From: an uncultured Christensenella sp.
GTDB taxonomy: Bacteria > Bacillota > Clostridia > Christensenellales > CAG-917
Direction of reading: 5' to 3'
Assembly (NCBI GenBank): GCA_910578325.1
Contig: CAJTQT010000001.1
Coordinates: 4,527-68,526, forward strand
DNA length: 64,000 nt
Part shown: positions 1 through 64,000 of the stretch, in pieces
How positions within the stretch are numbered: position 1 is the first letter of the stretch
How the letters are laid out: every line of letters begins with the position of its first letter
The notes under the pieces: model-generated
What the model saw: the letters and a program-made list of their open reading frames with translations, nothing else
Database searches by the model: none
Told to the model about the DNA's origin: nothing
Made by a program: the position numbers and the translations under genes

Positions 1-286
1 AATCTCCTTCTTTGAAATCCGCATTGTCATAGCGTTTTGCCCCTTTCGTTGTGAGATACCAAAAACGCCCGCCCTTGTTTTTCTCAAAAAACTCGGCAAG
101 ATTTTCGTACACAATAAAATCCGTCAAATGCCAGTAATCCAGTCCCGCGCGCTTCAACGCTCTGTCGCTTATATCAAAACCCAAAGGCTTTATCAAATGC
201 ACTTTGCAACCTGTCGCCGCCGACGTCCGAACGATATTTCCTGTATTTTGCGGAATTTCAGGTTCTACCAAAACTATGTTAAACAA
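1..286 (-). CDS. trmL: tRNA 2'-O-methyltransferase TrmL (SpoU family), C-terminus cut by window edge
   Basis: Minus-strand translation reads (M)FNIVLVEPEIPQNTGNIVRTSAATGCKVHLIKPLGFDISDRALKRAGLDYWH, the TrmL/SpoU N-terminal signature. TTG start at 286 follows an AGAGGTAAAGGA RBS. It is absent from the ORF track because it runs off the window. Confidence 0.7.
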   Translation of the reverse strand, partial: MFNIVLVEPEIPQNTGNIVRTSAATGCKVHLIKPLGFDISDRALKRAGLDYWHLTDFIVYENLAEFFEKNKGGRFWYLTTKGAKRYDNADFKEGD

Positions 287-366
287 TTCCTTTACCTCTT
301 CTATTTTACTTAAACCGCGCTTTAACCGTTAAATATGGCAGGTTTAAGTGTAATTTCTGTAAATAC

Positions 367-1305
367 TCAACTTTTAAAAAAGTCCCCGACGATCCGCATT
401 ATATCGTCAAGGCACTTCGCCTCGCCCGCCTTTACGCGCACCGCTTTTGCATAGTCCTCTCCCTTTGCATAGTGGCACAGTTGAAGTTTCATCACGTTTG
501 CCACAACTCTGTCGGGCATATATTTGCGCAGTATCGCAATATGTTCGGTTGCCGCCGCGGCTTTGTCGTAAACGTAATTCTCACCGCGCAGTTGCGCAAA
601 TACATACGGTCTGCCCAGCGCGCCGCGCCCTATCATAAACCCGTCCGCGCCCGTTTCGCGCTCAACTCTTTCGAGGTCGGAAACCGAAACTATGTCGCCG
701 TTTGCAATGACAGGAATACTCACCGCCTGTTTGACCGCTTTCGTAATAGAATGGTCCGCCGTTCCGCTGTAAAACTGCGAACGGTATCTCGGATGAACCG
801 TGACAGCCGCCGCGCCATATTTCTCGGCGCTTACAGCGCACTCTACGGCAAGTGGATTTCCCTCCGTAACTCCTGCGCGCATCTTTACGGTTACGGGCTT
901 TTTACTTCCCTCTCTCACCGCCTGCACTATCTCTCCGAGCAACGCCGGATTCATCATCAACGCGCTTCCGTCTCCGTTTCCGAAGACCTTTTTAACAGGG
1001 CAACCCGCGTTTATATCGAACACGTCGAAATTAGCCAGTCGCTCGTCCTTAGCGGCTTTATACATAAACTCCGGTTCGTGACCGAAGAGTTGAACCGCGC
1101 AAGGGCTGTCGAGCGTTGCAAGCAGTTCCGCCGTGCCTTTATTGTTATACACAATTCCTTTTGCGCTTACAAGTTCCGTAAAGGTAAGCCCCGCGCCGTA
1201 TTCGGCGCACAGATGCCGCAGTCCTACGTCCGAAAAGCCCGCGATAGGCGCGAACAAAAGATTGCTTTTAAGATTTACGTTCCCTATACGCAAAGTTTTT
1301 TTCAT
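367..1305 (-). CDS. dus: tRNA-dihydrouridine synthase (Dus family)
   Basis: 312-aa ORF. LLFAPIAGFSDVGLRHLCAEYGAGLTFTELVSAKG, INAGCPVKKV, VTVKMRAG and VTVHPR are typical Dus TIM-barrel motifs. Confidence 0.9.
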   Translation of the reverse strand: MKKTLRIGNVNLKSNLLFAPIAGFSDVGLRHLCAEYGAGLTFTELVSAKGIVYNNKGTAELLATLDSPCAVQLFGHEPEFMYKAAKDERLANFDVFDINAGCPVKKVFGNGDGSALMMNPALLGEIVQAVREGSKKPVTVKMRAGVTEGNPLAVECAVSAEKYGAAAVTVHPRYRSQFYSGTADHSITKAVKQAVSIPVIANGDIVSVSDLERVERETGADGFMIGRGALGRPYVFAQLRGENYVYDKAAAATEHIAILRKYMPDRVVANVMKLQLCHYAKGEDYAKAVRVKAGEAKCLDDIMRIVGDFFKS

Positions 1306-1392
1306 AAACAGCCCGATTTAGTTTTATAAACTTTTAAACCGCCGCTAATGCGCGCTTAATTCTATTTTACCGAAACTTATCAGTAGGATACG

Positions 1393-2445
1393 TCAGTTAT
1401 TTTCCCGTTCCTGCGATTTGACTTCTTCCCAAAAGGCGTCGAGTTGTTCAAGCGTATATTCGGACATCTCTTTGCCGCTTTGCAAAACGAGTTTTTCCAC
1501 GCCTTCGAATCTGCGCATAAACTTATCGCTTGCGCCGCGCAACGCCATCTCCGCTTCCACGCCGTACATCCGTACTACGTTCATCGCCGCAAAAAGCAAG
1601 TCCCCTGCCTCTTCCGTTCTGTGCGCGTCGTCCGCTTCTGCGAGTTCGGAAATCTCCTCTTTCAGTTTTTCAATCGCGCCGATAGGATTGTCCCAGTCAA
1701 AGCCCGCCTTCTTTGCGAGTTTCTGCACTTTTTCTGCATACAGCAACGACGGCAAGTTCTTCGGGACTCTGCTCATCGCGTCGGAAGTGGACTTATACTT
1801 TTTCTCTTTCTTCTTAGCCTCGTTCCAGAACACAAGCGCTTCGTCAGCGTTGCCCGCATGGTTCTTACCGAAGATATGCGTATGGCGGTCTATGAGTTTA
1901 CGGCAAAGTTCCGTCAACATATCGTAATATCCGAACTCGCCGTCCTCCTGCGCTATCTCGGTGTGGAACACCGCCTGCATAAGAACGTCGCCGCACTCCT
2001 CTCTCATCATATCGGCGTCGTTACAGTCAATACCTTCGACGAGTTCATACGCCTCTTCGATGAGATTAATTCTGATACTGCTGTGCGTCTGAGCCTTATC
2101 CCACTCGCATCCGTCGTCTGCGCGCAACCTTTTCATAATCTGAACGAAATCGGAAAAGCCGAACCTCTTGCATTCGGTAACGGCGCAACCGTCAATGATT
2201 ACGGTATCGACCGACATTCCGTCCGAAAGTTGCGAAACGCTTGTTTCCACGTCGTTGCCGTCGCATTCGCAGACAATGCTCACGTCGCCGTAACAATCCA
2301 GAAGTTTGTCACGCAAAGCGGCGATTTCGCCATCGGAAACGTTGTCGATAACAAGCGGAATGCGCTTATCGAAAAAAATCGCCGACAAAAAATCCGCGAT
2401 TATGTAACGCTGATAAGAACCTTTTAAAACCTGATCAAGTTTCAT
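1393..2445 (-). CDS. mazG: MazG-family nucleoside triphosphate pyrophosphohydrolase (YabN-like, reduced N-terminal domain)
   Basis: Two MazG repeats are present (EEAYELVEGI..ECGDVLMQ and EEISELAEA..EAGDLLFAAMN). The position downstream of spoVT and yabM matches Bacillus yabN. Confidence 0.85.
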   Translation of the reverse strand: MKLDQVLKGSYQRYIIADFLSAIFFDKRIPLVIDNVSDGEIAALRDKLLDCYGDVSIVCECDGNDVETSVSQLSDGMSVDTVIIDGCAVTECKRFGFSDFVQIMKRLRADDGCEWDKAQTHSSIRINLIEEAYELVEGIDCNDADMMREECGDVLMQAVFHTEIAQEDGEFGYYDMLTELCRKLIDRHTHIFGKNHAGNADEALVFWNEAKKKEKKYKSTSDAMSRVPKNLPSLLYAEKVQKLAKKAGFDWDNPIGAIEKLKEEISELAEADDAHRTEEAGDLLFAAMNVVRMYGVEAEMALRGASDKFMRRFEGVEKLVLQSGKEMSEYTLEQLDAFWEEVKSQERENN

Positions 2446-4042
2446 CGCTGTACTCCCAAAATCTGACTATTCTGTGCAGAGTGCGGAAAAATCTGCGCAT
2501 AGGCAAATACTCGATTTCGTCTCTGCCGACGATTCCGAAGAGGAAAGTCAGCCAAAGATAAACCGCCGAGCAGACCGCCGCGCCCACTATCGTCGCGACC
2601 AGATTGCTTCTGATAAGACTGCTTACGCCCAACCCTGCCAAAGCCATTATAACACCGCCGAGCAGATTTAGACCAATATTTTTTTCAAGATGCAGACCGC
2701 ATATTTTCAGATACGCGATATTTACTCCCGCAAGCGCAACCGCCGCCATAGCCAGCGAAGCAAGCGCGCCCCCTGCTATACCTATATACCGTACAAGCAC
2801 AACGCTTAGGATAATTTTTACCGTAATCGCACAAACAAGACTTAAAACTGCGAATTTGGTTCTATCAAGTGCCTGTAATAGCGAAACATATATCTGCATT
2901 GCGGAAAGCATAACTACGTTTGCCGCCACAATCCGCAACAGTTGAACTGCAAGATCGAGTTGCGCCGGCGTTAACGCGGGATATATAACCGGCAGAAGTC
3001 TGGGCGCAAAAACCATAAAATAGAAGGCGCAAGGAACGCCGATAAGGTATGCAAGTTTTATCGACAGCCTACTTTTGAGCATTACGCCGCCTATATCTCT
3101 CTGCACTCTCGACACCGAGACCGAGGGGACTATTACGACCGCCAGCGACATTATAATTACGATCGGCATATTTATAAGCGAATTGACAGGTCCCGAAAGC
3201 AGCCCGTATTGAGCGGTAGCGATTTCCTGCGCGACTCCTGAATCTTTGAGTACGTTTACAAGTATAATACTGTCAAAGAAATTTGAAAGCGGCATCAGCA
3301 CCGCGACAATCGCAATAGGGAACGCCACTTTAAACATCGTCCGCGCGTCGTTCCTGCTGACTTTGAGTTTTTCCCCTTTAAGTTTGCGTCCGCGCACGAA
3401 ATACGTTATAACGAGATACGCAAGCGCAAACGCCTCCGACGCCGCAATTCCCAAAAGCGCGCCGTTGACCGCCGCCGTAACTCCCTTAGGCATCAACGCG
3501 ACGGAAAGTCCTATTCCGACCGCCAGTTTGACAACTTGCTCGATAATGTTGGATACAGCCGTCGGGAGCATATACATCTCACCCTGAAACCAACCTCTGA
3601 ATCCCGCTATAAGACTGACAAGTATAATTGTCGGCGCGATTATCATAAAACCCGTACGCGTATCGGAGTTCCCCTGCCACTGCGCAAGTTTACCTGCAAG
3701 CGTAAATGTGAGAATTGCCAGTATCGCCCCGAGCGCGGTCAGCACGAGAATGGCGGATACAAGATATTTCTTCGTAGGCGCTCCCTCCGCCCGCTTCTCC
3801 GCCACCATACGCGAAAGCGCGGTGGGAATACCCGCCGTCGAGAGCACCATAAACAAAGCGAATACGGGAAAGACCAACTGGTACATTCCCATTCCCTGTG
3901 CGCCGAGAATATTCGTAAGCGGAACTCTGTAAAGCGCGCCGAGCATCTTTGCGACTATGCTGCCTATCGCCAGCACCGCCGCGCCCGAAAGCATAAAGCC
4001 TTTATTACGCTTTACCGCGTCTTTGGTCTTCTCTTTCGGCAT
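2435..4042 (-). CDS. MOP-superfamily polysaccharide/lipid-II flippase-like membrane protein (YabM/SpoVB/MurJ type)
   Basis: 535-aa polytopic membrane ORF with a MurJ/SpoVB-like N-terminus (GAAVLAIGSIVAKMLGALYRVPLTNILGAQGMGMYQ). It overlaps the mazG start by 11 nt and sits in spoVT-yabM-yabN synteny. Confidence 0.85.
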   Translation of the reverse strand: MPKEKTKDAVKRNKGFMLSGAAVLAIGSIVAKMLGALYRVPLTNILGAQGMGMYQLVFPVFALFMVLSTAGIPTALSRMVAEKRAEGAPTKKYLVSAILVLTALGAILAILTFTLAGKLAQWQGNSDTRTGFMIIAPTIILVSLIAGFRGWFQGEMYMLPTAVSNIIEQVVKLAVGIGLSVALMPKGVTAAVNGALLGIAASEAFALAYLVITYFVRGRKLKGEKLKVSRNDARTMFKVAFPIAIVAVLMPLSNFFDSIILVNVLKDSGVAQEIATAQYGLLSGPVNSLINMPIVIIMSLAVVIVPSVSVSRVQRDIGGVMLKSRLSIKLAYLIGVPCAFYFMVFAPRLLPVIYPALTPAQLDLAVQLLRIVAANVVMLSAMQIYVSLLQALDRTKFAVLSLVCAITVKIILSVVLVRYIGIAGGALASLAMAAVALAGVNIAYLKICGLHLEKNIGLNLLGGVIMALAGLGVSSLIRSNLVATIVGAAVCSAVYLWLTFLFGIVGRDEIEYLPMRRFFRTLHRIVRFWEYSDET

Positions 4043-4043
4043 A

Positions 4044-4592
4044 TCAGATAAGCGCGGACGTTATGAGTTCCACACAGAAATGAAGATACGAACGGTCGAT
4101 TTCCGACGCCTTCGATTCCGACAGCAAAAGTGCCGCACCCATCAAATCGCCGCCGACTATCACGGGCTCCATCACACAGTTTTCAAATAAAGGCTCTCGA
4201 TCGGCAAACATATTTTTTACGTTGTTTTTTTGCAACTCTTCCGCGCGTCTTTCGCGCACTGCGGAAGCAAAGTCTTCGCTGAGTTTAGCCGACTGATAGT
4301 GCTTCTTATCTTTACCCTCCGAAACGGTAACCGCGGACGTATCCACAAACAAAACGGTGGATTCGGTCGCCTTTGCAAGCAATTTCGCCGTGGATTTGAT
4401 TATCGGCATAACGCTTTCGAAACTGCTGTACTTGCGCAGCGTAAGAGCGTCGCCGCTTGACAGTATTTCCATTTCGTCACCCTCTTTGAGGTGCATAGTG
4501 CGGCGCATCTCTTTGGGAATAACGATACGTCCCAACTCGTCTATTCTTCTGACTATTCCCGCCGCTGTCATTGTTGATGATAATGTAGACAT
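4044..4592 (-). CDS. spoVT: Stage V sporulation protein T (AbrB-family regulator)
   Basis: GIVRRIDELGRIVIPKEMRRTMHLKEGDEMEI is the AbrB/SpoVT swapped-hairpin DNA-binding domain, followed by a GAF-like C-terminal domain. I chose the ATG at 4592 (MSTLSS) because GGAGG lies 5 nt upstream. The track ORF extends to 4643. Confidence 0.85.
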   Translation of the reverse strand: MSTLSSTMTAAGIVRRIDELGRIVIPKEMRRTMHLKEGDEMEILSSGDALTLRKYSSFESVMPIIKSTAKLLAKATESTVLFVDTSAVTVSEGKDKKHYQSAKLSEDFASAVRERRAEELQKNNVKNMFADREPLFENCVMEPVIVGGDLMGAALLLSESKASEIDRSYLHFCVELITSALI

Positions 4593-4703
4593 AATTTCCT
4601 CCGATTTGAAATTAGTATTTTTCAATCGCCGAGGAATATTCAACTCTTATAAACTTTATAAATCTCTATGCCGACACACCGCGGTTTTGACAAATCTTTA
4701 CCA

Positions 4704-4732
4704 TTGACTGCAAACATACGCAGGCGTATAAT
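4704..4732 (+). promoter_or_regulatory. sigma-A type promoter for the collagen/LRR lipoprotein gene
   Basis: TTGACT (4704-4709), a 17-nt spacer, then TATAAT (4727-4732), about 80 nt upstream of the ATG at 4812. Confidence 0.55.
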
Positions 4733-4811
4733 TATTATAGATATTTATACTCATATATTAAGTTAATACTAATGCATATCTAATACGGGTGGAAAATTCA
4801 AGGAGAAAAAT

Positions 4812-6848
4812 ATGAAAAAGAAATCGGTTTTCATAATATCGGCGTTAATGCTAATTGTCGCGTGCATATTCGTTTTAGTTGCCTGCGACAATAACAACGA
4901 AAACAACGGCGGCAATAATAACACACCGTCTGCCGAATGGGGCGAAGTTTATACTGTGGACGCCGCATACGCCCGCGCCGCAGATTTGGGATATGCAGGC
5001 TCGCTTGAAGAATTCATCGCGCTTATAAGCGGTAAAGACGGCATTGACGGAACTAACGGAAAGGACGGTAAAGACGGTATAAACGGGACCGACGGAAAGG
5101 ACGGCATAAACGGAACAAACGGCAAAGACGGAGTGGACGGAATTAACGGAATCAATGGAAAGGACGGCATCGACGGTAAAGACGGAGTCGGCATTGTAGA
5201 CATAGAACTAACTTCATCGGGAAATTTGATAATTCGTCTATCCAACAATGAAAGCATCGACCTCGGAACAGTGTTCAAGTGCGAGCATTCCTATTCCGAC
5301 TGGCAAACCGTGCTCGAACCTACCTGCACCGCTGTCGGATACGATGTCCGCACCTGCACGAAATGCGACAGCAAGGATTATAAATTTTATGAACAACTGG
5401 GGCACGAATGGGACGACGCCTCAATCGCAATAGAACCCAACTGCTTTAATCGCGGTCTGAAGATATACGGATGTTTGGTATGCGACGCAACAAGAAGCGA
5501 AATTTTGGAAAAGCGGCATAACTATGTCGACGGCGTCTGCACCGTCTGCGAAACTCTCGAACCGACTGAAGATTTGCTGGACTTCACTCCTATTGAAGTT
5601 GGATATAGCGTCCGCATAAACCTCATCGAGCAACAATCGGCAAAAAACATTGTAATTCCCGACACATACAACGGATTACCCGTTACTCAAATTGAAATAA
5701 ACGGATTTCGCAATTGTACCGAACTTGAAAGCATATATATTCCTAACAGCATTACGTCTATTATGAACGACGCATTTGCTAATTGCTCAAAACTGAAGAA
5801 TATACATATTCCCGAAAGCGTTACGTATATAAATAAATCCGCATTCATAAGAATTCCTTTGGAAAATATAACGATAGATAAAAGAAACTCCGTTTATCAC
5901 AGTGCGGGAAACTGTATTATTGAGACCGAAAGTAAGACTCTGTTGACAGGTTGCCAAAACAGCGTCATACCCAGTGACGGTAGCGTTGTAAAAATCGGAA
6001 GTTACGCATTTTACCACTCTGCACTGACAAGTATCATCATCCCGGAAAGCATTGTTGAGATAGAAGACTATGCTTTTGGGCAGTGCATTGACTTGAAAGT
6101 GGTCTACAATTTTTCTGACCTGGATATTGTCAAGGGTTCTGCTAACCACGGTTTTGTGGCATATTATGCGGAAGATGTTTACACCGCTCTTGATAATGAC
6201 ACTAAGTATGATTCGATTATGTTCACGTTGACTAATGATTTAACCGGCTATGAAGTGCATGCAAGAAACAAATCAATCACGAGCGCGGAAATACCTGAGA
6301 CATACAAGGGCTTGCCGGTAAAAGAAATCGGCGACAGCGCATTTACTAATTGTACGGAACTCGAAAGCATACAAATTGCCGACAGCATTACACGCATAGG
6401 CAACAATGCATTTGCGAGATGCACAAAACTGAAAAGCCTGAATATTCCTAAAAGCGTAACGAATATCGGACGCAATATATTAACGCTTTCGGGAGTAGAA
6501 AATATAACCGTTGAAGAAGGGAACCCCGTTTTCCACAGCGACGGGAACTGTATTATAGAAACGGAAAGCAAAACATTGATTGTCGGCATAAATAACAGCA
6601 TTATCCCCCGAGACGGAAGTGTTAAAATAATCGGGGAATATGCGTTTCTCCTGTGCGAAGAGTTGACTCAAATCGTAATACCCGAGTGCATTGTCGAAAT
6701 CAAAGAAAGAGCGTTTATGAACTGCACCGCTCTAAAAACGGTTTATAATCTTTCTGCCTTAGATATTACAGTCGGCTCGTCTAAACACGGTAATATAGGA
6801 TCTTATGCCGAGAATATCTATACAACTCTTGAAGAAAACGTATTGTAA
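4812..6848 (+). CDS. Surface lipoprotein with collagen-like GXY repeats, a Cys-motif region and two BspA-type leucine-rich-repeat modules
   Basis: AAGGAG RBS. Signal peptide with lipobox LVAC (Cys25). 18 GXY triplets. CxxxGxxxxxCxxC..LGHEW motifs. Two paralogous LRR blocks (NCTELESIYIPNSITSI.. and NCTELESIQIADSITRI..). Confidence 0.8.
   Translation: MKKKSVFIISALMLIVACIFVLVACDNNNENNGGNNNTPSAEWGEVYTVDAAYARAADLGYAGSLEEFIALISGKDGIDGTNGKDGKDGINGTDGKDGINGTNGKDGVDGINGINGKDGIDGKDGVGIVDIELTSSGNLIIRLSNNESIDLGTVFKCEHSYSDWQTVLEPTCTAVGYDVRTCTKCDSKDYKFYEQLGHEWDDASIAIEPNCFNRGLKIYGCLVCDATRSEILEKRHNYVDGVCTVCETLEPTEDLLDFTPIEVGYSVRINLIEQQSAKNIVIPDTYNGLPVTQIEINGFRNCTELESIYIPNSITSIMNDAFANCSKLKNIHIPESVTYINKSAFIRIPLENITIDKRNSVYHSAGNCIIETESKTLLTGCQNSVIPSDGSVVKIGSYAFYHSALTSIIIPESIVEIEDYAFGQCIDLKVVYNFSDLDIVKGSANHGFVAYYAEDVYTALDNDTKYDSIMFTLTNDLTGYEVHARNKSITSAEIPETYKGLPVKEIGDSAFTNCTELESIQIADSITRIGNNAFARCTKLKSLNIPKSVTNIGRNILTLSGVENITVEEGNPVFHSDGNCIIETESKTLIVGINNSIIPRDGSVKIIGEYAFLLCEELTQIVIPECIVEIKERAFMNCTALKTVYNLSALDITVGSSKHGNIGSYAENIYTTLEENVL
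5031..5192 (+). repeat. Collagen-like triplet repeat (18 x Gly-X-Y) inside the lipoprotein gene
   Basis: aa 74-127 read GKD GID GTN GKD GKD GIN GTD GKD GIN GTN GKD GVD GIN GIN GKD GID GKD GVG. Confidence 0.85.
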
Positions 6849-6875
6849 CTTAGAATACATCGATTCCCCAAAAGC

Positions 6876-6902
6876 AAAACCGCCGGATTTATCGGCGGTT
6901 TT
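6876..6902. terminator. Bidirectional rho-independent terminator between convergent genes
   Basis: AAAACCGCCG-GATTTAT-CGGCGGTTTT hairpin flanked by A and T runs, between the stops at 6848 (+) and 6949 (-). Confidence 0.7.
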
Positions 6903-6948
6903 CAATTATGGTTATACGTTTCTCAGTTCCTTAATTATATAGTTAAAT

Positions 6949-7971
6949 TCAATTGCCCAACATTGTATCATAAATCTCAGCGCAATCATTTTTGACAAGG
7001 CCTTTGGCAACATTGAGTGTAAGCGCGTCGCAATTTTTGGAGGGGCTTACAAAATCCCGCATAACAATATTTATATATTGAAGATACTCGCTGTCCGAAA
7101 ACCCTCTCACGCACGCATTCATATTGCTCTCGTGCTGACCTTCTCTATATCTCGGTCCGAACACGAAACAGCCGTCGGTAAGTTGGCTCTGCAACACAAA
7201 CAATCCGCCTATGCTGTTTTTATAACTCTCTATATAAGCGGGAATCGCTTTATCTATATACTTTTTAGAGGAATAATACCTGTTCCAACTTCCTTTATAA
7301 AAGGATTGCAAGCATCCCACGTTCACGTCGCCGTTATCATCGTTTCGGACGAAATAACGGTTGTCGTTTTTCGCGTAATCGTCATCATATCCCCAAATAA
7401 GCAGGCATTTCCCTCTCGTATCCCCGAGCGTAAGCGTTTCGATAAACTCCAAGTCTGTCTGTCCCGACTCTTTTGCTATAAATTTGCCGCCCAGATACTC
7501 GTCGAGCATAGCCACAGTCTTTTCTATAGCCTCGTCGTTGCCGAATTTATGAACATCAAGAATGACGCATTCGGACGGATTAGAATCCAGAAAATCTCCG
7601 ACATCCGTCAACACGTCTTTGAGATACAAACTGTACGCGGGACCGTGATAAATTCTGCACTCGCCTTTCTTCGCCTTTACGCGCAAATCGAAATATCTTG
7701 TTCCGCAGGCGAGTTGGTCTCCTATATCCCTGTCCTGCGTAATACTGTACCACGGCATACCCACAGTCCCTGCGTCGTGCGACCCCGGTATGACGACCTG
7801 TCGTAGCAAGGCGTCGTCCTTAATATACGACATCCATTCGGACAGTTGTGAAGAGGGTTCGGACGTATCGTTTATACGATTAGAAACAATAGAACCGACC
7901 GTTGCCATAATAACTACTATAAGCAGAACGCAGACAACTGCAATCAATGCGATTTTCAGACCTAATTTCAT
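6949..7971 (-). CDS. Membrane-anchored PI-PLC X-domain (PLC-like phosphodiesterase) protein
   Basis: N-terminal TM helix, then VIPGSHDAGT, YFDLRV and RIYHGP motifs characteristic of the bacterial phosphatidylinositol-specific phospholipase C X domain. Confidence 0.7.
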   Translation of the reverse strand: MKLGLKIALIAVVCVLLIVVIMATVGSIVSNRINDTSEPSSQLSEWMSYIKDDALLRQVVIPGSHDAGTVGMPWYSITQDRDIGDQLACGTRYFDLRVKAKKGECRIYHGPAYSLYLKDVLTDVGDFLDSNPSECVILDVHKFGNDEAIEKTVAMLDEYLGGKFIAKESGQTDLEFIETLTLGDTRGKCLLIWGYDDDYAKNDNRYFVRNDDNGDVNVGCLQSFYKGSWNRYYSSKKYIDKAIPAYIESYKNSIGGLFVLQSQLTDGCFVFGPRYREGQHESNMNACVRGFSDSEYLQYINIVMRDFVSPSKNCDALTLNVAKGLVKNDCAEIYDTMLGN

Positions 7972-8007
7972 AATTCCCCCAACCGAATCGCTTTTTAAAC
8001 GACGGTT

Positions 8008-8295
8008 TTAATAGTTGAGATAAAGTTTTGTTTTCTTTTCGTCCTGAACGCGCTCAATTATGAAAGTATCGAAATCCACTTCTTCTATAAAATCGCGCGG
8101 AAGGTATTTTATGCGGTTAAACTTCTCGAAATGCTTTATGTGATTAGGAAGCGTAACGGGCGCGGAGATATCGAGACGGTAGGCAAGTTCCTGCAAAAGT
8201 TTATGATAATCGGATTTGGACAGAGTGAGATTGTCCTCATATATAACGTCCCGCAGTATCTTGTCTGCCTTCATAACTTTTGCCCAAACTTTCAT
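8008..8295 (-). CDS. Hypothetical small protein (95 aa)
   Basis: The ORF has a GAGGTAGG RBS before the ATG at 8295 (MKVWAKVMKADK..). I recognise no family. Confidence 0.5.
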   Translation of the reverse strand: MKVWAKVMKADKILRDVIYEDNLTLSKSDYHKLLQELAYRLDISAPVTLPNHIKHFEKFNRIKYLPRDFIEEVDFDTFIIERVQDEKKTKLYLNY

Positions 8296-8524
8296 CAACC
8301 TACCTCGCAATTTGCATATATCGTTTATAATCATATCACATAGTGCAATTTACGGCAATACCATATATGGGAATTTAGCGTAAATGCGCGTATACGCAAC
8401 TCATAAACACTATATATGGTATATTTTACGATTGAATGTTTTGCAAATTGATTTAGAGCGCGGAATGTGCTATTCTTATTCTCGCGCCCGCGGGTTCGGG
8501 TAGCAGAAAAGGCAGGGATATTAT

Positions 8525-9967
8525 ATGAGTTTCGCAAGATTTTCAAGCGACTTTCTTATGGAAACTTTCACGCTCGTGGACAATCTTTTTATCAACGAGC
8601 ATCTCCCCTATTGCGACGAAAAGCAGATTAAGGTATATCTGTACGGGCTTTTTCTGTGTTCTAATCCCGCAAACGACAATTCGGTAGACGCTCTATGCGC
8701 GAAACTGGATATGACAGAATCGGCAATTCTTTCAACATACGGTTATTTCGAAGATATGGGGCTCGTCCGCATTATCTCGCAAAAACCGCTTGAAGTAAAA
8801 TATCTCAGTCTCAAAAAATCTATGCAGCCGCCAAAAAAATATAAAGGCGAAAAGTGGAACGATTTCAACGCGCATTTACAGCAACTTTTCCCCGAACGTA
8901 TGCTCACGCCCAACGAGTACAACGAGTTTTATATGTTCCTTGACGAGAGCAAAATGGAACAGGACGCTATGCTTATGATAGTGCAATACTGCATAGACCT
9001 CAAAGGTATGAACGTACGCTATCCGTATATTCTCACCGTAGCAAGGAACTGGGCTTCAGACGGAGTGCGCAATGCGTCCGACGTGGAAGATAAACTCAAA
9101 GAATACGACACACAGTCTGAACAGATGAGAACGGTGCTTGCGGCTTTGGGAAGAAAAGGAGCGGCGGAACTGGAAGACAAGCAGATGCTTCTAAAATGGA
9201 CTCGCGTATGGGGCTATGAACTCGACGCAATCCTCACCGCGATAAAGACGCTCAAAGGCGGCAAGAGTTTCAACAAACTCGACGCAAGGCTGGACGAGTT
9301 TTACAGAATGTCGATATTTACAGCCGCGGAAATGAACGACTATCGCGCGCACCACGAACACCTGAGGAATCTCGCGCTTTCCGTCAACAAAAACCTCGGC
9401 GTGTTTTACGAATCGTTCGACCACGAAATCGAAGTTTACATCGTACCGTGGACGGCAAAGGGTTTCTCTGACGACGCTCTTGTCAAAATTGCGCACCACT
9501 GTTTTATTACAAACGTACGCACTCTTGACGGAATGAACAACGTCGTAAACAAATTCTACGCGCAGGGACTTCTTACAAGCGAGAGCATCGACGAATATTT
9601 GCATACGCAAATCGTAACGGACGGAAAAATCAAGAAGATAATCGAGAAAAGCGGGCGCTCCCGCGCCGTCACTCAGTCCGACCGCGAATACTATCGTACC
9701 TGGACGGTTGTTTGGGGGTTTGACGATTCCGTTATCCTCTACGCCGCCGAGATGTCAGTAGGCAAAACCTACCCCACTCCGTACATAAATCAACTTTTGT
9801 CGGGGTATAAGTCAAAAGGCGTGACAACCGTAGAAGATGCGAAAAAGATTTCGCCTGTAATTCCCGAGCAAACCCGCAAAGCGAATTTCGAAGAACGCTC
9901 CTACACAAAGGAAGAATTACAGTCTATAGTCACAAGCATAGACAGTCTTAAAGACGCGAAGGTCTGA
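8525..9967 (+). CDS. DnaD-domain replication initiation / membrane attachment protein (Bacillus DnaB/DnaD-like helicase-loading partner)
   Basis: 480-aa ORF with repeated DnaD C-terminal-type segments (YILTVARNWASDGVRNASDVE; YINQLLSGYKSKGVTTVEDA). A DnaI-like loader follows immediately, with the stop 1 nt before the next ATG. Confidence 0.75.
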   Translation: MSFARFSSDFLMETFTLVDNLFINEHLPYCDEKQIKVYLYGLFLCSNPANDNSVDALCAKLDMTESAILSTYGYFEDMGLVRIISQKPLEVKYLSLKKSMQPPKKYKGEKWNDFNAHLQQLFPERMLTPNEYNEFYMFLDESKMEQDAMLMIVQYCIDLKGMNVRYPYILTVARNWASDGVRNASDVEDKLKEYDTQSEQMRTVLAALGRKGAAELEDKQMLLKWTRVWGYELDAILTAIKTLKGGKSFNKLDARLDEFYRMSIFTAAEMNDYRAHHEHLRNLALSVNKNLGVFYESFDHEIEVYIVPWTAKGFSDDALVKIAHHCFITNVRTLDGMNNVVNKFYAQGLLTSESIDEYLHTQIVTDGKIKKIIEKSGRSRAVTQSDREYYRTWTVVWGFDDSVILYAAEMSVGKTYPTPYINQLLSGYKSKGVTTVEDAKKISPVIPEQTRKANFEERSYTKEELQSIVTSIDSLKDAKV

Positions 9968-9968
9968 T

Positions 9969-10886
9969 ATGAAGAGAAGAGTAATGCAGGTTGTGCAGTC
10001 AAAACGGCTGGCAAGAATAAATACCCGCAAACGCGAAGTCGAACAACGTCTTACGCACGCTCTTTCTGTGCCCGAAATTTCAACCGCGCAGGAAAGATAT
10101 ATCAATATGCGTTTCGACGCGGCAAAAGGTGCCGACGAATCCGAGGTATCCGCCGCGCTTGAAAACTATCGCAACGCGCTTACAAAACACGGATACAGCG
10201 AATCCGACTTCGAATATACCCCCCTCTGCCCTATATGCGAAGACAAAGGAGTTGTCAACGGTAAACTTTGCAAATGTGTTTGGAAAGAATTTATACGTGC
10301 ATTGAAAGCGGAATGCGATATAGAACGCAAAGCGCCTTTTACTTTCGCCGATTGCGACCTCGATACGGTCAATAACGCAACTCAGCGCAACACGCTTGAA
10401 CAACTGTACGGATTTATGCAAAAGTATGCGGCGCAACTGCCTCTTGTACACAACCTGAACATTGTGCTGTCGGGAGGAGTCGGAAGCGGAAAAACCTGCC
10501 TTGCAAGCGCAGTAGCGCGCGCCGCGGCAGACAGAGGCAAAAGTTGCCTGTTTATGTCCGCGTACGAATTCAACGGCGCAATGCTTGCCTGTCATACTTC
10601 ACCCATATCCGAACGCAACGCACGTATGCACGATATCATAACAGCCGATTTACTCGTAATAGACGACCTCGGCACCGAACCGTTTTTGAAGAACGTCACC
10701 GAAGAATATCTGCTGCTCATACTCGAAGAAAGGCACAATGCACATTTGTGCACAATCATTACTACAAACCTAAACTCGGAGCAACTGCTCACAAGGTATC
10801 ACGAGCGCATATATTCACGTCTCAGCCACAAACGTAACTCGATGTTTTTCGTAATTGACGGCGACGATTTGCGGCACAACCTATAA
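9969..10886 (+). CDS. dnaI: Primosomal helicase loader DnaI/DnaC-type AAA+ ATPase
   Basis: Zinc-ribbon CPICEDKG..CKC. Walker A GGVGSGKT. Walker B DLLVIDDLGTE. IstB/DnaC-like C-terminus. Confidence 0.85.
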   Translation: MKRRVMQVVQSKRLARINTRKREVEQRLTHALSVPEISTAQERYINMRFDAAKGADESEVSAALENYRNALTKHGYSESDFEYTPLCPICEDKGVVNGKLCKCVWKEFIRALKAECDIERKAPFTFADCDLDTVNNATQRNTLEQLYGFMQKYAAQLPLVHNLNIVLSGGVGSGKTCLASAVARAAADRGKSCLFMSAYEFNGAMLACHTSPISERNARMHDIITADLLVIDDLGTEPFLKNVTEEYLLLILEERHNAHLCTIITTNLNSEQLLTRYHERIYSRLSHKRNSMFFVIDGDDLRHNL

Positions 10887-10901
10887 ACTAAATATAAATA
10901 T

Positions 10902-10932
10902 AAAAATCCACCGCGCTTAGGTGGATTTTTTA
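10902..10932. terminator. Bidirectional rho-independent terminator
   Basis: AAAAATCCACC-GCGCTTA-GGTGGATTTTTT between the convergent dnaI and ABC permease genes. Confidence 0.7.
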
Positions 10933-10955
10933 TAATTCTAAATTTTCTATAACCG

Positions 10956-11912
10956 CTATCTCTCTTCTCGGAAATACGAAGTTCCGAGAGCCGCAGGCGG
11001 TTGAGATTCCCTCTTGTTGACTATACTCGTTATTATAAGAACAATAATTGTAACTACATAGGGTATAAGTTTAACGAGTTCCTTCTGTGAGAATGAAACA
11101 TTCAGATAATTAGGCGCGATATACAATGCTCCAAACAGTATCGATCCCAAGATGCCCCAGTTCGGTTTCCAAACCGAGAAAATAACGAGCGCGACCGCCA
11201 TCCAGCCGTAAGTATCGACGCTATATTCTATGTTTCCGCCGAGATAGTCCATAATATAGAACAGTCCGCCGAGTCCGGCAAAAGCACTGCCCACTATAGT
11301 GGCTATATATCTGTATTTTGTGACGTTTATGCCCGCCGCATCTGCGGTTGCGGGATTTTCACCGACTGCTCTCAGATTAAGTCCCGTACGAGTCCTTTTT
11401 ATAACTACCGCCGCGATAACGGCAATTATGATAGCCAGATACACAAGCGTTCCGTAAGACAAAAACATCTGCCCGAACCATCCTGCATCCGCGGCACAAG
11501 GAAAACCATTAGTAAAATATGTGCTTGCTATACCGAAATTCGTCTTGTCTATACGGTTCATATAAAACCCTATAAAACCAATGCCAAACGTTGTTATGGT
11601 AAGTCCCGTTACGTTTTGATTACAACGCAGAGTAACTGTCATAAAACTGAACAGCAGTCCTGCAAGCGCGGCAAAAAGCATTGCAAAAATTATAGGAACA
11701 AATACCGCGGCAAAACCGTTAATGTTGCTTATATCAGCAAGAGATTTCAGATATAACGACTCGCCTATTACTCCGCCGACCGCGCCTATACACATTATTC
11801 CGGGAATACCGAGGTTGAGGTGTCCGGACTTTTCGGTTATTATTTCGCCGGTTGCACCGTAAAGAAATATAGTACTGAATCTTATAGATCTTTGTAAAAA
11901 CGTCCAGAACAT
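10956..11912 (-). CDS. BMP/nucleoside-type ABC transporter permease (NupQ/RnsD-like)
   Basis: 318-aa polytopic ORF and last gene of an SBP-ATPase-permease-permease operon. Its start shares nt 11912 with the upstream stop. Confidence 0.8.
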   Translation of the reverse strand: MFWTFLQRSIRFSTIFLYGATGEIITEKSGHLNLGIPGIMCIGAVGGVIGESLYLKSLADISNINGFAAVFVPIIFAMLFAALAGLLFSFMTVTLRCNQNVTGLTITTFGIGFIGFYMNRIDKTNFGIASTYFTNGFPCAADAGWFGQMFLSYGTLVYLAIIIAVIAAVVIKRTRTGLNLRAVGENPATADAAGINVTKYRYIATIVGSAFAGLGGLFYIMDYLGGNIEYSVDTYGWMAVALVIFSVWKPNWGILGSILFGALYIAPNYLNVSFSQKELVKLIPYVVTIIVLIITSIVNKRESQPPAALGTSYFREER

Positions 11913-13255
11913 TATTCCTGCACCTCCTTATCGGATACTTCTGCACAATCTGAATTTTGTATAGTCGCAGTTAAATCATCGGTTTGAGAAGTTGCCGGTA
12001 TCTGCAAACACTCATTCTCGACTGCTGCGACCGAATTGTCGGCTACTGTTTTCGTCTTTCTTTTTGTAAACAACCTGAATATCTTATTTTCTATATTAGC
12101 AAAAAACTCGGTGATGGAATTATCAAACTTTTCAAGTTTGCTCGGCTGAATTTCCTCTCCTTCTACATTCATTTTTCTACGCAACTTAATTCTATAACTT
12201 ATGAAAAATTCACTTGCAATAACTAAGAAGAAAAACACTGCCGTAATAATATTCGGAAACGAACCTCCGAATCCGAAAGTAGAGGCTGCCTGCATAGAAC
12301 CTTGACTCAAAAATGCAATCAGAAAAGAACTGATAACCATAGCAATCGGATTGAAATGCGCAAGCCAACTTATAAGTATCGCGGTAAATCCCCTTCCTGC
12401 GACAATCGACGTGCTTATAGTGTAACTGGTACCTCCCACAAGCAACCATCCTGCAATTCCGCACAGCGCGCCCGACAAAATCATAGTACGCACTATAACT
12501 TTTCTTACGTTTATTCCGATATACTTTGCCGTGTTGACTGATTCACCGACAACGCTGAGTTCATAGCCGTGTTTAGAAAAACGAAGATAAATATACATTA
12601 TGACAACAAGGACGGCCACAATGATTATATTCAGAATATATGGATACTGACCGAGGCGGGGAAATTGACCATAGCGTATTATGCCTACTACGCCAGAACC
12701 GCTTGGCACCCATACCGTAATGATAAACGCAATCAAGCCCATTGCTATATAGTTCATCATAAGCGTAAACAGCGTTTCATTTGTATTCCACTTCGCTTTA
12801 AAAATCGCGGGAATCGCGCCCCAAACAGCGCCGCCGGCTACGCTGGCAACAAGAGCCACTATTATTATAACAGGATCTGCCACGCTTCCGCCCATATAGC
12901 GCATACACGTTGCGCACATCAATGCGCCCATCAGAACCTGACCTTCCGCACCGATATTCCAAAACTTCATTTTGAACGCTGGCGTAACCGCAAGAGCAAT
13001 GCACAGGAGCATAGCGGTTTCCTGAAAAAGATTTACTATTCTTCTCGGAGTGCTGAAAGTCCCTTTAAACATTTCGTCAAAAAAAGTGCCGAAACTGTTC
13101 GGTTTAAGAATAGAACTGATAATGCCGCACAGCAATAATGATACAAGTACGGTAACAAGCCTTATAACCCATTTTTTCCATCTGGGAATATCAGTGCGCT
13201 TAACGATATGAAAAGGTGCTTCCGTTTTCAACTTTTTAAAAATATTCGTCACCAC
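11912..13255 (-). CDS. BMP/nucleoside-type ABC transporter permease (NupP/RnsC-like) with a hydrophilic C-terminal tail of about 90 aa
   Basis: 447-aa polytopic ORF. The tail RKMNVEGEEIQPSKLEKFDNS...SDKEVQE is non-membrane. Confidence 0.8.
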   Translation of the reverse strand: MVTNIFKKLKTEAPFHIVKRTDIPRWKKWVIRLVTVLVSLLLCGIISSILKPNSFGTFFDEMFKGTFSTPRRIVNLFQETAMLLCIALAVTPAFKMKFWNIGAEGQVLMGALMCATCMRYMGGSVADPVIIIVALVASVAGGAVWGAIPAIFKAKWNTNETLFTLMMNYIAMGLIAFIITVWVPSGSGVVGIIRYGQFPRLGQYPYILNIIIVAVLVVIMYIYLRFSKHGYELSVVGESVNTAKYIGINVRKVIVRTMILSGALCGIAGWLLVGGTSYTISTSIVAGRGFTAILISWLAHFNPIAMVISSFLIAFLSQGSMQAASTFGFGGSFPNIITAVFFFLVIASEFFISYRIKLRRKMNVEGEEIQPSKLEKFDNSITEFFANIENKIFRLFTKRKTKTVADNSVAAVENECLQIPATSQTDDLTATIQNSDCAEVSDKEVQE

Positions 13256-15016
13256 TCAGCCCTCCTCAATCATTGATTCAATAACATCTTCTGTCATTTT
13301 TGTATTATTTGTCATAAGCAGACCTATCTCATCTTTCTTTGCGCTTCTTCCGTCTACTATACCTGTGATCTTTCCTCCGCAGATAACCATTATGCGGTCG
13401 CAGAGATCAATTAAAACGTCGAGATCTTCTCCGACAAATATGACAGCCACGCCTTTTTCTTTCTGGTCATTTAAAAGGTTATAAATGGTGTAGGAAGAAT
13501 TTATATCCAGCCCTCTTACTGGATAAGCCGCCATAAGCACCGTCGGTGCAGCCGCGATTTCACGCCCCACAAGCACCTTCTGAACATTACCGCCCGACAG
13601 CCTGCGAACGGGAGTATGAGTACTCGGAGTTACTACCTCGAGATCATCGACTATTGTTTCGGCAAGCGTTTTAGGGCTCTTTCTGTCAAGGAACATCGTC
13701 TTGCCTTTGTTGTATGAGCGCAGCATCATATTGTCGATTAAATCCATATTACCGACAAGCCCCATTCCGAGTCTGTCTTCCGGAACAAACGAGAGACGCA
13801 CGCCCATATTTCTTATCTGAACGGGAGATTTGGAACGCAAATCCACCTTTTCATTTTCTTTCGTCGGATCGAAATACCAAATATCTCCCGCATTCAACTT
13901 CTGCAATCCCGCAATCGCTTCAAGCAGTTCGCGCTGACCGCTGCCCGCTATACCCGCAATTCCGAGAATTTCGCCCGAACGCGCCGTAAACGACACGTTA
14001 TCAAGCACCTTGACGCCGTCGTGACTTGTAGACGAAATATTCTCCACAATAAGCCTATCCTCAACGTCGTGCGGCTCGGTACGGTCTATATTGAGTTCAA
14101 TCTTCTTACCTACCATCATCTCGGTAAGTTCCTGTTCATTCGTTTCGGAAGTATTTACCGTTGCAATATGCTCGCCTTTTCTGAGAACCGCAACTCTGTC
14201 GGAAATTTCCATAACTTCGTTGAGTTTGTGCGTTATGATTATAATAGACTTTCCGTCCTCTCTCATACGTCGCAAAACCGCAAAGAGTTTTTTTATCTCC
14301 TGCGGCGTCAAAACAGCGGTAGGCTCATCGAGAATAAGAATATCTGCATTGCGATAAAGAACCTTTATAATTTCAACTGTCTGCTTCTCAGATACAGACA
14401 TATCGTATATTTTCTTTTTTAAATCGATTTCGAAACCGTATTTGTTTGCAATGCTTTGCAGTACTTGCGCACGGTTGCGTGCAAGCCAGCCGAATTGAAT
14501 ATGCTTTTTCAATTTTATGAAAGGCAACGCCGCAATTTTGCGTTTGGTTTCTTTTTCGGTATGGAATTTCGGAGCGGTCATATAAGACAAAATTCCCGTA
14601 TGTTCTTCGGGAACGTACGCTTCGAATTCTTCGTTTTCTTTTTTATGAGCGGCGCGGATAGCGGCTTCCTCTGTCTTTATATTGAAACCTTTAAACTCCT
14701 CGCCGAGTATGATATTATCAGCCGCGCTGAAAACGTCCACCAGTTTGAAATGCTGGTGTATCATTCCGATATGATGCGAAAACGCATCTTTTGGCGAACG
14801 TATTGACACCGCTTCGTCGTCGATAATTATTTCTCCCGCGTCGGGATAATAAATACCGGCAATCATATTCATAAGCGTAGTCTTGCCGCTTCCGTTTTCG
14901 CCCAAAATCGAAAGGACTTCGCCGCGATACACGGTCAAGTCCACGTTATTGTTGGCAATCACTTCTCCGAAAGTCTTCGTGATGCCTTTAAGTTGTATAG
15001 CAACATTATTTTCCAC
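13256..15016 (-). CDS. Duplicated-NBD ABC ATPase of nucleoside/sugar (CUT2) type (NupO/RnsA-like)
   Basis: Two ATP-binding cassettes. Walker A is GENGSGKTT in the first NBD and degenerate in the second (GIAGSGQ). Signature-like LSGGNVQK. It is larger than usual (586 aa) because of an insert in NBD1. Confidence 0.9.
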   Translation of the reverse strand: MENNVAIQLKGITKTFGEVIANNNVDLTVYRGEVLSILGENGSGKTTLMNMIAGIYYPDAGEIIIDDEAVSIRSPKDAFSHHIGMIHQHFKLVDVFSAADNIILGEEFKGFNIKTEEAAIRAAHKKENEEFEAYVPEEHTGILSYMTAPKFHTEKETKRKIAALPFIKLKKHIQFGWLARNRAQVLQSIANKYGFEIDLKKKIYDMSVSEKQTVEIIKVLYRNADILILDEPTAVLTPQEIKKLFAVLRRMREDGKSIIIITHKLNEVMEISDRVAVLRKGEHIATVNTSETNEQELTEMMVGKKIELNIDRTEPHDVEDRLIVENISSTSHDGVKVLDNVSFTARSGEILGIAGIAGSGQRELLEAIAGLQKLNAGDIWYFDPTKENEKVDLRSKSPVQIRNMGVRLSFVPEDRLGMGLVGNMDLIDNMMLRSYNKGKTMFLDRKSPKTLAETIVDDLEVVTPSTHTPVRRLSGGNVQKVLVGREIAAAPTVLMAAYPVRGLDINSSYTIYNLLNDQKEKGVAVIFVGEDLDVLIDLCDRIMVICGGKITGIVDGRSAKKDEIGLLMTNNTKMTEDVIESMIEEG

Positions 15017-15071
15017 GTTGCTACCTCCGATACTTTACGCAATCTCCCGTCGCAAGGACGGGAAACGCGCT

Positions 15072-15106
15072 CAAAATGGTTGGACGGAGTTCAACACTCC
15101 GTCCAA
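15072..15106 (-). terminator. Intercistronic hairpin / partial terminator between the SBP and ATPase genes
   Basis: On the minus strand, TTGGACGGAG-TGTTGAA-CTCCGTCCAA is followed by CCATTTTG. This is a typical way to give excess SBP transcript. Confidence 0.45.
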
Positions 15107-15124
15107 CAAATCAATTTTTATACA

Positions 15125-16363
15125 TTAGTTTCCAAATGCTTGATTGAGAAGCGTAATTCCGTCTATTTGCAATGCAAAATAAGGAGCAGAACGGAAAAAG
15201 GATTCCTTGAAGATTCCGTTCACAATCGCTTCAGTATCACCGGCAAACGCCGCGTCCGTGTCAACGTCTGCAAGATAAGTCGTTACTGCTTTGCCGTTTA
15301 CGGTGAAGTTTGCCGTGTCAAATACGTTAAGCGTGCCTGCAATAAGTTTTGCTTTTGCCTCGTTGACAGCCGCTTCCGTTCCCGCTGCAACGGTTTTGCC
15401 GTAGTCTTCAACAATAACGGAACCCGTTTCAATAGTACCGGTCCAGTCATAAGCAATTTCAGTGTTATTGATAGCGCTGTTTACAATATACTCATAGTAT
15501 GGCGCCCAGTTGATTCTGGAGTGCACGAGATAGGAATCGGGGCATTCGGTCTTTGTGCTGATATTGTAAGTAACGTTAGGAACTCCCGCGGTTTTGCAAG
15601 CGTTAGGCGCACCCCACGAGTCTGCGTGTTGGCTGATGAGTTTGCAACCTCTGTTGATAAGGTTCGTTGCACTCTCGCCTTCCGCAACTTCATCATACCA
15701 GGAACCTGTGAACGTAACATCCATCGTTACAGTCGGGCAAACCGATTTTGCCCCGAGATAGAAAGAGGTGTAACCGGAGATAACTTCAGCATACGTAAAC
15801 GCACCGACATAGCCCATTTTCGCTTCCGCCGCTGTGAATTTGCCTGCTGCGATCATTTCGTTGAGTTTCATACCCGCAACGACACCTGCAAGATAACGTC
15901 CTTCGTAGATGGAAGCGAACGCATTGTAGTAGTTGCCGTATTTAGCGGTGTGCGCTTTCGTACCCGTAGCGTGGCAGAAACGAACGTCGGGATATTCCCA
16001 AGCCGCCTGCATAATGTAATCCTCGTGGCCGAAACTGTCCGCGAAGATAATGTTGCAACCGTCCTCGACAAGGTCTACCGCCGCATTATAGCAAGCCTCA
16101 CTCTCCGAAATATTCGTTCTGATAACAAGTTGAGTCTCTTTATTCAAACCAAGATTCTCAACCGCTTCGTTCATTGCATTGATGAAGTTCGCGTCATACG
16201 TAGAGTTCTCGTCGTGCAAGCAGATGAGACCGATTTTGATATTCTCTTTCTCAATAGCCTGAAGGTTGACTTCACGTTCCGTCTGGTTGCAAGCAACAAG
16301 ACCGATAGCCAAAGCCGCAACAAGTGCAATAGCAAGCACAAATGCTAAAACTTTCTTTTTCAT
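15125..16363 (-). CDS. BMP-family (Med/PnrA/TmpC) ABC substrate-binding lipoprotein, probably nucleoside-binding
   Basis: Lipobox GLVAC. The BMP fold is indicated by IGLICLHDENSTYDANF and GYVGAFTYAEVISG. It sits upstream of the CUT2-type ATPase and permeases. Confidence 0.85.
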   Translation of the reverse strand: MKKKVLAFVLAIALVAALAIGLVACNQTEREVNLQAIEKENIKIGLICLHDENSTYDANFINAMNEAVENLGLNKETQLVIRTNISESEACYNAAVDLVEDGCNIIFADSFGHEDYIMQAAWEYPDVRFCHATGTKAHTAKYGNYYNAFASIYEGRYLAGVVAGMKLNEMIAAGKFTAAEAKMGYVGAFTYAEVISGYTSFYLGAKSVCPTVTMDVTFTGSWYDEVAEGESATNLINRGCKLISQHADSWGAPNACKTAGVPNVTYNISTKTECPDSYLVHSRINWAPYYEYIVNSAINNTEIAYDWTGTIETGSVIVEDYGKTVAAGTEAAVNEAKAKLIAGTLNVFDTANFTVNGKAVTTYLADVDTDAAFAGDTEAIVNGIFKESFFRSAPYFALQIDGITLLNQAFGN

Positions 16364-16400
16364 TTTGTTTCTCCTTATACAGCCCCTCGGGGCATTATTT

Positions 16401-16979
16401 TCAATTTTGATGTCTGAAAGTTAGCGAATCGTCTGTCATACTCTCAACGATTGCCAGACTCTCGATACGTACGCCCTCAGCGCGCAGTTCCTCTCCGCCT
16501 TTCTGAAAGCCCTTTTCTATCGCGATAGCGCAACCCACAAGCGTTGCTCCCGCTTGCTCTATGAGGCTTCTGAGTCCGCGGATTGCCGCGCCGTTGGCAA
16601 GAAAATCGTCTACAATGAGCACCCTGTCCTCGGGGAGCAGAAATTCTTTATCCACAATCACGGTTGAAGTGTTGTTATGCGTATAAGACACTACGTCCGC
16701 GCTGTAACAGTCGGCGGATACGTTTGCCGTCTTGCTCTTCTTAGCAAAAAGCACCGGCGTATGCATATAGTGTGCAGCAGCGCACGCTATGGCTATACCC
16801 GATGCCTCTATCGTCATAATTTTGGTAACGTTCTGCTCGCAAAAGCGCGCGGAAATTTCCTTGCCTATCTCGTCAAGCAGATGCTCGTCTATGAGATGAT
16901 TGAGAAACCCGCTGACTTTGAGGACATTTCCGGGATAAACCTTGCCGTCTCTCAAAATACGCTCTTCCAAAAGTTGCAT
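16401..16979 (-). CDS. xpt: Xanthine phosphoribosyltransferase
   Basis: MQLLEERILRDGKVYPGNVLKVSGFLNHLID is the Xpt N-terminus. PRPP loop is RVLIVDDFLANGAA. Confidence 0.9.
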   Translation of the reverse strand: MQLLEERILRDGKVYPGNVLKVSGFLNHLIDEHLLDEIGKEISARFCEQNVTKIMTIEASGIAIACAAAHYMHTPVLFAKKSKTANVSADCYSADVVSYTHNNTSTVIVDKEFLLPEDRVLIVDDFLANGAAIRGLRSLIEQAGATLVGCAIAIEKGFQKGGEELRAEGVRIESLAIVESMTDDSLTFRHQN

Positions 16980-17069
16980 TTTGCACTCCTCTCCACATAA
17001 GACTGTGGCAAACGCGGTAAATATCCGCTAACGTGCAGGTGCTTTTGTTTGCTTGCAAATGATAAACGA

Positions 17070-17098
17070 ATTATATCCAAATAAAAATTCTCTGTCAA
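17070..17098 (-). promoter_or_regulatory. Near-consensus sigma-A promoter of the xpt-nucleoside ABC operon
   Basis: The minus strand reads TTGACA (17098-17093), a 17-nt spacer, then TATAAT (17075-17070), about 85 nt upstream of the xpt ATG. Confidence 0.6.
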
Positions 17099-17272
17099 AC
17101 GAAAAGGGCGGATAACTCAAATATTTTAGGAGATTTTGTCGTAAAAACACGAAAGGTATATTTTAAAAAAATATTGTCTTCTGACAGCATAAAAAAACAG
17201 GAAAATTTTTCCATTAAACTGCGGATATTACTATGGTTTTCCTCTTGCAAAAACGTGTTTTTAAAATACGCG

Positions 17273-17304
17273 CAAAATTGAAACGGCGGATGTCTCCGCC
17301 GTTT
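17273..17304 (-). terminator. Rho-independent terminator of the aldolase-like gene
   Basis: On the minus strand, AAACGGCGGA-GACA-TCCGCCGTTT is followed by CAATTTTG. Confidence 0.65.
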
Positions 17305-17354
17305 GCAAACTATTTATTATTGTATTTAAATAAAATAATATAACTACGATATAA

Positions 17355-18491
17355 TTATTTGCTTTCTATAAACTTTTTGCAGGCTTTTTCAAGCGTACGG
17401 CAAACTTCAAGCGCGTCGTCTGCGTCCGAACCGCGTACGACAACTCCGTGACCTGCGATAAAGCAAGCGGGAGATTCGCCTATAACTTCGCAAACGTTTT
17501 TGACCGCCCTCTTAGTGCACGTCATAGCGGAAGCGGCGCAGGGAATTTCTTCTCCGAGTTCCTCTTTAAACTCCTCGGGCACAGGCATAGGCTTGCCCAT
17601 AGCCGAAAGCACGCTTGCATAAAACGGATGCAAAAGCAAAGCGACTTCTTCCTGCGACTCGTCTTTGAACAGCGCGAATTCCGTTGCTTTTCCGAGTTCG
17701 CATTCTCCGTTGCCGTCGGATTCTTCCGACGTTTCGGGTTGATTTGTTTCTTCCGTCCGCTCCTGCTCTTCGGTCTGTTCGCTCTGCGCGTCCTCCGCAA
17801 TCGCGTCGGGCTGAGCGGATGGCTGGCTTTGCGCCGCCGTTTCGGAAGCGTTATTATCTCCGCCTTCGGTCTGATTTTTTAATTCTTTTGCCGTTTTAAA
17901 TCTGAACACCGTCTGTTCGATCAGCGCGCCGAACATATTTATGTGTTGCGTATCGTTCCCGCAATTGTCCGCAATGAGTTGCGCGGTGCAGGCTTTGTCG
18001 AGCACGGCAGTCGCGTCAAACGCCTCTTTAAGACTGCGCGCCTTTATAACCGCGCCAGCGTCGGGCATAAAGCACGCATTGCGGCAACCCGACAGCGACG
18101 TAACTACTTCCGCCGCCACGTTTTTAGTCGCGCACTTTACGGAAATTCCGCACAACTGAGCGACCTCGTCAATAATGGGCATAAGCGACTTCCTCTTTGA
18201 CGAGAATTTCAATATTGCGTCGCTGTCTGCAATGACAGCCGCTCTCGCGTGTTTATCCTGTCTGATCGCGCAGAAGAGAATAACCGCCGCAGCGCGGAAA
18301 TTACCCTCGAACGAATCTATATTTTTATCGTTGACAAAAACGGCGTCATCGTCTTTGAGATTGTCGAAATCCGCTTTCGTGACAGTGATAATTATTCCGT
18401 CGTTATCGCGAACGGCGATATAACCGCATTCTATAAATTTTTTCGCTTTGAAGGATTGCGCGTACTTTCTTATAATGTCGATGTTTTGCAT
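17355..18491 (-). CDS. Class II aldolase/adducin-like protein interrupted by an acidic low-complexity linker
   Basis: The C-terminus ACFIAGHGVVVRGSDADDALEVCRTLEKAC resembles the class II aldolase fold end. The N-terminal 200 aa are also aldolase-II-like. The two parts are separated by about 60 aa rich in E/Q/T/S. Confidence 0.55.
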   Translation of the reverse strand: MQNIDIIRKYAQSFKAKKFIECGYIAVRDNDGIIITVTKADFDNLKDDDAVFVNDKNIDSFEGNFRAAAVILFCAIRQDKHARAAVIADSDAILKFSSKRKSLMPIIDEVAQLCGISVKCATKNVAAEVVTSLSGCRNACFMPDAGAVIKARSLKEAFDATAVLDKACTAQLIADNCGNDTQHINMFGALIEQTVFRFKTAKELKNQTEGGDNNASETAAQSQPSAQPDAIAEDAQSEQTEEQERTEETNQPETSEESDGNGECELGKATEFALFKDESQEEVALLLHPFYASVLSAMGKPMPVPEEFKEELGEEIPCAASAMTCTKRAVKNVCEVIGESPACFIAGHGVVVRGSDADDALEVCRTLEKACKKFIESK

Positions 18492-18540
18492 AACTGTCTC
18501 CTGCTAAGTGCTCTGACTGCACTATTATTGACTATTAATT

Positions 18541-18568
18541 ATATTATCAAACTATTTGTTTAAATCAA
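18541..18568 (-). promoter_or_regulatory. Candidate extended -10 promoter for the aldolase-like gene
   Basis: The minus strand reads TTGATT, a 16-nt spacer ending in TGA, then TAATAT. An AGGAGA RBS follows. Confidence 0.4.
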
Positions 18569-18640
18569 AGCAAAAAATCGCATATTGACAAAATTTATTT
18601 ATTCTTATGCCGCAACGCGAAACTTTGCGGTAAATCCTAA

Positions 18641-18668
18641 AACAAAAATCGCCCCGAACGTTCGGGAC
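18641..18668 (-). terminator. Rho-independent terminator of lysC
   Basis: On the minus strand, GTCCCGAACGTTCGGGGC is followed by GATTTTTGTTTT. Confidence 0.65.
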
Positions 18669-18704
18669 GAATCAGTTTAAAAAAAGTTTAACGGACGGCA
18701 TTTA

Positions 18705-20021
18705 TCATTGTTCACAGCAGAACGCGTGATAAATGGAATTGATTGCTTTTTCATAGTCGAACGTGTCGACTCCGACTATAATATTGAGTTCCGAAGAGCC
18801 TTGATCTATCATACGCACGTTGATATGGTTGCTTGCAAGCGCGCCGAACAGAGTCGCCGCAGTTCCGTGTCTCGACGACATATTGTGTCCGACTGTCGCT
18901 ATAAGCGAAAGTCCGCTGTGAATTTCAATATTGTCGCTGTTGACCGCTTCCTGCAACTTTGCAAGAATTTTCTGCATTTTCCCGACAAGGTATTCATCCC
19001 TTATAACGACCGAAAGCGTATCGATTCCGGACGGCACGTGCTCGAAAGAAATGCCCTCGTCCTGCAACACTTCAAGGACCTTTCTGCCAAACCCGATTTC
19101 GCTGTTCATCATATCCTTTTCGATGTTTATAATCGTAAATCCTTTTCGTCCCGCAATACCCGTAATAACCTTATGTTCTTTTGGCAGTTTATTGCTTGCG
19201 ACAATCATAGTTCCCTTATAATCGGGATTGAACGTATTTCTTATATTGATGGGAATCCCCGCGCTTCGGACAGGGAAAATTGATTCGGGATGCAAAACCT
19301 CCGCGCCCATATACGCCAACTCGCGCAGTTCTCTGTAACTGAGACAGTCTATAAGTTCCGGCTTATCGACTACCCTGGGATCTGCGCTGAGGAATCCGTC
19401 CACGTCCGTCCAGTTTTCATAGACGTCCGCGCTCACCGCTCTTGCCAAGATTGCTCCCGAAATGTCCGAACCGCCTCTAGAAAACGTCCGCACGTTTGAG
19501 TTGCAGTCGGTGCCGTAAAATCCGGGGAGCACCGCCTTTTCCACGCCTTTTAATCTGTCGCCCAACTTTTCTATGGACTCGTCCAGCAAGAGATTTCCGC
19601 CCGCGTCGAAAAGAATTAACCCTGCCGTATCTATAAACTCCGCCCCTGTTTTTGCCGCGAGCAACCTTGCGCTGAGATATTCGCCTCTCGATGCGCAATA
19701 GTCTTTTGTGCGGAATTTCTCCATATCGGCTTTAACCTGAGAAAGTAAAAGTTGAATATCCACGTCGAGAGACAATTCTGTCGATATGTCTTCAAAACGC
19801 TTTTTTATCAATGCAAAAGTTGTGTCACAACTGCCTGTTTGTGCAATTTCGTTATAACAGTCATACAGCGCGTCGGTGACTTTCAAATCCGAGGCGTCCC
19901 GTTTTCCGGGCGCAGAAACGACGACAAACCTTCGTTCGCCGTCGCTGTTTATGATATCGGCAACTCTCGAAATTGTCTTCCCGTTTGCCATTGACGTTCC
20001 GCCGAATTTACATACCTTCAT
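18705..20021 (-). CDS. lysC: Aspartate kinase
   Basis: MKVCKFGGTSMANG N-terminus, amino-acid kinase core, and C-terminal ACT-domain region (LIATVGHNMSSRHGTAATLFGALA). Confidence 0.9.
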   Translation of the reverse strand: MKVCKFGGTSMANGKTISRVADIINSDGERRFVVVSAPGKRDASDLKVTDALYDCYNEIAQTGSCDTTFALIKKRFEDISTELSLDVDIQLLLSQVKADMEKFRTKDYCASRGEYLSARLLAAKTGAEFIDTAGLILFDAGGNLLLDESIEKLGDRLKGVEKAVLPGFYGTDCNSNVRTFSRGGSDISGAILARAVSADVYENWTDVDGFLSADPRVVDKPELIDCLSYRELRELAYMGAEVLHPESIFPVRSAGIPINIRNTFNPDYKGTMIVASNKLPKEHKVITGIAGRKGFTIINIEKDMMNSEIGFGRKVLEVLQDEGISFEHVPSGIDTLSVVIRDEYLVGKMQKILAKLQEAVNSDNIEIHSGLSLIATVGHNMSSRHGTAATLFGALASNHINVRMIDQGSSELNIIVGVDTFDYEKAINSIYHAFCCEQ

Positions 20022-20117
20022 TGTATTACCCCGATTGTCGTATCAATTTAGTATCAATTTATTGTATTATCCCACGGCGGTTTTGCGTCACTTCCGTTCG
20101 GACTAATTTAAAATTTC

Positions 20118-21317
20118 CTAAATGCGTTTAGCCTCGATATAATATCTCTTCTCCTGAGCCTCTCCCATAGAAAACGTCTTCTTGCAAAGCGCTCCGTGAG
20201 CCTCAACGTAAGAGAACAGTTCCTCTTTACGCATAGGAGGCATAACGATTGCGACGCCGCTGTTTTGGCTTGCAACCGACAGCAGATTGTCTTCGCCGTG
20301 GATATAATCGGCTTTGCATCCGACGTTGTTTTTTACAAACTCTTCAACTACCGCCTGCACCGCGCTTATCGCTTCCGCGCTGTTTTGCGGAACGCCAAGA
20401 GCAATCTTCTCCCCTCCGAGATACGCATTGACAGTCGCATCTCCGCCGACTTTTTCGGCAAGCATATCGATAAGACGTCTGTCTGCGCCGAACACAAATC
20501 TGTGTATCGGCTCGAACTTTATGCCGTCGTCATACAGGTTTTCCACCTCGCAAAGAGCGAATCTTGCAGGATGGGTTTTGCGTTGTTCCTCGGTCAGAGT
20601 CGGCTTTATCTCATTCCAGTATGCCTGTGCGGAAGCAAGCGAATGATTGCCGTCGCCAACAGCAAACAGGAAGTCCTTTCCCTGCGAAAGTTTATCTGCC
20701 GCATAGTTTTCAAACAACGCAACCGCCTCGTCTGCGTTTACCCTGTATCCCGTAACGTGGCCGCCGCCCATATTTAGGTCGAAATCGTAAACGACGTCGT
20801 TTGCATTTTCACGCAGTTTTTCTATGACGCATTTTTTTCCGTCGTCTATCAGGATTATGACGTGCGGCAGTTCGAGAGGCGCGCCTCTCCTGATTTTAAG
20901 TCTCGGAGGAATCCTGTCCATAACGACGTCTTCGGTCGAGCGCACCTGCGCGTGGGACGGATGAGTAAAGCAGTAGCAGTCAAGGTCAAGTCCTACGACT
21001 ATACCCCAACGCACGTTGCCGAACGGCGTTTGTCTTTTGACGAGTATGAAAGTATTCTTATACTTCTCGAACACGCCGTCGCGCAGATAACGCGCCATTT
21101 GAGTATGTATGTCCGAGATACGCGCGTCGCCGTTTTCCTCGCCGAGATATACCTCGGGATAGATGAGTCGCAAAGTGCTCTGTCCGTCCCCGACAAGACT
21201 GTCGAGAGACTTCCAATAATCCTCTTGCGAAGTGAATTGGTCACAAGCCACGACAGCCCATTTATTCAAATCGGCGTTGCGCGGCAGAAGAATATCAATC
21301 GGTTTTATCGCTATCAT
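20118..21317 (-). CDS. DUF1015 family protein
   Basis: MIAIKPIDILLPRN..WAVVACDQFTSQ N-terminus and a length of about 400 aa are typical of DUF1015. A 4-nt overlap with the cdaA stop suggests coupling. Confidence 0.75.
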   Translation of the reverse strand: MIAIKPIDILLPRNADLNKWAVVACDQFTSQEDYWKSLDSLVGDGQSTLRLIYPEVYLGEENGDARISDIHTQMARYLRDGVFEKYKNTFILVKRQTPFGNVRWGIVVGLDLDCYCFTHPSHAQVRSTEDVVMDRIPPRLKIRRGAPLELPHVIILIDDGKKCVIEKLRENANDVVYDFDLNMGGGHVTGYRVNADEAVALFENYAADKLSQGKDFLFAVGDGNHSLASAQAYWNEIKPTLTEEQRKTHPARFALCEVENLYDDGIKFEPIHRFVFGADRRLIDMLAEKVGGDATVNAYLGGEKIALGVPQNSAEAISAVQAVVEEFVKNNVGCKADYIHGEDNLLSVASQNSGVAIVMPPMRKEELFSYVEAHGALCKKTFSMGEAQEKRYYIEAKRI

Positions 21318-22183
21318 AAGAATCTGTTGTTTTTGTGTTTCTTTTTGGTTTGAGTGTCTCTGGTTGCTATTATACTGGGCGAAATGCCGTACGCGATTTC
21401 GATCTCGTCGTTGAGTTTGTCCATCGTCATATAGCGTTTTATTTCGCCGTGCTTTACGACGGAAATAATTCCGGTCTCCTCGCTGACGACGATTGAAAGC
21501 ACGTCGGTCTCCTCCGTTATGCCTATCGCCGCGCGGTGGCGGGTGCCCATTTCTTTATTGACGTTGCGCTGTGTCAAGGTAAGGAAACATCCCGCGGCAA
21601 TTATTCTGTTGCCTCGGACGATAACCGCTCCGTCGTGCAAAGGGGCTTTGGTATTGAATATGCTTTCAAGCAAAGGCGCGGACAGCACAGCGTCGAGTCT
21701 CGTGCCCGTATCGAGTATGTTGTCGTGAATGTCGCCCAACGAATCTATGATTATTATCGCGCCGACGTCCTGCTTCGCCATATCCTGACAGGCGGTAAGT
21801 ATTTCCATAGTGGAAGCACGGAGTTCCTCGTTGCTGTTGTGAAGTTCGAGACTTCTCGCGCTTGACACTTTCTGGAAGATGTTTTTCAAATCGTTTTGAT
21901 ACACGACGCAAGCCGCAACTATATCGAATACGACAATAAAGTGCGTGACGTATCTCGCGATTTCGAGCGCGGAATGTCCCAGTATTTCTGCGAGCACGTT
22001 GACTATTACGTCAAGCACGCCGCCCAAAAGCAACAGGAACAACGCTCTTACGTTGCGCTTGTAAACGAAAAAGCAGATGATGACCGCAAGCACTAAAATC
22101 AAAAGTACCGCGTCAATCACCATCGACCAATGATGAGTTTCAAAAAACTCTTTGAAATTATATTGCATATTGCCCCTCCGCAA
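21314..22183 (-). CDS. cdaA: Diadenylate cyclase CdaA (membrane-anchored DAC domain)
   Basis: Three N-terminal TM helices, then DAC motifs GAIIII, PLHDGAVIV and GTRHRAAIGITEETDVLSIVVSEETG. Confidence 0.9.
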   Translation of the reverse strand: MRRGNMQYNFKEFFETHHWSMVIDAVLLILVLAVIICFFVYKRNVRALFLLLLGGVLDVIVNVLAEILGHSALEIARYVTHFIVVFDIVAACVVYQNDLKNIFQKVSSARSLELHNSNEELRASTMEILTACQDMAKQDVGAIIIIDSLGDIHDNILDTGTRLDAVLSAPLLESIFNTKAPLHDGAVIVRGNRIIAAGCFLTLTQRNVNKEMGTRHRAAIGITEETDVLSIVVSEETGIISVVKHGEIKRYMTMDKLNDEIEIAYGISPSIIATRDTQTKKKHKNNRFL

Positions 22184-22188
22184 TAATA

Positions 22189-23064
22189 TTACAAATCGAA
22201 TTCTTCAAATACGTTGTCTTCCTTTCTCTTTTCCGCAGAGTGCTTTACGCTTTCCTCTTCGAAAACTCTTTCCGCGTCGTTACGAACGCTGTACGCCCTA
22301 CCGTCATACTGCGAATAATACTCCCCTCTCGTTTCGGGATTGCGGAATTTGTTTGCTCGACTGCGCATAATTTCGCCTATAACGATAAACGCAACTAGAT
22401 ACGCAACGTATATGCAAATCGCGGCGATACTGCATCCGACCTGAACTTCGCTGAGAAAAATCCCGTATCCCAGTTCTTTCAGTCGCAACAGTATTTCAAC
22501 GGACAAACCGCTATCTGCGGCAAGCATAAGAATCATTCCGTTTCCGCCGATTGCGCTCAGCCCCGTAAGCACCATAAATACGATGGACCACGCTCTGAAC
22601 GCGTTGTATTTCTCGACGGGATTGAATCTGTGCATTTTCGCAAATATGAAAAAGAACATTGCAAGAAACGCGCCCATAAGCAACGCGGGTTCCAAAACCG
22701 TGGAAGAAACCGCGGAGATTTCAGGACTGAGAATGGAAAATATCTCGATAAGTCCGACCGTAAAATATACGCCGGCAGTCACGGACATAACCGTATAGCA
22801 GAAATCGTTGCGCGATATGCATCTTACGTATCTCGAAAAACCTATCTGCCACGTTATCAGCGCAAGCACGAACACCACCGCCGTCGGAATCACCCCGTAA
22901 GAGAATATAGAAATGAACACGTCTCTTATTATCAAAAGACGCGACACGTCCTCCATAGCGGAGAACATCAGATACATCTGATAGGAGTTCCGCATAAAAC
23001 AGGCTACGAGCAACGCAAGCCATATCAATACGAAATACTTTCTGTCGATTTTACCGTTTGTCAT
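22189..23064 (-). CDS. Hypothetical polytopic membrane protein with acidic C-terminal tail
   Basis: 291-aa ORF with about 7 hydrophobic segments. I recognise no family. It is tightly packed upstream of cdaA. Confidence 0.5.
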   Translation of the reverse strand: MTNGKIDRKYFVLIWLALLVACFMRNSYQMYLMFSAMEDVSRLLIIRDVFISIFSYGVIPTAVVFVLALITWQIGFSRYVRCISRNDFCYTVMSVTAGVYFTVGLIEIFSILSPEISAVSSTVLEPALLMGAFLAMFFFIFAKMHRFNPVEKYNAFRAWSIVFMVLTGLSAIGGNGMILMLAADSGLSVEILLRLKELGYGIFLSEVQVGCSIAAICIYVAYLVAFIVIGEIMRSRANKFRNPETRGEYYSQYDGRAYSVRNDAERVFEEESVKHSAEKRKEDNVFEEFDL

Positions 23065-23107
23065 TATTCACCTATATCCGCCCCGAACGCCCGTGCGGGG
23101 GAATCTT

Positions 23108-24091
23108 TCATATTCCTAGCAATTCGAACATCGCCTGTTGCAATGCGGAATTCTCCGTACGTTTTCCGCTCAGCACCGCGCATTGCAGGGAGTGCAGGCA
23201 GTCTACGCATTTTTTCAGTCTGACCTGCGAATATGCCGACGAACTCTTTTTAATAAAATACACCGCCGCGCCCTTAACGCCGAGCAGCGCGCCCAACTCG
23301 TCGTTGCCCATACCTTTGTTGAGTTCGGCAAGCAACATCTTGCGGTATCTGTCGTAAAGTTGATTTATTATGCGCATAGGCCGTACGCCGTCGTTATAGA
23401 ACACATCCAACGCCCTGAACGCCTTTTCCGCGTTTTTATCGCTGACCGCCTGCGTCAAATCGTACACCTGAAATTCAAAATCGGCGGTCACCATTTCGCA
23501 GACGTCACGTCTGGTAATAACGCCGTTGCAATAGGATTTGAGTTTCACGATCTCGCAGGCTATACGGGACATCGAGCCTTGCGTTCTCTGCGAGAGTTCC
23601 GTTATCGCGGCAGGCTCTATTTCAATAGACGGCGACTGCTCGCAGACTTTTTTTATCTCTGCGACAAGCGCGTCGTTTTTGAGTACGGAACAGTCCACCG
23701 ACTGCGCGCCTTTGACTTTTACAGTCTTCGCCACGTCCGCAGACTCGCAGTCGACGACCAGCACCGACGACTGCAACGGAGCGGCAACATATCCTTTGAG
23801 CGCGTCCTTATCCGCGTCGGAAAACTTCTGCGCGACCGTAAGCACAACTACCCGATATTCCCCGAACACGGGATAAGTGTTGAGCACGTCGATAGCGTCC
23901 CCCACTTCGCCGTCGGATGAAAACACTGACACGTTAAAGGAAGCGAAATCCTCCTCGGCTATATCTTTCAGCATTTTGACGGCGTGCGAGCGCAGATAGT
24001 CGTCGTTTCCGTAAACCACGTAAGCGGGAGCAAGTTTTTCGCTTCCGCCGAGGGCGCAGACTATGTGACGTTCAAGTTCGCCGTATTCCAA
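23108..24091 (-). CDS. holA: DNA polymerase III delta subunit
   Basis: 327-aa ORF with the overall HolA pattern (APAYVVYGNDDYL N-terminus and helical C-terminal domains). The call is from general similarity only. Confidence 0.7.
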   Translation of the reverse strand: MEYGELERHIVCALGGSEKLAPAYVVYGNDDYLRSHAVKMLKDIAEEDFASFNVSVFSSDGEVGDAIDVLNTYPVFGEYRVVVLTVAQKFSDADKDALKGYVAAPLQSSVLVVDCESADVAKTVKVKGAQSVDCSVLKNDALVAEIKKVCEQSPSIEIEPAAITELSQRTQGSMSRIACEIVKLKSYCNGVITRRDVCEMVTADFEFQVYDLTQAVSDKNAEKAFRALDVFYNDGVRPMRIINQLYDRYRKMLLAELNKGMGNDELGALLGVKGAAVYFIKKSSSAYSQVRLKKCVDCLHSLQCAVLSGKRTENSALQQAMFELLGI

Positions 24092-24252
24092 AACGCAATA
24101 CTCCGATTTTTAGTATATTTATATTATCACTATTTAAATGATGTGTAAAGATAATATAAACCTATTATTTGAAATTTAAGCGGTTATTTGCGCAATTCTC
24201 ACAAACAGATATAAAACACGGCGATATTCAATGTATCGCATAAAATCAGCAT

Positions 24253-24280
24253 ATAAAAAGCGCGGACGCAATGTCCGCGC
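24253..24280 (-). terminator. Rho-independent terminator of the amino-acid ABC operon
   Basis: On the minus strand, GCGCGGAC-ATTGC-GTCCGCGC is followed by TTTTTATAT. Confidence 0.75.
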
Positions 24281-24305
24281 CGATGTGACGAAAATCCCCG
24301 TACGT

Positions 24306-25607
24306 TTACAAAACTTTTCTTAGAAACTCCTGCAATCTCGGGTGATCGGGATTTCCGAAAAACTCGGATGGCGCGCCCTGAGCCAGAATTTTGCCCTGCG
24401 CCATAAACAGTATACGCGTCCCCACCTCTCTTGCAAACGCCATTTCGTGAGTAACCACGACCATTGTCATTCCCTCGTCCGCAACCTGTTTAATGAGGTC
24501 GAGAACCTCTCCGACCATTTCGGGATCCAGCGCGGACGTCGGCTCGTCAAACAGCATAACTTTCGGACTCATCGCAAGCGCGCGGGCAATTGCGACGCGC
24601 TGTTTTTGACCGCCGCTCAGCGTGGACGGATAAACGTCCGCTTTTTCGGAGAGTCCGATACGTGCAAGCAGTCTGTCCGCAGTGTCCGACGCGTCCGTTT
24701 TTATCTGCTTTGCAGAGACGTATTCGGGCGAGACTTTCTCCCTCAGGCAGGCGTGCGCCTTACGTCCGATTTTACGCTCCGTCTTCTCTATTTTATCGGT
24801 GAGTTTAAGTTTTAAAGCGGTCAGTTTACTGTCGTATTCCACATACGATTTTCCCGCGATCTCCTTAGTGCCTTTTGTGCTTTCCCACGCAGAAAGTATA
24901 GGTTTAAGTTTCGTATTGAGCGATTCAAGTTCCGAATTGAGCCTTACAATGCATCTATCGACATAGTTGTTGTATGCATTCCCGAAAACCTTGTACCAGG
25001 CGTTATACACAGGCACCCAGACGTTTTTGAGTTTGGCTTTGCGCATATTCGCCAGCCCGATTCTGACAGGCGCAAGCATTATATTCTGCTTCACCGTCAT
25101 ATTGTTGAACAGATTGAATTGCTGAAACACCATTCCCATTTTCTGTCTGTGGATATTGATGTTCACCCTGACGTCCGCTATATCTACGCCGTCGAAAAAA
25201 ATCTTGCCTGCGGACGGATCTTCCAGACAGTTCAGGCAACGCAGAAACGTCGACTTTCCGCCGCCCGACGGTCCGATGACAACAACTCTTTCACCCTCGT
25301 ATATATCCGCGGAAATATCGTCAATAACAAGCAAATCTCCAAATTTTTTAGATAAATTTTTAACCTCGATAAGCGGGGCTTTTGCAGAACCCTTTTGCTT
25401 TGAAGCATCGGCAACCATCGCCGTTTCTCCTGCTTCCGAACGAGAGTCTGTCGCATTTATTCCGATTTTCAAACCAGTGTCCGCTCCGTAAGGCGCGTCT
25501 GATTCTTCCGCGTTTACGTTTTTGGAAACCTGCGTATCGACGTTTTCGTTTTCAGTGATATCTGCGGTTATGCCGTCAAAGCAAATGTTATTTTTAACGT
25601 CTTTCAC
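24306..25607 (-). CDS. Polar amino-acid ABC transporter ATPase (GlnQ/HisP type) with N-terminal extension and large internal insert
   Basis: Walker [11 protein letters not shown]-loop MVFQQFNLF, signature LSGGQKQR and Walker [12 protein letters not shown] are present. About 80 extra N-terminal aa and about 105 aa are inserted between the Q-loop region and the signature. GTG start overlaps the permease stop. Confidence 0.85.
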
Positions 25608-26298
25608 TCTTACGCAACCTCCTTTCGATAAGTTTTATCACAAGCGTCAGCGCAAGCACGATGACAAGATAGAAAATCGCAAGCACGATATACGGAATCA
25701 TATATTCGTATGATGACGAGCCTATAAGTTTAAACGCCTGAGTGAGGTCGAACACCGCGATAAATCCCGCTACGGAAGTATCCTTTACAAGCGCGATAAG
25801 TTCGTTGCCCAGCGCGGGCAGACTGTTTTTGACAGCCTGCGGAATGACTATTCTCATCATCGCGCCCGAGTACGAAAGCCCGAGACAGCGTCCCGCTTCG
25901 AGTTGTCCCGCGTCAACGGACTGAATGCCGCTGCGCATAATCTCGCTCACATACGCGCCGCTGTTCAGTCCGAACGTAATTATCGCAACGGCGAGTTTAT
26001 CCACCTGAACGCCGATAAGCGGAAAAAACACGTAGTATATCAAAAGCAGTTGTACGATTATAGGAGTTCCGCGGAAAAAGCCAACGTATATATCGCCTAT
26101 TCTCGACGCTACTTTCGCAACCTTATTGCGTTTCGCGCTCACCTTGATTATGGCGATTACGGTACCTATAAGGATACCTATCAAAAACCCGAATAAAGCA
26201 ATGTATGCTGTGTTTTTAAAACCCAGCAATACATTCTTGTAACCTTCATTCGTCACGAACGAGCGGACGAATATATTCCATTGTTTAGAAAAATCCAC
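25594..26298 (-). CDS. Polar amino-acid ABC transporter permease (His/Glu/Gln/Arg/opine family)
   Basis: 234-aa ORF with 5 TM segments. [13 protein letters not shown] and the EAA-like loop [21 protein letters not shown] are present. Confidence 0.85.
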
Positions 26299-26311
26299 TT
26301 TCTACACCGCC

Positions 26312-27193
26312 TCAGGCGTTGAAACTTTTCAGCAACGAAATCGCAACCGCCTTATCGACTATGACGAACCCGATGTTTCCGTTGAGCATCGACTGAACCG
26401 CCTGCGCTGGAGAGTCGTACGCGCTGAATTCAAGGTTGGAATATCCGTCGAACTCAAGCGATTCGTTTCCTATCACAAACTGCTGTCCCGTCGTTCCGTT
26501 CTGTCCGCCGCATTTTGCCGCATTGCCGCTCAAAGTTGCAAGCACTGCTTTCACCTCGTCCGCCGTAGTGCAGTAATCGAACACCGTCAGATCGTTTTTG
26601 GTGAGTATAACCTGAGTCGTATCATAATAAGGATTGCTGAAATTGACAACTTGTGCGCGCTCATCCGTCACCGTCAGCGCAGCCATACCTATGTCGTAAA
26701 CGGACTGCGTTCCCACAGCGTTTACAACCGCTTCGAATTCCATATGTACCACAACCAGCGTTTTTCCCAAAGCGTTGGCGATCAACTCCGCTATCTCGAT
26801 ATCGATACCCGCAATTTTGTTTCCGTTGACGTATTCAAAGGGTGCAAAATCCAGATTCGTCGCAACGACAAACTCGTTTTCGGGATTCGACGGCTCTGTC
26901 TGATACGCCTTTCCGAACGTACTCGCCTGCTCTGAAGTCGCTCCGAGATACTTTGCCTTTATCGCTTCGATTTCCGTAGATTTCTCGTCGAGCAAACCGT
27001 TGACCTGCGACATAAGTTCGGTCTTGTCTTTGTTGAATATAAAAGCATACTGCTCGCTTGACAATTCCACGTTAACCATATTTATTGACTTCGTCACTTC
27101 CGCCGAACCGTTGCAAGCAACCAACGCGAAGCAAAGTCCGACCGCAAGAGTCAGACACATTATAACGGTGATAATTTTTACTGTTTTTTTCAT
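26312..27193 (-). CDS. Polar amino-acid ABC substrate-binding lipoprotein
   Basis: Lipobox LVAC. Family-3 SBP motifs (ATNLDFAPFEY, GIDIEIA). I chose the ATG at 27193 (MKKTVK) behind AGAGG. The track uses a GTG at 27202. Confidence 0.85.
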   Translation of the reverse strand: MKKTVKIITVIMCLTLAVGLCFALVACNGSAEVTKSINMVNVELSSEQYAFIFNKDKTELMSQVNGLLDEKSTEIEAIKAKYLGATSEQASTFGKAYQTEPSNPENEFVVATNLDFAPFEYVNGNKIAGIDIEIAELIANALGKTLVVVHMEFEAVVNAVGTQSVYDIGMAALTVTDERAQVVNFSNPYYDTTQVILTKNDLTVFDYCTTADEVKAVLATLSGNAAKCGGQNGTTGQQFVIGNESLEFDGYSNLEFSAYDSPAQAVQSMLNGNIGFVIVDKAVAISLLKSFNA

Positions 27194-27387
27194 TGTATAC
27201 ACCTCTTAAATTCAATCGATTTCCCGTTTGTGTCGTTATACTATCATTTTGAAAAAAATAATGCAACTGATTTTGCATAAATTTTCAAAATTTTTTAATT
27301 TTAATCAGTTTTTATCAATTTTATGCACAGTTTATGCAAATATGCGCTTTGATTTTGTATAAATTGCATATGAGGGCGCGAATTGCG

Positions 27388-27416
27388 TTGACGGACGGCG
27401 GCAATTGATATATTAT
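27388..27416 (+). promoter_or_regulatory. Candidate sigma-A promoter for leuA
   Basis: TTGACG (27388-27393), a 17-nt spacer, then TATTAT (27411-27416), about 70 nt before the leuA ATG. Confidence 0.5.
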
Positions 27417-27486
27417 ATCTATATTTAAATCAGATGTACGTTCAATCAGAGGTTGCCGACTATCCCCTGATAAGGTTTAAGGTGCT

Positions 27487-29001
27487 ATGAACAATAAAAA
27501 GATTATAATTTTTGATACCACCCTTCGCGACGGAGAACAATCTCCCGGATGCAGTATGCACATCGGCGAAAAACTCGACGTGGCGGAAGCGCTCGAATCT
27601 CTCGGAGTGGACGTAATCGAAGCGGGATTTCCCGCGGCGAGCGAAGGAGAGTTCAAAGCCGTGCAGGCAATTGCCGCAACCTGCAAGCGCAGCGCGGTAG
27701 CGGGGCTTTGCAGATGCAGGAAAACGGATATAAACAAAACCTACGAAGCGATTAAAAACGCTGTTCATCCGCGCATACACATCTTTATCGCCACATCCCC
27801 CGTACACCTTGAACGCAAATTGAAAATATCCGAATCGGAGTGTCTTGATATAATAGACGAATATACTCGCTATGCCCGCACGCTCGTAAGCGACGTGGAA
27901 TTCAGTTTCGAAGACGCTTCCCGTACGCCCGTCGAGTTTCTTACAAAAGCCACTCAAACCGCTGTCGACGCAGGCGCGACCACGGTAAATCTGCCGGACA
28001 CCACGGGCTACGCTACCCCGCAGGAAATATTCGGTATGATTACGCATATACGCAAAAACGTACGCGGTATCGACGGCGTGGTTTTATCGATGCACTGTCA
28101 CAACGACCTCGGAATGGCGGTTGCAAATTCACTCGCGGGCGTAAGCGCAGGCGCGCGTCAAATCGAATGCACTGTCAACGGCATAGGCGAGCGCGCAGGC
28201 AACGCGCCGCTCGAAGAAATCGTTATGGCGATAAAAACGCGGGAAAACTTTTTCAACGCGCGCACGGACATAAAGACATCTCTGCTGTATCGCACTTCAA
28301 AACTGGTTTCCAACATCGTCGGCGTAAAACTTCCCCCAAACAAAGCGGTGGTCGGAGCAAACGCTTTCGTACACGAATCCGGCATTCACCAGCACGGAAT
28401 ACTTCAAGACAAAGCGACGTATGAAATCATAAATCCCGAAGACGTCGGCATTCCCAAAAACACTCTTCTTCTGGGCAAACACAGCGGAAAGCACGCGTTT
28501 AAAGAGTTGATAACCGAAATGGGTTACACCCTCAACGACAGTCAGATCGACGACGTATTCCCCTCCTATAAAGCGCTTGCGGAGCGAAAAAAATCCCTGT
28601 CGCGCATTGACATCGACGCTCTTTTGAACGGCTACACGCGCAGAATAGTCAAACGTATTTATAAACTGAAAGAATACGATATCTCCACCTATAACAACAG
28701 CGCGGCGGCAACCGTTACGTTGGAATCCGACGGCAAACTCACCTCGGACAAGATGAGCGGCAACGGTCCTATCGACGCGGGATTTAAAGCGATAAGCGCG
28801 GCAACGGGACAGAACTTTAAACTCATCGACTATCAGGTGCACTCCGTTACGGGCGGAAAAGACGCGCTCGGCGACGCCACCGTCAAACTCGCACACGGAG
28901 ATATCCAGACAACCGGACAGGGCATTTCCACCGACGTGCTCGAAGCGTCGCTTTTAGCATATCTTGACGCAACAAACAAACTTCTGCAATACGAACAGTA
29001 A
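27487..29001 (+). CDS. leuA: 2-isopropylmalate synthase
   Basis: IFDTTLRDGEQSPG, HCHNDLGMAVANSLA and the C-terminal LeuA-dimer regulatory domain are present. 504 aa. Confidence 0.9.
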   Translation: MNNKKIIIFDTTLRDGEQSPGCSMHIGEKLDVAEALESLGVDVIEAGFPAASEGEFKAVQAIAATCKRSAVAGLCRCRKTDINKTYEAIKNAVHPRIHIFIATSPVHLERKLKISESECLDIIDEYTRYARTLVSDVEFSFEDASRTPVEFLTKATQTAVDAGATTVNLPDTTGYATPQEIFGMITHIRKNVRGIDGVVLSMHCHNDLGMAVANSLAGVSAGARQIECTVNGIGERAGNAPLEEIVMAIKTRENFFNARTDIKTSLLYRTSKLVSNIVGVKLPPNKAVVGANAFVHESGIHQHGILQDKATYEIINPEDVGIPKNTLLLGKHSGKHAFKELITEMGYTLNDSQIDDVFPSYKALAERKKSLSRIDIDALLNGYTRRIVKRIYKLKEYDISTYNNSAAATVTLESDGKLTSDKMSGNGPIDAGFKAISAATGQNFKLIDYQVHSVTGGKDALGDATVKLAHGDIQTTGQGISTDVLEASLLAYLDATNKLLQYEQ

Positions 29002-29079
29002 TCTTATCAAGTCAAAAACGACGTCGATAAAATCGCCGTAATTGACGAAACAAGCAGTTTATTTACATAAAACAAGCCT

Positions 29080-30633
29080 ATGAAATCTAAGATCGAACTT
29101 TTAGACACAACGTTACGCGACGGAGCGCAGGCGGTCGGAATCAGTTTTTCCGACTGCGACAAGTCCTGCATTCTATCCTTACTCGACAGCATCGGCATAA
29201 ATCTTATTGAAAGCGGAGTATCGAATCCGAAAGATCGCGAATTTCTGTCTAATACGAAAAATGCGAAACTTGTGTCGTTCGGGGCGACCTGCCGCAAGGA
29301 CTTTGTTCCTGCGCAAGACGAGGGGCTTAATTCGCTTGTAAATGCCGAAACGAGCACAGTATGCATATTCGGAAAATCCTGCGCCGAACAGGCTCGGCGC
29401 GTACTGGGCGTATCTGCCGAGCGCAATCTGCAAATTATACGGCAATCAGTGGAATATCTGAAATCAAAAGGCAAACGCGTTATTTTCGATGCGGAACACT
29501 TTTTCGACGCATATTTTCAGGATAGGCATTACGCTCTTTCGGCACTGCGCGCCGCGTTTGAATCTGGCGCGGACACGCTTGTGCTTTGCGACACCAACGG
29601 GGGCACTCTGCCGCAGCGCGTTTACGACGCAACTAAGGAAACGGTATGCGAATTTGCAAATTCTCCTCACTCCCCCGTTATCGGAATACACGCGCACAAC
29701 GACTGCGCGATGGCAGTCGCCTGCACGCTTGCGGCAGTCGACGCAGGCGCAAGACACGTTCAGGGCACCTTCCTCGGTTTCGGCGAAAGGTGCGGAAACG
29801 CAAACCTCTCTTCCGTCATAGCCAACCTGCATTTCAAGACAGAGTTCGAAACGGACTGCGACGTGAAAAATCTTACGGCGGCAGCACGCAAAATCGCTGA
29901 AATCTGCAATGTAAAACTTCCCGAAGATATGCCCTACGTTGGCGCGGCGGCTTTTGCCCATAAAGCGGGAATGCACGTCGACGCCGTTCTCAAAGACGAA
30001 CGGAGTTTCGAGCATATTCCCCCGTCGCAGGTGGGCAACGAACACCGATTGATTCTGAGCGAAGTATCGGGCAAAAGCGCGGTATCCGAAAAGTTGCAAA
30101 GCCTGTTTCCTCATATTGAGAGACAGCATCCGAAGACGAAAGAAATCCTCAATGAAATCAAAAATTTAGAAAAGGACGGATTCCAGTTCGATACGGCGGA
30201 CGCAAGTTTTGCACTGCTCGCCGAAAGGATACTCGAAGTGTATCAACCCTCTTTCAAACTCGTGCGGTATTCCATTCACGCAAGTCAACCGGACGGCACA
30301 AGCACCGCGGAAGTTTGCATAGACGTCGACGGAGTTGTCACATCTGTCACAGAAAACGGCAACGGTCCCGTTAACGCGCTGGATAAGGCTTTGCGCGGCG
30401 CGCTTATAAAACACTATCCGCAGATTGCAGATATGTGTCTGGAAGATTATAAAGTCCGAGTCGTCGACTTCGCCGCAGCAACGGGCGCAATGGTAAGAGT
30501 CCTCATAACCTCCTCCGACGGCAAAGACAGTTGGACTACGGTCGGCGTATCGCGGGATATAATAGAGGCAAGTTGGTTTGCGCTGCGCGACAGTTTCGAA
30601 TACAAACTGACGGGAAGAAGAAAGTTCCTTTAA
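29080..30633 (+). CDS. cimA: (R)-citramalate synthase-like DRE-TIM synthase
   Basis: LLDTTLRDGAQAVGISFS, IHAHNDCAMAVACTLA and a C-terminal LeuA-dimer domain are present. The 517-aa length and N-terminus are typical of CimA. Specificity is not provable from sequence alone. Confidence 0.75.
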   Translation: MKSKIELLDTTLRDGAQAVGISFSDCDKSCILSLLDSIGINLIESGVSNPKDREFLSNTKNAKLVSFGATCRKDFVPAQDEGLNSLVNAETSTVCIFGKSCAEQARRVLGVSAERNLQIIRQSVEYLKSKGKRVIFDAEHFFDAYFQDRHYALSALRAAFESGADTLVLCDTNGGTLPQRVYDATKETVCEFANSPHSPVIGIHAHNDCAMAVACTLAAVDAGARHVQGTFLGFGERCGNANLSSVIANLHFKTEFETDCDVKNLTAAARKIAEICNVKLPEDMPYVGAAAFAHKAGMHVDAVLKDERSFEHIPPSQVGNEHRLILSEVSGKSAVSEKLQSLFPHIERQHPKTKEILNEIKNLEKDGFQFDTADASFALLAERILEVYQPSFKLVRYSIHASQPDGTSTAEVCIDVDGVVTSVTENGNGPVNALDKALRGALIKHYPQIADMCLEDYKVRVVDFAAATGAMVRVLITSSDGKDSWTTVGVSRDIIEASWFALRDSFEYKLTGRRKFL

Positions 30634-30681
30634 AACAAATAAAATTAAACGAAGCGGCTAATTATGCCGCAAGGCTGAGAT

Positions 30682-31686
30682 ATGAAAACCGATTATAAAA
30701 TTCTTACACTCTGCGACGGAGCCGCGTCGGCGGAAACGATAGACTGCGCTAAACGTATACTCTGCTCCGTTGCGGCAAAGTCGCACGCAGAATTCACATT
30801 TGACGACTGCTCCCTGTCCGACATCTGCACGGAATCGGAAACGGACGCGCTCGAAAAAGCCAAACGCGCGCACGCCGTTTTATACGCGGCAACCGACGAT
30901 TCGCGCCAAAAAACGGCGTTGACACTGCTACGCAAATCCTTAGGTCTTTATGCCGAAACCCGCCGATATAATTCCGCAGTCGCAACGTCAACGTATTCCG
31001 CATCGAATGCCGATTCTAAAAAAGAATTCGATTTTATCACGGTATGCGACGCCGCGAGCGGAATCTGTTTCGGGGAACAGGGATATTCAAACAATCCCTC
31101 TTTCGGGCGGGAAGCGTATGACGTAGAAAGATACAGCGAACTCGAAATCGAACGCGTCGCACGCGTCGCATACGAACTTGCAGACCGCCGCCATAGAATT
31201 CTGACGCTTGCCGATAAAGCGGATTCGATGACGACCTCCAAACTGTGGCGCAAAATCGTCACGGATATAAACGAAGACTATCCTTACGTGCGCGTAGACG
31301 CTTTATCAACAGGCGAAGCGGCGGCAAAAATAGTTTCGGAGCCCTACTCGCAGGACGTAATTCTGACGTCGAATCTTTTCGGGAGCATTCTGAACGGAAT
31401 GTGCTCGGCGCTTGCCGATTCAGACAGCGTCGCTCAATCGTCTTTCGGAGAAACGGCGCTCGGAATTTACGGAGTGCAAACCGAGGGCGGCTCTATCTAT
31501 AACAACGGAGAAACTAATCCCTGCGGAATGATACTCGCCTGCGCGGATATGCTTAAAAACTCCTTCGACTTACAAACCGAAGCCGATATAATTGAAAAAG
31601 CGACAATCCGAACTATGTCGCAAATAAGGTCTTCCGGCAGTCTCCCGACAGCAGCGGTTTTGGAAGAAATCATAAAAGAGTTGTAA
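30682..31686 (+). CDS. Isocitrate/isopropylmalate dehydrogenase-family protein with degenerate catalytic motifs
   Basis: The length (334 aa) and the order of family blocks (DKA.., NLFG.IL.., ..NP.G.ILA.A.ML) fit LeuB. Several invariant residues appear substituted, as described in the findings. Confidence 0.65.
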   Translation: MKTDYKILTLCDGAASAETIDCAKRILCSVAAKSHAEFTFDDCSLSDICTESETDALEKAKRAHAVLYAATDDSRQKTALTLLRKSLGLYAETRRYNSAVATSTYSASNADSKKEFDFITVCDAASGICFGEQGYSNNPSFGREAYDVERYSELEIERVARVAYELADRRHRILTLADKADSMTTSKLWRKIVTDINEDYPYVRVDALSTGEAAAKIVSEPYSQDVILTSNLFGSILNGMCSALADSDSVAQSSFGETALGIYGVQTEGGSIYNNGETNPCGMILACADMLKNSFDLQTEADIIEKATIRTMSQIRSSGSLPTAAVLEEIIKEL

Positions 31687-31710
31687 AACACAACTCTATA
31701 ATAATGATTA

Positions 31711-31733
31711 AAAGCACGCAACTGCGTGCTTTT
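31711..31733. terminator. Bidirectional terminator between the leuB-like and ACP genes
   Basis: AAAGCACGC-AACT-GCGTGCTTT with A/T runs on both sides. Confidence 0.75.
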
Positions 31734-31789
31734 AAATTCCCCGCGAAAATCCGCGGCAAATAAAAGTTGTTATTTAACTCGAATACAAA

Positions 31790-32020
31790 TCATTTCGTTC
31801 TGGCTTCTATATAATCCGCCACGCTTTGCACTGTGGAAAATTTAAGCATATCTTCGTCGTCGATAACAAGTCCCCACTCCTCTTCGACGGTCATAAGCAT
31901 TTCCACAATATCGAGACTGTCCGCGCCGATATCTTCTTTGATTCTGCTATCCGCCTTTACCTCGCATTCTTCAATGCACATCTGCTCGGCAATAAGTTGC
32001 CTGACTCTGTCTAAAACCAT
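31790..32020 (-). CDS. Acyl carrier protein
   Basis: 76 aa. DIGADSLDIVEMLMTVEEEWG contains the phosphopantetheine-attachment DSL motif. Confidence 0.85.
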   Translation of the reverse strand: MVLDRVRQLIAEQMCIEECEVKADSRIKEDIGADSLDIVEMLMTVEEEWGLVIDDEDMLKFSTVQSVADYIEARTK

Positions 32021-32109
32021 AACTCACCTCTGAATTTTTTTCTTGCCGCCACCGAGCGGACATTGCCCCTCTGTGCGGGAATATTATTATACCGCCTCTT
32101 TGCGCGTCA

Positions 32110-32595
32110 TCAAATTACGTCCGCACTGTTTATGTCGTACGCTCTGATATTCTGCTCCTCCGCGCAAACGCAGGCGTGATAATCTCCGTATACAGGAAAG
32201 TGTTCGAAATGCGCGTCCTTAGGTATCTCGCACCTAAGCGCACCCAGTCCTTCACCCGTAAATTTAAGATAACTCTCTCTTTCCGTCCACTTCTCGAAAA
32301 ACTCTTCCTCGTCCTGCGCTTCGATAAAACCGAATTTAGCAAAGTCTATTGGACGCACCTTTTCGATATCCACCCCTATCGGCGAGTGGGATATGCCGAG
32401 CATAACCGCGCCGTAAGAATGCGACAGATTGAAATATACCGAATCCGTATCCAGACGGGGCTTTTGTCCCTCTTCCCGAATCACGCTTACTTTTTTAGGC
32501 AGGTCTTCGTCGCCGATAATATCGCGATAGTAGTTATAACAATATCCGACAAACTTATCGCTGTCAACCTCGCCTCTGGTAAAAAACAGTATCAT
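32110..32595 (-). CDS. Short Sfp-type 4'-phosphopantetheinyl transferase
   Basis: Motifs KPRL, FNLSHS, GVDIEKV and WTERESYLKFTGEG are present. At only 161 aa it is shorter than typical Sfp enzymes. Confidence 0.75.
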   Translation of the reverse strand: MILFFTRGEVDSDKFVGYCYNYYRDIIGDEDLPKKVSVIREEGQKPRLDTDSVYFNLSHSYGAVMLGISHSPIGVDIEKVRPIDFAKFGFIEAQDEEEFFEKWTERESYLKFTGEGLGALRCEIPKDAHFEHFPVYGDYHACVCAEEQNIRAYDINSADVI

Positions 32596-32597
32596 CG

Positions 32598-34121
32598 TTA
32601 TCTCATTCTCCCGTACGTGCTGTTGAGGTCGAGGAAGTAGTTTCTGTCAACGGTTGTCATAAGATGATACGGCAATCTGTACGTCCAGTTGCCCTCCGCA
32701 ACGCCCGGAATATTCATTCTGGTATCGCCGCCGTAGCCGAGCAAGTCCTGATAAGGTATCACGGCAAGCGTTGACGACGACATCATTATCGTCTTAACAA
32801 TCGCCTTTGTAGAACCGCATTCGGGACCGCCGGCTCCCCAGCCTGCGCCCTTGAATCCGCAGTATTTGAGAACGTAATCCCTTGCGCCCTCGTTGAGTTC
32901 ATACAGCCAACCGAGCGTAGTGTTGTTGTCGTGCGTACCCGTATACGCAACAGTGTTAACGTCATAGCGGTACGGAAGATGCGCGCTCGGAGTACCGTCG
33001 AAGCCGAACTGAAATACTCGCATAGTCGGTATGCCGGTAGAGTCGATATACTCTCTGCACTCCGCGTCGATGAGCCCGAGGTCCTCCGCAATAAAGAGCG
33101 CGTCTTTGTTGTCCGCATAAACCAAATCGAGAAGGCTGTCGGCAGGTCCCTTTTCCCAGTGCCCGTTTTCTGCCGTATTGTAGTCTCTGGCAGGAATTGA
33201 GAAATAATTGTAGAACGCGCGGAAATGGTCTAATCTTAGCGCGTCGTACATTTTCAGACAGTGGGAGATTCGGTTGCGCCACCAGCGATAACCGTCTTTT
33301 TTCATATTTCCGAAATTGTACAGACAGTTTCCCCACACCTGACCCGTCTTTGAAAACGCGTCCGGCGGAACTCCCGCTATCGCCTTTGGCAACAGATTTT
33401 CATCAAGTTCGAAAGCCTCGGGATGCGCCCATACGTCCACGCTGTCGGTTGCGACGTAGAATGGTAAATCTCCTATAATTTTTATGCCGCGGGTATTAAC
33501 CCGTTCTTTAAGGGCGTTCCACTCCCTGAAAAATTCAAACTGTTCGAACACATAAAAATCGATATCGCTTTTATACTCTTCACGCGCTTTACGCATTGCC
33601 TCGGGACGGCGGAATTTAAGCCCGTCTTCCCACTTCCACCAGGATGTAGACCGCTCGTCGGCAAGAGCCATAAACAGCGCGTAGTCTTCAATCCATTGCG
33701 ATTGTTCTTTGCGGAAATCTGCAATCTTTTGCGCAATTTCAGGGTTTATACGTTCAAACGCAATACGTAAAAACCTTTCCGTGTTAAGTCTGGCAAAATC
33801 GTAATCTGTGCGGTACGGCTCCCCGTGATACTTTGAAGCGTTTACTTCATCGCTTGTAAGCAGACCGATTTTTTCAAGTTCGGCAGGACAAATATACAGC
33901 CTGTTACCCGCATAAGTTGACAGCCCCGAATACGGAGAATTCCCGCATCCTATGGTAGTGATCGGCAGTATCTGCCACCATCCGAACCCCATATCCGCCG
34001 CCATATCCGCAAACGCATCCGCGTCCGCAGAAAAGCAACCGATCCCGTACTCTCCGGATAACGACGACACGTTTAGCAGTATCCCAGACGCTCTGTCGAA
34101 TTTTCTGAACTTCTTTTGCAT
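32598..34121 (-). CDS. malQ: 4-alpha-glucanotransferase (amylomaltase, GH77)
   Basis: RASGILLNVSSLSGEYGIG, LRLDHFRAF, IAEDLG and YTGTHDNNT are GH77 signature blocks. Confidence 0.9.
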   Translation of the reverse strand: MQKKFRKFDRASGILLNVSSLSGEYGIGCFSADADAFADMAADMGFGWWQILPITTIGCGNSPYSGLSTYAGNRLYICPAELEKIGLLTSDEVNASKYHGEPYRTDYDFARLNTERFLRIAFERINPEIAQKIADFRKEQSQWIEDYALFMALADERSTSWWKWEDGLKFRRPEAMRKAREEYKSDIDFYVFEQFEFFREWNALKERVNTRGIKIIGDLPFYVATDSVDVWAHPEAFELDENLLPKAIAGVPPDAFSKTGQVWGNCLYNFGNMKKDGYRWWRNRISHCLKMYDALRLDHFRAFYNYFSIPARDYNTAENGHWEKGPADSLLDLVYADNKDALFIAEDLGLIDAECREYIDSTGIPTMRVFQFGFDGTPSAHLPYRYDVNTVAYTGTHDNNTTLGWLYELNEGARDYVLKYCGFKGAGWGAGGPECGSTKAIVKTIMMSSSTLAVIPYQDLLGYGGDTRMNIPGVAEGNWTYRLPYHLMTTVDRNYFLDLNSTYGRMR

Positions 34122-34122
34122 A

Positions 34123-35388
34123 TTATTCCTCTATTCTTATGATTGCGGCGACGCGGTCTACTCCCGAAAGTTGTTCGGCTTCGCCTATTGCTTTGCGTAC
34201 AACGCTTTCCTTGACTTCGTGTGTGACGAACACGAGAGTGTCCTCGCTCTTTTGCAATACGCTTTTGAGCGACACGTTGTTTTTTCTCATCGCTCCCGCT
34301 ACTTTTTCAAGCGTTCCGCAATCCGATTTCACGTCGAAACGCAGATAGTATTCAGAAGAAAAATCCTCCGTAAATTCTGCCGGTTCACCGTCGGTTTCAA
34401 AATCAAACCGTCTGTGCTCGCACTGTCTTGCGGCAAATACGATATCGCTGACTATCGCGCTTCCCGTAGGCAACGCCCCCGCACCTCTGCCGTAAAACAT
34501 AACGTCGTCCACACTGTCGCCCTGCAAAAACAACGCGTTGAACGAGCCTTTAACAAACGACAGCGGATGAGAATCCGGCAGGAATGCGGGATGTACTCTC
34601 GCCTCGATTTTGCCGTCCCTGAGTTTGGATACGGCAAGCAGTTTAAGCGTATATCCCAGTTCCTTTCCGTACGCTATATCCTTGACGTCAACGTCCTTGA
34701 TGCCTTCGCGATATATTCTGTCGACAGGCACCCGCCTGCGATATGCGAGCGAACTGAGAATGCTGTTTTTATACGTCGCGTCGTATCCCTCTACGTCTGC
34801 CGTCGGATCAGCCTCGGCGTAACCGAGTTTCTGCGCCTCTTTAAGACAGGTTGCATAATCCGCGCCTTCGTCGCTCATTTTTGTGAGAATATAATTAGTA
34901 GTTCCGTTGACAATGCCTTTCAACGATAAAACGCGGTTTGCCTGCATACTGTCGGTAATCGCCCTTATGACGGGCACTCCGCCCACGCAACTGGCCTCGA
35001 AATACAGTCCGCCGCCGCCTTGTTTTGCGGCTTGTTCGAGTTCGCTCCAACATTTGGAAAACATTTCTTTGTTTGCAGTGACGATACTTTTGCCAGCAAG
35101 AAGAGCCTTGATAAGAAAAGTCTTCGCAGGTTCGACCCCGCCGAAAAACTCGGCTACTATATCGACTTTCGGATTGTTTATGATTTCATCGATGCCGCCC
35201 GCAACAAGAGCCCCGTCTATGCCGAGTTCCCGTACTCTGTCCGCATTTCGTTCGAGCACGCTCACGACCTGAATATCGACTCCGTCGTTGCGCATTATCA
35301 TCTCGCGCTTATCACGCAATATTTGATACGTTCCGCCGCCCACGACTCCCAGTCCGAGCAACGCTACGCCCGCTTTTTTTATTTGCAT
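34123..35388 (-). CDS. hom: Homoserine dehydrogenase with C-terminal ACT domain
   Basis: GLLGLGVVGGG Rossmann motif, NKE...EASVGGGIP-like block (YFEASCVGGVPVI), and an ACT-like C-terminus. Confidence 0.9.
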   Translation of the reverse strand: MQIKKAGVALLGLGVVGGGTYQILRDKREMIMRNDGVDIQVVSVLERNADRVRELGIDGALVAGGIDEIINNPKVDIVAEFFGGVEPAKTFLIKALLAGKSIVTANKEMFSKCWSELEQAAKQGGGGLYFEASCVGGVPVIRAITDSMQANRVLSLKGIVNGTTNYILTKMSDEGADYATCLKEAQKLGYAEADPTADVEGYDATYKNSILSSLAYRRRVPVDRIYREGIKDVDVKDIAYGKELGYTLKLLAVSKLRDGKIEARVHPAFLPDSHPLSFVKGSFNALFLQGDSVDDVMFYGRGAGALPTGSAIVSDIVFAARQCEHRRFDFETDGEPAEFTEDFSSEYYLRFDVKSDCGTLEKVAGAMRKNNVSLKSVLQKSEDTLVFVTHEVKESVVRKAIGEAEQLSGVDRVAAIIRIEE

Positions 35389-35413
35389 ATTATCTCCCTT
35401 GTGCGCGATGCCT

Positions 35414-36184
35414 TCATTTGTTCGCGTCGTATATAAATCTCAGTCCTTTGAGCGCGAGCGCCCTGTCCACGACGTCGAACAATTTAGGCTCCGTCGCCGC
35501 GACAATTTCGCTCAGTCCGCCAGTGGCAATCACTTTCGCGCCGCTCATACGCGGCAGTTGTTTATACTTTTCCACCATATATTTTACGAGTCCGCTATAA
35601 CCGAATATGATCCCGCTCTGCATACATGCCCGCGTATTCGTTCCGACAACGTCCTCCGGCGGAGTAAGTTCGATACGCGGAAGTTTTGCCGTCGAAGTTA
35701 CAAGCGATTCGGTTGCAGTCATAATGCCGGGTGCAATCGCGCCGCCTATAAATTCGCCGTTTCCCGTAACCAGATTGAACGTAGTTGCCGAGCCGAAATC
35801 TATCTCTATGACAGGGCCTCCGTAAAAGTGATACGCGGCGGCCGCGCCGACGATTCTGTCCGCCCCGAGTTCGGAAGGATGATCGTATCCGAGCGTGATG
35901 CCCGTGTTGAGCGTATGCGTCACGCAGAGCGGTTTTCTGCCTATGTAATACTGGCACATATGCTCTATTGTATAGTTGAGCGCAGGCGCAACAGACGACA
36001 GCACCGCGTCGGTTATATCCTCGAACTTCGCGCCTCTCTGTTTGAGCAAATCGTAGAGAACCATTCCGTATTCGTCGGCAGTACGGTACGCTTTTGTAGA
36101 CATACGCCAGGACGCGACGACCTTATCATTGTCAAACACGCCGATTTTCACGTTTGTATTTCCGATATCCATAGCAAGCAACAT
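35414..36184 (-). CDS. coaX: Type III pantothenate kinase
   Basis: MLLAMDIGNTNVKIGVF, DFGSATTF and ATGGLS motifs are present. I chose the ATG at 36184 behind AGGAGA. The track ORF extends to 36211. Confidence 0.85.
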   Translation of the reverse strand: MLLAMDIGNTNVKIGVFDNDKVVASWRMSTKAYRTADEYGMVLYDLLKQRGAKFEDITDAVLSSVAPALNYTIEHMCQYYIGRKPLCVTHTLNTGITLGYDHPSELGADRIVGAAAAYHFYGGPVIEIDFGSATTFNLVTGNGEFIGGAIAPGIMTATESLVTSTAKLPRIELTPPEDVVGTNTRACMQSGIIFGYSGLVKYMVEKYKQLPRMSGAKVIATGGLSEIVAATEPKLFDVVDRALALKGLRFIYDANK

Positions 36185-36274
36185 AAGTTTCTCCTGCGCG
36201 CGTAGGCGCATATTATACAGATAAAATTAGTATATCAAAAATATTCTCTTTTATCAAGCGCGTATTTGACTGAA

Positions 36275-36739
36275 TCAGTTGTTCATCGCAATGCTCATAA
36301 TGCATAAAAAACAGTATACGTAAAACAAAAACGCCGGCAGGAATTCTACGGCAATTTTGACGTCTTTGAGCAGAAACCGCACAAAAAGCGTGTACGCCAT
36401 TGCCAGCGACAGCGTGATAAACACAAGCCCCGCGATTATGTTTTTAAAGTAGAAGAAACTCATTACGAACATCACGCTGCAAAAGCCCAGTATCGCAAAA
36501 AATATCATCGACGGAAATATGTGTTTAAACTCCACGAGTCTGCTTATTGCCAGAATAGATGAAAGATAACTCGCCGCTACGAATACGGTAAACCAGCCGC
36601 CGCTCACTAAAAATATCGGTTTGTTGAGTTCGACGTACCACTTTAAGTCGAGTTTGAAGAAATAGGAACACAGTCCCGCAACTATCAAAGTGCAGAACAA
36701 AGCCGCCACTATTCCCAACATACGTTTCAAGTACTCCAC
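36275..36739 (-). CDS. tspO: TspO/MBR-like five-TM membrane protein
   Basis: 154 aa with 5 hydrophobic helices. The WYVELNKP motif is in the position of the TspO WYxxLxKP block. The remainder is divergent. Confidence 0.5.
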   Translation of the reverse strand: MEYLKRMLGIVAALFCTLIVAGLCSYFFKLDLKWYVELNKPIFLVSGGWFTVFVAASYLSSILAISRLVEFKHIFPSMIFFAILGFCSVMFVMSFFYFKNIIAGLVFITLSLAMAYTLFVRFLLKDVKIAVEFLPAFLFYVYCFLCIMSIAMNN

Positions 36740-36844
36740 GCAATAATATATTGAAGATTATTATTTTCAATGCTTAGGAACACATTTTTTTAAATAAGCG
36801 TAAGGTAATGTAGGAGAAATCCAAAAAACTCGGAGGTACATACT

Positions 36845-37054
36845 ATGAACTTTTTTGCAAACGGTGGCTCAAACGGTTGTGGTTGTGGTTGCAATTGCTG
36901 CGACCTGATTCTTCTTATGCTCATACTCAACAGTTGCGGATGCGGCTGCGGATGCGGCAACACGGGATGCGGCGGCTGCACCAACAGTTGCGACCTCGTA
37001 TGGCTTATCCTCATTCTGTCCTGCGTATGCGGCAATAACTGCTGCTGCAAGTAA
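36845..37054 (+). CDS. Cys/Gly-rich hydrophobic mini-protein (69 aa, 17 Cys, two-fold internal repeat)
   Basis: GGAGG RBS 8 nt before the ATG. Sequence is MNFFANGGSNGCGCGCNCCDLILLMLILNSCGCGCGCGNTGCGGCTNSCDLVWLILILSCVCGNNCCCK. A strong hairpin follows directly after the stop. The antisense ORFs are nonsense. Confidence 0.6.
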   Translation: MNFFANGGSNGCGCGCNCCDLILLMLILNSCGCGCGCGNTGCGGCTNSCDLVWLILILSCVCGNNCCCK

Positions 37055-37178
37055 GGAATCCTTACACCCGCAAAATAGTTTTGCGGGCCCTTGCGGAACG
37101 CAGTACACCCCGACGGACGGGAGTGTAAACAAGAATGAAGTGCGTATGTTCGCCCTGCCGCGAACACGCGAGGGACGG

Positions 37179-37204
37179 AAAGCGGGAAGCGATTCCCGCT
37201 TTTC
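37179..37204 (+). terminator. Rho-independent terminator ending the Cys-rich gene transcript
   Basis: GAAAGCGGGAA-GCGA-TTCCCGCTTTTC, about 125 nt after the stop codon. Confidence 0.6.
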
Positions 37205-37273
37205 GCTTCGTCGCGCTACATTATATGCACTGAAAACCCGAAATGATATTCGCCGCATAATAATGCGAAGTAT

Positions 37274-37302
37274 TTGACTTTATAAGAGTTTTTATTTATT
37301 AT
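37274..37302 (+). promoter_or_regulatory. Candidate sigma-A promoter for glyQS
   Basis: TTGACT (37274-37279), a 17-nt spacer, then TATTAT (37297-37302). Confidence 0.5.
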
Positions 37303-37431
37303 CATAATTACAATAAGGTACGCATTCCGGCGTGCCGACATCGTCGCATTGAAACGGTTAGCGTCAAATAATTGCTATAAGGTAAATACAAGACGCGTCC
37401 GATTCAAACGCGCGAAGTGTGGAGGTATAAT

Positions 37432-38817
37432 ATGGCACAACTTACAATGGAAAAGATTGTCGCGCTTGCAAAAAACCGCGGCTTTGTCTATCCCGGCAGC
37501 GAAATTTACGGCGGACTGTCCAACTCGTGGGATTTCGGTCCTCTCGGCGTCGCGCTCAAAAACAACATCAAACAAGCCTGGTGGAAAAAATTCGTCGTCG
37601 AAAATCCTCACACAGTGGGTATCGACAGCGCGATTCTTATGAATCCGACTACCTGGCAGGCTTCCGGACATATCGGAGGATTCTCCGACCCGCTTATGGA
37701 CTGCAAAAGTTGTAAATCCCGTCACCGCGCAGACAACCTCATCGAAGACTATATGGCAAAGCACGGCATCGAGGGCAACATCGCAGGCTGGACCAACGAA
37801 CAAATGGAACAGTACATCGCAGAAAATAAAATTCCCTGCCCCGTATGCGGCAACAGCGATTTTACCGGCGTAAGAAAATTCAACCTTATGTTCAAGACCT
37901 TTATCGGCGTAACGGAGGACAGCACTTCAACCGTATATCTCCGTCCCGAAACCGCGCAGGGCATTTTCGTGAACTTCAAAAACGTTCAGCGCACTACGCG
38001 CAAAAAGATACCTTTCGGAATAGGTCAGATAGGAAAGAGTTTCCGCAACGAAATCACGCCCGGGAACTTCATCTTCCGTATAAGAGAATTCGAACAAATG
38101 GAAATGGAATTCTTCTGCAAACCCGACACCGATCTCGAATGGTTTGCATACTGGAAAAACTTCTGCCATCAGTGGTTGCTCGGTCTGGGTATGCGCGAAG
38201 AGAATCTCCGTCTGCGCGATCACGACGCGGAGGAACTCTGCTTCTATTCAAAAGCAACAACCGACTTCGAATATAAATTCCCCTTCGGATGGGGCGAACT
38301 GTGGGGCGTTGCCGACCGTACCGATTACGACCTTAATCAGCATATCAAGACGAGCGGCAAAGATTTGAGTTATGTAGACCCTGTCACAAACGAAAAATAC
38401 GTACCCTACGTTGTCGAGCCGTCGCTCGGCGCGGACCGTGCGTTCCTCGCGTTCCTCTGCGACGCATACGACGAAGAACAGGTCGGCGAAAACGATACGC
38501 GAGTCGTGCTTCACTTCCACCCCGCGCTCGCACCCGTCAAAGTTGCAGTACTTCCGCTTCAAAAGCAACTCAATGAAAAAGCGGAATCTCTGTACGTCGA
38601 ACTCTCCAAACACTTTGCCTGCGATTTCGACACGTCCGCGTCAATCGGCAAACGTTATCGCAGACAGGACGAGATAGGAACTCCGTACTGCGTAACGGTT
38701 GACTTCGAATCCCTCGAAGACGAGTGTGTAACCGTGCGCGAGCGCGACACGATGGCGCAAGTCCGCCTGCCTATCGAAGATTTGGTGAAATACTTCGAAG
38801 ACAAAATGGAATATTGA
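37432..38817 (+). CDS. glyQS: Glycine--tRNA ligase (single-chain alpha2 GlyQS type)
   Basis: [34 protein letters not shown], class II motifs ([11 protein letters not shown]) and an anticodon-binding C-terminus are present. I chose the ATG at 37432 behind GGAGG. The track starts at a GTG at 37417. Confidence 0.9.
38787..38817 (+). repeat. Direct repeat copy 1 (last 10 codons of glyQS, including the stop codon)
   Basis: GAAATACTTCGAAGACAAAATGGAATATTGA recurs at 40774-40804 with 30/31 identity. Confidence 0.85.
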
Positions 38818-38834
38818 ATACAAATTTGATTTAT

Positions 38835-38866
38835 AAAAGAAGCGCGCATTTTTGCGTGCTTCTTTT
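38835..38866 (+). terminator. Rho-independent terminator after glyQS
   Basis: AAAAGAAGCGCGCA-TTTT-TGCGTGCTTCTTTT. Confidence 0.75.
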
Positions 38867-38883
38867 ATAAATCAACAAAATTC

Positions 38884-39096
38884 TTAATTTAAAGTTATAC
38901 TTATTTTTGTATCAGGCTCATCAACCATATTCGAAATAATCAATTTATCCGAAATATCCCCCTTTTCAATATTTAATTGAATTACCTCAAGAACATAATG
39001 CTTTAAATCCATTAAATCATTTAAATACATTTTTTTTCTTAGTTTATCACTGTTCGTCTTATGAACCTTTTCAAAATTTTTTAAAACCTGCTTCAT
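38884..39096 (-). CDS. Hypothetical 70-aa protein (island gene)
   Basis: AT-rich ORF with a GAAGG RBS 6 nt upstream. Sequence begins MKQVLKNFEKVHKTNSDKLRKKMYLNDLMDLKHY. I recognise no family. Confidence 0.45.
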   Translation of the reverse strand: MKQVLKNFEKVHKTNSDKLRKKMYLNDLMDLKHYVLEVIQLNIEKGDISDKLIISNMVDEPDTKISITLN

Positions 39097-39128
39097 ATTA
39101 ACCTTCTTTTTATAAATTTTACATTAAA

Positions 39129-39272
39129 TCAATTTAAGTACTCTATTTCAATTGTTGCCTTAGAATTATCAGATAAAAAAATCAATATCTTGTTATTGTC
39201 ATAAATTATCTCATTTGAAACTTCTAGATTCATACCTGCTCTAATTAACTCCAAAATCAAAGGTATTCCCAT
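39129..39272 (-). CDS. Hypothetical 47-aa protein (island gene, below ORF-track cutoff)
   Basis: Hand translation gives MGIPLILELIRAGMNLEVSNEIIYDNNKILIFLSDNSKATIEIEYLN*. GAGGAGG lies 9 nt upstream. It sits 32 nt upstream of the 70-aa ORF on the same strand. Confidence 0.35.
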   Translation of the reverse strand: MGIPLILELIRAGMNLEVSNEIIYDNNKILIFLSDNSKATIEIEYLN

Positions 39273-39403
39273 AATGCATCACCTCCTCTATTGCTTATTC
39301 GTTCGAATTATATTGCATAGGCTCATTTTAACATCTCCTAAGACTGACACAAAGCATTTTTACTCATACTTTGCAATAAAATTTTAGCAGAAGGTGGCTT
39401 ATT

Positions 39404-39862
39404 ATGTCGAAACTTGTCTATAGGCTTAAAACACTTTTTGATAGTTATGATTTATCAACCGTAACTGGACAACAAGCGTTAGAAATCAGCAAAACACAAT
39501 TAGGTAGATACTTATCGGGATTTTATGTGCCGTCATTAAAAAACGCAATAAAGATTTGTGATTACTTTGACTGTTCACTGGATTACCTACTTGGTATAGA
39601 CGAAGAAAAAAATCGATTCGGAAATTTTGAAGAACCTAATTTTGAGATTTTTTCAAAAAGATTCCTACAAATTCTCAGCGAGCACAATTTAAGCATATAT
39701 CAGGTTGCGAAGAAATTAGAAATCAATAGAAACAATTGGACTTATTGGAATAAGAAAAAAACTTTACCGACTTTGGAAACAATTTATAAGTTGGCTAAAG
39801 AGTTCGAAGTATCTGCCGAATTCCTAATCGGTCGGACAAAAATTAAAAAAGGATCACTATGA
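39404..39862 (+). CDS. Dual-HTH XRE-family regulator, paralog 1
   Basis: Two Cro/C1-type HTH modules are present (..ISKTQLGRYLSG..AIKICDYFDCSLDYLLG and ..IYQVAKKLEINRNNWTYW..LAKEFEVSAEFLIGR). AAGGTGG RBS. Confidence 0.8.
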   Translation: MSKLVYRLKTLFDSYDLSTVTGQQALEISKTQLGRYLSGFYVPSLKNAIKICDYFDCSLDYLLGIDEEKNRFGNFEEPNFEIFSKRFLQILSEHNLSIYQVAKKLEINRNNWTYWNKKKTLPTLETIYKLAKEFEVSAEFLIGRTKIKKGSL

Positions 39863-40293
39863 ATTTCAATCTAAGATTAAAAGAACTTCTTGACGAACAA
39901 GAGATTTCTGCAAGAAAACTGTGCGAACAAATAGGTATCGACCATACGTCGATATATATGTATTTACAAGGCGGTTATCCAAATTTAGAAAACGCAGTTA
40001 AAATTGCGAACTATTTCGACTGTACGCTAAATTTCTTGTTCTGTATTGATGAACTTCCTAATCAATATAAGTTTTTCTATGAATATAATGCAGGCTTATT
40101 TTTCAAAAGATACACGGATTTATTACGACTAAACAAAATCTCTCATTACAAGGTCGGTAAGGAACTGAAATTAGGGAATTCTACATTTAAAAAATGGCAA
40201 AGTGGCTGCATCCCTAAAATCGAAACGCTGACAAAACTATCAAAATATTTTGGCTACTCTATTGATTACCTCGTTGGTCGTAGCGATACGTAA
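39859..40293 (+). CDS. Dual-HTH XRE-family regulator, paralog 2
   Basis: Same two-module layout as paralog 1 (..ARKLCEQIGIDHTSIYMYL..IANYFDCTLNFLF and ..HYKVGKELKLGNSTFKKW..LSKYFGYSIDYLVGRSD). ATGA start/stop overlap with paralog 1. Confidence 0.8.
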   Translation: MNFNLRLKELLDEQEISARKLCEQIGIDHTSIYMYLQGGYPNLENAVKIANYFDCTLNFLFCIDELPNQYKFFYEYNAGLFFKRYTDLLRLNKISHYKVGKELKLGNSTFKKWQSGCIPKIETLTKLSKYFGYSIDYLVGRSDT

Positions 40294-40305
40294 AGGATAA
40301 AACAT

Positions 40306-40749
40306 ATGACCGAATTTACAAGAATTTTAAAAGAATTATTAGATGAACAAAACACTACAATTCGTTCTTTAAGTCCGCAAATTGGTATTCCCTACCAGGA
40401 ACTGTACACATACGTTAATGATGATTATTTTCCGTCAATATATAACGCCGAAAAACTTGCGAACTATTTCGACTGTTCGTTTGATTATCTCTTCGGTCTT
40501 TCAGATACTTTTAAAACATCCGAATTTAAAGAAGTCGACATTTCTAAATTTTATCCGAGGTACTTAGAATTATTACAAGAAAACAAAATTAGCCACCACC
40601 ATTTATACAAAACATTAGGGTTGAGCAAATCAGGTCTGAGTAAATGGAGAAACGGTTCTGTTCCAAAGATTGAAAGCCTGTTAAAAATCGCCAAATTTTT
40701 TGGCACTCACATAGATTATTTAGTAGGACGTAGCGACATAAGGTATTAG
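40306..40749 (+). CDS. Dual-HTH XRE-family regulator, paralog 3
   Basis: Same layout (..LANYFDCSFDYLFG and ..IAKFFGTHIDYLVGRSD). AAGGA RBS. Lies 12 nt after paralog 2. Confidence 0.8.
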   Translation: MTEFTRILKELLDEQNTTIRSLSPQIGIPYQELYTYVNDDYFPSIYNAEKLANYFDCSFDYLFGLSDTFKTSEFKEVDISKFYPRYLELLQENKISHHHLYKTLGLSKSGLSKWRNGSVPKIESLLKIAKFFGTHIDYLVGRSDIRY

Positions 40750-40773
40750 CAAATCAAAACCCACAGTATCGGA

Positions 40774-40804
40774 GAAATACTTCGAAGACAAAATGAAATA
40801 TTGA
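40774..40804 (+). repeat. Direct repeat copy 2 (relic glyQS 3' end)
   Basis: GAAATACTTCGAAGACAAAATGAAATATTGA differs from copy 1 by one substitution. In the glyQS frame it would read KYFEDKMKY*. Confidence 0.85.
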
Positions 40805-40832
40805 TATATCATCATCTATATATTTATAATAT

Positions 40833-40865
40833 GAAGAAAACGCGCAGGACTGCGCGCTTCTTTTT
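40833..40865. terminator. Bidirectional terminator between the island/relic glyQS end and rex
   Basis: GAAGAAAACGCGCAGGACTGCGCGCTTCTTTTT has a GC-rich stem with A/T runs on both sides. Confidence 0.6.
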
Positions 40866-40898
40866 AAGTTGCGATATATACAAAAGCGACAGACCTGT

Positions 40899-41546
40899 TT
40901 ATTCTCCGAGCGGCGGAGTTTTCAACTGCATACTCAAAAGCGCGAGCGACGCCGCCAAATCTTCGCCTTTGACCGCTATGCCTTCGGGCAATGTAAGATG
41001 TACAGGCGCAAAACACCATATCGCTTTAATGCCCGCGTCAACCATACTGTCGGCAACCGACTGAGCCGCAGCCGACGGCACGCAGATAATGCCGAGCCGT
41101 ATTTTGTATCTTTCCACAATGCCTTTAAGTTTATCCGTCGAATAAACGGGCTTTCCGTTGACCGAAGTATCTACCACTTTTTCGTCGGCGTCGAAAGCGC
41201 ATACGATATTCAAGCCGTAGTTACGAAATCCGTCATAGCCGAGGATTGCCCTTCCCAGTCCGCCTACACCTACAAGCACAGCGTCGCGCGTATTGTTATA
41301 GCCGAGGAAATCTTCGAGGTCGGCAATGAGTTCTTTTGTGACGAATCCCGTCTTAGGCTTGCCCGCCACCGAGGATACGAGCGCAATGTCTTTGCGCACC
41401 TGTACGGGATTGAGCCCAAGTCCGTTTGCTATCGTAGTGCTCGAAACGTTGGGAACGTTCTGTTTGTTGAGTTGATACAGATAGCGCAAATAGGACGGCA
41501 ACCGCCTCAGCGTTGCTTTTGACATTTCGCTGTTCTGTTCCTGCAT
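40899..41546 (-). CDS. rex: Redox-sensing transcriptional repressor Rex
   Basis: ATLRRLPSYLRYL winged-helix N-terminus and a Rossmann GVGGLGRAI motif. 215 aa. Confidence 0.9.
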   Translation of the reverse strand: MQEQNSEMSKATLRRLPSYLRYLYQLNKQNVPNVSSTTIANGLGLNPVQVRKDIALVSSVAGKPKTGFVTKELIADLEDFLGYNNTRDAVLVGVGGLGRAILGYDGFRNYGLNIVCAFDADEKVVDTSVNGKPVYSTDKLKGIVERYKIRLGIICVPSAAAQSVADSMVDAGIKAIWCFAPVHLTLPEGIAVKGEDLAASLALLSMQLKTPPLGE

Positions 41547-41593
41547 ACTTTCACCTTATTCCGTCTCCTGCAAGGAGATTAGTAGTATTTTAT

Positions 41594-42967
41594 TCAGTCA
41601 TTCTGATTTTCAAGCGCTTCGTCGACTTTGAGCATTATTGCGCACTCGATGCGCTTTTTAAAGAGGTCGCAACCGTAAGCATAAACGCCGTTGACGCTTC
41701 CCGTCGCATTGTACGCGTTCGCCGCGCATCCTCCCGAACAATAGAGTCTCGCCCAGCAGTCGGCGCATTCCGTGCGAGAATATGCGTTGCATCTTTTAAA
41801 CTCGTCCCTGATATCCGTGCGGATTACGCCCTGCCAGATATCGCCCATAAGATAGTCTTTGTTCCCTACAAACTGGTGGCAGGGATACAACTCGCCCGTC
41901 GGTGTGACGGCAAGATATTCCGTGCCGCTCCCGCAACCCGATATCCTCTTATATATGCACGGTCCGCCGTCGAGGTCGAGCATATAGTGATAAAACGTAA
42001 ACGGCTTTCCTTCTTTGCGCCTTTTTATCATCATCTCTGCGAGTTTGCCGTACTCGGCGCAAACAATCAACTTGTCCTCTTCGGTCAAAGCGTACTTATC
42101 TGTCGGCGGAGATACAACAGGCTCCATACTCAGTTCGTCGAATCCGAGGTCGAGCATCGTCTGTATGTCCTTCGTGAAATCGGGATTGAAATGCGTAAAC
42201 GTGCCGCGCATATAATAACTCTTATCGCCGCGGGCTTTTACGAACTTCTGAAATTTCGGGACTATTACGTCGAAACTGCCCACGCCTCCCGCCGTTTTGC
42301 GGAAGCGGTCGTTCACCTCTTTTCTGCCGTCGAGACTGAGCACGACGTTGTCCATTTCTCTGTTGGCAAATTCGATAACCTCGTCATCAAGAAGCATACC
42401 GTTGGTCGTAAGCGTAAAGCGGAAATTCTTGCCGTGTTCCTTTTCGACCGAACGCGCGTAAGCGACAAGTTTTTTTACTACGTCGAAGTTCATAAGCGGT
42501 TCGCCGCCGAAAAAATCCACTTCGAGATTGCGACGCGTTCCGCTGTTTTCTATGAGGAAATCAAGGGCGCGTTTGCCCACTTCAAACGTCATAAGCGCGC
42601 GTTCGCCGTGGTATTTCCCCTGAGCCGCAAAACAATACTCGCAATCGAGATTGCACGTATGCGCAACGTGCAGACACATCGCCTTTACAACCGTTTCGCG
42701 CTTTGCAAGCGCGTCTGCGTTGGGGCGGAATTCATCGCAAGAGAATAAAACTCCCTGCGCTTTCAATGCGTCGACATCATCGAGACAAGCCTTTACTTCT
42801 TCCTCGCTTATCCCGTGTCGTATTGAAACCTGCCCAATGAGTTCTTCCCGCGGAGTGCTTTCGTATAAATTGATAATATCAAACGCAACGTCATCCACGC
42901 AATGCACGCTTCCGCTCGCTACGTCGAGCACGATATTATATCCGTTTTGTCTGAACGAATGTATCAT
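41594..42967 (-). CDS. Radical SAM/SPASM thioether cross-link-forming SCIFF peptide maturase
   Basis: CNLDCEYC radical-SAM cluster motif, a Cys-rich SPASM C-terminus (CADCWARLYCSGGCAANA), and a location immediately downstream of a SCIFF precursor. Confidence 0.9.
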   Translation of the reverse strand: MIHSFRQNGYNIVLDVASGSVHCVDDVAFDIINLYESTPREELIGQVSIRHGISEEEVKACLDDVDALKAQGVLFSCDEFRPNADALAKRETVVKAMCLHVAHTCNLDCEYCFAAQGKYHGERALMTFEVGKRALDFLIENSGTRRNLEVDFFGGEPLMNFDVVKKLVAYARSVEKEHGKNFRFTLTTNGMLLDDEVIEFANREMDNVVLSLDGRKEVNDRFRKTAGGVGSFDVIVPKFQKFVKARGDKSYYMRGTFTHFNPDFTKDIQTMLDLGFDELSMEPVVSPPTDKYALTEEDKLIVCAEYGKLAEMMIKRRKEGKPFTFYHYMLDLDGGPCIYKRISGCGSGTEYLAVTPTGELYPCHQFVGNKDYLMGDIWQGVIRTDIRDEFKRCNAYSRTECADCWARLYCSGGCAANAYNATGSVNGVYAYGCDLFKKRIECAIMLKVDEALENQND

Positions 42968-43003
42968 AATTTCTTTCGCTGACCTGAAAATTGCCGTATT
43001 TCA

Positions 43004-43030
43004 CAAAAAACGCCTATCGTCGGATAGGCG
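43004..43030 (-). terminator. Intra-operon terminator/attenuator between the SCIFF precursor and its maturase
   Basis: On the minus strand, CGCCTATC-CGAC-GATAGGCG is followed by TTTTTTG. Confidence 0.6.
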
Positions 43031-43056
43031 GCTTTCTGTATCTGATGCAAGTCGGA

Positions 43057-43203
43057 TTATTTGCCCGCTTTCTCGCACTTCTGATTTGCTACTCCGCAGG
43101 ATGTTTTGCACGCGGACTGGCAGGAAGTTTGGCATTCGCCGCAACCGCCGTTCTTTTTGCTATCGCTGAGATTGCGGGTTTTCAAAGTGACAATTCTTTT
43201 CAT
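43057..43203 (-). CDS. SCIFF (six-cysteines-in-forty-five) ranthipeptide precursor, 48 aa
   Basis: Hand translation gives MKRIVTLKTRNLSDSKKNGGCGECQTSCQSACKTSCGVANQKCEKAGK*. The GGCGECQTSCQSACKTSC core is the SCIFF hallmark. AAGGAG RBS. It is below the ORF-track size cutoff. Confidence 0.9.
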   Translation of the reverse strand: MKRIVTLKTRNLSDSKKNGGCGECQTSCQSACKTSCGVANQKCEKAGK

Positions 43204-43244
43204 TATCGGTACTCCTTTGAGTGTTGTTTTTATATTCTATAAGC

Positions 43245-43273
43245 ATTATATATACCTATGCGCCTTTTGTCAA
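43245..43273 (-). promoter_or_regulatory. Consensus sigma-A promoter of the SCIFF operon
   Basis: The minus strand reads TTGACA (43273-43268), a 17-nt spacer, then TATAAT (43250-43245). Confidence 0.65.
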
Positions 43274-43363
43274 GCGCAACGGCTTGTATACTTTACCGCG
43301 CCTTAATCACGTATTTACAACTTGCACAAACTGCAAGTCGTGATTAAACCGAATCAATATTTC

Positions 43364-44857
43364 CTATTCTTTTTCGGGAGCCTGCGCCACGACGTAAATT
43401 CTGTCGGGAAACTGTTTGCGTTCGCTCTCCACACTCACTCCGCTTTCATACAGAAACATCGCGTGTCTGATGAAATCCGGACTTATCTTTTCTCCTTTAC
43501 ATATTATGGGACATCCCGGAGGGTACGCCCAGACGTTTTCGGCGCATACAAGTCCGGTTGAAGTATCAAGATTTGCAAATTCGCAGTTTAATTTATACGT
43601 TTCGTGCGGTTCAAATACCTTTTTCGGAATTTTAACGTTATTTATATTCACGAGTCCGTATCTTTCGTTCACTGAGTTTTCCATTGCGAAAACCGCTTCT
43701 GAAAGCGCGAGATACGCGTTTAACGAATCGCCCGCACCCGTCATTGCGAGCGCGTAATTTGCGCTTGCCATTTCAAGTTCGATCTTATAATCGCCGCGAA
43801 GTTCACGCATAAAAGATATGCCGCTTATCGCGCTGTCGACTGTCAGGAAAACAAGTTTGGTTTTATCGTACGCAAACACTCTGCCCTCTCCGTTGCCGTT
43901 GAACAGCCTTATACGCTTAAAACGGGACAGGCTTCGTCTGAATTTATCAACCTGTTCGCTCCACCTGTCGAGTTCGCGCAGACCGTCGCATTCGAAAAAC
44001 CGCATACAGCCCTCGATTGACGCCATCAGAACGTACGACGGCGAACTTGTCTGAAACACCGCAAGATTTCTGTCTATTGCGTTTACATCGACGTTGTCGC
44101 TGCAAATATGCAGAATCGCCGTCTGAGTTAGACAGGGAAGCGTCTTATGCAGACTGTTTACGACAACGTCCGCGCCGAGATTTCTCGCGCTCTGCTCAAA
44201 CTTTTTGCAAAGCCCCAGATGCGCGCCGTGCGCCTCGTCCACAAACAGTTTCGCATTGTGCGACCGACAGATTGCCGCTATGGATTTTATATCGGAAATC
44301 ACGCCCTCGTAGGTAGGACTCGTGACGACTACAAGCGTCACGTCAGGATGTTCGTCAAGCGCATTTGCTATATCCTCGGGCATTACGGAGCCGTAAAAAC
44401 CGTATTCCTCGAAGTATGCTGGCGCAACGTAATACGGACGCAAGCCGCACAACTCCACCGCATTGTACACGCTCCTGTGGCAATTTCGGGCAACGAGTAT
44501 TCCGTCCCCGCTCGACGTCATCGCTCTGATTGCCGCAAGCACTCCGGCAGTACTTCCGCAAGTGAGATATCTGCTCTCTCTCACCCCGTACAGATCTGCC
44601 GCCCTGCGCTGCGCGTCGGCGAGAACGCCGTTGCAATTGTGCAGATTGTCAAATCCCTCGATTTCCGTAATATCCATTTCCTGCAAATTGCTCAGAAACG
44701 AATAGTCCTTAGAACGCTTATGTCCGGGCATATGAAAAGGAATATAGCCCTCTTGCGAGTGCTCGCGCAAAAGCATTGCAACCGACTTTGCATCCCGCGA
44801 TTTCACGCCCGCGACCGCTTTACCCGACGTTTGAATGTTTTTAAATTTCTTTCTCAT
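43364..44857 (-). CDS. PLP-dependent Orn/Lys/Arg decarboxylase family protein (YaaO/SpeA-like)
   Basis: IPFHMPGHK, the SLHKTL (PLP lysine) block and a C-terminal OKR_DC_1_C-like domain are present. 497 aa. Confidence 0.85.
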   Translation of the reverse strand: MRKKFKNIQTSGKAVAGVKSRDAKSVAMLLREHSQEGYIPFHMPGHKRSKDYSFLSNLQEMDITEIEGFDNLHNCNGVLADAQRRAADLYGVRESRYLTCGSTAGVLAAIRAMTSSGDGILVARNCHRSVYNAVELCGLRPYYVAPAYFEEYGFYGSVMPEDIANALDEHPDVTLVVVTSPTYEGVISDIKSIAAICRSHNAKLFVDEAHGAHLGLCKKFEQSARNLGADVVVNSLHKTLPCLTQTAILHICSDNVDVNAIDRNLAVFQTSSPSYVLMASIEGCMRFFECDGLRELDRWSEQVDKFRRSLSRFKRIRLFNGNGEGRVFAYDKTKLVFLTVDSAISGISFMRELRGDYKIELEMASANYALAMTGAGDSLNAYLALSEAVFAMENSVNERYGLVNINNVKIPKKVFEPHETYKLNCEFANLDTSTGLVCAENVWAYPPGCPIICKGEKISPDFIRHAMFLYESGVSVESERKQFPDRIYVVAQAPEKE

Positions 44858-44955
44858 ATTTTCAGTATAGCATAGATTTATAAAAAGAATATAGCATTTA
44901 TTTGTCTGTTATGGTATAATAAACATATTAAATTTGCGAAACGGGATAAAATCGT

Positions 44956-45747
44956 ATGCCTGTAAAAGTAAAATCACGAATTCTATATGCAATCTGCGCG
45001 GCAATTCTCGTTGCCGTATTCGCGATAGGTCTGTGCGCCTGCAACAAGGAGCAGTCTCCTTACGCGTCCGATAACGCCTTCGAAATCGAGATTTCCGATT
45101 CCGAAGACGCGCTCGTTTTCGCGCCAAAAGGCTTTTCATACACTTACGGCGTAATCTTTTACGTAGGCGCGCTTGTAGAGCCGACATATTATAGTTATTT
45201 AGGCGAAGCGCTTGCAAAGCAGGGGTATCTCGCTGTATTTCCCAAAATCGACGGAAACAATGCGTATAACAATTATACGGAATCCGAACCTGCGCTCGAA
45301 AAATACAAAAAAGTGAAATTCTTTATAGCGGGACACGATTTCGGCGGCGGCGCGGCTGTACGCAGAGCGTCCGAAAACGTCGGAGCAATAGGGGTAATGC
45401 TGTATGCGCCGCTCGGTTTTGCTAAACAGAAATTCGATGAAAACGGAAAACTGGAATATGACGATGACGGAAACGTAGTCTGGGAGCATTACAGCATTGC
45501 AGGATTGAGCATTCCCACCCTTCTTGTCGAAACGGACGACGCTTTGCGCACGGAGGATCTGAAACTTGCCGCAACGCAGCATACCGATGCTTCGAGCACG
45601 GAGATCGTGCTTTTGACGAACTCCGATTCGATTTCTTTCAGTTCGATTGACGCGTTCTCTTCGCTTACCGAAGAACAGCGGAGCGCTCAGCGGGAAAACA
45701 CATTGAACCACACCCTGTCTTTCCTCAAAAAGGTTGTTTGCGGATGA
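44956..45747 (+). CDS. Lipoprotein with alpha/beta-hydrolase-like fold
   Basis: Lipobox GLCAC. The nucleophile-elbow-like segment reads FFIAGHDFGGGAAV, with Asp where most hydrolases have Ser. Confidence 0.55.
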   Translation: MPVKVKSRILYAICAAILVAVFAIGLCACNKEQSPYASDNAFEIEISDSEDALVFAPKGFSYTYGVIFYVGALVEPTYYSYLGEALAKQGYLAVFPKIDGNNAYNNYTESEPALEKYKKVKFFIAGHDFGGGAAVRRASENVGAIGVMLYAPLGFAKQKFDENGKLEYDDDGNVVWEHYSIAGLSIPTLLVETDDALRTEDLKLAATQHTDASSTEIVLLTNSDSISFSSIDAFSSLTEEQRSAQRENTLNHTLSFLKKVVCG

Positions 45748-45770
45748 CGGAGACTAACTGACTATATTCA

Positions 45771-45796
45771 AAAAGAGCGGATTTCCGCTCTTTTTT
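45771..45796. terminator. Bidirectional rho-independent terminator
   Basis: AAAAGAGCGG-ATTT-CCGCTCTTTTTT between convergent genes. Confidence 0.75.
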
Positions 45797-45863
45797 ATTA
45801 CTCCTGTTATCACATAAATTATATCCGACAACGCTTACAAAAGATTATCCGCTAAGAGTTTTA

Positions 45864-46841
45864 TCAGTCTATTGTGAACATTACGGTGTTGTATTTATAT
45901 GGATATTTTATACACTCGTCGTAGATTTTGGGCAATTCGCCGAAGTCCTCTCGGGCAGTGATAATCCCGTCCGTATGCACAATGCTGTTTGCAAGCAGAT
46001 TTATCGCGGACGGCATTTCTCCCGCGCCGTTGCAAACGCCTTTGACGACAAGTTGCTTTTTCATAATGATATTCATATCGACGTGGTGTTGATTGCACGC
46101 GCTGTGTCCCGCTATGACAACTTCGCTCGCGTTCTTTACAAGCCTGAGAGCCGCGTTGAGTCCGACGCCTTCCGCCGTGAAAACCGCCGCCTCGCACATA
46201 CGTCCGCCCGTAATCTGTTCCACCCTGCGTTCGAGGTTGTCGAAAGTCGGATTGAGAGTATAATACACTCCCCACTTCTTTGCGAGTTCCAGTTTCTCCT
46301 CGTCCAAATCGACAAGTACGGGCACCATCTGATAATACATAGCCAACTGGCAGAGAATCAGCCCCAGCGTTCCTGCGCCAACAACTACTACGTAATCGCC
46401 CTCTTCGCAGGATAACGCCGAAAACACTTTGTTGCCCATAGCGATATAGTCCGCAAAAACAGCGTCTTCGTCCGCAATTCCGTCGGGCAGGTTGAACACG
46501 TTCTGCAAAGGTACGCAGACGAAATCCTGCATAAGTCCGTCGGTGTCGACTCCCATAGTCTTTATCGCTTTAACACCGTGTTCGACAACGTGCAGATAAG
46601 GGCTGACCACCACTCGGGAACCGAGTTTAAAGCCGAACTCTTCATTGTCTTCCGTCACGTGCGCAATCGCGGCGTGTCCGGGGACAGTGACGGAGTCGTT
46701 CTGCCGCTGAGCAAAACAGGCTACGTCCATTGCCGACAGTGCGACTTTGGATATCTTGACTTTTATCTCGCCCTCGCGGGGAGCAAGAGTGCCTTCTTCG
46801 AGATTGAATTCATTGAAATTTCCGATACGCCACGCTTTCAT
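45864..46841 (-). CDS. Medium-chain dehydrogenase/reductase (alcohol/polyol dehydrogenase-like)
   Basis: GroES-like N-terminus and a Rossmann VVVGAGTLGL motif. The usual catalytic-Zn GHE block reads GHAAIAH. I chose the ATG at 46841 (MKAWRI) behind AAAGGA. Confidence 0.7.
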   Translation of the reverse strand: MKAWRIGNFNEFNLEEGTLAPREGEIKVKISKVALSAMDVACFAQRQNDSVTVPGHAAIAHVTEDNEEFGFKLGSRVVVSPYLHVVEHGVKAIKTMGVDTDGLMQDFVCVPLQNVFNLPDGIADEDAVFADYIAMGNKVFSALSCEEGDYVVVVGAGTLGLILCQLAMYYQMVPVLVDLDEEKLELAKKWGVYYTLNPTFDNLERRVEQITGGRMCEAAVFTAEGVGLNAALRLVKNASEVVIAGHSACNQHHVDMNIIMKKQLVVKGVCNGAGEMPSAINLLANSIVHTDGIITAREDFGELPKIYDECIKYPYKYNTVMFTID

Positions 46842-46966
46842 AATCAAGTCCTTTCTATATATTTTACCACACAAGGCGGAATTTGGCAACACCGCGTTGA
46901 TCTATAACATTTTAGCGCGCGTCCTGTACCGAAAACGCCGCATTCAACAAATATAAACTTTTACGG

Positions 46967-48460
46967 TTACGGGCAAACTCCGCAGTCATCGCACAGGCGT
47001 GTGATGCATTTGTTTTGTTCCGGAAGAGCGAAAGGCGGCTCTTCTGAAATCTCGAATCTCTCGCGTCTTATGTTTTCGTCCGCATATAGATAAATTCTCT
47101 TATCAGCCCACGCCGTTTCCACGTGTTTTTGCAGTATTCCGCTTTGAATCAACATCTCGTACAGCCCCGGATACACGCCTACGTAAGCGGTTCCGCGCCT
47201 GTGCGCCAACATAAAGTCCACAAGTTCTTCTCTGAGCATAAACGCAAGTTGCGCGTCGCTGATAACAAAACCGCTTTCGCAGAGTTTACAGGGTTGCAAC
47301 ATAAAATCGTCTATGGGAAGCCTTGTCTTCTTGCGCGTGAGTTCTACCAGTCCGAGCGCGGTCATCCCCACAGTTGTGGTTTTCAGACGGTCGTGTTTGA
47401 GAACCCGTTTCAATTCGGCAACGACGGCGTCCCTGTGTTCTTCGAGCGCCATATCTATAAAATCGATGATGACGATTCCGCTGATATTGCGAATACGCAA
47501 CTGTTTTGCAATGCACTCCACCGCAAGCATATTCGTCTTAAAAACCGTATCTTCCAAGTCCCGCGAGCCGACGAATTTACCCGTATTAACGTCGATAACC
47601 GTGCACGCTTCGGTTTTGTCTATTACAATATATGCGCCGTTTGACATTGCGACTTTGCGGTCGCACAAATGATTTATCTGCGTACTAAGCCCGAAATGCG
47701 ACATAATGTTTCGTTCACCGCAATAAACTTCCACCTGCGCTCCGCCCAAGCCGCACAACTTATCCGCGATATCCGCGTCGTTTACAACCACTCTGTCCAG
47801 ATGTTCCCCGAAAGTATCGCGTATGGCGCGTTCAAACAGAGTCGCCTCCTCGAATACCGCGCATTTTTCTGGAGTACGTTCATAGTCCGACAGCACTTTT
47901 TTCCAAAGCGCGACAAGCCTTTTTGCGTCGCGCACTATATCGTCGTCGTCCGCCTTGTCCGACGCGGAGCGGATTATAAATCCCGAACCCTCGGGACATA
48001 CGGACTTTACAAGTGCTTCGAGATACTCGCGGCGTTCCTCGTTTTCGATTTTTCGCGACACGCCGATAAAATCAGACGTGGGTAGGTATACGAGATACGC
48101 ACCCGCAAGCGTAATATCCGTCGTCAGCCGCGCTCCTTTCTGCCCAAACTGGTCTTTTACAACCTGACACATTACGGTGTCGCCCGCCGAGAGGTTTTGG
48201 CTCTTCTTCGGCATAACGCTGTGCAGTCTGCTCTTATCGACAAGGGAGTCTCCGACGTACAGAAATCCGTTGCGTTCAAGGCCTATGTTTACAAACGCGG
48301 CCTTCATTCCGCCGAGCACATTCTCGACCTTTCCTTTGTAGATATTTCCTACAATACCCTTTACACTTGTCATCTCAACCGAAAATTCCAGCATTTCGCC
48401 GTCCTCGACAAGTGCGGCGCGAGTGCAGTAAGGTGTGTAGTCAAGTATGAGTTGTTTCAC
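46967..48460 (-). CDS. rng: Ribonuclease G/E family endoribonuclease
   Basis: S1 domain (GNIYKGKVENVLGGMKAAFVNIG) and RNase E/G catalytic core (VIDVNTGKF, IIIDFIDM) are present. Confidence 0.9.
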   Translation of the reverse strand: MKQLILDYTPYCTRAALVEDGEMLEFSVEMTSVKGIVGNIYKGKVENVLGGMKAAFVNIGLERNGFLYVGDSLVDKSRLHSVMPKKSQNLSAGDTVMCQVVKDQFGQKGARLTTDITLAGAYLVYLPTSDFIGVSRKIENEERREYLEALVKSVCPEGSGFIIRSASDKADDDDIVRDAKRLVALWKKVLSDYERTPEKCAVFEEATLFERAIRDTFGEHLDRVVVNDADIADKLCGLGGAQVEVYCGERNIMSHFGLSTQINHLCDRKVAMSNGAYIVIDKTEACTVIDVNTGKFVGSRDLEDTVFKTNMLAVECIAKQLRIRNISGIVIIDFIDMALEEHRDAVVAELKRVLKHDRLKTTTVGMTALGLVELTRKKTRLPIDDFMLQPCKLCESGFVISDAQLAFMLREELVDFMLAHRRGTAYVGVYPGLYEMLIQSGILQKHVETAWADKRIYLYADENIRRERFEISEEPPFALPEQNKCITRLCDDCGVCP

Positions 48461-48555
48461 GGTGTCCTCTTACACTATCATTTGAATTTTTATCATAACC
48501 GAACGTTTATATGCGGGAAATGATCAAATAAACGTTATTTATTGCAATTCCGAAG

Positions 48556-49212
48556 TCAATCGGATCTCTTTTCCGCTTTAAGCAGATACTCGTCCGCAGA
48601 GACAAATCCGTCCCCGACTTTCACAAACTGTTCAATTTTGACGACATCCTGAACATTCAGATTAAGACCTCTGGTCTTATTCAGCGCGGCAATCACTCTG
48701 TCAGGTCTGAGGTTCACGTTGCCGCTTGCAAGTCTCATCGAAAGTCTGCCGTTGGCGTCATACACCCCGAATATTTTGTCCGACGCGTTTTCTAAAACCG
48801 TCTGTCCTTTTTTCTCGTATTCTATCTGGAATCCGCCGGCCGTATCGATGTCGAAATACTCCGTATCGAAAACGTAATCCGCCGCGGAAATCACCGCCTG
48901 TAAGTTCGGATTTTTGCCGCAATCGAAGCACTCCACCGCTTTAAGCGACGGCATTACCGAATTGTTGTAACGTTCAAAAACTTCCTGTTTCGACATATCG
49001 GTGTCAATCGCGATATACTCCGAAAAAGAAGTGACTCCAACCGCAGTCGGCGGCGAAAAGAAAACGAGCGCGTGCGGATTGAATCCCTGTGAAAACTTTA
49101 CGGGAATCTGCGCGCGCCGCAATATTCTGGACGCGTGCCTCAGCATATCTATGTGCGAAATAAACCGCGCGCCGTCCTTTTTTTCATATTTCAAAACAAT
49201 CATATAGTGCAC
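48556..49212 (-). CDS. Radical-SAM-associated protein (DUF2344 / TIGR03936-like)
   Basis: The FSQGFNPH motif, about 218 aa, a 13-nt overlap with the upstream B12-binding radical SAM gene, and the conserved pairing upstream of rng in Firmicutes support the call. Confidence 0.75.
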   Translation of the reverse strand: MHYMIVLKYEKKDGARFISHIDMLRHASRILRRAQIPVKFSQGFNPHALVFFSPPTAVGVTSFSEYIAIDTDMSKQEVFERYNNSVMPSLKAVECFDCGKNPNLQAVISAADYVFDTEYFDIDTAGGFQIEYEKKGQTVLENASDKIFGVYDANGRLSMRLASGNVNLRPDRVIAALNKTRGLNLNVQDVVKIEQFVKVGDGFVSADEYLLKAEKRSD

Positions 49213-50963
49213 CTCGCGCTACGGTTTGCTCCGCACGCATTGCAACCTTCGCGACAGTTTCTCGTCGTCCTGCCTGCATAAGCGTTTTCACGCTCTTTAA
49301 GAAGATATTCTTTGGAAACGCCGCAATCGATAAAATCCCACGGCAGGGGCTGCGACAGGTCGCGGGCGCAGACGTACTCTTCCACGCTCAGACCGCATTC
49401 TGCAAACGCGCGTGTCCAGACGTCCCACTTGAACCCCTCCGTCCAAGCGTCGAATTTTGCTCCGAGCCTGTACGCTCTTTCTACAACCGCGCTCAACCGT
49501 CTGTCTCCCCTTGCAAGCGCGGCTTCGAGCACCGAAGTTTCCGCTCCGTGCCAAGAGAACGTAACGCCCTTTATTTCCCTTAGTAATCCTCTCAGATAAC
49601 TCTGCTTTCTAAGCATTTCTTCAAAACTTATCTGCGCCTCCCACTGAAACGGAGTACACGGTTTCGGGATAAACACCGCGCAACTTACAGATATATTCAA
49701 TCCTCTTTTGCGGCGCTTCTGATAATAAAGATTTTTCAACCGCTTGCAGATTTCCGCGATACCTGCGATATCCTCGTCCGTCTCGGTCGGAAGCCCGAGC
49801 ATAAAATAGAGTTTTATGCTTTCGTATCCGACTTCGAACGCTTCCGCGAGATTGTCTATCTCCTCGTCGGTGACGTTTTTATTTATTACGTTTCTCAATC
49901 TTTGAGTCCCCGCCTCCGGCGCGAACGTAAGCGAACTTCTCCTTGAACGCATAACCATATCCGACTTAAAGGAACTGATACGCAGACTCGGCAACGCAAG
50001 ATTGACGTGCTTTTCGTCGCAAAAGGGGACGAGTTCGTTTTCAAGGTCGAGCAATCCCGAATAATCGCCCGTCGACAGCGAACACAGCGACATCTCGCCG
50101 AAGCCCGTACTGTTTATCATCTCCTTTCCGAGCAACGCGCACTTCTGCGCACTGCGCTCTCTTATGGGACGGTACCAGAACCCCGCCTGACAGAATCTGC
50201 AACCGCTGCCGCAGCCTCTGTACAGTTCGAGCACGGCACGGTCGTGCACTGATTCGAGATTCGGCACAAGCGGACGCGTGGGGAACGGCGCGTTTTCAAA
50301 ATCGCGTACGACCGCTTTTCTGACAGTTTCGCCGTCCTTGTGCAGAGAGGGCACGTATGCGCCCTCGACGTCCTTTATCAACGCGAGTATTTCAGACTTT
50401 TTAAGTCCGCGTTTTCTTCCGTCGGACACTATGCGCAGTATTTTCAAGTCCGCCTCTTCACCTTCGCCGCAGACGATTACGTCAAAATAATCCGCAAAAG
50501 GCTCGGGGTTGACCGAGCACGGTCCTCCCGCTATAATCACGGGATACTCCTCTCCTCTGTCCTTAGCATAAAACGGGATCCGGGCAAGGTCCAACATATA
50601 CAGCACGTTGGTATACAGCAATTCGAAACCGACCGAAAAACCCACGACCGTAAAATCTTTAAGCGGCTTTTTGCTTTCGACAGACAAGAGCGGAATGCCG
50701 CTTTCTCTAAGTTTTTCGGCAAGGTCCTTTGCGGGCGCAAAGCACCTCTCCGCCACGAAATCGCTGTCGGAATTGATCATGTCGTAGAGAATCTGAACCC
50801 CGAGATTGCTCATACCTATCTCGTACAGTTCGGGGAAACAGAAGCACATATCGCCTATATGCGGTTTGTTTACGTCGGGAGTATTCCACTCTCCGCCGCA
50901 GTACCTTGCCGGCTTTTCCACTTCCGATAAAATTTTGTTGAATCTATCTTGCAAATTTTTCAT
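49200..50963 (-). CDS. B12-binding-domain radical SAM protein (TIGR03960-like)
   Basis: CGSGCRFC cluster motif (CxxxCxxC), an N-terminal B12-binding-like domain, and 587 aa. Confidence 0.8.
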   Translation of the reverse strand: MKNLQDRFNKILSEVEKPARYCGGEWNTPDVNKPHIGDMCFCFPELYEIGMSNLGVQILYDMINSDSDFVAERCFAPAKDLAEKLRESGIPLLSVESKKPLKDFTVVGFSVGFELLYTNVLYMLDLARIPFYAKDRGEEYPVIIAGGPCSVNPEPFADYFDVIVCGEGEEADLKILRIVSDGRKRGLKKSEILALIKDVEGAYVPSLHKDGETVRKAVVRDFENAPFPTRPLVPNLESVHDRAVLELYRGCGSGCRFCQAGFWYRPIRERSAQKCALLGKEMINSTGFGEMSLCSLSTGDYSGLLDLENELVPFCDEKHVNLALPSLRISSFKSDMVMRSRRSSLTFAPEAGTQRLRNVINKNVTDEEIDNLAEAFEVGYESIKLYFMLGLPTETDEDIAGIAEICKRLKNLYYQKRRKRGLNISVSCAVFIPKPCTPFQWEAQISFEEMLRKQSYLRGLLREIKGVTFSWHGAETSVLEAALARGDRRLSAVVERAYRLGAKFDAWTEGFKWDVWTRAFAECGLSVEEYVCARDLSQPLPWDFIDCGVSKEYLLKERENAYAGRTTRNCREGCNACGANRSARCTI

Positions 50964-50996
50964 ACCGTTGATATAACGCGCCTACACGCGTTCGAA

Positions 50997-51941
50997 TCAA
51001 AAACAAAGCGCCGCCGCGCCTATTATACCCGCGTCGTTTCTGAGCGTTGCCGCCACAACTTTGATTTCTGGATTGTACTCCGCTCCGTAAACATTTTCCG
51101 AAACGTATTTCTGCAACGGCTTGACAAAACTCTCGCCCTGATTTGAAATCCCTCCGCCGATAATGATGACTTCGGGGAAAAATATATTCGCAAACGTGAC
51201 AAGTCCCGCGCCGACGTATTCTATATAGCGTTGCAAAGTTTCCGACGCTACGGCATCCCCCATCTGAGCGCAGGTAAATACGGTTTTTCCGTCAACGCCG
51301 TGTTCGAGCGCGTATTTTGCAAGCAGACTGTCGGGGTGTTTTGCGCAAGCCTCGCTAACCTGAGATATCAGCGCGGTTGCCGAGGCATACGCTTCGTAAT
51401 GCCCGCGCTTTTTACAGCCGCAGGTTGCGCCGCCTATGTTTATCTGAATATGTCCGCCTTCCGCGCCCGCCGAGCAATTGCCAGTCAGCAATTTTCCGTC
51501 GACTACGATTCCCGTGCCGACGCCCGTGCCGAGAGTTACCAGCACACTGTTCTCCGCGCCGTTGCCCGCTCCGAACAGAGTTTCGCCGAGCGCGGCGCAG
51601 TTTGCGTCGTTGCTCACTTTCACAACCTCGACGTTAAGAAGAGATTTCATCATATCAACTATGGGAGTATTTCTGAAATTTATATTGCAACTGTATCTTA
51701 CAACGCCCTTTTCATCGTGTACCGAACCGGGACAGCCTATCCCGACTCCGCATATCTCCGATTTATCCGTTCCGCTTTTGCGAAGCACGTCCTCCGCGAG
51801 GGCGGCGATATCCTTTACAATCTCCGTGTCCGCTTCGCCTGCGCGTATAGGCGCGGCGTCCTTAAATAAAAGCGAACCGTCGCGCGAAACAACGCCGCAC
51901 TTGACGCTCATTCCGCCGATGTCTATGCCTAAGTATTTCAT
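50997..51941 (-). CDS. glcK: ROK-family glucokinase
   Basis: MKYLGIDIGGMSVKCG, the ROK signature region and a CGCKKRGHYE zinc motif are present. I chose the ATG at 51941 because a consensus promoter occupies the extended N-terminus of the track ORF. Confidence 0.85.
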   Translation of the reverse strand: MKYLGIDIGGMSVKCGVVSRDGSLLFKDAAPIRAGEADTEIVKDIAALAEDVLRKSGTDKSEICGVGIGCPGSVHDEKGVVRYSCNINFRNTPIVDMMKSLLNVEVVKVSNDANCAALGETLFGAGNGAENSVLVTLGTGVGTGIVVDGKLLTGNCSAGAEGGHIQINIGGATCGCKKRGHYEAYASATALISQVSEACAKHPDSLLAKYALEHGVDGKTVFTCAQMGDAVASETLQRYIEYVGAGLVTFANIFFPEVIIIGGGISNQGESFVKPLQKYVSENVYGAEYNPEIKVVAATLRNDAGIIGAAALCF

Positions 51942-51981
51942 AAATTTCCCCCGTTGCGAATTATATATAAAATCTTTTAAT

Positions 51982-52010
51982 ATTTTATAATATTGCATCT
52001 GAATTGTCAA
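51982..52010 (-). promoter_or_regulatory. Sigma-A promoter of glcK
   Basis: The minus strand reads TTGACA (52010-52005), a 17-nt spacer, then TAAAAT (51987-51982). Confidence 0.6.
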
Positions 52011-52036
52011 ACGAATAAAAAAGTGCTTGTAGAATG

Positions 52037-52063
52037 AAAAAAAGCACTCATAAAGAGTGCTTT
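52037..52063 (-). terminator. Rho-independent terminator closing the candidate sRNA
   Basis: On the minus strand, AAAGCACUC-UUUAU-GAGUGCUUU is followed by a U run. Its 3' arm can alternatively pair with AAGCACU (52028-52022), which is also followed by a U run. Confidence 0.7.
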
Positions 52064-52066
52064 TAG

Positions 52067-52164
52067 TCTTTGGTGTTTAAAAACTCATAAGTATTTCAAC
52101 AAACCTTAGTAACCCGAACTCTTTGGTGTTTCAAGTCGCGTTAGTTTCTCGAAAATCCTTAGTA
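52067..52164 (-). repeat. Two tandem 45-nt units sharing conserved ends
   Basis: The units at 52120-52164 and 52067-52111 (read on the minus strand) both have the form UACUAAGG-N25-AAACACCAAAGA. The period is 53 nt. Confidence 0.8.
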
Positions 52165-52173
52165 TATGATGAT

Positions 52174-52202
52174 ATATTACTACAAATTGCGACGAATGTC
52201 AA
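52174..52202 (-). promoter_or_regulatory. Consensus sigma-A promoter of the candidate sRNA
   Basis: The minus strand reads TTGACA (52202-52197), a 17-nt spacer, then TAATAT (52179-52174). Confidence 0.6.
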
Positions 52203-52352
52203 CAAATTTCGCGCTTAATTATAAATAAATCTCGCGCAACCCCTCAAGTTTAACAGAACGTTTAACTTCCTTTCAACCCCTCAACGCTTATCCGCACATC
52301 ACAAACAGATGTAAGCGTCATACTAGCCGCGCGATGATTATACAATTTCAAA

Positions 52353-52574
52353 ATGGAATACGGTTTGAAAACTACGGTCGGCAAAAATCTCAAAGAAAGC
52401 CGCACCGCCGCAGGGTACACTCAGGCGCAGGTTGCAAAACTAATGAATATGACGCAACAGCAATACAGTCGGTTTGAAAACGGCATATTCGAACTCAACT
52501 ATGACCAACTCGTATATCTTTGCACGCTTTTCGACGTTTCAAGCGATTTTTTATTAGGTCTTTCGCTGTTTTAA
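52353..52574 (+). CDS. Small XRE-family HTH transcriptional regulator (73 aa)
   Basis: GKNLKESRTAAGYTQAQVAKLMNMTQQQYSRFENG is a canonical Cro/C1 HTH. No SD is visible. TACAAT ends 6 nt before the ATG, so a leaderless transcript is possible. Confidence 0.75.
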   Translation: MEYGLKTTVGKNLKESRTAAGYTQAQVAKLMNMTQQQYSRFENGIFELNYDQLVYLCTLFDVSSDFLLGLSLF

Positions 52575-53483
52575 ACTTTTGGCAAAAAATGATTTTTTTG
52601 TTTTCGCGTTTTCAACCGCCTCTTTTTGCAATCTGTTTTTTTGCGTCTTCGCAGGCTTTCCTTTTCCGCTCAAAGCAGATTCGAGCGTATTAGATAGCCT
52701 GTTTTTCAGCGCAAGAGCCTTTAAATCCGCTTCTGAAAGCACCGCGACGGGTTCGCCTTGCGGACCTATGATTTCAAACGTCGTTTCACAAGTCGACGCG
52801 ACGTGATGATACAGCCTTATAATCGGAGCGTCCTGCGAAATTCTCACCGTCTTACGCTCTACCCCCAGCATATAATTCTTGCTCGCACTGTCCAGAATGC
52901 TGATATACATCTCCTCTTTTGTTCCGAACGCCGAACCGTAAAACAGAAATACCGCTATTATTCCGAAAGTAAAATTGAGTCCGAAAAAGAAGGAACCTAT
53001 AAAAAGCCCTAAAAATATCACGCTGCAAACTATCCCCGCAATTTGCAAGCCTTTTATCGCTTTGAGTTTGTTTTTGCAAAGTCCGAGAACTATGCGCGAG
53101 CCGTCCAAAGGATATATCGGAAGCAGATTGAAAATGCCCAGAGAAAGATTTGCGTAAAAGAAAATCTCCGTATACGAATATACCGAGGGGAACAGCCACC
53201 ATACGCCCAGCGTGATAAGCGAGAGCACAAGATTGCAAACAGGACCTGCAAGCCCCACAAGTACAGAGGACGGACGGTCGAAATTCTCTTCCGTACTCAT
53301 CATTGCGCCGAACGGAAGGAGCACCATTTTCTTTACGGTAAACCCTCGCAGCCGCGCCATAGCCGCGTGCGCGAGTTCGTGAAGAATAAGCGCGATAAAC
53401 GTCAGCACAAACGCCTGCGCCCGCCCGAGCGCGACAAGCGCGAGAGCGAGCACGAAAAACAGCGGATGCACTTTTATCTGCAT
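52554..53483 (-). CDS. spoIVFB: M50 site-2 metalloprotease, SpoIVFB-like
   Basis: HELAHA zinc motif in a TM helix, the NLLPIYPLDG motif, and a C-terminal CBS-like domain are present. The position after the min genes matches Bacillus. Confidence 0.8.
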   Translation of the reverse strand: MQIKVHPLFFVLALALVALGRAQAFVLTFIALILHELAHAAMARLRGFTVKKMVLLPFGAMMSTEENFDRPSSVLVGLAGPVCNLVLSLITLGVWWLFPSVYSYTEIFFYANLSLGIFNLLPIYPLDGSRIVLGLCKNKLKAIKGLQIAGIVCSVIFLGLFIGSFFFGLNFTFGIIAVFLFYGSAFGTKEEMYISILDSASKNYMLGVERKTVRISQDAPIIRLYHHVASTCETTFEIIGPQGEPVAVLSEADLKALALKNRLSNTLESALSGKGKPAKTQKNRLQKEAVENAKTKKSFFAKSLKQRKT

Positions 53484-53496
53484 AGCGAAACTCTTA

Positions 53497-53733
53497 TCAG
53501 ATATTAGTCAGGAAATTCGCAACCGATTTGATTGCGTCCACAGCCGCGGACGCCTTAAAGATGTTCGCAAACAAAAATCCCAAAGATACGAATACGCCGA
53601 GCACGACAGGAACTATCGCGACATCGAGAAAGTCGATAGAATGTTTGCGGCGGCGTTTTTCCGTCACTCTGTTTTCTACAAATTCGTTTGTCGAAATTTC
53701 TACGTCAAGTTTTTTATTCTCGTCAAATTCCAT
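53497..53733 (-). CDS. Small bitopic membrane protein (78 aa), unknown function
   Basis: GAGGTG RBS and one TM helix (VAIVPVVLGVFVSLGFLFANIF). It occupies the slot upstream of spoIVFB. Confidence 0.5.
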   Translation of the reverse strand: MEFDENKKLDVEISTNEFVENRVTEKRRRKHSIDFLDVAIVPVVLGVFVSLGFLFANIFKASAAVDAIKSVANFLTNI

Positions 53734-53794
53734 ATTGTCACCTCGGCAATATCCTATTCTTTGAGAATCCGTTTTATACCTGACTTTGCAAAAA

Positions 53795-54046
53795 TCAGTA
53801 CCTTTTTATATCGAACGTCGTTTCAAACTGTTTTATTCGCGTTGCCGAAGCGGAAACGGTTATTCTGTACTCGCCGCTATCCATAAGAACTATGTCTATT
53901 TCCGCCGCGTCCGTCAAATCGAAATAATCGTTTAAAATACGGTTTAAGTCACCCGTCAGCGCGGTGGAAAACCCTTCTTTTACTCCCACCTTGTCGTGAA
54001 TGAGCATATCCCGCATACGTTTTGCAATCTCTCTGTCCCTTTTCAT
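53795..54046 (-). CDS. minE: Cell division topological specificity factor MinE
   Basis: 83 aa directly after minD. IAKRMRDMLIHDK matches the MinE AKERLxxxLxHDR block. Confidence 0.7.
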   Translation of the reverse strand: MKRDREIAKRMRDMLIHDKVGVKEGFSTALTGDLNRILNDYFDLTDAAEIDIVLMDSGEYRITVSASATRIKQFETTFDIKRY

Positions 54047-54058
54047 AATACCTCTCTA

Positions 54059-54808
54059 TTACCTTCTGCGGAACAAACGGTGTCTGTACTTTACGTCAAC
54101 GAAATTCTTTGTCGAATTCGCTACGTTTTCGGCAAGCGCGTCGTACGCCCTGTCGGACACCGAAGACTGCGGCATAGTTCCGAGTTGCTGATAAAGAGTT
54201 ATCATATCGTCTTCGGGAATTACGCCCACCGGCGGCGTATGGAGAAGGGAACCTATTTCAGCCGCGCCGATCATCTCTCCTCTCGAAACCATATCGGGAC
54301 GAACCCTGTTTACCACTATGGAAATATCGGAAAGTCTGTATCCTGCAAGCAGACTTATCACCTTGTCCGCGTCCCTGATTGCCGAAGCGGACGGCGTTGT
54401 AACTACAATAGCCTCGTCCGCAGCCGAAACAGCGCGGTGAAAACCGTGTTCAATTCCGGCGGGACAGTCTATAATGACAAAATCGAATTCGGAAAATCCG
54501 TCCACTATGCCTCTAAACGCCTGAGCGGTCAGCAATGTACTGTCCTTTGACGACGGGAGTATGCGCATAGGGCTCAGCGTATCCGCCACCAACGCCTGAA
54601 ACGCGCGGCATTTACCTGCAAGCACATCGCTCATATCGTAAACGACGCGGCGTTCTATTGCGGTCACGACGTCGAGATTGTTTAATCCCACGTCTCCGTC
54701 GACGAGCACTACTCTGTATCCGTTCAGCGCGAGTTTGCGCCCGAGCGCGGCGGTTACGGTCGTTTTGCCAACGCCGCCCTTTCCGGAAGTTATAACTATT
54801 CTTCTCAT
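54059..54808 (-). CDS. minD: Septum site-determining ATPase MinD
   Basis: Deviant Walker A SGKGGVGKTT and a ParA/MinD fold. The C-terminal amphipathic tail is basic. Confidence 0.9.
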   Translation of the reverse strand: MRRIVITSGKGGVGKTTVTAALGRKLALNGYRVVLVDGDVGLNNLDVVTAIERRVVYDMSDVLAGKCRAFQALVADTLSPMRILPSSKDSTLLTAQAFRGIVDGFSEFDFVIIDCPAGIEHGFHRAVSAADEAIVVTTPSASAIRDADKVISLLAGYRLSDISIVVNRVRPDMVSRGEMIGAAEIGSLLHTPPVGVIPEDDMITLYQQLGTMPQSSVSDRAYDALAENVANSTKNFVDVKYRHRLFRRR

Positions 54809-54914
54809 AGATATATAATAAAAAACAGACGGATGAAACTCCTGTCTGTTTTTGAGATAAAACGTATTTATTTGGCGAAAAAATATTATATTTCCCGCGC
54901 CTGTCTCCCCATTG

Positions 54915-55913
54915 TCAGGACAGTTTTATGCCAAGCATATCACCGAGCAGAACTTTATTGTCGAAAAACTTCGCGCCGCCGCTCGCAACGGCATTGTCCA
55001 TATCGCGCAAAAGCGTAATGGGCAATTCCAACGCCTGTTCAAGATACTGCAAGAGTCCGGGGATATGCAAACTGCCGCCCGTAACAAAAATACCCTTTCT
55101 CAGAATTTCCGCCGCAAGTTCGGGGGGAGTCTGATTGAGTACGGACATAATAACTTCGATAATATCGTCTACAAGCGGAATAACCGCGTCGCGCATCTCC
55201 TCGGCAGATACGTACAGGCTTCTCGGACTACCGTCCTTTCCGCCGCCCGACACCGCATAACTTCCCGCATCGTTCAGATAAAACGAAAGCGCGGACTGTT
55301 TCAGATTTTCAATTGTGTACTCGCCGACCTTTACTCCGTAATGCATATAAAGGCTATCGATAATAGCGTTATTAAACGCGTCTCCCGCTATATTTACGGA
55401 ACAACCCGCCGCAATACCTCTGTTGGTCACCGCGGAGATTTCCGTCTTTCCTCCGCCGATATCCACAAAAAGACCTCCGATACTCCCCGTATATGCCAGA
55501 AGCGACAGCGGAGCCTCGACGAGAGTAACCTCTTTTATCCCCGCTTTCAGACAGCATTTTTCAACGGCGCGACGCTCCGAACCCGAAGACGACATACAGA
55601 TTGATACAATCGCTTTGATGCGCGGCGCAACGAGACTCGGCGGAAGGATTTTTTTAAGAAAATATTTAAGCATCATCGCCGCCATTTCCTCATCGACGAC
55701 AATTCCTTCCTTTATAGGAGCAATAATCTTTGCTCCGCCCAGCGAACCCGTCATAATGCTTTGCGCGCGATAACCGGCTTCGCGGATTTCAAGCCTGTTG
55801 CGCGCCTGCACCGCAATAGCAATAGCGGGCTCGCGCAAAACGGGACCTATTCCTTTTTGACAAATCGTAATGAATTTGCTTCCCAAATCGATAGAAAGTT
55901 CAACCGTTGACAT
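54915..55913 (-). CDS. mreB: MreB/Mbl-family actin-like protein (divergent)
   Basis: IDLGSKFITI phosphate-1, VDIGGGKTEI phosphate-2 and VTGGSLHIPGL adenosine motifs are present. 332 aa. Confidence 0.8.
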   Translation of the reverse strand: MSTVELSIDLGSKFITICQKGIGPVLREPAIAIAVQARNRLEIREAGYRAQSIMTGSLGGAKIIAPIKEGIVVDEEMAAMMLKYFLKKILPPSLVAPRIKAIVSICMSSSGSERRAVEKCCLKAGIKEVTLVEAPLSLLAYTGSIGGLFVDIGGGKTEISAVTNRGIAAGCSVNIAGDAFNNAIIDSLYMHYGVKVGEYTIENLKQSALSFYLNDAGSYAVSGGGKDGSPRSLYVSAEEMRDAVIPLVDDIIEVIMSVLNQTPPELAAEILRKGIFVTGGSLHIPGLLQYLEQALELPITLLRDMDNAVASGGAKFFDNKVLLGDMLGIKLS

Positions 55914-56493
55914 TTCTTACTCCGAATCCCGCAAGCACTTTTGCGAGTTTTTCCATCGGCAATCCCACAATATTTGTATAACTGCCCCTGTATTTTTCAA
56001 CTATAAGTCCGTCCTGTATGCCGTATGCGCCGGCTTTGTCGAGCGGATTTACGTCGTCCACATATTTCCTTATCTCATCTACGCTCAGTTTTTTGAGTTT
56101 TACCTTAGACTTCTCCGAAAAGCAAATTTCCCGTCCGTCGCAGATGACCATAACTCCAGTATACACCGAATGCCAACGTCCGCACAGCCTTGAAAGTATC
56201 TTTTCTGCGTCCTTATAGGAGCACGGCTTGCCGTAGACTTTTCCTCTCAATGCAACAACGGTATCCGCACCTATAACCGCAGCGTCAGGCTGTTGTTCCG
56301 CCCGCGCTTTTGCGGCGGACAACCGCTTTACAAGCATCCGCGGAGACGGAGCGCGCACCGCGCTCTCATCGATATCGGCGGGACGAATCTCAAATTCCAG
56401 TCCGTTAGATTGCAGAATTTCTCTTCTCCTCGGAGACGCCGAAGCAAGAATAATCCGCTTGTTGTTTGCATTCATATCGTCTTTTGCAGTCAA
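55900..56493 (-). CDS. maf: Maf-like nucleoside triphosphate pyrophosphatase
   Basis: IILASASPRRREIL and GAYGIQ motifs are present. It overlaps the mreB start by 14 nt. Confidence 0.9.
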   Translation of the reverse strand: MTAKDDMNANNKRIILASASPRRREILQSNGLEFEIRPADIDESAVRAPSPRMLVKRLSAAKARAEQQPDAAVIGADTVVALRGKVYGKPCSYKDAEKILSRLCGRWHSVYTGVMVICDGREICFSEKSKVKLKKLSVDEIRKYVDDVNPLDKAGAYGIQDGLIVEKYRGSYTNIVGLPMEKLAKVLAGFGVRNVNG

Positions 56494-56526
56494 ACCGCAC
56501 CTCTTTGCGGCAGGTAAGAACTTTTA

Positions 56527-58047
56527 TCAGAGTATTTCGAGATTCTTTCCGTAAGCCGCCTTGAAATCAGCAGACGCGCTTATGGCGTCTTTTATTTCAA
56601 GCGAACAGTCTCCGCCGTTTTCAGTTTCGGTTTTGACGATAACGCTGTCGCCCAGCACGTCGCAGTTGACGCCCGTCACGACGCCGCTCTGGCTTCTGTC
56701 GAAACTCTCGGCTATCCGCAGAATTACGCTCAGTTTCCTTATCGCTTCAAGATCCTCCTGCGTAATCATATCCTTATACTTCAATATATCATCTCTCGAA
56801 AACTCCGTCTTTCTGTGACCGTACGCCACAAACGAAGCGAGAACGATGTCTTTATGCGGCACTCCGTAAAGGTTGCTGTTGAGAATTATATACTGAGAAT
56901 GTATCTGATGATTGTAGAATTTTATTCTCATACCGCTATCGTGCAAAAGCGCGGCGATTTTGAGCACTCGCACGTAAGCGCGCGGCATTTTGTGCAGAAC
57001 TTTAAGTTGCTTGAACAACTGTATGGAAAGATTGTATACGTGTTCGGCGTGATCGACGTTGATGTCGAAATACTTCATCTGCGTGAGAAGCGAATGTCCC
57101 AAAACGTCGCTGAGCGGACGTTCGTTTACGGACGGAACCGCATAGCGGAACATCGCTCCCTCCCTGAGTCCGCAACCGCTTACCGTTATTTTCTGGAACC
57201 CGAATTTACCTATCACCGCTTTCATAACCGCAAGCGCACTGGGGAAGATATCCGCCCTTCCGCTGGAAAGCCCCTTTATCTTCATAGTGCTGTTGAGGTC
57301 GAGTTTTTTTATCGTGTTATAGATATTGTCAAAATCCGAAGTGCTCAACTCGTAATTGTGAGTCATATTGAAAGGATATTTGCTTATCATTCTGCTGATT
57401 CTTCCGAGGTTGCGGAAACTTCCGCCCACGCCGACAAAAGAAGTATCCGGCTCCACCGTGTCAAGCCAGGACACCTTTTCCAACTGATCCGAAATGAAAT
57501 CCTCTATTTTCTGCGCTCTTTCCTGCGGAGTGGATACGTCCGCCTTGAACAAATCCGTGAGCGTAACCGCGCCGAAAGGAAGCGTCTCGTAATGTATGAG
57601 ATTGCGTCTGTTGTAATAAATGAGATTCGTCGAACCGCCGCCCATTTCCATTATGAGACCTTTGGGGATATCCATAGAATTTATAACGCCCTGATATACG
57701 AGCATAGCCTGTTCTTCTACGGAGAGCACCTTGATCTTAATCCCGCAGGTCATCGCCACTTCGTCAAGAAAACTCTTCTGGTTTTTGGCACGGCGCACCG
57801 CGGCGGTGGCATACGCGAAAATCTTGTCCACGCGGTTAGCGTCGCAGAGCCTGCGGAACATAGTTAGCGTCTTTATGGTCTGTGCAATACGCTGCGGTTT
57901 GATGAAACCGTCCCAATCCATATCCTGACCGAGACGCACCGTTTCTTTAAGTTCGTCAAAAACGACGAAATGTCCGCCGTCGAGGACGTTGACAAGCACT
58001 AATCTTGCCGAATTCGAACCGAGATCGATAATTGCTATCTTTTCCAT
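56527..58047 (-). CDS. ppx: Ppx/GppA-family exopolyphosphatase with C-terminal HD domain
   Basis: IAIIDLGSNSARLV, the GGGS block and the HD-domain LLHDSG are present. Confidence 0.85.
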   Translation of the reverse strand: MEKIAIIDLGSNSARLVLVNVLDGGHFVVFDELKETVRLGQDMDWDGFIKPQRIAQTIKTLTMFRRLCDANRVDKIFAYATAAVRRAKNQKSFLDEVAMTCGIKIKVLSVEEQAMLVYQGVINSMDIPKGLIMEMGGGSTNLIYYNRRNLIHYETLPFGAVTLTDLFKADVSTPQERAQKIEDFISDQLEKVSWLDTVEPDTSFVGVGGSFRNLGRISRMISKYPFNMTHNYELSTSDFDNIYNTIKKLDLNSTMKIKGLSSGRADIFPSALAVMKAVIGKFGFQKITVSGCGLREGAMFRYAVPSVNERPLSDVLGHSLLTQMKYFDINVDHAEHVYNLSIQLFKQLKVLHKMPRAYVRVLKIAALLHDSGMRIKFYNHQIHSQYIILNSNLYGVPHKDIVLASFVAYGHRKTEFSRDDILKYKDMITQEDLEAIRKLSVILRIAESFDRSQSGVVTGVNCDVLGDSVIVKTETENGGDCSLEIKDAISASADFKAAYGKNLEIL

Positions 58048-58235
58048 TATTATTCTCCCGTCTAAATACTCCGAAGTGTATACGGAATATCAGTTCTTGA
58101 ATTACACGCGTTTTCCGCGCCCCTGTTTCCGCCCTTAAACACAATAATCAAGAAGTATACTTCTTGAACTTCAAACGGCGCGTCGGCAACACAGTACCTT
58201 GCAACCGAAACACCGCCGCTATTAAACTTGTATTG

Positions 58236-58264
58236 ATTATAACTTAATTGAAATGAGTTGTAAA
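58236..58264 (-). promoter_or_regulatory. Candidate sigma-A promoter upstream of ppx
   Basis: The minus strand reads TTTACA (58264-58259), a 17-nt spacer, then TATAAT (58241-58236). This leaves a leader of about 185 nt. Confidence 0.45.
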
Positions 58265-58326
58265 TACCCCTTTTTATGTTTTTGTCAACTTTTCGGATTA
58301 AAAGCGGAATAAATTCAACACGAGGG

Positions 58327-58737
58327 TTAAGTTTGACGGCTTGTTTTTTTATTTTTTTGTTTTCCGAACCTGAAATTCGCGGCTGTCTTGAACACCAGCG
58401 AACCGACCGCGACAACGCACAGGAATCCGCCGAAAAGTTTTTTGAGCAAATCGCCGTCTATCCGCGTTGCAAAAACGGAAGCGGCGGCGCACGTAACTAA
58501 CGCGGGCAGCAACAGCCATCCCAGATTTTGAGTCTTTACAAGTCCGTTATTTGTGTGTAACGCAAGCGCGATGGCGCCCGACGGCAAAAACGCAATCAGA
58601 TTTGCATACTGGGCAGTAAGTTGCCCTACCCCCAACACCAACACTAACAGCGGAAGCGTCAGCGTTCCTCCGCCCATACCCATTCCTGCAAGAATCCCTC
58701 CGAGCACGCCCGCGAGAATAAAATATAAAAAATTCAT
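58327..58737 (-). CDS. Half-size TauE/SafE (TSUP) family membrane protein, second half
   Basis: 136 aa with 4 TM segments. ILAGVLGGILAGMGMGGGTLTLPLL is a TSUP glycine-rich motif. Confidence 0.7.
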   Translation of the reverse strand: MNFLYFILAGVLGGILAGMGMGGGTLTLPLLVLVLGVGQLTAQYANLIAFLPSGAIALALHTNNGLVKTQNLGWLLLPALVTCAAASVFATRIDGDLLKKLFGGFLCVVAVGSLVFKTAANFRFGKQKNKKTSRQT

Positions 58738-58779
58738 AATCTTCTCCTAAATCAATATTACTGCATTAGAATATCGAAA

Positions 58780-59214
58780 TCATCCTGTAATCATCTTTAT
58801 TCCCGCAAAAAGCATAAGTCCGTAAAAGAGAAACGAAAGCAATTCGTTGGAAAGTTTTTTGAGCAATAACGCGCCGATTATTCCCCCTCCGACCACACCG
58901 ATCACGGTGGGCAGAATCACTCCCCACTCGAACGAGCCTCTTACGGAATAAACCACCGTGCTCACGAGACACAGCGGAAGAATCACCGCTATTGCGGTCG
59001 CGTGCGAATGCCTGTCGTCAAGTCCGCCTATAAACGAGAGCGCGGGAACGGCAAGCATCCCGCCTCCCGCTCCGAAAATTCCGTTTACTATTCCTATAAA
59101 CAAACCCGCAAGAGCAAGAAACAATCTGCGTTTTTTTATGCTCTTTGCTTTTAGACGGTTATATTTAAAGGTGTTGCCGTCAATTATTCTGTTGTAAAAC
59201 ACCGTATCCGCCAT
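58780..59214 (-). CDS. Half-size TauE/SafE (TSUP) family membrane protein, first half
   Basis: 144 aa with 4 TM segments. GIVNGIFGAGGGMLAVPAL is a TSUP motif. Confidence 0.7.
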   Translation of the reverse strand: MADTVFYNRIIDGNTFKYNRLKAKSIKKRRLFLALAGLFIGIVNGIFGAGGGMLAVPALSFIGGLDDRHSHATAIAVILPLCLVSTVVYSVRGSFEWGVILPTVIGVVGGGIIGALLLKKLSNELLSFLFYGLMLFAGIKMITG

Positions 59215-59293
59215 ATAAAATCCCCCTTTCGCAGCCGCGAAACATTAAAATCACGATTAGTGTTTTTAATTTAACGGAAAGTATGAAAATTTA

Positions 59294-59322
59294 TTGCCAA
59301 AAGGGGCTTTTTGTATTAGAAT
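59294..59322 (+). promoter_or_regulatory. Candidate sigma-A promoter for the 1465-aa surface protein gene
   Basis: TTGCCA (59294-59299), a 17-nt spacer, then TAGAAT (59317-59322). The leader contains the 14-bp palindrome GCGCGTATACGCGC. Confidence 0.5.
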
Positions 59323-59415
59323 GTTTAATCATATATATTTATGCGGCGCGTATACGCGCACGCGTTTAGGTATTGATAGGGCGAAAGCCTAAAAATAAAT
59401 CTTTACAGGTTTGGT

Positions 59416-62400
59416 ATGAACAAGAAGAAATTTACTGTACTGGCTCTACTGATGGTTGTGATACTTACGCTCACCACCTGCCTGTTCGTTGCCTGCAACC
59501 CCGATAATTCGGACGACGGCACGAATAAGGAAATCAAGGCGACGGAAGGATTGCTCATCAACAACAGCGACTTCAAGGTCGTGGACACGTCCGTAAAGAC
59601 GTATCCGCGCTCACTGACGAGTTGGACGGGCGCGAAGATGTATTCGACGAGCACGTTCAGAGACGACGTAACCGCGGGTATTATAAACCTCGAACAGTCG
59701 TTGTACAACGCGAACAAGTCGAAGTGGGAAGACGTTGACGACGTCATTCGCGAGAAACTTCTCGCAGGCGGAAGATACGGTTCCGACGACGAAATCAAAA
59801 ACGCGCTTATGATTTATATGCCCGAGGAAACCACAAACAGCAACGGCAATAAAATCCACGGCGCAACCGCATACGGCTATACGTCCACGAGTTTCACTCT
59901 CGACAAAGGTTCGTACTATAAACTCACCGTCGACGTACTCACCTACGACATCGCAGGCGAAAAAGACGACAAGGGCAACCCCGTCGAGGGAAGCCAGCCC
60001 GGAGCGCGCATTTACGTAAGTTCCAACACTTACGCCGAATTTGCGGGCATCGACACGAAGGGCGAGTGGAAGACTTACACCATTTATATCGAAACGGCTC
60101 CCGCCGCTACAACCAGCCTTACGCTTCAACTCGGTCTGGGTAAATATCAATCCTACTTCACCAAAGGTCTGACGACGGGATATGCGTTTTTCGATAACGT
60201 TCTTCTCGAAAAAATCGAAGAAGACGGCTCCGAAAAATTCGCTGACGCTTTGGAGCAGGAAAAGACCGACGGCGGAGTTGCAACCGCTACTCTGAAAGTT
60301 CCCAACGGACGTTTCGAGTTCGGCTCCACCACCATTTCGTCTTCCGGCGCGCCCAGTTCCTGGACGCTCACTCCCGGCAACAGCGGCAAGGACGATCCCG
60401 CACCCTCTTCTCTGGGCTACAACGCGGTTATCGATCTGAGCAAATTTGCCGACAACTATACAAAGTATTCCTCGACATATCACACCAGAAGCGGCGACAA
60501 CTCCACTAATACGGAATATATCCCCGCCAAAAATCTGAGCAACATCGTCGATTTGATTACCGCGTACGAAGGCAGAGTCGGCAACAACGCCTTTATGCTC
60601 TCCCAGCAACTTATGACCGCTCAGGGCATAAAGTCCTCTCGTACTATCACAATCGAAAAGAACAAAATCTATAAACTCTCCGTTCAACTGTACACTTACG
60701 CAATCCACGGAGCGGGCGTTTCGCTTATCCTTACCGGAAGCGACGGCAAGGACATCGTCATAAAGGGCATTTCCTCCGCGCCGTCCGACAACGTGTTTAT
60801 CGGTTCGACCATTATAGACCCCGACAACAAGGGCTATACCAGCGGCGAAGACACGGGCGCGAGCACAAACGGCTGGACAACGTATTCCTTCTATATTCAG
60901 GGCAACCAGTTCAAAGATTATTCGTACAATATGAACATCTGGCTGGGTACGGAAGGCACAAACAGCAATAAGCAGGTCAAATATCACAGTTACACATCCA
61001 ACTCCGACAACGCGACGACTTATCGCGCCAACGGAACGTTCTCGAACGGCTGGGTGTTTATCGACGACCTCGCTCTTGACGAAATCAGCGTACTCCCCGA
61101 GGCTGACGCAGGCGTCGGCATTATGGGCGCAAACGAAAATCAGACTCTCGACTGCGCAGTAAGCGGCAACAATTACACATCTCTCCTTGTCGACCTGACG
61201 ACTGATAACCTCTTTGGCGAAGGAGAAGATTACATGCTCGATAACGCGTCCGGCAAGACGTCTCTCGACGGCATCAACGCAATCGGAAGCGGCGCGCCGA
61301 AAGGCTGGAAGAGCAACTTCGACGTCACCGACGAATCGAATCCCGTCATCGCGGATAACTCGGGCGAGAGTTTCATAAGCGAAGGCATCGTTGACCTCAC
61401 AAGCGAAAGCACTTTCAAAACCGCTGTCGGCGACGCGCACGTCTATCCCGGTCTACCTTACAACACCGTTTCCAAAAACGCGTATATGATGCACTCCGCA
61501 AAAGTCGGATATTTCGAAGTAGACACGGATACGTTAACAATCAAAGCGAATCAATTCTACCGCATCTCACTGTGGCTCAAAACGACGGACGTCAGCGCGA
61601 CAAGCGGCGCGTACGTATACCTCGTCGATAAATCCGCCGAGGAAGAAGCGAATCTGACCAGTTTCACTAAAATCAACACCAAAGATTACGACGAGTATCT
61701 CAACGACTGGTGCGAAATCACAATGGTCATTCGCGGCGCGTCCGACAAAGACACCGACGTTGCGTTGCGCTTCACTCTGGGTACAGGCAACAGATTTGCC
61801 GCGTCCACTTTGACGAGCGGCGCGCTGTTCATCACAAATATGAATATGTCCACCATTACGTATGCAAACTTCAACGATACGAAGACGAGCACCTACGTAA
61901 AATCCGTGGATATGAGCGAATCGTATACCTACACTTTCACAAACGGAAACTTTGACGATTACGACCTCGACGACGAGAATCTTGCGGACGGCAAGCCCCT
62001 CAAAGAGCAGGACGTTGCCGCAACTCCCGACGAGTGGACAATCAACGACAATACGCTCGATATAAACGGCAAAAACGATTCCACCCTCTTCGCGGGCGTT
62101 ATCGCGCTCACTCCCGACGAGGACAGACTGCACTTCTCCACCAGCCATCAGGCTGAAACGGCGACCGGCATATCTTCGGATATTTTCAACAACTTCTATG
62201 ACGTTGACAATTATTCCGAGGAATACCTCAATTCGCTCGGCGGTCCGAATATGCTTGCAATAGGCAGCAAGGACGACAAGAGTTATGCCGCGGGCTTCGC
62301 TTCCGCAAGCGTAACGCTTTCGGCGAACACCTATTACAGCCTCAGCGTTTACGTCAAAACCGTAGGAAAAACGACTGCGAGCGTATTCCTCACAGGTGAA

Positions 62401-63813
62401 TCCAGCGCAACCGGCGAGAACGCGTTCATAATTCAACAGACCGCGTCCAACGGCGACTGGACGAAATACACTTTCTATATCGAAGTCGGCAACGCAAGCG
62501 TTTCCGTCAAACTCAACCTGTGGCTCGGAAGAGACGTTAAATATATGAACGTCGAAGGCGACGGCGAAGAGGAAAAAGAAGAGAACGCCAAATCTTCGGG
62601 CGCGGTATTCTTTGACAATATCAACTATCAGACTATCGACGAGGAAACTTACAACGAGTCCGCAGATATAGAAAGCAACAAAAAGATATCCTTCCTCACC
62701 GACAGTTTCGACTCGCTTTCCAGCACTATCGAATCCAGAAGTTCCCTCACCACCCCCAACGGCTGGACGGGAGCGGCGGATACCAACCAGAGCACTTCGA
62801 ACACCAAATCGGGTATTGCTTACGCAGACAGCGATTACTATGAAACCGAAATGGTGGACGGCACTCTCTACGCGAGACTGCTCGGCGTCGACTACAAGAT
62901 AGAAGACGTCAAAATAACCGACGAGGAACTCGAAGAGGCAAAAGAAAGCGGCAATTACGAAGATATGGAAGACTCCGATATCATCGCCGCGCTCAAAGAA
63001 AAGAAAGTGCTCGACCAGAAGAAAGAAAACTGGATTCCCGTCAGCGAACTCAAAGCGTTCAGCGGAAACAGAATGCTCGTCATCAACAACACCGTCAAGA
63101 GCGCGTACCGCTACACAAGTTCCTCCAACACTCTCAAAGAGAACAGTTGGTACAGAGTCAGCGTATACGTCCGCACTTACGGTCTTATCGGAGAAGATGA
63201 CGACGATACTATCGGCGCAAACGTCGAACTGTATCTCGGCTCCGCAAACGAATCCGACAATCCGTTCATCTTCAAAGCAATAAACACCCAGAAGCCCGAA
63301 ACGGAAGTCTCCCCCGCATCCAACGAATGGACTCGCTATGAGTTCTACGTAAAGACGCTCGACGACGACATCACTTCTGTCACAATCAAACTTTCGCTCG
63401 GCTCATATTCTTCTAACAACATCGACGGCGAAGACGTTGTCAAAGGTCTGACAAGCGGTTACGCGATGTTCGACGACGTCACGATTGAAAAAATCGACGA
63501 AGATACTTTTGAAAAAGTTGAAGAGAGCGATACCGTTCTCAAACGTACAGTAGCGGCATATCAACCGGGCGACAGCAATGATCCCGGAGAGAACGATACG
63601 CCTAACAATAAATTCAACCTCGATTATCTGTGGTGGATGATCCCGACCATCGTAATCGGACTTGTTATCATAATCGTTGTTATAGTCTTAGTCGTCCGCA
63701 AAGTTCGCAAGAATATGGTCGGCAACAAGAAGAAAGTCAAGAAATCGAATGCCCCGACGCGCTCGGAAGCAATCGACCACAAGCACAGCAGATACGACGA
63801 AGGCAAAGAATAA
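59416..63813 (+). CDS. Large surface protein: lipobox signal, five CBM/jelly-roll-like repeat modules, C-terminal TM anchor
   Basis: Lipobox LFVAC (Cys27). Five modules each carry the series YYKLTVDV / EWKTYTIYIE / LTLQLGLG / GYAFFDNVLLEKI, with variants at about aa 420, 715, 974 and 1246. TM helix at aa 1405-1427 followed by a Lys/Arg tail. Confidence 0.8.
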   Translation: MNKKKFTVLALLMVVILTLTTCLFVACNPDNSDDGTNKEIKATEGLLINNSDFKVVDTSVKTYPRSLTSWTGAKMYSTSTFRDDVTAGIINLEQSLYNANKSKWEDVDDVIREKLLAGGRYGSDDEIKNALMIYMPEETTNSNGNKIHGATAYGYTSTSFTLDKGSYYKLTVDVLTYDIAGEKDDKGNPVEGSQPGARIYVSSNTYAEFAGIDTKGEWKTYTIYIETAPAATTSLTLQLGLGKYQSYFTKGLTTGYAFFDNVLLEKIEEDGSEKFADALEQEKTDGGVATATLKVPNGRFEFGSTTISSSGAPSSWTLTPGNSGKDDPAPSSLGYNAVIDLSKFADNYTKYSSTYHTRSGDNSTNTEYIPAKNLSNIVDLITAYEGRVGNNAFMLSQQLMTAQGIKSSRTITIEKNKIYKLSVQLYTYAIHGAGVSLILTGSDGKDIVIKGISSAPSDNVFIGSTIIDPDNKGYTSGEDTGASTNGWTTYSFYIQGNQFKDYSYNMNIWLGTEGTNSNKQVKYHSYTSNSDNATTYRANGTFSNGWVFIDDLALDEISVLPEADAGVGIMGANENQTLDCAVSGNNYTSLLVDLTTDNLFGEGEDYMLDNASGKTSLDGINAIGSGAPKGWKSNFDVTDESNPVIADNSGESFISEGIVDLTSESTFKTAVGDAHVYPGLPYNTVSKNAYMMHSAKVGYFEVDTDTLTIKANQFYRISLWLKTTDVSATSGAYVYLVDKSAEEEANLTSFTKINTKDYDEYLNDWCEITMVIRGASDKDTDVALRFTLGTGNRFAASTLTSGALFITNMNMSTITYANFNDTKTSTYVKSVDMSESYTYTFTNGNFDDYDLDDENLADGKPLKEQDVAATPDEWTINDNTLDINGKNDSTLFAGVIALTPDEDRLHFSTSHQAETATGISSDIFNNFYDVDNYSEEYLNSLGGPNMLAIGSKDDKSYAAGFASASVTLSANTYYSLSVYVKTVGKTTASVFLTGESSATGENAFIIQQTASNGDWTKYTFYIEVGNASVSVKLNLWLGRDVKYMNVEGDGEEEKEENAKSSGAVFFDNINYQTIDEETYNESADIESNKKISFLTDSFDSLSSTIESRSSLTTPNGWTGAADTNQSTSNTKSGIAYADSDYYETEMVDGTLYARLLGVDYKIEDVKITDEELEEAKESGNYEDMEDSDIIAALKEKKVLDQKKENWIPVSELKAFSGNRMLVINNTVKSAYRYTSSSNTLKENSWYRVSVYVRTYGLIGEDDDDTIGANVELYLGSANESDNPFIFKAINTQKPETEVSPASNEWTRYEFYVKTLDDDITSVTIKLSLGSYSSNNIDGEDVVKGLTSGYAMFDDVTIEKIDEDTFEKVEESDTVLKRTVAAYQPGDSNDPGENDTPNNKFNLDYLWWMIPTIVIGLVIIIVVIVLVVRKVRKNMVGNKKKVKKSNAPTRSEAIDHKHSRYDEGKE

Positions 63814-63840
63814 TCCCCGCCTTTAAGTAATCGACATCGG

Positions 63841-63870
63841 GACGCCGCTCTTATGAGCGGCGTCTTTATT
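63841..63870 (+). terminator. Rho-independent terminator of the surface protein gene
   Basis: GACGCCGCTC-TTAT-GAGCGGCGTC is followed by TTTATTATT. Confidence 0.8.
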
Positions 63871-64000
63871 ATTAGCAGGTACGGACAAAACTCTGCAATC
63901 TTACGCGCGTATAAAGTGTTCTTATGCGCGCTCAGACAGCATAAAGTTTTAGCAATGAATAAAACTGCCAAATCTTTCGGAATCGTAACGAGTTTTGCCG

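Follow-up and report, generated by a model that had tools for sequence, protein, structure and literature searches.

Known pseudoenzymes are mostly duplicates that stand beside an active paralog. HisZ, a dead HisRS paralog, regulates HisG in histidine biosynthesis and, to our knowledge, always co-occurs with this target. Within the PF00180 superfamily, the human IDH3 beta/gamma and yeast IDH1 chains (PDB 5gre, 6kde, 3blv) are catalytically dead yet selected; they are paralogs beside a catalytic partner, keep their ligand pocket for allostery and show by example that a dead subunit can act through a dimer. For the canonical 3-isopropylmalate dehydrogenase LeuB (EC 1.1.1.85, TIGR00169; PDB 1cm7, 2ayq, 2y3z), the roles of the catalytic, substrate-binding and metal-binding residues have been compiled (PMC9041340, citing Pallo 2014 and Miyazaki & Oshima 1993), and the catalytic pair Tt Tyr139/Lys185 corresponds to Tyr145/Lys195 of the Escherichia coli enzyme (Ec; PMC9041340).

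We describe a LeuB derivative with an eroded active site, leuB', from Christensenellales. It resembles canonical LeuB in fold, ancestry and chromosomal position, in the conservation of a block at residues 141-203 and in Lys195Ec, Arg99Ec and Arg109Ec, but differs from it at Tyr145Ec, Arg138Ec, Asp227/251/255Ec, Asn197Ec and both NAD loops, and also by a score below the family cut-off, the absence of a leuCD partner and an approximately 3-4 times faster evolution. The IDH3 beta/gamma and yeast IDH1 chains match leuB' weakly (E 1e-9 to 1e-11) and share with it the superfamily and the apparent combination of catalytic death and selection. Unlike these subunits, however, leuB' would be the ortholog itself, with a pocket eroded lineage by lineage, and no catalytic partner was detected in an exact-motif scan of the metagenome-assembled genomes (MAGs) of the 39 other carriers, which is a weak search. 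HisZ, a bacterial pseudoenzyme as well and likewise linked to an amino-acid operon, could serve as a model for an action of leuB' on LeuA or CimA, but in most species leuB' lacks a neighbouring leuA or cimA. With the relic biosynthetic genes of reduced host-associated genomes, finally, leuB' shares the stepwise loss of an ilv-leu operon; it differs from them by intact ORFs, an omega of 0.14-0.29, an invariant block and a retained promoter-like element. In the literature, we found no account of a dead or moonlighting LeuB, nor of a clade with eroded leuB.

Results

A leuA-cimA-leuB' remnant operon

The window, which is the whole 64 kb stretch of DNA that was analysed, carries an operon remnant with the following features:

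27388..27416, + strand: promoter-like element TTGACG-N17-TATTAT, about 70 nt 5' of leuA (consensus scan)
27487..29001, + strand: leuA, 2-isopropylmalate synthase, 504 aa, apparently functional (NF002086, TIGR00973, domains)
29080..30633, + strand: cimA, citramalate synthase, 517 aa, apparently functional (TIGR00977)
30682..31686, + strand: leuB', LeuB derivative with an eroded active site, 334 aa (PF00180, TIGR00169, residue mapping, AF2, Foldseek, synteny)
31708..31735, unstranded: terminator-like hairpin with a 12-bp stem, between leuB' and a convergent ACP gene (consensus scan)

The order leuA-cimA ahead of the ORF, proposed in an earlier note on this DNA that had been made by eye, holds at profile level: LeuA reaches 705.5 bits with NF002086 (cut-off 532) and 647.5 bits with TIGR00973 (cut-off 598.7) and has the HMGL-like, HCS_D2 and LeuA_dimer domains, while CimA reaches 559.9 bits with TIGR00977 (cut-off 450). 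Among genomes without leuCD, identity amounts to 77-81% for LeuA (75% in a divergence-matched canonical pair) and to 65-70% for CimA (72% in the matched canonical pair). Judged from their sequences, both genes are thus apparently functional. Neither leuC nor leuD, whose absence the note had also reported, nor ilvB, ilvN or a second leuB was found within the 64 kb window by tblastn and a Pfam survey.

In its extended form, TTGACG-N11-13-TTGNTATATTAT, the promoter-like element occurs only 8 times in 1.96 Mb (both strands), and all 8 matches lie directly 5' of the first gene of a remnant operon: leuA in the window and in locus L040, and a solitary leuB' in loci L002, L006, L007, L008, L018 and L051. 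Hairpins analogous to that of the window also follow the solitary leuB' of L002 and L003. An SD-like sequence is present for leuB' in the window, and in L040 and L041 the cimA stop and the leuB' start overlap by 4 bp. The window leuB' would accordingly be co-transcribed with leuA and cimA from a conserved promoter, ending at the hairpin terminator. A T-box, riboswitch or other leader RNA was rejected, as Rfam at gathering threshold gave 0 matches in the window, L002, L003, L020 and L040. A CodY-box operator was rejected as well: a scan gave 7 matches at 3 mismatches where chance predicts 5.2, which is not significant.

The leuB' ORF, intact and 334 aa long as the note had it, starts with ATG and is free of in-frame stops, whereas the other two forward frames contain 17 and 13 stops. 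Its product matches Pfam PF00180 over residues 18-314 with 148.9 bits (cut-off 27, E=2.8e-43), compared with 431.8 bits for the canonical LeuB of a neighbour lineage (L020). Its top NCBIfam match is leuB, but with 164 bits it stays below the cut-off of the LeuB equivalog TIGR00169 (353.2), and NF002898 gives 84.6 bits against a cut-off of 393. The AF2 model has a pLDDT of 90.2 and a pTM of 0.89 (pLDDT 83.5 with an alignment of degenerate sequences only), and Foldseek aligns it to IPMDH structures with TM scores of 0.80-0.86. The protein is a clear LeuB homologue of the PF00180 superfamily, and it is predicted to have kept the LeuB fold. It contains 10 Cys (3.0%), while canonical LeuB has about 1%. 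pI and net charge do not differ between canonical and degenerate proteins and give no bulk hint of nucleic-acid binding. A role in anti-phage defence was discarded, because PADLOC returned no match for leuB'; one relative had marginal AbiEi matches only (E ~0.003).

Replacement of catalytic, metal-binding and NAD-binding residues

We mapped the residues of leuB' with phmmer to the IPMDH structures of E. coli, Salmonella and Haemophilus influenzae (1cm7, 1cnz, 6xxy), using E. coli numbering. Two regions with former active-site positions are:

31045..31068, + strand: former substrate-Arg/catalytic-Tyr strand, VCDAASGIC for VRELTGGIY, with C122 at 31045-31047 and C129 at 31066-31068 (phmmer, direct reading)
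31312..31398, + strand: former metal-ligand positions G211 (31312-31314), S235 (31384-31386) and G239 (31396-31398) (phmmer; roles from PMC9041340)

Two of the three substrate Arg are kept (Ec R99 as R84, R109 as R94) and the third is replaced (R138 by C122). In the catalytic pair, Ec Y145 has become C129 and K195 is kept as K179; Ec N197 corresponds to D181. All three metal-ligand Asp are replaced (Ec D227 by G211, D251 by S235, D255 by G239), and so are both NAD-binding loops (GDGIG by DGAAS, and E..HGSAPDIAG by G.QTEGGSIYNNG); loop 270-274 has an AF2 pLDDT below 50. The formal alignments to PF00180 and by phmmer, a check the earlier note had asked for, reproduce its by-eye register and its reading of a substrate Arg and the catalytic Tyr as Cys beside a retained Lys. 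It had counted two metal-ligand Asp as lost, which is right for D251 and D255 but overlooks the third, D227. The note had named conservation of the Arg/Tyr/Lys/Asp set on a profile alignment as the outcome that would overturn its reading; the set is not conserved. Having lost the catalytic Tyr, the three Mg/Mn-binding Asp, both NAD loops and a substrate Arg out of three, leuB', to judge from its residues, cannot work as an isopropylmalate dehydrogenase, as the note had suggested.

Across the clade of related eroded proteins, the former pocket residues are kept in 0-39% of members, except for the Tyr (68%), the Lys (61%) and Asp251Ec (84%), and Asp227Ec is kept in 3%. The pattern of erosion varies from subgroup to subgroup. 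The sole derived residue found clade-wide is E->D123, and several lineages have Arg->Cys at position 122.

Orthology and loss of leuCD in Christensenellales

A synteny table of 59 loci, in which all relatives are MAGs, places leuB' in a family history. Related Christensenellales with the gene order ilvBN-leuA-cimA-leuCD-leuB carry a canonical LeuB. A further 39 reference species lack leuCD, and the LeuB of each has an eroded active site; the canonical or degenerate state of LeuB thus tracks the presence or absence of leuCD perfectly. The genes leuC, leuD, ilvB and ilvN are present at the 15 canonical loci that reach far enough upstream and nowhere else, with no leuC or leuD at any degenerate locus or in the 64 kb window. 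What remains in the window is leuA-cimA-leuB', while in most species leuB' stands without adjacent leuA or cimA. Across species, the order of decay is leuCD first, then cimA (L024), then leuA. The eroded genes form one clade in 500 of 500 neighbour-joining bootstraps, although long-branch attraction between rapidly evolving sequences may have raised this support for monophyly. The family comprises at least 50 clusters at 50% identity with at most 5 of 8 catalytic residues, and it is carried by some 40 related Christensenellales species of gut and rumen.

By its synteny, leuB' is the positional ortholog of leuB. It is not a paralog, the example that the earlier note had raised: the gene occupies leuB's own position, left after deletion of leuCD and ilvBN.

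Purifying selection and an invariant block in domain 2

An uninterrupted frame was found in 38 of 39 species; off-frames contain about 11 stops in every 300 codons. Omega lies at 0.14-0.29 in 7 independent clade pairs, with all upper confidence bounds under 0.5 and none of 2000 bootstraps reaching 1. On these estimates, the eroded leuB clade is kept under purifying selection, which fits the pseudo-enzyme, or protein turned to another use, that the earlier note had suggested. For the window copy, the indication is indirect: it keeps 44 of 45 clade-conserved positions (rank 29 of 38), the omega values being those of the clade. No relative of the window protein above ~48% identity turned up in a 5.8-billion-protein search, a 185k-genome scan and a 1.8-billion-representative search; selection on its terminal branch is therefore not directly measurable, and a recent loss of function would stay invisible.

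Conservation coexists with fast change. leuB' is 42-48% identical where MalQ is 84-88% identical, its protein evolves about 3-4 times as fast as canonical LeuB at matched genome divergence, and in many lineages it is down to 268-335 aa. An intact frame, a clade omega well below 1 and the presence of promoter-like and SD-like sequences and of a terminator-like hairpin nevertheless distinguish leuB' from a pseudogene.

Constraint is strongest in one segment:

31102..31290, + strand: clade-invariant block, residues 141-203 (FGREAYDVERYSELEIERVARVAYELADRRHRILTLADKADSMTTSKLWRKIVTDINEDYPYV) (clade conservation, block omega, AF2 secondary structure)

These 63 residues are nearly invariant in the protein, and those of them that are invariant and at the surface are E153, E155, E157, R158, R161, W189, R190, K191, D195, N197, E198 and D199. 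In the AF2 model they span the second arm strand, helix 153-169, strand 173-178, directly past which K179 sits, helix 184-199 and the start of strand 204-209. Mean conservation of the block (15-residue windows, 38-member degenerate clade) is 0.58-0.91 and equals that of canonical LeuB. Omega is 0.00-0.23 in the block and 0.15-0.38 in the flanks; since dS is equal in both, we rejected a DNA- or RNA-level cause of its conservation. The helix bundle of the dimer interface (residues 210-245), in contrast, is only 33-56% conserved in the clade, and dimerisation of leuB' is therefore not assured.

Discussion

We consider it probable that leuB' is a folded, non-catalytic LeuB ortholog that survived the loss of leuCD, is probably dimeric and would act by binding a partner through residues 141-203. 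The ancestral operon ilvBN-leuA-cimA-leuCD-leuB would have lost leuCD (and ilvBN) and left leuB behind. leuB' has dropped the residues for oxidative decarboxylation while keeping the LeuB fold. Selection has retained the clade as intact, promoter-equipped ORFs, with the strongest constraint on residues 141-203. We infer that leuB' persists as a folded, probably dimeric non-catalytic module whose conserved block most likely binds a partner.

A regulatory subunit, either in a heteromer with a catalytic relative from elsewhere in the genome (canonical LeuB or another enzyme of the Iso_dh family), in the manner of IDH3 beta/gamma with alpha, or as a modulator of LeuA or CimA, in the manner of HisZ with HisG, is an unlikely alternative, although several observations point in its direction. 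The window protein and 61% of the clade retain the catalytic Lys, which LeuB donates to the site of the partner subunit; the arm region, too, is conserved; leuA and cimA are normally constrained in the window, L040 and L041; and in the latter two loci leuB' is translationally coupled to cimA. Against this, Asp227Ec, the other partner-donated residue, survives in just 3% of members, and an exact shared-motif scan of the MAGs, weak as such a search is, found one locus per genome and no second canonical LeuB in the 39 carriers other than the window genome. A role linked to leuA and cimA is unlikely as the general function of leuB', because most carriers keep the gene with neither as a neighbour. 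Nor are the pocket residues conserved, which makes an allosteric ligand site like that of IDH3-gamma improbable.

It is improbable, too, that leuB' in the window genome is a relic of a broken operon, still open because of a recent inactivation or of selection against toxic truncated or misfolded products. The stepwise decay of the operon across species would suit a relic, as would a divergence far above that of its neighbours (42-48% identity versus 84-88% for MalQ) and the shortening to 268-335 aa in many lineages, and the window branch offers no close relative from which an omega could be measured. Yet 38 of 39 frames are open despite dS-saturated divergence, omega is 0.14-0.29 and not 1, and the 63-residue block is invariant in the protein while its synonymous sites diverge normally. 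The window copy also carries 44 of the 45 clade-conserved residues, and the promoter-like element still fronts solitary copies.

There is little to recommend a neofunctionalised enzyme with a pocket rebuilt for another chemistry or ligand, for example from Cys122 and Cys129 with Lys179, Arg84 and Arg94, an option that the earlier note had held out and that our data disfavour. The flanks are under purifying selection within subgroups (omega 0.15-0.38), and the two Arg and the Lys are indeed kept in a Cys-rich window protein (10 Cys, 3.0%) whose Cys122 recurs in several lineages; CGN to TGN is, however, a single easy transition, so that a recurrent Cys needs no selection. A new chemistry would further have to be reconciled with pocket positions that erode lineage by lineage and differ among subgroups, with E->D123 as the only clade-wide residue in place of a common new set, with the disappearance of both NAD loops and with a loop 270-274 of pLDDT below 50. 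It is scarcely credible that leuB' still works as a 3-isopropylmalate dehydrogenase by means of an unusual active site: the significant PF00180 match, the best NCBIfam match to leuB and the position behind leuA and cimA would fit, but replacements affect the catalytic Tyr, a substrate Arg, all three metal ligands and the NAD loops, 164 bits stand against a 353-bit equivalog cut-off, and the window has no leuCD for substrate supply.

The loss of the catalytic residues has consequences for annotation. leuB' passes the PF00180 threshold and its canonical relatives are named "3-isopropylmalate dehydrogenase"; reconstructions based on domains or orthology can therefore miscredit the LeuB step, and with it leucine/isoleucine prototrophy, to gut and rumen Christensenellales MAGs. 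Current annotation still counts the leuB' family as LeuB. leuB' is cleanly marked by the absence of leuCD combined with a TIGR00169 score far under the cut-off, and it should not be taken for a functional gene of leucine biosynthesis. If the monophyly of the clade is real, leuA and cimA have stayed under normal constraint with no leuCD beside them, a hint that the pathway may go on at another site of the genome. In the window, the constraint on these two genes prompts one to ask what 2-isopropylmalate and citramalate serve for, or where the remaining pathway is located.

In the case of leuB', a single ortholog appears to have lost its chemistry after deletion of partner genes, yet purifying selection maintains it across dozens of lineages that diverged deeply. 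That an ortholog was retained after such a loss implies that a textbook biosynthetic enzyme had a second role beforehand, and a second, non-enzymatic LeuB role would outlive the leucine pathway. We tentatively suggest, with somewhat more doubt than conviction, that LeuB of Christensenellales has an old second, non-catalytic (moonlighting) role in residues 141-203, for example towards a protein or nucleic-acid partner, and that this role alone kept the gene after pathway loss and gave rise to an order-wide pseudoenzyme family. The leuB' clade may serve as a natural "separation-of-function" allele series for finding the second role of LeuB.

Loss of the LeuB active site

The open reading frame at 30682-31686 (+), which together with its eroded counterparts in related genomes we call leuB', is intact as first read by eye: it starts with ATG and encodes 334 amino acids without an in-frame stop, whereas the alternative forward frames hold 17 and 13. 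Its protein significantly matches PF00180, the isocitrate/isopropylmalate dehydrogenase superfamily (E=2.8e-43, 148.9 bits), and its top NCBIfam model is leuB (TIGR00169) at 164 bits, below the curated cut-off of 353.2 bits. In isopropylmalate dehydrogenase (IPMDH), Tyr145 and Lys195 (E. coli numbering) form the catalytic pair, Asp227', Asp251 and Asp255 bind the metal, and positions 99, 109 and 138 bind the substrate (PMC9041340, citing Pallo 2014 and Miyazaki & Oshima 1993). Residues were mapped with phmmer alignments to IPMDH structures from E. coli, Salmonella and H. influenzae, with positions numbered on the E. coli chain.

Table. E. coli LeuB positions and their counterparts in leuB' of the window (residues from the phmmer alignments)
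Arg99: R84, kept
Arg109: R94, kept
Arg138: C122
Tyr145: C129
Lys195: K179, kept
Asn197: D181
Asp227: G211
Asp251: S235
Asp255: G239
N-terminal GDGIG loop: DGAAS
E..HGSAPDIAG loop: G.QTEGGSIYNNG

Because all three structures give the register read by eye, and given the published residue roles, every motif replacement listed in the earlier note is borne out, as is the retained lysine. Asp251 and Asp255 are indeed gone, but they are not "both" metal ligands, as a third, Asp227, has become Gly and had been missed. Judged by its residues, the window protein is shown to be beyond LeuB chemistry.

Cys takes the place of Arg138 in several separate degenerate lineages (the window; loci L018, L042 and L044; search sequences P0085, P0098 and P0104), and the window protein holds 10 Cys (3.0%) versus about 1% in canonical LeuB. 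This recurrence may need no more explanation than the ease of CGN to TGN transitions.

A positional ortholog left behind by leuCD

A scan with one genome per species yielded 55 loci, nearly all in gut and rumen MAGs assigned to Christensenellales or uncultured Clostridia. LeuB is canonical, with all motifs intact, in 17 of them, including one Burkholderiales outgroup (L053); the remaining loci are degenerate. The 15 canonical loci that reach far enough upstream share one gene order (Pfam on the canonical locus L020, tblastn), while leuCD is missing in every degenerate locus, a perfect correlation between active-site erosion and leuCD loss.

Gene orders
Canonical loci: ilvB-ilvN-leuA-cimA-leuC-leuD-leuB
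Window and the nearest MAGs, L040 and L041: leuA-cimA-leuB'
L024: leuA-leuB'
All other degenerate loci: leuB' alone

In the window, leuA (705 bits, cut-off 532) and cimA (560 bits, cut-off 450) lie directly upstream as described before, and tblastn with L020 proteins plus a Pfam survey of 20 further ORFs found no leuC or leuD in the 64 kb, again as noted, nor ilvB, ilvN or a second leuB. The surroundings are otherwise common to all loci, with a divergent amino-acid ABC transporter upstream, preceded by holA, DAC and DUF1015, and on the downstream side a PPTase-like gene, MalQ, Hom, CoaX and GlyRS in some and Rex in others. Because this neighbourhood is otherwise identical, leuB' is the positional ortholog of leuB; the earlier view of a pseudo-enzyme rather than a working IPMDH thus stands on the lost residues, but that of a paralog does not. 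These data show leuB' to be the ortholog remaining once leuCD was deleted.

At equal genome divergence (MalQ about 85% identical), canonical LeuBs are 85% identical versus just 42-48% for leuB'. LeuA and CimA match the conservation of a canonical pair even in leuCD-less genomes, LeuA standing at 77-81% versus 75% in that pair and CimA at 65-70% versus 72%. leuA and cimA (window 27487-30633; also L040, L041 and L024) are under normal constraint without adjoining leuCD or ilvBN. Either the missing pathway steps are encoded elsewhere, or 2-isopropylmalate and citramalate are otherwise used in these organisms.

Expression signals

In the 1.96 Mb scanned there are 8 copies of a promoter-like element, TTGACG-N11-13-TTGNTATATTAT, each right before the first gene of the remnant operon; L024 carries a looser form.

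Putative signals
Window 27388-27416: promoter-like element directly upstream of leuA, consensus match
L040 6807: promoter-like element before leuA
L002 9942, L006 9870, L007 8625, L008 9916, L018 9902, L051 9654: promoter-like element before leuB' itself
Window 31708-31735: hairpin with 12-bp stem 3' of leuB', putative terminator, consensus match

The element persisted when leuA and cimA were deleted and stands directly 5' of solitary leuB', copies of which are also trailed by similar hairpins. In L040 and L041, the cimA stop and the leuB' start share a 4-bp overlap; the window spacer is 48 bp, with a Shine-Dalgarno-like AAGG..GAG. At gathering score, Rfam gave no family (no tRNA, riboswitch or T-box) across the 64 kb.

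Selection on a domain-2 block

Of 39 degenerate species, 38 have one uninterrupted ORF of 268-373 aa; the exception (L057) has ambiguous bases, and what looked like an internal stop in L036 is the gene's own terminating codon. In the other two forward frames of these ORFs, stops number about 11 per 300 codons. Pairwise dN/dS (Nei-Gojobori, NG86) is 0.14-0.29 in seven phylogenetically independent degenerate pairs, with every bootstrap confidence interval staying under 0.5 and a value of 1 reached in 0 of 2000 replicates, and 0.04-0.19 in canonical pairs.

Residues 141-203 (FGR.A.D...SELEIER.AR.AYE.A...L.D...S.LWRKIV.D.NEDYP.V) are near-invariant across the clade, with conservation equal to that of real enzymes. 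NAD loops are retained in 0-29% of members and pocket residues mostly in 0-39%, except Tyr (68%), Lys (61%) and Asp251 (84%). Omega is 0.00-0.23 in the block and 0.15-0.38 in its flanks; since dS is equal in both, the block is conserved at the protein and not the DNA or RNA level. Purifying selection, concentrated on this block, is thus shown to maintain the degenerate clade.

Predicted fold and extent of the clade

An AlphaFold2 model, a check proposed in the earlier note, predicts a LeuB-like fold (mixed alignment: pLDDT 90.2, pTM 0.89), with only loops 104-109 and 270-274, the latter the former NAD loop, below 50. With degenerate relatives only (pLDDT 83.5, pTM 0.85), secondary structure is unchanged and the arm hairpin 129-149 is less confident in the monomer. 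Because of this confidence and Foldseek TM-scores of 0.80-0.86 to solved IPMDHs, leuB' is predicted still to fold as a LeuB-like two-domain protein.

In a large protein search, the only 100% match was the window protein itself, everything else being at most 44% identical, and about 35 of 122 retrieved sequences were likewise eroded at catalytic motifs, in several differing patterns. A neighbour-joining tree places the degenerate clade within canonical Christensenellales LeuBs and separates the two in 500 of 500 bootstraps, support that long-branch attraction could raise in such a distance tree. The sole clade-wide derived residue is Glu to Asp at query position 123 (84% of members). The group is large and old, because the best 150 matches of an exhaustive profile search, run over 1.84 billion cluster representatives, include at least 50 clusters (50% identity) with at most 5 of 8 catalytic residues. 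Some representatives from this search, P0149, P0166, P0173 and P0186, have the GDGIG NAD loop and lack several catalytic residues; they may be separate LeuB erosion events in other taxa.

Other genes in the window

24306-25607 (-): 433-aa ABC-transporter ATPase adjoining the operon, with an N-terminal extension and a charged, coiled-coil-like insertion of about 100 aa between ABC motifs; in L002 and L003, the homologues (355 aa) likewise have a split PF00005 match
31790-32020 (-): 76-aa acyl-carrier-protein gene (PP-binding), convergent on leuB'
32110-32595 (-): 161-aa gene with a weak 4'-phosphopantetheinyl-transferase match (ACPS, E=4.8e-4), convergent on leuB', a neighbour conserved across the window lineage
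4812-6848 (+): probable surface or adhesion protein of 678 aa, carrying collagen triple-helix repeats and leucine-rich repeats of the BspA type
39404-40749 (+): between glyRS and rex, a tandem of three small HTH genes of the XRE family (152, 144 and 147 aa)
59416-63813 (+): very long ORF, 1465 aa

Discussion

On evidence that is all computational and drawn from MAGs, we are confident that leuB' is dead but retained. The protein would persist folded, non-catalytic and probably dimeric, its function residing in the second arm strand, helix 153-169, strand 173-178, helix 184-199 and the start of strand 204-209. Partner binding would be its most plausible action, although as a mechanism we propose it only tentatively, and a second role of LeuB would have survived the loss of the leucine pathway. 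Taken together, a folded non-catalytic LeuB-derived module acting through its conserved block by partner binding is the reading we favour, with reservations.

A regulatory subunit of a catalytic relative, or of LeuA/CimA, would fit the retained Lys179 and the continued constraint on leuA and cimA, but is improbable, as leuB' is solitary in most species and the motif scan of MAGs, which returned one locus per genome, detected no second copy. Slightly less probable still is a non-functional relic in the window genome specifically. Selection was measured at the level of the clade, because the window protein has no close relative; of the 45 positions with at least 85% conservation among the other 37 members, it keeps 44 (rank 29 of 38), missing only an Asp, now Ser235. 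The neofunctionalised enzyme raised in the earlier note is disfavoured, and new chemistry quite unlikely, as the clade has no common new residue set. That leuB' is an IPMDH still at work is scarcely credible given the residues lost.

Canonical LeuB and leuB' are alike in fold and locus, but the chemistry is gone in leuB'. The dead regulatory subunits of NAD-IDH belong to the same superfamily; these, however, are paralogs that have a catalytic partner and keep their allosteric pocket, neither of which was seen for leuB'. The literature searched yielded no account of a LeuB that is dead or moonlighting. We rate leuB' as a pseudoenzyme made by converting the ortholog itself following pathway loss, a clean and surprising evolutionary pattern that bears directly on annotation.

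Follow-up and report, generated by a model that had tools for sequence, protein, structure and literature searches.

The window, a 64,000-nt stretch of genomic DNA, carries at positions 36845–37054 of the forward strand a coding sequence for a 69-residue peptide rich in Cys, Gly and Asn. The translation agrees exactly with the first-pass annotation, which had described a 69-aa ORF with 17 cysteines and a two-fold repeat at this position. Cysteine accounts for 25% of the residues (17 of 69), next to 13 Gly, 9 Asn and 13 Leu/Ile, while D20, D50 and K69 are the only charged residues and the GRAVY value is 0.89. Arg is absent and the single Lys is C-terminal, so standard tryptic proteomics would miss the peptide. 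Twin hydrophobic units form the core of the sequence. The first, C19-D-LILLMLIL-NS-C31 (36899–36937, forward strand), contains C19, D20, L24, L27, L28 and N29 as invariant or near-invariant positions. The second, C49-D-LVWLILIL-S-C60-V-C62 (36989–37030, forward strand), shows the strongest conservation in the protein, and within it S48-C-D-x-V-W-L-I-L-I-L-S-C60 is invariant among the six nearest sequences. Two hexanucleotide arrays on the forward strand, both in frame, encode the Cys-Gly runs: GGTTGT repeated 2.8 times (36875–36891) specifies one such run, which changes in length by two-codon steps among relatives, and TGCGGA/TGCGGC repeated four times (36935–36958) specifies the CGCGCGCG linker.

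An AF2 model built on a 19-sequence alignment places helices over the two units, at residues 18–30 and 48–63, with low confidence; its pLDDT of 47 is too low to support a fold search. Neither a signal peptide nor a lipobox was found in the peptide sequence. The maximum KD hydropathy in a 19-residue window is 1.76, a marginal value just over the usual transmembrane threshold, and the aliphatic cores extend for 8–9 residues, or 13–16 as predicted helices. A classical helical integral membrane protein would be expected to have hydrophobic stretches of about 18 residues or more, flanked by basic residues; none was found, the C-terminal Lys being the only basic residue. Judged by these measures, the aliphatic cores fall short of classical transmembrane helices in both length and flanking charge. 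A lipoprotein was rejected for want of a lipobox, a double-glycine leader because the GG is unconserved, and a twin-CX9C motif because the spacing is CX10-11C.

Orthologues were gathered by scanning one genome for each GTDB species (33 loci) and from contigs recovered by exact look-up, giving 34 distinct coding sequences of 59–70 codons. Start, frame and stop are kept in all 34, and the length differences are whole codons in every case. Entropy by codon position is 0.59/0.33/1.04, making the third position the most variable, and the median dN/dS is 0.18 over 428 pairs. By these codon-level measures, the ORF at 36845–37054 is a genuine gene under purifying selection. The first-pass annotation had proposed looking for a conserved frame and Cys framework beside tspO and glyQS in relatives, and both were found there. 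Among the core orthologues, the hydrophobic units and their bracketing Cys, Asp and Ser residues are invariant or nearly so, the N-terminus is short and conserved, and variation is concentrated in the C-terminal tail and the Cys/Gly linker of 9–27 residues. Conservation is lowest in the Cys-Gly runs, which differ in both length and cysteine count. A search of 5.8 billion protein clusters returned homologues of 58–67 aa that share the N-terminus, both units and a C-terminal CK, and the exact window peptide was not found in a collection of 15 billion predicted proteins. One core-family member from a metagenome assembly (P0028) is frameshifted, which is probably an assembly or sequencing artefact. 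The opposite-strand ORFs had earlier been dismissed as nonsense, and our comparison agrees: the two frames, of 125 and 129 aa, are low-complexity and run into flanks that are unconserved in relatives. An antisense frame is open in 30 of the 34 orthologues, and no conserved antisense promoter was seen.

A GGAGG Shine-Dalgarno sequence (36832–36836, forward strand) lies 8 nt 5′ of the ATG, the sequence and spacing that had been claimed for it. The block from the Shine-Dalgarno to the start codon, GG(A/G)GGTACATA (36832–36844), is invariant in 18 diverse species and so is conserved beyond a spacer's needs. Further upstream is a candidate sigma-K-type promoter (36778–36807, forward strand), comprising a −35 element GAACA (36778–36782), a 15-nt T-rich spacer and a −10 element GCGTAAGGTA (36798–36807). 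In an upstream alignment of 18 diverse loci the invariant blocks are ACACA, GCGTA.GGT.A.GTA and GG.GGTACATA..ATG, and the pattern [GT][AC]ACA-N15-GCGTA[AT]GGT[AG] occurs 25–41 nt 5′ of the ATG in 38/38 core-family loci. The −35 element varies in 11 of these 38 loci, reading TCACA in eight (L005-7, L015, L018, L024, L028 and L032) and GAACA in L020, L022 and the window. At the divergent-branch locus L072 the second block has three other bases at its centre (GCGTAATCTA). Three related upstream regions, L068–L070, fit the motif poorly. The general form of the core block is kmACA-N15-GCGTAnnnT[AG]; variation among core loci is confined to the k, m and nnn positions and thus falls exactly where the mother-cell promoter template is degenerate. 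The usual written form of the sigma-K consensus is AC-N16/17-CATAnnnTA. The core-family −10 element has CGTA, not CATA, in all species, a single mismatch to the sigma-K architecture. In B. subtilis, the sigma-K logo has a 5-nt −35 element with C as its fourth base (T in sigma-E) and a gap of 15±1, and the 10-nt −10 element is common to sigma-K and sigma-E promoters (PMC517825). Set against these features, the candidate promoter of the window peptide looks like the mother-cell sigma-K architecture with one mismatch. A consensus scan found no sigma-70-type promoter for the peptide gene on the forward strand, and a search for further sigma-K-like sites in the 64-kb window and all core loci produced no informative second example.

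The divergent neighbour encodes a TspO/MBR-like membrane protein (36275–36739, reverse strand; Pfam PF03073, E 1.2e-4, below the cutoff). Its sigma-70-type promoter, TTGAAA-16-TATTAT, was located by consensus scan at 36743–36770 on the reverse strand, within the 105-nt intergenic region that the two genes share. The conserved blocks AAATATATTT and TTCAATGC are found only at loci with an adjacent tspO and are accounted for by this sigma-70-type site.

Downstream of the gene, the region 37050–37230 has a minimum free energy of −83.7 kcal/mol (z = −7.1 against shuffles). The downstream hairpins noted in the first-pass annotation are present, although only one of them resembles a terminator. The first, a perfect 9-bp hairpin, CCCGCAAAA-TAG-TTTTGCGGG (37067–37087, forward strand), sits just 3′ of the stop codon and has no U tail. 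The second, a long G+C-rich hairpin, GAAAGCGGGAA-GCGA-TTCCCGCTTTTC GCTT (37177–37212, forward strand), is followed by a T-rich stretch and is likely the terminator of the peptide gene; it was not flagged by the consensus scan. Relatives carry canonical terminators 10–40 nt 3′ of the stop. Together these hairpins lie in a 360-nt G+C-rich structured spacer between the peptide gene and glyQS (37055–37416), in place of which relatives carry unrelated sequence; the equivalent spacer of locus L001 holds a REP-like hairpin repeated twice. An Rfam scan of 35500–38500 gave nothing credible: glyQS is not preceded by a T-box, and the hairpin-rich spacer matched no known RNA.

The peptide gene is monocistronic, and the usual gene order is coaX-tspO<>peptide-glyQS. 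The tspO-like gene is adjacent and divergent in 34/37 core loci, and the tspO<>peptide pair is intact at L012, L013, L021 and L072 despite inverted flanks in which the glyQS and coaX sides are swapped. At L002–L004 and L066, the peptide gene and its promoter occupy other genomic positions. The pairing with tspO could be a functional link, or the interval may simply be too short a target to be hit often by breakpoints. For the 150-aa neighbour in L002–4 a functional link was discarded, as that neighbour is unrelated to the TspO-like protein. Across the wider superfamily described below, the genomic contexts are unrelated housekeeping genes, which implies no enzyme partner. On the other side of glyQS, a low-GC island (38820–40800; 24–34% GC against 47% for the window) extends towards rex and contains three tandem paralogues of about 150 aa (39404–40749, forward strand) with duplicated HTH-like halves, plus small AT-rich ORFs. 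The gap between glyQS and rex is shorter in close relatives, so the island is probably an acquired insert.

Searches of Pfam, NCBIfam and the PDB with the peptide and its family gave no credible match, and weak hits to TisB_toxin (E 0.29, 2/19 members) and an opsin (E 0.42) were judged to be noise. An exhaustive profile search over 1.8 billion representatives returned 10 matches at E≤1e-3, where composition-bias correction probably hides most relatives. A word-indexed search with the profile of a distant branch, whose members begin MSDLAAT, retrieved at least 658 clusters, mostly from Lachnospiraceae, Roseburia, Agathobacter and Blautia MAGs. Many of these proteins bear the NCBI name 'chorion class high-cysteine HCB protein 13', which is borrowed from a silk-moth eggshell protein and uninformative on function. 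We found no NCBIfam or Pfam model behind this name, and a literature search with the motif strings and the NCBI name found no bacterial study.

Alignment of the core family (A3) with the MSDLAAT branch (A5) by hhalign gave a probability of 98.1% and an E of 8.4e-14 over 50 columns, a score that biased composition inflates somewhat, and the profile searches of the two groups retrieve each other's members. Unit 2 of the window peptide aligns with both units of the MSDLAAT branch. From the profile comparisons, the two groups are homologous. Their common architecture is a Cys/Gly/Asn run and two copies of C-[DSN]-phi8-10-[SN]-C, with no signal peptide and a monocistronic gene. The 'HCB protein 13' branch thus resembles the window family in its two-unit build, monocistronic genes and housekeeping contexts, and has canonical sigma-K-type promoters; it differs in its N-terminus (MSDLAAT...), its length of 72–96 aa and its lack of the C-terminal CK. 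As far as sequence can place it, the window peptide belongs to a large clostridial superfamily, within a clade found in uncultured 'Christensenella-like' Clostridia of the gut. At locus L061 (154–1341), on a metagenome contig with 1.8x coverage, an MSDLAAT peptide and a large membrane protein are joined in one 395-aa ORF, probably through an error of assembly or sequencing.

The promoters of the distant branch bear directly on the sigma-K reading. We collected 20 distinct upstream regions as DNA, and 16 of them contain a canonical AC-N16/17-CATAnnnT[AG] motif at −56 to −66 from the ATG, against 0.27 expected from shuffles and matches in 9/559 (1.6%) control ORF upstream regions. The window-clade promoter has the same layout with CGTA replacing CATA, and the canonical sites of the distant branch make sigma-K the most economical reading of this one-mismatch variant. 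These 16 sites are the strongest evidence that the superfamily may belong to a late mother-cell regulon. The first-pass annotation had suggested a search for sporulation sigma-factor promoter motifs, and the conserved sigma-K-type promoter gives its sporulation analogy real support. The upstream regions of the MSDLAAT branch (L041, L052–L056 and L058–L065) also share a second conserved box, TGTAA(A/T), 3–4 nt after the −10 element and about where transcription would start, and the window clade has TGTAGGAG one base past its −10 element. This box may reflect an initiation-region preference or a regulator site.

The same annotation had likened the peptide to the YjcZ-type sporulation proteins. 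With the sigma-K-type promoter this holds as an analogy of function, but not as family membership, since the HMMs are silent and the architecture differs. Neither PF09680 (YjcZ_2) nor TIGR01732 matched the window peptide, 18 relatives or 8–10 further superfamily members at E≤10, although YjcZ-like positive controls scored 43–54 bits with these models, whose cutoffs are about 21. Membership was rejected on this result and on the presence of two units, not one. Like the Bacillus YjcZ proteins, the window peptide is tiny, nearly uncharged and Gly/Cys-rich, contains very hydrophobic Leu/Ile segments and is encoded by a stand-alone gene. YjcZ has one hydrophobic block of about 17–24 residues (24–26 positions in the models) in a protein of less than about 50 aa, whereas the window family has two Cys-bracketed units of 8–9 residues in 59–70 aa and is clostridial, not bacillary. 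The yjcZ gene of B. subtilis is in the sigma-K regulon (PMC517825), which makes the analogy apt for function. Since membership fails and the likeness is one of kind, the window gene would represent a kind of tiny Cys/Gly-rich hydrophobic late-sporulation protein. Cysteine-rich proteins made late in the mother cell, with proposed disulfide cross-linking in the outer spore layers, include CotY, CotZ and ExsY of Bacillus, CsxA of C. sporogenes, and CdeC and CdeM of C. difficile. Those are folded, lattice-forming proteins of 15–45 kDa, whereas the window peptide is a micro-protein of 7 kDa whose cores are aliphatic, and no similarity to their sequences was detected.

We propose, with a probability of about 0.5, that the window peptide may be made late in the mother cell under sigma-K control and serve as a micro-protein of the spore envelope, YjcZ-like in action and outside the YjcZ family. 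Everything beyond the sigma-K-type promoter, including expression, location and cross-linking, we infer. The gene would be transcribed late in sporulation, in the mother cell, under sigma-K. With no signal peptide, the product would stay in the mother-cell cytoplasm and would be deposited on the forespore, where the two short hydrophobic helices might form a hairpin in the outer forespore membrane or pack into a hydrophobic oligomer. Once the mother cell lyses or conditions become oxidising, the cysteines could form intermolecular disulfides or bind metal. The outcome would be an insoluble, hydrophobic, cross-linked component of the spore envelope, and by such deposition and cross-linking the peptide would act like the tiny YjcZ-type sigma-K proteins of Bacillus.

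An unlikely alternative is that the peptide is an envelope-stress micro-protein, a small membrane-embedded effector of vegetative cells under an ECF sigma factor, with the conserved block read as GTAAC-N17-CGTA. The core block does parse as (G/T)AAC-N17-CGTA followed by a T-run, which resembles the ECF signature AAC...CGT; the KD-19 maximum of 1.76 just passes the transmembrane threshold, and a membrane protein gene (tspO-like) adjoins in 34/37 loci. However, the TCACA loci together with L072 and L073 break the AAC core, whereas kmACA fits every variant. The distant-branch homologues carry CATAnnnTA and no CGT, and the hydrophobic cores span only 8–9 residues, with no basic residues beside them.

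The 25% cysteine content, arranged in C-G-C and C-x-C runs, would also suit a metal- or Fe-S-binding protein, a metallothionein-like store or buffer. We consider this quite improbable, although such a protein could act in sporulation and would then be compatible with the spore-envelope reading. No metallothionein or other Pfam family matched at E≤10, and the Cys framework is not conserved throughout. The Cys-Gly runs that would hold the metal are the part that varies most, in length and cysteine count, while the invariant part is the hydrophobic units, for which a soluble metal binder has no need.

A precursor of a ribosomally synthesised and modified peptide (RiPP) or a membrane-active peptide, whether a bacteriocin, a TOMM-like product or a peptide processed by the radical-SAM SCIFF maturase encoded nearby, is very improbable. 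The peptide is small and Cys/Gly-rich, and a radical-SAM/SPASM SCIFF maturase gene (41594–42967, reverse strand; TIGR03974, 751 bits) lies 4.5 kb downstream. This maturase has its own canonical precursor, a 48-aa peptide with six cysteines encoded at 43057–43203 (reverse strand). Although SCIFF precursors are likewise small and Cys-rich, and their system is in the same window, the window peptide lacks a leader, a linked maturase and a model match, and its Cys spacing differs. Its N-terminus is 8–10 residues with an unconserved GG, which leaves no leader-like region, and no NCBIfam RiPP model matches. The earlier remark that no modifying enzyme is adjacent extends to the other loci, where no RiPP enzyme is consistently linked; near L002–L004, L066 and the Lachnospiraceae-branch loci, modifying enzymes, proteases and transporters are all absent. 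For want of a nearby cyclodehydratase, a precursor of the TOMM or microcin B17 type was rejected. The rex gene lies just downstream of the SCIFF system, and the same order is seen in relatives L008, L010, L020 and L022.

A small hydrophobic peptide resembling type I toxins, or else a spurious ORF arising from a GC-rich hexanucleotide repeat, has in its favour the weak TisB_toxin matches (E 0.29, 2/19 members), the arrays within the ORF and the antisense frame open in 30/34 orthologues, but is scarcely credible given a dN/dS of 0.18, antisense ORFs that reach into non-conserved flanks with no conserved antisense promoter seen, and the conservation across more than 30 species of the promoter and Shine-Dalgarno, of both ends of the frame and of the terminator; the spurious-ORF reading in particular is largely refuted by the codon-level conservation and appears essentially excluded.

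The spore-envelope reading has a bolder extension, which we regard as distinctly doubtful. Here the superfamily would be a widespread, previously unrecognised group of 'spore hydrophobin-like' micro-proteins of anaerobic gut Clostridia, in which contact with oxygen triggers polymerisation of the twin helices through their cysteines. Cysteine stapling would take place only when oxygen is met, after mother-cell lysis or exit from the gut, and the spores of strict anaerobes would gain both an oxygen-triggered hardening and a hydrophobic coat. Such micro-proteins have no internal tryptic sites and would on that account have escaped proteomics.

Many commensal Clostridia of the gut rely on spore formation for their transmission, and beyond C. 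difficile and Bacillus the composition of their spore envelope is almost unknown. The family described here has at least 658 clusters, no curated model, a misleading insect-eggshell name and a sigma-K-type promoter signature. If confirmed, the spore-envelope reading would give the mother-cell programme one more widespread component, small and either structural or protective. For uncultured lineages in which the capacity for sporulation is contested, the gene would also offer a compact promoter and marker of late sporulation.

The window itself contains genes related to sporulation proteins, which count in favour of the spore-envelope reading. A cluster at 1393–4643 (reverse strand) comprises spoVT-like, yabM/spoVB-like flippase and yabN/mazG genes in a Bacillus-like order. 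The SpoVT-like protein is full length and has 2W1T as its best PDB match (E 3e-20); it scores 104 bits with TIGR02851, short of the cutoff, and the SpoVB match likewise falls below the NCBIfam cutoff. A second cluster in Bacillus-like order (52554–54808, reverse strand) encodes MinD, MinE, a 78-aa membrane protein and a SpoIVFB-like M50 protease. In the PDB this protease is best matched by 8VJL (E 5e-21), a structure of SpoIVFB, the enzyme by which pro-sigma-K is activated. Against the spore-envelope reading, most Christensenellales MAGs were predicted to be non-sporulating in a machine-learning study, which gave the same verdict for nearly all Lachnospirales (PMC12536801). Elsewhere in the window, at 4812–6848 (forward strand), lies a gene for a predicted 678-aa lipoprotein with collagen triple-helix repeats and BspA-type leucine-rich repeats, and a sigma-E-like motif match that may be due to chance ends at 4760, 5′ of this gene.

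Follow-up and report, generated by a model that had tools for sequence, protein, structure and literature searches.

The locus described here raises the question of how a short AT-rich block came to lie between glyQS and rex, bracketed by two copies of the end of glyQS, and whether it was placed there by site-specific integration, as a first-pass annotation had proposed. The arrangement of the locus within the window (that is, the whole stretch of 64,000 nucleotides analysed) is given below; the segment enclosed by the two repeat copies is hereafter referred to as the islet.

37447..38817, plus strand: glyQS, glycine-tRNA ligase (Pfam tRNA-synt_2b and HGTP_anticodon), the target gene
38784..38817, plus strand: left repeat copy (putative attL core), the final 11 codons and the stop of glyQS
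38826..38875, no strand: Terminator 1, a bidirectional hairpin with a 23-bp stem between the convergent glyQS and s70 (-33.2 kcal/mol, z = -9.4)
38884..39096, minus strand: s70, an orphan ORF of 70 aa with a Shine-Dalgarno sequence
39129..39272, minus strand: s47, an orphan ORF of 47 aa leading the leftward unit, with a strong Shine-Dalgarno sequence (AGGAGGTG); also called in L002
39273..39403, no strand: divergent intergenic region (promoter/operator) of 131 bp between s47 and H1
39404..39862, plus strand: H1, 152 aa, two XRE-type HTH domains
39859..40293, plus strand: H2, a paralogue of 144 aa, two XRE HTH domains
40306..40749, plus strand: H3, a paralogue of 147 aa, two XRE HTH domains
40771..40804, plus strand: right repeat copy (putative attR core), non-coding, 21 nt past the H3 stop
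40833..40865, no strand: Terminator 2, a hairpin between the right repeat copy and the rex stop
40899..41546, minus strand: rex, redox-sensing repressor (Put_DNA-bind_N and CoA_binding), the right core flank

According to the public assemblies, in which the exact protein is on record, the product of glyQS is 456 aa long, even though an alternative upstream GTG start is possible at 37417. The gene is closed by the 31-mer GAAATACTTCGAAGACAAAATGGAATATTGA (38787-38817, encoding ..KYFEDKMEY*), whose second copy, identical at 30/31 positions (G>A at position 23), is located at 40774-40804, with a period of 1987 bp. The direct repeat originally reported is therefore real and proved to be longer than described, extending to 34 bp with an identity of 32/34. 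When up to three mismatches were allowed, just two matches of the 31-mer were retrieved in the 64-kb window and none in 100 shuffles, and the gapped local alignment of the two copies scored 59 versus a null maximum of 28. The identity stops precisely at the TGA; the adjoining spacers are unalignable and the terminators further out are only about 72% alike. Such a sharp edge is the appearance expected of a core site whose arms have diverged. No convincing dyad symmetry resembling that of tyrosine-recombinase core sites could be read in the repeat, the palindrome CTTCGAAG excepted.

Each repeat copy is followed by a hairpin terminator, and folding and alignment agree with the earlier suggestion that the two are related: the post-repeat regions align with a score of 31 versus a null of 14.4 +/- 2.3, which none of 2000 shuffles reached. 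Terminator 2 is presumably the native bidirectional terminator of glyQS and rex, and Terminator 1 would be islet-borne if the islet was inserted. The latter is also homologous (score 34 versus a null of 15.1 +/- 2.5) to the first terminator of the islet present in locus L188, whose cargo is unrelated; this homology despite different cargo suggests a common module at the glyQS-proximal end.

The DNA between the repeat copies (1,953 bp, 38818-40770) has a GC content of 31.0%, versus 47.5 +/- 2.5% (minimum 40.7%) for windows of the same size elsewhere, and it is the only block of about 31% GC in the 64-kb window. Its tetranucleotide distance is 0.58 versus 0.22 +/- 0.035 (maximum 0.32) for the other windows, and GC3 ranges from 0.25 to 0.33 in the five island ORFs versus 0.57-0.61 in the flanking genes. 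The AT-rich island recognised in the first-pass annotation by a hand count is thus clearly distinguishable from its flanks by all three measures, and its limits coincide with the repeat, the maximum-likelihood change points (38771-38779 and 40840) falling about 5-36 nt from the two copies.

Since the source data are metagenome-assembled contigs, a chimeric join or a collapsed repeat might in principle have generated this structure. This origin appears extremely improbable. The complete repeat-islet structure is identical in the ENA and Logan assemblies (L001 and L002), and the right junction was recovered in three further contigs from other runs and is present in two other samples, L003 (99.8% identity) and L004 (98.3%), the latter a strain in which the right repeat copy is unchanged in spite of 1.7% divergence. 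Moreover, the longest exact word common to the two copies, as read from the sequence, is 22 nt, shorter than the k-mers usually adopted for assembly.

ORF calling and profile scans recovered the five small regulator-like or orphan ORFs already noticed. H1, H2, and H3 form an operon divergent from s47 and s70; the start of H2 overlaps the stop of H1 (ATGA), and H2 is 37-47% identical to H1 and H3. With HTH_3 (PF01381) scores of 53.4, 55.4, and 67.4 bits, respectively, versus a Pfam gathering cut-off of 23, and two matched stretches each, the three proteins belong to the XRE / Cro-CI HTH regulators. The AlphaFold2 model of H3 predicts two five-helix domains (pLDDT 94.8), and s70, whose sole relative is an ORF at the equivalent position in L085, is predicted to fold as a single long helix with a disordered tail. 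In the s47-H1 intergenic region, the minus strand harbors a promoter-like site, and an imperfect palindrome (TTATTCGTTCGAATTA) was recognised by reading. The H proteins match single-domain repressors of phages and ICEs (P22 c2, ImmR, SinR, and the repressors of arbitrium phages). In the C. difficile phage phiCDKH01, a 31%-identical double-HTH protein is encoded at the position expected for the repressor in the lysogeny module, adjoining antirepressor genes, with the integrase about 2 kb away. Records of phages and plasmids contain hardly any members of the double-HTH family, whose genes have about 31-34% GC in other hosts as well. On the whole, the cargo looks like a switch of the repressor/immunity type, in which the H proteins would act as repressors.

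In agreement with the lack of an integrase, serine recombinase, or transposase noted at first, the ORFs checked did not disclose any gene of this kind. No recombinase or transposase domain was found by Pfam scan in the islet or among 30 other ORFs of the window, nor was a recombinase present among the called genes of the region 34.9-47.5 kb. When the five islet ORFs were compared with Pfam, NCBIfam, PHROGs, and PADLOC, they gave XRE HTH matches or nothing, and searches of Pfam, PHROGs, and PADLOC revealed no fragmentary pseudogenes for integrase or structural proteins in the islet.

The analysis of the same locus in related organisms revealed common flanks (PanK-TspO-Cys-rich ORF-glyQS on one side and rex-rSAM-SCIFF on the other) enclosing a content that varies by species and strain. 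Let species A be the species of this window and species G the one comprising a filled (L188) and an empty (L189) allele; in species A, B, D, E, and G (both alleles), the flanks are alike and the glyQS-rex content differs. Among sister species, this content may consist of degraded s70 and H3, of other XRE genes, or of non-coding DNA only, or filled and empty alleles may occur side by side, and most alleles do not possess mobility genes. In L085, the end genes are homologous to s70 (46% aa identity) and H3 (58%), with conserved orientation, the s70' being fused next to an H3' missing about 10 N-terminal codons. The spacer of L177 is gene-free, whereas in L189, the empty allele, the glyQS stop is followed by a 138-nt intergenic stretch holding one terminator, and then by rex. 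The alignment of glyQS-rex junctions, advised in the first-pass annotation, has thus brought to light both a variable content and an empty site in another species; no empty site was found in species A, every known strain of which carries the islet. In species G, the two alleles, whose flanks are 99.2% identical, diverge 2 nt past the glyQS stop and converge again where the native terminator lies (41 nt versus 1595 nt), with no repeat. Similarly, a 6.5-kb indel begins 20 nt past the stop in species F, where the variation directly follows glyQS, and the differences between species B and D, and that of species E, are placed right past the stop, also without repeats. These identical core flanks with differing accessory content show that, across the clade, small AT-rich islets of XRE regulators have a hotspot at the glyQS-rex site.

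The glyQS-tail duplication of species A is unique among the approximately 100 glyQS loci examined. It is absent from four other filled or variable alleles (L085, L173, L188, and L181), so that most of the turnover at this locus leaves no att footprint, and the same species yielded no glyQS-tail variant with the ending ..KMKY. The core genes of species A and B are saturated (dS 1.3-1.8) and their glyQS tails differ at 10/33 positions; since the two copies in species A show 2/34 mismatches only, the repeat must be far younger than the A/B split. However, the two species have matching end genes (s70 by glyQS and H3 by rex) and island genes saturated in dS, which indicates that the compact recombinase-less layout is old and the repeat young.

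On these grounds, we tentatively favor, with somewhat less than even confidence, the idea that the segment 38818-40770 is a horizontally acquired, non-autonomous islet that entered by a single crossover at the glyQS tail. A small circular or circularisable unit, in which a sequence mimicking the final 31-34 bp of glyQS lay beside the unit's own bidirectional terminator, would have entered the cell and been inserted when the mimic and the glyQS tail of the chromosome underwent a single (Campbell-type) crossover; the catalyst would most likely have been a site-specific recombinase, either encoded elsewhere or since lost. As an outcome, the left repeat copy and Terminator 1 would now end glyQS, the original tail copy and the native Terminator 2 having been pushed to the rex side. 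The islet would now be passive, att-flanked, and CIME-like, and mobile solely with help in trans or in cis. Several lines of evidence support this reading: the 34-bp repeat is unique in the window, far above chance, and placed at the GC, GC3, and tetranucleotide boundaries; it is young and sharp-edged; s70 and H3 are end genes in L085 too, and Terminator 1 has a homologue in L188; the cargo is repressor-like, and the ORFs checked include no recombinase. In addition, when the islet is pictured as a circle, it has a self-contained order, i.e., two divergent transcription units with one control region and one bidirectional terminator, Terminator 1 falling between the convergent H3 and s70, beside the repeat. 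Its removal would leave 28 nt between the glyQS stop and Terminator 2, and 33 nt between Terminator 2 and the rex stop, an empty site that matches the real L189 allele.

Other observations count against insertion by a single crossover. Viral contigs, phage and plasmid records, and 91 glyQS loci of other genomes yielded no integrase-bearing relative of the islet, no attP-like copy, and no second genomic location; four alleles, including the L188/L189 pair, do not have the tail repeat; and the repeat has the poor dyad symmetry mentioned above. Hence, of the "classic site-specific integration" originally claimed, the footprint stands (a gene-end repeat, sharp boundaries, an element-side terminator, and no recombinase), and its counterpart, namely an integrase-bearing relative, an attP, or an empty site in the same species, was not found; for this reason, and given the alleles without the repeat, site-specific integration is the leading interpretation rather than a demonstrated event.

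For the same reasons, and because no excised circle of the islet was found, an origin without any site-specific recombinase is a serious rival, although we consider it doubtful. According to this explanation, alleles of the hotspot were swapped via flanking homology and the tail was duplicated as a by-product, either by joining an islet allele to an empty one through two crossovers, of which one was homologous and the other illegitimate (homology-facilitated illegitimate recombination), or by the entry of a circularised fragment by a RecA-type single crossover via the 34-bp tail. The repeat-free changes in species G, F, B versus D, and E are in line with such exchanges, the right edge of the repeat of species A corresponds exactly to the divergence point of the alleles of other species, and the ORFs checked did not contain a recombinase. 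Yet the join would have to occur illegitimately just upstream of the gene end, or RecA would have to act on 34 bp, and this duplication is the sole one among all the loci compared; neither the self-contained circular layout with its single common terminator nor the homologous first terminator in islets of different cargo would find an explanation. As for the alternative left open in the first-pass annotation between a decayed remnant and a non-autonomous cassette, the data lean towards a long-standing compact recombinase-less unit, since species A and B match in their end genes despite dS-saturated island genes, and away from a large element that has freshly decayed. It is accordingly unlikely that the islet is a prophage or an integrative (conjugative or mobilizable) element which lost its own integrase by deletion and kept the immunity/regulation part and the att sites. 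Integrase genes are normally located at the edge of an element, whereas in species A and B the edges hold s70 and H3; the layout is old and the repeat young, only XRE matches emerged in place of integrase or structural debris, and no larger related element was found. The att-like repeat and the composition would nonetheless fit such a decay, as would the double-HTH relative at the repressor position near a clostridial phage integrase; L085 shows that internal deletions do occur at this locus, and decay is the standard origin proposed for CIMEs (PMC5704250).

It might also be supposed that nothing was inserted, and that an old, vertically inherited, and fast-evolving regulator locus experienced a local duplication of about 100 bp (tail, spacer, and terminator), the low GC being typical of its genes. 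The s70 and H3 homologues at the corresponding place in species B, the fact that the duplication covers tail and terminator alike, the GC content of the family in other hosts, and the occurrence of the islet in every known strain of species A are all in line with this view. We regard it as very improbable, though: had the non-coding tail copy dated back to the A/B split (dS > 1), it would no longer be recognisable, and the actual identity is 94% next to an unalignable spacer; species D, the sister of B (dS 0.50), does not possess the island genes; and it would be a coincidence for the duplicated stretch to bracket the compositional block exactly. A bolder proposal, to which we assign a low probability, is that the glyQS-rex islets represent a family of recombinase-less mini-cassettes of about 1.5-2 kb, with a conserved glyQS-proximal terminator end and interchangeable XRE-repressor cargo, inserted and excised in trans via the glyQS-tail att site by the recombinase of an unseen helper or of the host. 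Such islets would in effect act as portable "repressor/immunity cassettes", parasites of their helper that perhaps also silence it.

The comparison with known systems indicates that the islet is a tidy instance of an already known sort, i.e., a small non-autonomous genomic islet at a variable locus. Examples of recombinase-less elements of this kind are CIME19258 and CIME302 of Streptococcus thermophilus, both located at the fda 3' end. CIMEs are cis-mobilizable elements derived from decayed ICEs or IMEs in Firmicutes (PMC5704250). As in these elements, the 3' end of a housekeeping gene is duplicated as direct repeats, here 34-bp putative att sites that include the end of glyQS, and a small AT-rich accessory cargo is accompanied by no integrase, excisionase, or transfer genes; an autonomous integrative element would instead carry its own integrase beside the att site, which the islet does not. 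The islet differs in being far smaller (2 kb) and in carrying regulators only, and no ICE or IME related to it is known to use this target; none sharing its att specificity emerged from the loci retrieved, from viral contigs, or from records of phages or plasmids. The resemblance to the immunity region of a prophage or ICE lies in the XRE repressor-like genes divergent from small ORFs and in the phiCDKH01 homologue; in contrast, the repressor-like gene is triplicated, integrase, antirepressor, and structural debris are missing, and the family hardly occurs in phage and plasmid records. As at other integration hotspots, the core flanks are constant, the accessory content varies, and most alleles are devoid of mobility genes; however, this allele has a clear att-like duplication, which exchange by flanking homology does not need.

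IMEX elements and pdif modules are recombinase-less units mobilised by the host XerCD; the islet, bounded by repeats of about 30 bp, would likewise depend on a recombinase encoded elsewhere. An assignment to them was nevertheless rejected: the repeat is the coding end of glyQS and not a dif site (11-6-11 XerC/XerD arms, at the replication terminus or on plasmids), no dif-like arms were seen by eye in a weak comparison with the dif consensus, and the cumulative GC skew is monotonic through the islet site, with no terminus there. A literature search did not retrieve glyQS as a reported att site; the one paper retrieved in which glyQS, integrase, and attB occur together is, judging by its title, an unrelated E. 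coli CRISPRi screen.

If the islet did enter by a crossover at the glyQS tail, glyQS would be added to the essential-gene 3' ends that serve as attachment sites. Current ideas are not overturned, and the practical value of the locus is that of an annotation example and of a pointer to a helper element that these genomes may contain. It offers a very small and clean recombinase-less islet with putative att flanks in uncultured gut Clostridia, with filled, degraded, replaced, and empty states all comparable across sister lineages, and it draws attention to a little-known family of double-XRE-HTH regulators that tends toward tandem arrays.

The AT-rich islet between glyQS and rex (38818-40770) is bracketed by a direct repeat of the glyQS 3' end, each copy being followed by a hairpin terminator. 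The features of the locus are as follows:

38784-38817, left copy of the repeat, at the end of glyQS
38826-38875, terminator 1, 23-bp stem, -33.2 kcal/mol, z = -9.4
38884-39096, minus strand, s70, small orphan ORF preceded by a Shine-Dalgarno sequence
39129-39272, minus strand, s47, small orphan ORF preceded by a Shine-Dalgarno sequence
39404-39862, plus strand, H1, double-XRE-HTH protein, 3' of a 131-bp divergent control region
39859-40293, plus strand, H2, paralogue of H1 whose start overlaps the H1 stop
40306-40749, plus strand, H3, third paralogue
40771-40804, right copy of the repeat
40833-40865, terminator 2, a weaker hairpin than terminator 1

The glycine-tRNA ligase gene (456/466 aa, ending ..KYFEDKMEY*) closes with GAAATACTTCGAAGACAAAATGGAATATTGA at 38787-38817. 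The first-pass annotation had placed a second copy of this 31-mer at 40774-40804, 1987 bp downstream, with a single G-to-A change at position 23, and this proved correct. No further match exists in the 64 kb when three mismatches are allowed (shuffles gave 0). The repeat reaches 34 bp (32/34 identical; gapped alignment score 59 vs a shuffle maximum of 28), and the identity of its copies ends precisely at TGA; a leftward extension across an 8-nt gap, judged by eye, was not significant. The two terminators had also been described as related, a view borne out by the alignment of the post-repeat regions (score 31 vs 14.4 +/- 2.3, 0/2000 shuffles). These regions are only ~72% identical, with indels, and the 11-17 nt straight after TGA allow no alignment between the two copies. 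A promoter-like site (TTGATA-18-TATAAT, 11/12 to consensus; 40801-40830, plus strand) begins within the right repeat copy and is directed at terminator 2, antisense to rex; it may be a chance occurrence in AT-rich DNA.

The composition of the islet differs sharply from that of its surroundings: its GC content is 31.0%, vs 47.5 +/- 2.5% (minimum 40.7%) in equal-sized windows from the rest of the stretch, its tetranucleotide distance is 0.58 vs 0.22 +/- 0.035 (maximum 0.32), and the GC3 of its five ORFs is 0.25-0.33 vs 0.57-0.61 in glyQS, rex, the radical-SAM (rSAM) gene and panK. The maximum-likelihood change points (38771-38779 and 40840) coincide with the repeat copies within a few tens of bases. 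The entire islet is 100% identical between two assemblies (ENA and Logan), and the right junction was found in two more samples, in one of which the sequence is 1.7% diverged and the repeat copy unchanged; the tail duplication predates this strain divergence. In a fifth record, from another assembly (P0039), H2 (39859-40293 in the window) differs by a single residue, P119L. An assembly artefact is, in practice, excluded as the source of the repeat.

Among the matches listed, the closest species-representative genome is a Christensenellales MAG whose GlyQS is 77% identical and whose locus is not syntenic, and a metagenome scan with Rex returned mostly a group (73% identical) whose glyQS and rex genes are not adjacent. 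Sister lineages with the same flanks were taken from the 90%-identity GlyQS cluster. The genes they have in common lead from homoserine dehydrogenase through PanK, TspO and a 69-aa Cys-rich ORF to glyQS, and resume beyond the interval with rex, a radical-SAM maturase and SCIFF.

Content of the glyQS-rex interval in species A and its sister lineages
A (window): 2082 bp with s70, s47 and H1-H3; tail repeat present
B (L085): 1265 bp with s70' (46% aa), H3' (58% aa) and ~470 nt of other sequence; no tail repeat
D (L177-180), sister of B (glyQS dS 0.50): 466 bp, gene-free; no tail repeat
E (L173-176, L093): 108-aa XRE protein, 78-aa XRE protein and 158-aa protein; no tail repeat
F: rex linkage lost, 6.5-kb indel from 20 nt past the glyQS stop; no tail repeat
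G, filled allele (L188): 1595 bp with a terminator of its own and two proteins (363 aa; 109 aa, XRE); no tail repeat
G, empty allele (L189): glyQS stop, 138 nt including one terminator, then rex; no tail repeat

The two alleles of species G, whose flanks are 99.2% identical, provide a direct comparison of a filled and an empty site: a 1595-bp islet replaces 41 nt, starting 2 nt past the glyQS stop (L188 8387-9983 vs L189 8389-8429). Its 109-aa XRE protein is related to an XRE protein of lineage E, and its first terminator (TATAAAAGCGCGCAACATTGCGTGCTTTTATA) is homologous to terminator 1 of species A (TATAAAAGAAGCGCGCATTTTTGCGTGCTTCTTTTATA; score 34 vs 15.1 +/- 2.5), with a G.T wobble common to both, despite the different cargo of the two islets. 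The glyQS-rex interval is thus a hotspot of small AT-rich islets carrying XRE regulators. Since lineages B to G all lack the tail repeat, which also occurs in 0/91 other glyQS loci, most of the turnover at this site leaves no att footprint. A candidate decayed tail copy in L085 (ACGGCGTA...AAATTG, ~8510) was not above chance.

Other peculiarities of these flanks can be mentioned. The 6.5-kb indel of lineage F (L181 8407-14915 vs L183 8406) holds a 373-aa protein, TrkH/TrkA, a histidine kinase and a response regulator, and has tandem repeat units of ~160 nt at its borders. In sister species (L085 8880-9013, L093 ~875-994, L177 ~8755-8890) the rex 3' end is overlapped by a palindromic, MITE/REP-like hairpin of ~130 nt; it also occurs at a different locus in another contig group (L095-L102, ~13547-13640) and is missing from the window. 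The 69-aa ORF just 5' of glyQS (36845-37054, plus strand) is extremely Cys/Gly-rich, with CGCGCGC motifs and two hydrophobic stretches, and lies a few kb from a SCIFF-type radical-SAM maturase. L085, L174 and L177 each have a called 69-aa gene at this position.

The comparison with species B gives a relative date for the duplication. Between A and B, synonymous sites of the core genes are saturated (dS 1.3-1.8), the divergence of the island genes is no lower, and the glyQS tails differ at 10/33 positions; had a non-coding tail copy been inherited from their common ancestor, it could no longer be recognised. The tail copy of A shows only 2/34 mismatches, so that the duplication is recent in comparison with the split of the two species. 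The two islets have the same edges, with s70 next to glyQS and H3 next to rex, and this common compact layout is thus old. In L085, s70' is joined directly to H3', ~10 N-terminal codons of which are missing, an arrangement that reads as an internal-deletion derivative.

No recombinase was found in the islet, and no recombinase domain among the called genes of 34.9-47.5 kb; thirty further ORFs of the window have housekeeping functions (dus, mazG, dnaB/dnaI-type, leuA, leuB, holA, mreB, minD-like, maf, ppx, ABC transporters and others). The window contains no tRNA gene. At gathering score no Rfam family was retrieved from the window or L085, and at E <= 1 only chance hairpin matches, with no T-box, appeared. 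Bacillus glyQS has a well-known T-box leader; the ~360-nt glyQS leader examined here (37055-37416) matched neither a T-box nor any other Rfam family even at E <= 1. The repeat core gave 0 matches in viral contigs in exact or degenerate searches, the islet DNA had no blastn match in phage and plasmid records, and an exact look-up of GlyQS ending ..KMKY, i.e., the hypothetical empty site, returned no record. An IS200/IS605-like (PATE) reading was discarded, the hairpin being present at the left end only.

Being devoid of a recombinase, the islet fits the definition of a CIME, in which att sites are retained and the integration and transfer genes are missing (PMC5704250); it likewise keeps att-like repeats, and can only be mobile with outside help. 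Both recombinase-less islets flanked by att sites and core-gene hotspots are known, so that this islet, glyQS as a target and a cargo of three double-HTH paralogues add new examples to known kinds.

The leading model is the insertion, by a single crossover, of a compact unit carrying a mimic of the glyQS tail beside its own bidirectional terminator. This would best account, taken together, for the sharp repeat edges, the coincidence of the repeat with the compositional boundaries, a tidy empty site and a circle with one terminator. The predicted empty site would consist of the stop, 28 nt, terminator 2, 33 nt and the rex stop, the allele reading ..KM(K/E)Y* and then TATATCATC...; its attB junction would be, with segments separated by semicolons, ...GAAGATTTGGT; GAAATACTTCGAAGACAAAATG(G/A)AATATTGA; TATATCATCATCTATAT... 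The circular form would have exactly one terminator between two convergent gene ends, and its attP junction would be ...CCCACAGTATCGGA; GAAATACTTCGAAGACAAAATG(A/G)AATATTGA; ATACAAATTTGATTTAT...

The main rival, which carries real weight, dispenses with a site-specific recombinase: islet-bearing and empty hotspot alleles might have recombined through two crossovers, one homologous and the other illegitimate, or RecA might have joined them on the 34-bp tail; either way the tail would have been duplicated by accident. The filled and empty alleles of other species, devoid of repeats, speak for it. It is less likely that the islet is the fresh remnant of a larger element, since its compact layout is old and no gene debris accompanies it. 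Vertical descent alone, combined with a local duplication, is unlikely on account of age, a young repeat copy standing against a saturated A/B split.

As for the cargo, s47 and s70 match no family in Pfam, NCBIfam or PHROGs. For s70, PADLOC gave one marginal match alone (E = 0.0095), a search of 5.8 billion proteins retrieved no homologue but itself, and the structure model, one long helix, is uninformative. H1-H3 (30-47% pairwise identity) each contain two HTH_3 (XRE) domains, a two-module design conserved in a 21-member alignment (..ANYFDCSLDYLFGL.. and ..IAxxFxxSIDYLVGR). The AlphaFold2 model of H3 (pLDDT 94.8) comprises two five-helix domains, and solved structures (P22 c2, ImmR, SinR, arbitrium-phage repressors) match one domain at a time. 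The P119L change of H2 falls in a column that is Pro in 21/21 family members (P120 in H3 numbering; the other invariant Pro is P43), and might be a sign that H2 is under looser constraint. An imperfect palindrome (TTATTCGTTCGAATTA) and, in addition, TTGC(A/T) repeats can be read in the sequence of the 131-bp control region. Most simply, the cargo is a putative self-regulating repressor module, with three double-HTH paralogues facing two small proteins across this region; its role might be immunity, directed at a phage or a helper element, or else the regulation of host genes.

The H family is nearly missing from phage and plasmid records: its profile gave two weak single-HTH matches in viral contigs, and H3 found one distant match in plasmids and two in phages (~31% identity). 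In the C. difficile phage phiCDKH01, a 31%-identical member lies at the position expected for the lysogeny repressor, beside antirepressor genes and ~2 kb from the integrase. The contig of the second-closest H3 relative (L191) is AT-rich, in an unrelated context. Another H-family locus (HTH68, P0003 and a 206-aa ORF) adjoins an element with an integrase and a MobL relaxase (L086/L088 9673-12680), missing from a third assembly (L087). At E <= 1e-30, an exhaustive profile search retrieved 255 cluster representatives; stand-alone proteins of ~145 aa are numerous among them, as are proteins with 2-12 matched stretches, so that tandem amplification is a family trait. Arrays and fusions are common: the module recurs in many 260-440-aa proteins (2-4 matched stretches) and in predicted proteins of 700-3700 aa (5-12 matched stretches; P0040-P0044, P0065), the latter of which may be genuine or may be gene-calling fusions.
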